Shown here piece after piece: positions 1 through 12,271 of a DNA stretch of 12,271 bases. How positions within the stretch are numbered: the first letter of the stretch is position 1; each line of letters opens with the position of its first letter. The notes under the pieces are model-generated. The model was not told the origin of the DNA. It searched no databases and worked only from the letters and a program-made list of their open reading frames with translations. Origin of the DNA: Verrucomicrobiota bacterium (lineage in GTDB: Bacteria > Verrucomicrobiota > Verrucomicrobiia > Opitutales > Seribacteraceae). The DNA lies in assembly GCA_027622665.1 (NCBI GenBank), contig JAQBYT010000058.1, positions 1 through 12,271 of the forward strand. The letters are read 5' to 3'. A program made the translations under genes and the position numbers.

Positions 1-1365
1 CTGATTCAAGGTAATCGCGTTTGTTCCCGCATTTAAGACCGCTATCTGACCATCATTGGTGATCACTCCACTCTGCGTAATCGCTCCGCCACTTGTTACA
101 CTCAAGGCTCCCGTTGCTGTTATTCCTGCTATCGCTGTTGCCGTCGTATCTACAAGTGTTACTGCTCCCCCAGTCAATGTTACATTGCCGGTCAAGTCGT
201 TTCCGGTACCACCCAAAGCCACGGTTTGACCCGTGGCACTTACAGTCAAAGTTCCGTCGATATCAATATTTCCGGCGTCTGTCACCGCTCCACCGGCTGT
301 CAAATTCAAGTTGTTTACATTGAGTCCAGATTGAATCACAAACGCGGTGCTGTCGTTGATTGTCACATCGCTGCCTGCGTCCGTTGTGAAAGTAACGTTG
401 CCCGTAAAGGTACTCGATGAACCCAAATCGATTGCAGCATTACTTCCTCCGCTATTGTCGAAGGTCGAAGTTCCACCTATTGTCAAAACACCGGTGTCAG
501 TAATCGCTCCGCTAGCGGTTACGGCCAAGTTCTGGCCTACTCCGATTGTTCCCAGGTCGATTGCATTCGCATCAGTTACCCCGACATCATTCGTTCCGCT
601 GTTGCTCAAGCTCACGGCTCCTGTAAAATCATTGGCCGCTTGGGTAAGAGTGATCGCATTTGCTCCCGCGGTGAAGCTAGAATCACCGGCGACTGTAAGA
701 GCTCCAGATTGGGTAATTGCACCTCCAGCCTCGATGGTGAGATCATTAATGCTTAATCCGGACTGAAGGTCGAGAGCAGTTGTGTCGGTGAGAGAAACAT
801 TACTTCCGGTATCAGTGGTAAAAGTTACAGTACCAGTAAAAGCATTCGCAGCGTTGGTAAGGGTGATCGATGCATCCGTTCCATCTTGATTATCCAAAAC
901 CGTGTTACCGGAAACTGTAACGACTCCGCTTTGGGTAATCGTTCCGACATTGTCCACTGTGAAATTGCCCCCAACCGTTACTGTTCCAAGTGTAAGATTA
1001 TTTGCATCGTCAATGATGACGTTGTTCGACCCAGTGTTGCTCAAGCTCACAGCCCCCGTAAAATCATTCGCCGAATCAAGGGTTATGGCATTGGCGCCGG
1101 CAGTAAAACTTGAGGTTCCCGTTACTGCCAAAATCCCACTATCGGTAATTGCGCCGCCGGCAGTCACGCCGAAATTGCCACTCACTGTAGATGCTCCCAA
1201 CGCAATGGCGTTGGTATCCACGAGAATTACGTTATTTCCGTTGGTTGTAATGACGGTTCCGAAGTTGTTGCTAGCGGTGTCGAAGGTGATATCATTAGCG
1301 GCGCCTGAAGCGAGGGTGGTAGTTCCAGAAACAGTAATGGTTCCGGTGTCGGTGATTGCACCACT
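1..1365 (-). repeat. Tandem ~68-74 aa degenerate beta-strand repeats in TpsA (at least 6 complete units plus a partial 7th)
   Basis: The motif G-(A/T)-(I/V)-T-(D/Q)-x-G recurs with the Gly codon starting at 1362, 1155, 945, 723, 510, 291 and 87 (spacings 207, 210, 222, 213, 219, 204 nt). The DNA 16-mer tgttgctcaagctcac occurs at 600-615 and 1035-1050. Confidence 0.9.
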
Positions 1366-3480
1366 TGAAGTGAGAGACATGTCACCAGTTACGGAAGTTG
1401 AGGCTAATGCGAAAGTTCCGTCGGTGGTTAGTGTGAGATTTCCAGCCGCAGCGGTGGCATTATTTGTGATGGCGAGAGCTTGCGATCCAGTTTGATCAAA
1501 TAGAATGTTTCCAGTTCCTGTTTGCACAATGGTCGTAATGCTAGTGGAGGCATCCGCTACATGATCGATATCAATGTTACCGGAACCCGTAGAAGAAGCA
1601 GAAATGGAGATAGCGCTTGCCAATTCGATTGCAGCCGAACTTCCAAGTCCGGTTGCCGCTGAAAGAATAACCGTATCTGCCGTGATGTCTGCGGTAGTGT
1701 CGGAAGCATGATCAATAACCGAACCAGCCGTTGAAGTAACGCTAACTTGAGCGGTGCCGGCAGTAATTGAATTGATACTAAGATTGCCCGAACCTTGAAT
1801 GGTAACATTACCATTGTTCGTGGAAGAAGAAATCGTCGCTGGTGTGGTAATGTTATTAATAGTTACAGATCCCGCAGTTTGGGAAACGGTTCCGGATATG
1901 GTGCCCCCACCGTTGCTAACGTCGACGGCACCGGTAACTTGAATAGCATCATCCGCGACAAGAACCAAATCGCCGACGGTAATGCTTGAAAACAGAAGTA
2001 TCGTCCCATCAGTACGAGTATTACCAGCAGTGACGGATAAATCTCCGGAACCAAGGTTGATAGAGCCCGAAATCATTGTGATGTCGCCATCCGCGGTGAT
2101 CGTAAGATCGTTGGATCCGGTTATGGCAAGGCCCGAATCCACAGAAATATTACCCGTTTCAGATCCTCCGCCGGCGGAAGTTTGAATAATAACATTGGAA
2201 CTGGCTAGAGCCGTATTAAGTGTAGAAAGGCTGATTACCGAACCTGCTGCTGCACTTGGCTCCAAGGTAGTGCTACCCGTAATAGAAGTGTGACTCACAA
2301 CGTCTTTGATTGTTATGTTAGTCGGGTCGAGCAGGAGAGTGCCACTCACGCCACTGGCAGAGCTAAGGTCCACGGAACCTTCAAAGTTAAGAATGTTTTT
2401 GCCTGAGACTTCGGCAAATCCGCCTGAACCGGAACCGGAACCGGTGGCAGATAAATCACCGATAAAAGTTGTCACTCCGTCTGCCCAAATGATTACGCGA
2501 CCGCCATCACCATTTAAAGAAGAGTCGGCAGATATTGTCCCCGAAATATTTGTCGTTTGGGCGTTAGAAAGATTCGCATTTTGACCTTGATAATCGCCGC
2601 CAATCCGAACCAATCCACCGCCAGTAGCGCCTGATGCATCCACTGTACCACTGACTGCAACCTGCTCACCCAAGATGGTTGCGCCACCACCTTGCGTGGT
2701 AGAGGAGGCGACGTCAATGGAGCCGGAATTATCCGCAGTCCCCCCAAGTAGGCCGGATAGATCGAGAGTGATTTTACCACCTGAGGCTTCACCGACTTCG
2801 AGAATGGCGTCGGCGGCCAGGAGGGCGGCATCTCCACCGCGAGAAATTATGGAACCGGCATTAGAAACTTTACCGCCGATGAGGGCGGCGAAGCTTTCGG
2901 CATTAATGGAACCAAGGTTGATAACGGCTGCTTCGGAATCGCCGGTGAAGGAAATATTTCCGGAGAGGAATGCCGAATCTGCGATATCGAGGGTCGAGGC
3001 GATAAGGGCGTGAACGTCGACGGTTGAATCCTTACCGAATATAATACCGTTTGGATTGACGAGGAACAGGTGACCATTGGCATTTAGGGAACCTAGAATT
3101 TCGCTGGGGTTCCCGCCAACGATGCGAGATAGAAGAGCGGAATCTATATTTGGTTGAACGATGTCGACGAGAGCGCCGGCCCCGATGTCGAAGCTCTGCC
3201 AATTGACAATTGCAGACTGGGATCCTTGAAGGATGCGAAGGGCGTCATTACCTTGCTGTTGGAGGTCTACGGTTCCATGGACAACAGTCGCACCCGAAGG
3301 AAGATTCGCAGCCCATGCCTGCCCCGGTGAACCCAGAGCAAAAACGAAGAGCCCGAGAGTCATTGAAGTAGCTTTCACACAATTGAGGGCAACATGTCCA
3401 ACGCGGCGAAGGCGGCGGCGGCATCGATCATGAATCCGGCGGAAGTTTGTAGAGAAGTTGGAAGTTTGCGTCTTCTTCAT
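1..3480 (-). CDS. TpsA-type secreted exoprotein (filamentous haemagglutinin N-terminal/TPS domain, HMW1-like), 3'-truncated by the window edge (>=1160 aa)
   Basis: Manual translation of the minus frame from ATG at 3480 to position 1 shows no stop codon. It begins MKKTQTSNFSTNFRRIHDRCRRRLRRVGHVALNCVKATSMTLGLFVFALGSPGQAWA|ANLPSGATVVHG. TPS-domain hallmarks follow: SAIVNWQSFDIG, SEILGSLNANGHLFLVNPNGIIFG (NPNG at 3057-3046), GGRVIIWAD, GGFAEVSGK and GTLLLDP. The rest is G/T/S/A/N-rich beta-helical repeats. It lies directly downstream of a tpsB gene. Confidence 0.95.
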   Translation of the reverse strand, partial: MKKTQTSNFSTNFRRIHDRCRRRLRRVGHVALNCVKATSMTLGLFVFALGSPGQAWAANLPSGATVVHGTVDLQQQGNDALRILQGSQSAIVNWQSFDIGAGALVDIVQPNIDSALLSRIVGGNPSEILGSLNANGHLFLVNPNGIIFGKDSTVDVHALIASTLDIADSAFLSGNISFTGDSEAAVINLGSINAESFAALIGGKVSNAGSIISRGGDAALLAADAILEVGEASGGKITLDLSGLLGGTADNSGSIDVASSTTQGGGATILGEQVAVSGTVDASGATGGGLVRIGGDYQGQNANLSNAQTTNISGTISADSSLNGDGGRVIIWADGVTTFIGDLSATGSGSGSGGFAEVSGKNILNFEGSVDLSSASGVSGTLLLDPTNITIKDVVSHTSITGSTTLEPSAAAGSVISLSTLNTALASSNVIIQTSAGGGSETGNISVDSGLAITGSNDLTITADGDITMISGSINLGSGDLSVTAGNTRTDGTILLFSSITVGDLVLVADDAIQVTGAVDVSNGGGTISGTVSQTAGSVTINNITTPATISSSTNNGNVTIQGSGNLSINSITAGTAQVSVTSTAGSVIDHASDTTADITADTVILSAATGLGSSAAIELASAISISASSTGSGNIDIDHVADASTSITTIVQTGTGNILFDQTGSQALAITNNATAAAGNLTLTTDGTFALASTSVTGDMSLTSSGAITDTGTITVSGTTTLASGAANDITFDTASNNFGTVITTNGNNVILVDTNAIALGASTVSGNFGVTAGGAITDSGILAVTGTSSFTAGANAITLDSANDFTGAVSLSNTGSNNVIIDDANNLTLGTVTVGGNFTVDNVGTITQSGVVTVSGNTVLDNQDGTDASITLTNAANAFTGTVTFTTDTGSNVSLTDTTALDLQSGLSINDLTIEAGGAITQSGALTVAGDSSFTAGANAITLTQAANDFTGAVSLSNSGTNDVGVTDANAIDLGTIGVGQNLAVTASGAITDTGVLTIGGTSTFDNSGGSNAAIDLGSSSTFTGNVTFTTDAGSDVTINDSTAFVIQSGLNVNNLNLTAGGAVTDAGNIDIDGTLTVSATGQTVALGGTGNDLTGNVTLTGGAVTLVDTTATAIAGITATGALSVTSGGAITQSGVITNDGQIAVLNAGTNAITLNQ

Positions 3481-3528
3481 AGCGACAATATTCGAGTGGG
3501 TCGTGAAATTAAAGGGAGGGGGAGGAAA

Positions 3529-5145
3529 TTAGAAACGGAAGTCGAAACTGAAATGCGCTCTTGGATTGTTAGCTGCACTGTCAGCCGTATCTTCCAATGG
3601 CACTCCGAGATGGAGGCCTATATCGACCGAAGACTTAAAGTTACATCTCACTCCGGCACCCACGCTGTGCATGGTAGTGGAGTCATCTTTGGCGGAAAGC
3701 GAATCCTCCGAAGCGACGTAACCAAAATCATAAAAGAAGAGGGGATGAATGACTCCGTAATTGGATATCTTTCGACTCTGAGCTGAGCCAAATCTCAATT
3801 CAGTATTAAAATGTACACCATGGTCGCCATATGCTTCTCGCTCCTCATACCCCCTGACGGTATTTACACCACCAATTGATTTTTGAAGCGAGGCGGGGAG
3901 TGGGTCGTTGGCAATTTGGCCGGCCAGATTCAAATACCAATCAATATTGTTACGCGCAAAGGAAAGGCGTTGCAGAGTAGCTAGTGAGAATTGAGTGGCG
4001 AAGAAACCGGAAGAAGCACCGGGTCGCTGATAGGACAAATCCGCATCATCACTGCTACCGGCATCGGTGATAAGGCTTAAAGACCAAAATGCCCGGCTAC
4101 CAATTACTCCCTGAAGGCCAATTCGGGGTACGACGAAGGCAAGACTTTGATCAGATACCGGGAGACCTTGAAAACTAACCCTGTTGGTTAAATCCAAATA
4201 GGTGAGACCGAAGTTCCAAGAGACACTACCGGAGTCCAAATGGGCAAACTTGTGTGAGAGAAGAAAACCTGCGTGCAAACCTTCTCCGCTGATATCAAGA
4301 GAAACAGGGGAGATCAACTGATCATATTCGGAATCCGAATAGCCAACGAAAGCAACCCAGCTCCAATTATCGTTGTTGGATCCCGAATATTGCGAAGAGT
4401 AAGAATTTAAATGCTCGGCGTCCGTAAGCCAGTTGAAAGAGAATTTGTCGGAATCGGCAAAGGGCTCGATGAAGTCGAACCCGGCGGAAGCACGCCAACC
4501 GGATGATTCTGCAGTACCGTCATTGGCTATTCGAGCCTTGTAAACAACGGGCAAGGAGTCATCCACCTTAAAATCGGCATCCACGATAATTTCCCCGTTG
4601 TCAGCGCGACGTGGACGCAACTTGGAATCGACATTCACGAAGCGGTTACGATTCAGGGTGGAGGCCGCGGACTGAAATTTACCGTAATGAAAGATTTCTC
4701 CCTCAGTCCAAAGAATGGATTTCAATATACCTTCGCTGGACAACCAGGCGTTACCGTCGACGTTACCCACGCCAATCTTGCCCGGTGCTACGGCAACGGT
4801 GAGACGGCCGGGATTGGCGGGATCGAAAGTGGCCCGGGCAGTGGCAAAAGGATAACCTGTCTTCCGCAGATGAGCGGAAACCTTATCGGCAAAAGCCGAA
4901 GCCTTGGGGGAAGCAACGGGTGAGCCAACTAAATCTTGGGCTCCACCATGGAGGTCTTTCAGGACTGGCTCCATCTCGGTCGGCATCGTGAAAGCGACTT
5001 GCGTTATGGTCTTACCCGCGACCTGAGCGTAACTCGACGCGGGCAGAGCTGCTAGGACCAGCAAGGCTGCAAGGGCAGTCCCCATGGTTGAGAAGAAGCT
5101 GGCGTGACGGGATTCGCCAGATGGTAGGGGAAATGTAATGTTCAT
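3529..5145 (-). CDS. TpsB / ShlB-FhaC-HecB family outer-membrane secretion/activation protein (Omp85 superfamily)
   Basis: 538-aa ORF with a signal peptide (ALAALLVLAALPASSYA|Q) and a POTRA-like region (LRKTGYPFA). It has the loop-6 motif TVRGYEE, an FxDxG motif (FFYDFG) and a C-terminal aromatic beta-signal (FSFDFRF). It is adjacent to and co-oriented with tpsA. The start could alternatively be the Met of MGTALAA. Confidence 0.93.
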   Translation of the reverse strand: MNITFPLPSGESRHASFFSTMGTALAALLVLAALPASSYAQVAGKTITQVAFTMPTEMEPVLKDLHGGAQDLVGSPVASPKASAFADKVSAHLRKTGYPFATARATFDPANPGRLTVAVAPGKIGVGNVDGNAWLSSEGILKSILWTEGEIFHYGKFQSAASTLNRNRFVNVDSKLRPRRADNGEIIVDADFKVDDSLPVVYKARIANDGTAESSGWRASAGFDFIEPFADSDKFSFNWLTDAEHLNSYSSQYSGSNNDNWSWVAFVGYSDSEYDQLISPVSLDISGEGLHAGFLLSHKFAHLDSGSVSWNFGLTYLDLTNRVSFQGLPVSDQSLAFVVPRIGLQGVIGSRAFWSLSLITDAGSSDDADLSYQRPGASSGFFATQFSLATLQRLSFARNNIDWYLNLAGQIANDPLPASLQKSIGGVNTVRGYEEREAYGDHGVHFNTELRFGSAQSRKISNYGVIHPLFFYDFGYVASEDSLSAKDDSTTMHSVGAGVRCNFKSSVDIGLHLGVPLEDTADSAANNPRAHFSFDFRF

Positions 5146-5384
5146 ACGCGCACAGGGTGTATCTTATATAGAAGCGAAAAGGAAAGCTCAGCCAATCCTT
5201 TTTTGTTGGGATTGCAAGTGAAACTTATCCAAAACATGGGAAAAGCCCAATGTACTATTTCCAAAAATATATAATTGATGCCAATACCAAGGGAGCGGAT
5301 ATCGCTTTGGACTTGGCAAACGCAGGAATCTCTTTAGCAGATGATCAGCCTTAAATTCATTATAACAAAGGAAGAAATCAAATC
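5146..5384. promoter_or_regulatory. AT-rich divergent intergenic region, presumed to hold promoters for tpsBA (minus) and the Dabb gene (plus)
   Basis: Non-coding, AT-rich 239-bp gap between head-to-head genes. TATAAT-like hexamers occur at ~5270-5275 (tataat) and 5361-5366 (tataac), and AAGGA lies at 5368-5372 before the Dabb ATG. Individual promoter elements are not firmly assignable. Confidence 0.45.
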
Positions 5385-5684
5385 ATGCTCGTACATACAG
5401 TATATTTTTGGCTGAAGCCCGACCTTTCCCCCGAAGACAGACAGAAATTTCGAGACGGGGTCGATGCTCTCGCTACGATCGAAACCACGGAGCAAGTCAT
5501 AATCGGGACTCCCGCCGGCACGACGCAAAGACCCGTGATCGACGACAGTTACGATTGCGGCCTAACGGTAATCCTTAAGGACATCCCAGCACATGATTCG
5601 TATCAGGACGACCCGATTCACCATAAGTTCATAGCGGATTGCAAAGATCTCTGGGAACGCGTTCAGATCTACGACGCGGACTGA
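5385..5684 (+). CDS. Dabb family protein (stress-responsive alpha/beta barrel domain)
   Basis: 99 aa with the typical pattern MLVHTVYFWLK ... RPVIDDSYDCGLTV ... HDSYQDDPIHHKF ... WERVQIYD. A purine-rich RBS-like AAGGA lies upstream. Confidence 0.9.
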   Translation: MLVHTVYFWLKPDLSPEDRQKFRDGVDALATIETTEQVIIGTPAGTTQRPVIDDSYDCGLTVILKDIPAHDSYQDDPIHHKFIADCKDLWERVQIYDAD

Positions 5685-6844
5685 AGGTCCTCATCCCCTT
5701 GCCCATTCTGCTCCTCGGGGGTTTCACTGGTGAGGAAGCGAACTAGTCCGTGGGCCAAAACTACTGCCATGGGGCCGATGATAAAGCCTTGGGCACCGTA
5801 ACCAAGAATACCGCCGATGATGCCCAGAAAGAGCAAAAAGCTCATCCATGCGCCTTGATCGTGCAACCTCCGCCCCATCCGACGCCTAGCATGACTGATC
5901 CCGAAGTTAAGAACCACGCTTAGTACGGCCAACAAAATCGCTTCAAAATGGTCTCCTCTGCTCCAAGTGAGTGAAGCTAGGGGCAACCAGACCATGGCGC
6001 TTCCCGCGACGGGCACCAAACCCGCAAAAGCCCCGAGCAGGAAAACGGGTAAAAAGAAAAAGCCCCCCACCAACCAACCGACCAAACCAAGACAAAACCC
6101 GCGCCCCAATGCCGTGAGAACGGTATCGCTAAGCAAGCGCAGAGTGATTCTGCGGTGGATTCGCATCCACGCCGTGGTTTCCGAAGCCTCGAAGCCTCCC
6201 GCAACCATTGCCTTGCGAATGAAAGAGGGACCATGGGCATAGAGAAAGGACAAGGCGATCAAGGCCATGGCCAATTCCGCAACGAATCCTCGAGTCCCCT
6301 TGAAAATATAGTCCAAAATAGATCCTGAAAACTCTCTGGCGTCGCCAAGGAACTCGGAGGCAAAGGCGACGGCTCGCTCTTCATCGATCGGAATTCGCGG
6401 ATAAATGGCCTGAACCTCTCGAATGGTCTCGGCTATGCCGCGCAGGAGAGCATCGCGACCTGCTGAATCGCCCATCAGCAAGGCAACCACGGAACCTCCG
6501 AGATCCTCGTCCGAATCGGAACCTCCGTAAACCACCAAAACAAAGGGCATCAAAAGCAGGATCAGCAGCAAACCCGTGGCGATCACGGCGCAGATTTCCG
6601 ATCGTCTCTCCGGCGAAAAGGAAGGAGCCAACCGCTTTCCTAAGTTTTCGATGGGCTTGAAAAGGACGGGATAGGTCAAGGCCGCCAACGATGCCGCAAA
6701 GATCAAAAATTCAAAGAGCGGGCGAAAAGTTCCGTACAGCGGAACGAGCACCAAAAGAAAGGCCGCGAGAACAAAACCTCGACGTCGCCAAGCATGCCAA
6801 AACTGGTGGCGTTTTGCCGCTAAATCATCCACAGGTTTTTGCAT
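5669..6844 (-). CDS. AI-2E (PerM/TqsA) family membrane transporter
   Basis: 391 aa with several hydrophobic segments and family-like motifs: LAALTYPV near the N-terminus, LVPVAGSAMVWLP, and LGIIGGILGYGAQGFIIGPMAV near the C-terminus. Its 3' end overlaps the Dabb gene by 16 bp. Confidence 0.85.
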   Translation of the reverse strand: MQKPVDDLAAKRHQFWHAWRRRGFVLAAFLLVLVPLYGTFRPLFEFLIFAASLAALTYPVLFKPIENLGKRLAPSFSPERRSEICAVIATGLLLILLLMPFVLVVYGGSDSDEDLGGSVVALLMGDSAGRDALLRGIAETIREVQAIYPRIPIDEERAVAFASEFLGDAREFSGSILDYIFKGTRGFVAELAMALIALSFLYAHGPSFIRKAMVAGGFEASETTAWMRIHRRITLRLLSDTVLTALGRGFCLGLVGWLVGGFFFLPVFLLGAFAGLVPVAGSAMVWLPLASLTWSRGDHFEAILLAVLSVVLNFGISHARRRMGRRLHDQGAWMSFLLFLGIIGGILGYGAQGFIIGPMAVVLAHGLVRFLTSETPEEQNGQGDEDLQSAS

Positions 6845-6882
6845 GGCAGTTCGAATTCATAATAACAGGCAGAGTTCGATCC

Positions 6883-9768
6883 CTAACTCCGGGAGTCAAT
6901 CCTTTCCAGATATTCTTTCAGGCAAGTCCCTGTCGAGGTATCCGAATCAACCAGCGTCGAAGGCACTCCCGCAAAGATTAAATTACCTCCATCGCCACCT
7001 CCTCCGGGTCCCATTTCCAAAACATGATCAGCCAAGCGAATGACATCCAGCTGATGCTCGACAACGACAATTGTGTTCCCCGCGTCCCGAAGCTTGAAAA
7101 GCAAATCCATAAGCCTCTGAACATCGACCCAATGAAGCCCCGTGGTCGGTTCGTCGAGAAGGTAAAGAACGCCACCTTCCTGGCGACGACTGAGCTCCAA
7201 GGACAACTTCAGCCTCTGCGCCTCCCCTCCGGAAAGCGTGTTTGCTGATTGACCGAGACATAAATAACCTAAGCCGACCGCATCGAGCGTCTCTAATTTC
7301 GATGCGATAGTCGGCTGCTTCGTAAAAAGATCTTTTGCCTCCGAAACCGTCATATCCAAAACCTCGGCGACGTTGTAACCCCGAAAGCGGACTTCCAAGG
7401 TTTCTCGGTTGTAACGCTTCCCGTGACAGCTTTCGCACTCCACGAACACATCGGCCAAAAATTGCATATCCAACTTGACCGAACCATCGCCCTTGCAACG
7501 CTCGCAACGACCGCCCGCGACGTTGAAACTGAAGCGCCCAGGTCCGTATCCGCGAATTCGGCTGAGCGGGCATTGTGCAAACAGTTTTCGGAGCCCATCG
7601 AAAAGCTTCACGTAGGTAGCGGGATTGGAACGAGGACTGCGGCCGATTGGAGACTGGTCAACACGCACCACTTTCTGAAATTGCTCCAAGCCTTCCAATC
7701 CGGTGTGGGCTCCGGGGATTTGCTTGGCTCGATGGAGCCGAAAGGCGGCCGCCTTCGCCAAAACCTCGTTGACCAATGTGCTCTTGCCCGATCCCGACAC
7801 CCCGCAGACAACAGTGAGCAAACCGACGGGAAAAACCGCATCGACCTCGCGAAGATTGTTAGCGGTCGCTCCTCGAATAATCAATTGCCCCCTGCCGGGT
7901 TCCTTTGACTTGGCATCCTTTTCCACACGGTCGGCACCGGTCAAGAAAGGACCGGTACGACTTTCATCAGAAGACAGGCATTGTTGCACCGAACCGGCGA
8001 ATACAATATGACCGCCCTCAGCCCCGGCCCCGGGGCCAACCTCGACCAGATGATCCGCCGACAGCAAAGTATCGGCATCATGCTCCACCACGACAACGGT
8101 GTTGCCCCGATCCCGCAAACCGAGCAGGACGTTGAGCAAACGACGGTGATCCGCCGGATGCAAGCCGACGCTGGGTTCATCGAGAGCGTAGGTAACGCCG
8201 ACCAACCCCATGCCCAACTGCGTCGCCAGGCGAGCCCGTTGGGCCTCGCCTCCGCTCAAAGTGCCGTAAGGACGATTCAAGTTTAGGTAACCCAAACCCA
8301 CCTCGCAGAGAAAACGTAAACGCTGCTCCAAACCCGCCACGGCGTCCGCGACCAGAGCGTACTCGTCTGAGCCGAGAACGTCGTCCCTGACGAACGCCCA
8401 CGCGTCACCGGCAGAAAGTTCGAGCAAGGAAGAAAAAGTTCGTCCGCCGAGGAGAACATTTCGAGAATACGCAGAAAGCCGACGACCCTCGCATTTCTGA
8501 CAAACGGACCCGACTTGATAGGCCAACAAACGGGAACGCAACCCATCGCTGGAAGTGGTCAACATGGTGTGCTCCAAATCGGCGAATGCCCCTTCAAATC
8601 GGACCTCTTCCGGCTTGGCTCGACCTCGCTTCAATTTGAAGCTATATTTGCGTTTATTATCTCCCTGGAGCACAATTTTCTGTATTTCTTGAGGCAAATC
8701 GCCCCATCTTGTTTTAAGATCAAAAGGAACCTGTTCGGCTAACTGCCTGAGAATGGCGTTGCGTTGGATAATCATGCGTCTGGAACCGAGTCGCCATGGC
8801 TTGATCGCACCCTTGCCCACGGCAATGGATGGATCGGGAATAACGAGATCTTCGCGGAAGCGAAGCACTTCGCCAAGGCCACCGCAAGTTGAGCAAGCCC
8901 CATCGGGATTGTTCCAGGAAAACAGTCTCGGCGTGGGAGCAGGATAGGTTTCGCCGCACACTTCACAAGAATAGGCTTGAGAAACTGCAAATTCGCAAAA
9001 AGCCCCACCCTTGTCCTCGGAAACAAGAACCAGTGCCCGCTCATCACCTTCCCGGAAAGCGAGTTCAAGGGAATCGGCGAGGCGACTGCGGGCAGAATCG
9101 TCGAGAACGAGTCGATCGACTACCACGTCGACTAAAAGCTCTCGTCCACGGGTACCGGATGGAATCAGGTCGCGATCGTCGAGCCGTTTAACCTCGCCAT
9201 CGATCCGAACTCGTTGAAACCCTCGACGCTCCAGATTCGGCAACTCCTCGCGAAGGACCGACGCCTTGGCGGACATCCAGGGAGCCAGAAGCATGATACG
9301 ACTACCGGACGGCTCCTCCAAGATACGGTTGACGCAATCATCAAGTGAACGGCGAGTTACGAGTCCGCCATCCTGTGGGCAATGAGGAAGCCCCACGGTA
9401 GCCCAAAGCAGGCGAGCGTAATCGGCCACCTCGGTGGCGGTGGCGACCGTGCTACGAGGACCCCCCCCACCCGCTGAGACTTGCTCGATGGAAATAACCG
9501 GACTGAGCCCCTCGACGTAATCGACGTCGGGTCGACGAACCTTCTCCAGAGCTTGACGGGCCTTTGGAGACAAGCTTTCGACGTATTTCCGATGACCCTC
9601 TGCGGCAAGCACGTCGAAAACGAGAGAGGATTTCCCCGAACCACTGACTCCGGTAACGCCAATTAATTTTCCGCGCGGCAAGGAAACTGTCGCGTCCCGA
9701 AGATTGTTCTCGCGAGCTCCCTTGATTACAATGGAGACACTAGGATCGCCTAAAGAAGTTTTGTTCAC
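6883..9768 (-). CDS. uvrA: Excinuclease ABC subunit UvrA (possibly a divergent paralogue)
   Basis: 961 aa from a GTG start. GARENNL is followed by two Walker A motifs ([18 protein letters not shown]), two ABC signatures (LSGGEAQR), two Walker B regions ([18 protein letters not shown]), VVVEH switch motifs, Zn motifs (CEVC, CSTC, CQKC, CERC, CESC) and [17 protein letters not shown]. Confidence 0.96.
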
Positions 9769-9866
9769 AGGTCGGAAAAAAGCAGATGCTGTGTTTTTTT
9801 TGACGTCATCGGAAGTAAAAACGAACCCTTGTTACATTTAATAGGTAGCAAAATGATAGTTAAAAG
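9769..9866. promoter_or_regulatory. Short AT-rich divergent promoter region between uvrA and the ECF sigma gene
   Basis: 98-bp non-coding gap between head-to-head genes. It contains A/T tracts and the 8-bp palindrome TGACGTCA (9801-9808). No specific operator could be assigned. Confidence 0.4.
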
Positions 9867-10433
9867 ATGCAGAATGACAAAATGGAAGCAAAGGCCGAGC
9901 GGCAAGAATTTGCCAAACGACAAGAATTCGAGTGCCTTGTACGGGAAAACCAAAGCGGTCTACTTGCGTTTTTGCTCAGCCTTACGGGAAATCTTCCGGA
10001 CAGCGAAGATCTGGTCCAAGAATGCACCACTCTCCTATGGAGTAAGTTCGATGAATTCGAGTCCGGTAGCAATTTTGGCGCTTGGGCGAGGACCACGGCT
10101 TTTTTTCTCTTCCGAAACCAATGCAGGAAGGCATCTAACAAAACCATGACCTTCGAAGCCAACGTTTTGGAAAAACTGGCGATGGCCCACAACCGCATCG
10201 AAACGGAGGGTTCTACGAGGCAACACTTCCTATCGGAGTGCCTAGCCGAACTGGGTGAAAAGGACCGAGAGTTGATCTTGTCGCGTTACGAGACCGGGGT
10301 GACGGTCGGTGAATTGGCAACTCAAGCGAGTTGCAATGTGAAATCTCTTTATAATGCCTTGGCTCGCATACGCCAGGGCCTTGCGAGATGCGTCCGAGGA
10401 AAGATCACCGGAGAAAACGGAGGCTCGGCATGA
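9867..10433 (+). CDS. ECF-type sigma-70 factor (resembles the Rhodopirellula/Verrucomicrobium family)
   Basis: 188 aa. Region 2 reads LLAFLLSLTGNLPDSEDLVQECTTLLWSKFDEFESGSNFGAWARTTAF. The region 4 HTH reads LSECLAELGEKDRELILSRYETGVTVGELA...VKSLYNALARIRQGLARCV. An alternative start is ATG 9882. Confidence 0.93.
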   Translation: MQNDKMEAKAERQEFAKRQEFECLVRENQSGLLAFLLSLTGNLPDSEDLVQECTTLLWSKFDEFESGSNFGAWARTTAFFLFRNQCRKASNKTMTFEANVLEKLAMAHNRIETEGSTRQHFLSECLAELGEKDRELILSRYETGVTVGELATQASCNVKSLYNALARIRQGLARCVRGKITGENGGSA

Positions 10434-11812
10434 ACGATTCAATGAAGCAATCTTTTAGTCAGCGAAAAATACGCGACTTAATCGAGGCTCGATTCGAGAA
10501 TAATTTGGACGATACGGGCTTGGGGGAATTAGGAGAACACATTCTGAACGATCCGGCAGCCCTCAACGAATACGTCGAACAGGCCACCCTGTGGGCCGAC
10601 TTACGAGTGTTGGCAAAAAAGAAAGAAAACCAAGCAGTTTTCGAAGTGAATGGACGAAAAAAGCCAGTCGTTTCCCTTCGCCATATAGTCGCCTTTTCCA
10701 CGGCAATGGCAGCAAGCATTGCCGCGTTTTTCTTTTTCCAGAAGGAATCCCCTGAAGAAAATTCCATTAACGGTGAAACCGCGACTCCAAGCTTTGCCAC
10801 TTTACTTACTACCTCGGAAGCTTCCTGGGATTCGGAAAACTTCACGATGGCTTCTCGTTTGCCTGACCGCGTCTTACGGCTAGCAAGAGGTATTGCGGCT
10901 ATTCGGATGGACGGGGGGGCAAGTATGGTACTGCAAGGACCTACGGAGTTTAAGATCATCAACGGAAGCACCCTGGATCTTCGTAAAGGCAAGGTCGTAG
11001 TCCGCCTTCCGGAAGGTGCCGACATAAAAGTTTTCGCCGCGGGGTTTACCTTGCGCGACTTGGGCACCGAGTTCGGGATTCTAGCCACCACCGGCAGACA
11101 TGCCGAAACGCAATTCGACGTCTTCGAGGGAGAAGTCGAAGTCTTTTCAACAGAAACTGGCCTCAACAAGCTTGCAATCAAAGCAGGTCAGGGCGGGCGA
11201 ACAATTGAAGGGGGAAATGTCGAACTTCTCGCTACGGACACGCAACCCTATGCCGAACTGTCGAATTTTGCTCCTGAAATCTGCGTTGTTTCAAGCAAGC
11301 TTGCCAAGGAAAAGACTGATCTAAAAAGATTTACGGGCAGCACCGAGGGAATCCTGCTGGATAAGGGAAAGAGCAGCAAGTTAGGTTTGTGGGTCAACGT
11401 ACAAACCGACATGGAAAAGAAGATCGGAAAGATTCTCGTCCCTAACGAACTCGTCGAGGCCGCTTCACATCTCTACACGCCAAACCGGGTGAAGGTGGAA
11501 TGGACGAAGGCCGAGGGATCCGATTATCCCACCGCCACCGCCGTGCATAACCTGCGACCTGCGGAGAACGAGGGAACGATCACGGGCAAGGTCGTGGCCA
11601 AATCCGACGACAAATGGATAGAGATCAAGCAGACCGATGGTCCGCTTCGCAGATATATCCCCAGCTGGACGGGGGGGCATCCAAATCAAGGCGGCGGTCT
11701 CAACTTCGTCGCCCAAAAGCTCATCAGGGAATCAAAACTTGGGAGCAAAGTTCAGGTTGAATGGATTTGGGACGAACGCGTACGCCTCATCAACCTATTG
11801 CCTATCAATTGA
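10430..11812 (+). CDS. FecR-domain membrane-anchored anti-sigma factor with an uncharacterised C-terminal extracytoplasmic domain (460 aa)
   Basis: The start is placed at ATG 10430 rather than 10388 because of an ATGA overlap with the sigma stop and GGAGG at 10419-10423. The N-terminal helical anti-sigma-like domain (IRDLIEARFENNLDD...DPAALNEYVEQATLWADL) is followed by a single TM helix (IVAFSTAMAASIAAFFFF). Next comes a FecR-like domain (LRLARGIAAIRMDGGASMVLQGP...LRKGKV...DLGTEFGI...VFEGEVEV) and then a ~160-aa extra domain. Confidence 0.88.
   Translation: MNDSMKQSFSQRKIRDLIEARFENNLDDTGLGELGEHILNDPAALNEYVEQATLWADLRVLAKKKENQAVFEVNGRKKPVVSLRHIVAFSTAMAASIAAFFFFQKESPEENSINGETATPSFATLLTTSEASWDSENFTMASRLPDRVLRLARGIAAIRMDGGASMVLQGPTEFKIINGSTLDLRKGKVVVRLPEGADIKVFAAGFTLRDLGTEFGILATTGRHAETQFDVFEGEVEVFSTETGLNKLAIKAGQGGRTIEGGNVELLATDTQPYAELSNFAPEICVVSSKLAKEKTDLKRFTGSTEGILLDKGKSSKLGLWVNVQTDMEKKIGKILVPNELVEAASHLYTPNRVKVEWTKAEGSDYPTATAVHNLRPAENEGTITGKVVAKSDDKWIEIKQTDGPLRRYIPSWTGGHPNQGGGLNFVAQKLIRESKLGSKVQVEWIWDERVRLINLLPIN
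11432..11597 (+). repeat. Copy 1 of a dispersed direct repeat (partner at 12106-12271), within the anti-sigma C-terminal domain
   Basis: Ungapped hand alignment at offset 674 gives 21 mismatches in 166 nt, including a 34-bp identical run (11526-11559 vs 12200-12233). Weaker similarity extends upstream to 11342 (TEGILLDKG). Confidence 0.95.
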
Positions 11813-11890
11813 AAATGAATCGGCGATCCCAGCAAAACTTAACGAAAGAACAAAATATAAAATTCCGTGCTTTAGTATGTCTCGAGCGTG

Positions 11891-11903
11891 AATAATCATT
11901 ATT
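11891..11903. promoter_or_regulatory. Perfect 6-1-6 inverted repeat AATAAT-C-ATTATT, resembling a Fur-family operator core
   Basis: The palindrome is seen directly, 37 nt upstream of the ATG at 11941. GAATAATCATTATTA matches 11/14 specified positions of the Fur 7-1-7 consensus TGATAATnATTATCA. The AT-rich context makes a chance match possible. Confidence 0.35.
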
Positions 11904-11940
11904 ATAAGAAATACCTTTTTAGTATAAAGGTTGCCCAACC

Positions 11941-12271
11941 ATGAAAAAAAATACTTTTATTCCACTACTAACCCTTTTTAGCCTCCTTTTTTTTACCTCA
12001 GCTCTCAAAGCCGAGAATGGAGTCACCGAGGGCATTCTGTTGGGCAAGGGAGCCAACAACGAATCGCTTGAAGTGCGCTCAGACGGGCACGCCACTGCCG
12101 AAGAAATTTTGGTTCCGAACGAACTCGTCAATGACGTTTTACACCTCTACGTGCCAAACCGGGTGAAGGTGCAATGGTCGAAGGCCGAGGGTGCCGATCA
12201 TCCCACCGCCACCGCCGTGCATAACCTGCGACCGGAGGCGAACGAGGGAACGATCTCGGGCAAGGTCGTGG
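11941..12271 (+). CDS. Secreted/periplasmic protein of unknown function (3'-truncated), homologous to the anti-sigma C-terminal domain
   Basis: Open frame from ATG 11941 to the window end: MKKNTFIPLLTLFSLLFFTSALKA|ENGVTEGILLGKGANNESLEVRSDGHATAEEILVPNELVNDVLHLYVPNRVKVQWSKAEGADHPTATAVHNLRPEANEGTISGKVV. It has a classic Sec signal peptide and AAGG at 11927-11930. It is absent from the ORF track because there is no stop in the window. Confidence 0.9.
   Translation, partial: MKKNTFIPLLTLFSLLFFTSALKAENGVTEGILLGKGANNESLEVRSDGHATAEEILVPNELVNDVLHLYVPNRVKVQWSKAEGADHPTATAVHNLRPEANEGTISGKVV
12106..12271 (+). repeat. Copy 2 of the dispersed direct repeat (partner at 11432-11597); probably continues past the window edge
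   Basis: Same alignment as copy 1. Identity is maintained to the last base of the window. Confidence 0.95.

Follow-up and report, generated by a model that had tools for sequence, protein, structure and literature searches.

The FecI/FecR/FecA, PupI/PupR/PupB and FoxI/FoxR/FoxA systems combine an ECF sigma factor with a one-helix anti-sigma factor that follows it and bears a FecR beta domain with a Gly-Thr motif, at which FecR and FoxR are described to cleave themselves; PupR is described to need a C-terminal subdomain for binding its transducer (PMC9249621). The locus analysed here, from a Verrucomicrobiota bacterium, has the same gene order and the same anti-sigma scaffold. Unlike those systems, it lacks a linked TonB-dependent transducer, the C-terminal subdomain of its anti-sigma factor is a predicted double-OB module shared with the neighbouring gene, its FecR domain is dispensable in one lineage, and its sigma factor is of the TIGR02989 family.

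The closest working analogy is the SigI/RsgI system of cellulolytic clostridia, implicated in biomass sensing, in which the anti-sigma factor carries its own extracytoplasmic sensory module and control of exported proteins has been proposed (PMC6852018; PMC6056542). The present locus differs in having an ECF sigma factor and a FecR scaffold in a diderm cell, and in its candidate sensor, which is an unnamed OB pair rather than a PA14 or CBM domain and is closely paralogous to the repeats encoded next to it, with which it appears to exchange DNA. Judged by its genes and domains, the locus belongs to neither group, because, on the one side, it has neither a linked transducer nor the subdomain for binding one, and because the sigma factor is TIGR02989 rather than sigma-I class and the anti-sigma factor is of FecR type on the other.

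The same sigma family and scaffold recur in the TIGR02989 sigma/FecR-LamG and similar pairs of PVC bacteria, whose C-terminal domains vary. The 14 other FecR loci of the bacterial family that we viewed carry other C-terminal domains and, by eye, have sulfatase-like or cytochrome-c-type neighbours, whereas here the C-terminal domain appears to have been copied from the neighbour. Sharing of this kind with a neighbour was not seen at the three other TIGR02989 loci in the genome. The ECF reclassification ties FecR-like anti-sigmas to ECF239-243 and ECF267, and the passages of it that we consulted do not mention the present arrangement (PMC7826278); our literature search, which took in few subscription papers, found no description of the module or of this sensor/neighbour pairing.

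Organization of the locus

The window, the stretch of 12,271 nt analysed here, makes up all of contig C9 in a genome assembly of 66 contigs and 4.5 Mb (G000), and the runs that contain the sequence come from marine, estuarine or aquatic samples. Three plus-strand genes, the last of them cut by the contig end, make up the system (Table 1). The sigma factor scores 135.8 bits against TIGR02989 (curated cut-off 124.55), and its stop codon overlaps the start codon of the anti-sigma gene (ATGA). The anti-sigma factor has the make-up of the FecR type, with a predicted N-terminal cytoplasmic domain, one membrane helix and a FecR domain; the PF04773 match falls below the cut-off here and lies above it in the G007 and G001 orthologues (1e-7 and 9e-6). 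A putative Gly-Thr self-cleavage motif (DLGTEF) lies at residues 212-213 (nt 11063). A Pfam scan of the anti-sigma factor up to E 0.1 returned FecR hits only, and a single-sequence structure model of the full-length protein reached a pLDDT of 31, too low to be of use. No plasmid match was found for the locus, and RNA runs yielded only scattered short contigs from it, which have no bearing on expression. At the other end of the window, positions 1-5145 (-) hold a two-partner secretion pair, composed of a TpsB of the ShlB family (3529-5145) and a TpsA (-) that bears a TPS domain and DUF5649 repeats and is truncated where the contig begins.

Table 1. Features of the locus, in window coordinates.
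Feature	Position	Strand	Basis
uvrA (divergent flank; synteny anchor outside the system)	6883..9768	-	Pfam UvrA domains; same place in relatives
ECF sigma factor, 188 aa, TIGR02989 (Rhodopirellula/Verrucomicrobium family)	9867..10433	+	Sigma70_r2, r4_2
Anti-sigma factor, 460 aa	10430..11812	+	ORF; orthologues in G001, G007, G008
Predicted single transmembrane helix, anti-sigma residues 85-103	10682..10738	+	Best 19-residue hydropathy window, 1.81
FecR beta domain, anti-sigma residues 154-237	10889..11140	+	PF04773, E 0.001
Unnamed 158-aa module, predicted two OB barrels, C-terminal periplasmic domain of the anti-sigma factor	11336..11809	+	AlphaFold2, OB-fold matches, alignment
Putative gene-conversion tract, array-type sequence in the anti-sigma module	11425..11645, may reach ~11701	+	Two-breakpoint test
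AT-rich spacer	11813..11940	+	Alignment of six spacers
Giant exported protein, 5' end (signal-peptide-like N-terminus ~11941-12012; first array module from 12019)	11941..12271	+

The anti-sigma factor shares a duplicated sequence with the next gene

The initial annotation had noticed that the C-terminus of the anti-sigma factor resembles the N-terminus of the next gene, and both its coordinates and its counts were reproduced exactly. TEGILLDKG at 11342 in the anti-sigma factor corresponds to TEGILLGKG at 12025, and the core at 11432-11597 is identical to that at 12106-12271 in 145/166 nt and 43/55 aa (repeat D1; blastn E 9e-53). The contig end falls inside this repeat. An assembly artefact was considered and rejected: in four of four DNA runs compared, which stem from four studies, contigs with no differences span 9800 to 11555/11558 (one contig in three runs, two overlapping contigs in run X2), a 541-nt contig covers 11530-12070 in each run, and a second assembly (L040) is 99.9% identical to window positions 8348-12094. 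The module has a contig depth 4-9x that of its flanks, a figure that is summed over contigs and is no measure of copy number.

The contig breaks where it does because the module is arrayed in tandem. Extension of the 11941 gene, which had been proposed as a check, was achieved through a protein of another assembly (P0165) that is identical at 78/83 residues to the first array module of the window and then at 1383/1383 to an ORF on contig C13, and through synteny, relatives linking uvrA (on C9) to an aminotransferase gene (on C13). After the gap the gene resumes at G000:C13:3-4154, which includes its 3' end; the protein measures at least ~1,500 aa. The shared sequence with the downstream partner stands, and what had been taken for a single N-terminal domain is the first of several tandem modules: L041 holds two full array modules, 93% identical, and the start of a third, P0154 has four module segments, and in each of the four runs there are contigs in which a Pro/Glu linker leads into additional copies. 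Orthologues of the giant protein carry CarboxypepD_reg repeats, a LamG domain in some cases and a Trp-rich C-terminal region with matches at many other sites of this genome, a domain make-up from which we infer an adhesin, probably located at the cell surface. The C-terminal part of G000:C13:3-4154 has its Trp-rich region and an InlB-B-like repeat in common with ~20 other contigs of the genome, and is possibly a sorting or anchoring domain of the Opitutales.

Fold and family of the shared module

The shared domain is unnamed, the module having no family match in Pfam or NCBIfam. An AlphaFold2 model built from a 39-row alignment (pLDDT 93.5) predicts two OB folds, taken here as five-stranded barrels with a capping helix: barrel 1 matches at Z 9.8 (rmsd 2.0 over 73 residues) and barrel 2, which was tested less, at Z 7.5. 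Fold searches returned OB folds only, with none standing out. Extracytoplasmic OB folds (SilF/CusF, CcmE, PilY2, AB5 B-subunits) match each barrel at Z ~8, and SSB-type folds reach equal or higher scores (Z 9.8), at identities of 4-25%; since, in addition, the alignment contains no conserved His, Met or Cys columns that could act as metal ligands, the fold does not indicate a function. A sequence search of solved structures gave nothing below E 0.4, and DUF1344 matched weakly in 5 of the 39 members (best E 0.02), with Atlas scores below 0.9 in comparisons with DUF1344, DUF3221 and CusF. The most conserved feature of the family is a Trp/Gly/Pro loop flanked by Arg, Asp and Trp, which most members have in both barrels. 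The window's anti-sigma module retains this family loop (R-Y-x-P-x-W-x-GG-x-P-xx-GGG-x-D) in barrel 2 and has lost it in barrel 1; local anti-sigma modules and array modules alike lack the barrel-1 loop.

A profile search placed 562 clusters at 50% identity in the module family. We scanned the best 150 relatives with Pfam and found 36 distinct proteins in which the module is fused to a signal transducer, 26 with FecR, 5 with an ECF sigma factor (one has both) and 6 with a Ser/Thr kinase; one of the 36 is the G001 orthologue of the window's anti-sigma factor, and the other 114 relatives mostly have no family match. A strong hydrophobic helix separates kinase and module in all six kinase fusions. 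Reuse on three transducer types is our main reason for considering the module probably a real extracytoplasmic sensor, which agrees with the earlier reading of the anti-sigma C-terminus as a sensor-type domain. The ECF sigma factors P0024, P0092, P0150 and P0132 are joined to the module through a membrane helix, and in P0024 a signal-peptide-like stretch directly precedes the module, as if a whole secreted gene had been captured. P0012 and P0044 combine the module with an STN-like domain (above the Pfam cut-off in P0012, below it in P0044), a possible link to FecR-type partners.

With a single query, the module was found in 36 of 36 genomes of the bacterial family and in 0 of 24 other families of the order, and a profile search found it outside the family in 5 of 400 Verrucomicrobiota genomes, four of which encode it as small single-barrel secreted proteins. 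No sigma or FecR gene was recognised within ~1.5 kb of these five homologues. Stand-alone secreted paralogues also occur in the genome of the window (G000:C48:68929-69588 (-) and G000:C20:6779-7720 (-)); the C20 type ends in a Pro-rich NPF tail, and most family matches seem to stem from it.

Origin and mosaic structure of the anti-sigma module

A quick tree of 51 rows groups the five local anti-sigma modules with five array modules on a single branch (SH-aLRT 100), to which none of the 15 other FecR-fused modules included belongs. The tree gives grouping rather than direction, and the grouping points to local recruitment of the window's candidate sensor; the outer domain of the anti-sigma factor likely arose from a local duplication of the giant protein's repeated module. 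Between the anti-sigma factor and its own neighbour, the core is identical at 22/55 residues in G007, 22/55 in G001 and 30/55 in L041 (40%, 40% and 55%), and the duplication is therefore old. The earlier proposal that the anti-sigma domain is, as a rule, closer to its own neighbour than to its orthologues was rejected on these values: for the core it is true only in the lineage of the window.

In that lineage, the flanks of the anti-sigma module are 75-80% identical in nucleotides to the G008/L041 orthologues, whereas for the core this figure is 61%, against 87% for the comparison with its own neighbour; core and neighbour have 21 of 25 four-fold sites in common. Flank and core trees disagree on the placement of the window's anti-sigma factor. 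A two-breakpoint test delimited a tract (Table 1) inside which 57/73 informative sites are array-like, against 12/86 outside (0/300 permutations as strong), and residues 33-122 of the module are identical to the last array module of the species at 74/90 positions. By these measures, the 78% core identity of the window is a recent gene-conversion patch and not a likeness of the whole domain; the high identity first reported holds in the core and does not extend across the domain (11/29 aa upstream of the patch). The core of P0001 is array-like too (43/55 versus 31/55) and may derive from the same event. At the protein level, P0163 follows the G001 anti-sigma factor (31/32 and 51/55) and then departs from it (14/33), its last stretch being closer to the G001 array (25/33). 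This separate patch, taken with the window tract, makes it likely that DNA has been copied between array and anti-sigma gene at least twice. Candidate older tracts in the anti-sigma factors of G007, L041 and G001 changed with the choice of parents (0, 22, 0, 41 and 33 of 300 permutations) and were set aside.

Distribution of the cassette and its surroundings

The interval from uvrA to the aminotransferase gene was resolved in nine loci, with G002 and G004 not among them. The full triplet of sigma, anti-sigma and giant gene occurs in G000, G007 and G008, and G001 has the anti-sigma and giant genes on a contig that ends inside the sigma gene. A module-bearing giant gene lies directly by uvrA in G009, without the sigma pair. 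In G003, G005 and G006, close relatives whose uvrA is ~90% identical to that of the window, the cassette is absent; the left ends of the deletions, where the sigma remnants stop, differ and fall near window positions 10325, 10073 and 9863, respectively. G013 lacks the cassette too. No intact sigma pair without a giant gene was seen among the nine resolved loci. Among 75 other genomes of the family, only G001, G007 and G008 have an orthologue of the anti-sigma factor, and the pairing first proposed for the window is found again in these three further members of the genus, and also in L041.

All four lineages that keep the anti-sigma factor have the module intact and in frame, including one that has lost the FecR domain: the FecR-less anti-sigma factor of G008, L041 and several database proteins measures 296 aa, and at L035:357-1289 (-) and L041:305-1237 (+) the in-frame loss joins the membrane helix almost directly to the module. 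In L042, P0002 and a contig of run X13, a deletion joins the sigma N-terminus to the module in what appears to be a decayed fusion, with a stop codon in the module of L042. The joints in L042:715-1131 and run X13 (window position 10009) lie at a short near-repeat and come from separate records. Such fusions indicate that recombination at the locus also destroys the switch. In the genomes compared, the cassette is narrowly distributed, labile and often lost.

An alignment of six spacers upstream of the giant gene revealed no recognisable conserved ECF-type promoter, the spacers looking, by eye, more like housekeeping promoters, and a consensus scan of the spacer gave no promoter-like or terminator-like site on the plus strand. 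The initial annotation had seen no TonB-dependent receptor at the locus, and this was borne out beyond the window: all six TonB-receptor barrels (PF00593) of the genome are on contigs other than C9 and C13, and none lies between uvrA and the aminotransferase gene in any relative examined.

Discussion

Observed features of this locus are its three genes, the module common to two of them, the tandem array of that module in the exported protein and the mosaic sequence between the two, for which a double OB fold and a membrane topology are predicted. By analogy with RsgI, we propose, with a probability of about 0.5, that the system senses, independently of TonB, a ligand common to the anti-sigma factor and the giant protein. 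The outer module of the anti-sigma factor would bind the same ligand as the giant protein's modules; occupancy of the conserved Trp/Gly loop would destabilise the periplasmic part of the anti-sigma factor, regulated proteolysis would follow as in FoxR and FecR, and the freed sigma factor would transcribe the cassette, switching on the giant gene without a TonB-dependent receptor. Gene conversion from the adjacent array would patch the sensor now and then, through selection or as a by-product of adjacency, both of which are possible. We favour this shared-ligand reading because the module recurs on FecR, ECF-sigma and Ser/Thr-kinase transducers, because the local anti-sigma and array modules share one branch and the loss of the barrel-1 loop, because the G008/L041 anti-sigma factor dropped its FecR domain yet retains the module, because the genes occur together in G000, G007, G008 and (anti-sigma and giant gene) G001 and are absent together from G003, G005 and G006, and because C9 and C13 hold no TonB receptor and the other TIGR02989 loci show no sharing. 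Against it count the giant gene of G009 without a sigma pair, the absence of a recognised ECF promoter from the spacers, the decayed sigma-module fusions and the five extra-family homologues with no recognised sigma or FecR gene nearby, as well as the fact that adjacency alone would lead one to expect joint deletion of the cassette. The compartments also weigh against it: with the anti-sigma module in the periplasm and the giant protein probably on the cell surface, any ligand common to both has to enter the periplasm.

Several of these objections feed a different explanation, in which the module senses, the anti-sigma factor is decaying or acts on other genes, and the resemblance between the two genes reflects an old duplication followed by neutral conversion. 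Conversion tracts that differ by lineage, the unaccompanied giant gene of G009, the deleted or truncated versions in G003, G005, G006 and L042 and the lack of a recognised ECF promoter would all follow; an in-frame module in every lineage with the anti-sigma factor, even after FecR loss, and the want of any intact sigma pair without the giant gene among the nine resolved loci argue otherwise, and we rate this explanation as unlikely, though to be taken seriously. The compartment problem would be solved if the anti-sigma module bound, homotypically, the modules of the giant protein as they cross the periplasm, reporting export or abundance as feedback, which would also give a reason for the repeated sequence matching between the two genes. 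OB folds often oligomerise. However, the core has drifted to 40-55% identity in three of the four lineages, and many members of the family are small secreted proteins that stand alone, no sigma gene having been seen close to them, which makes such monitoring doubtful to us; a co-fold of the L041 anti-sigma module with an L041 array module scored 0.28 against a mark of 0.32 and is evidence neither way. Classical surface signalling, with a TonB-dependent transducer whose gene lies elsewhere and with the module in an accessory role, could draw on the anti-sigma factor's FecR domain and Gly-Thr motif, the six receptor barrels of the genome and the two family members with an STN-like domain (one above and one below the cut-off), but the OB module takes the place of the PupR-type transducer-binding subdomain, the G008/L041 lineage has no FecR domain, and no relative examined has a receptor at the locus; we consider it very improbable.

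To the systems already described, the locus adds a repeat-array donor, conversion tracts, a FecR-less variant and joint losses. PVC bacteria commonly have TIGR02989 sigma factors, for which we found no paper that names the input signals; with a small module, predicted to fold well, on both the candidate sensor and its probable target, the locus offers a tractable case. The module itself represents an unnamed domain family that appears to serve three kinds of signal transducer, and the conversion mosaic suggests a route by which a regulator may gain or refresh its specificity from the adjoining gene. A rather unlikely extension of the shared-ligand reading is a self-tuning sensor, in which repeated conversion from the adhesin array keeps the specificity of the anti-sigma factor matched to that of the adhesin as the array evolves; if true, a receptor and the effector that it controls would be evolving in concert.
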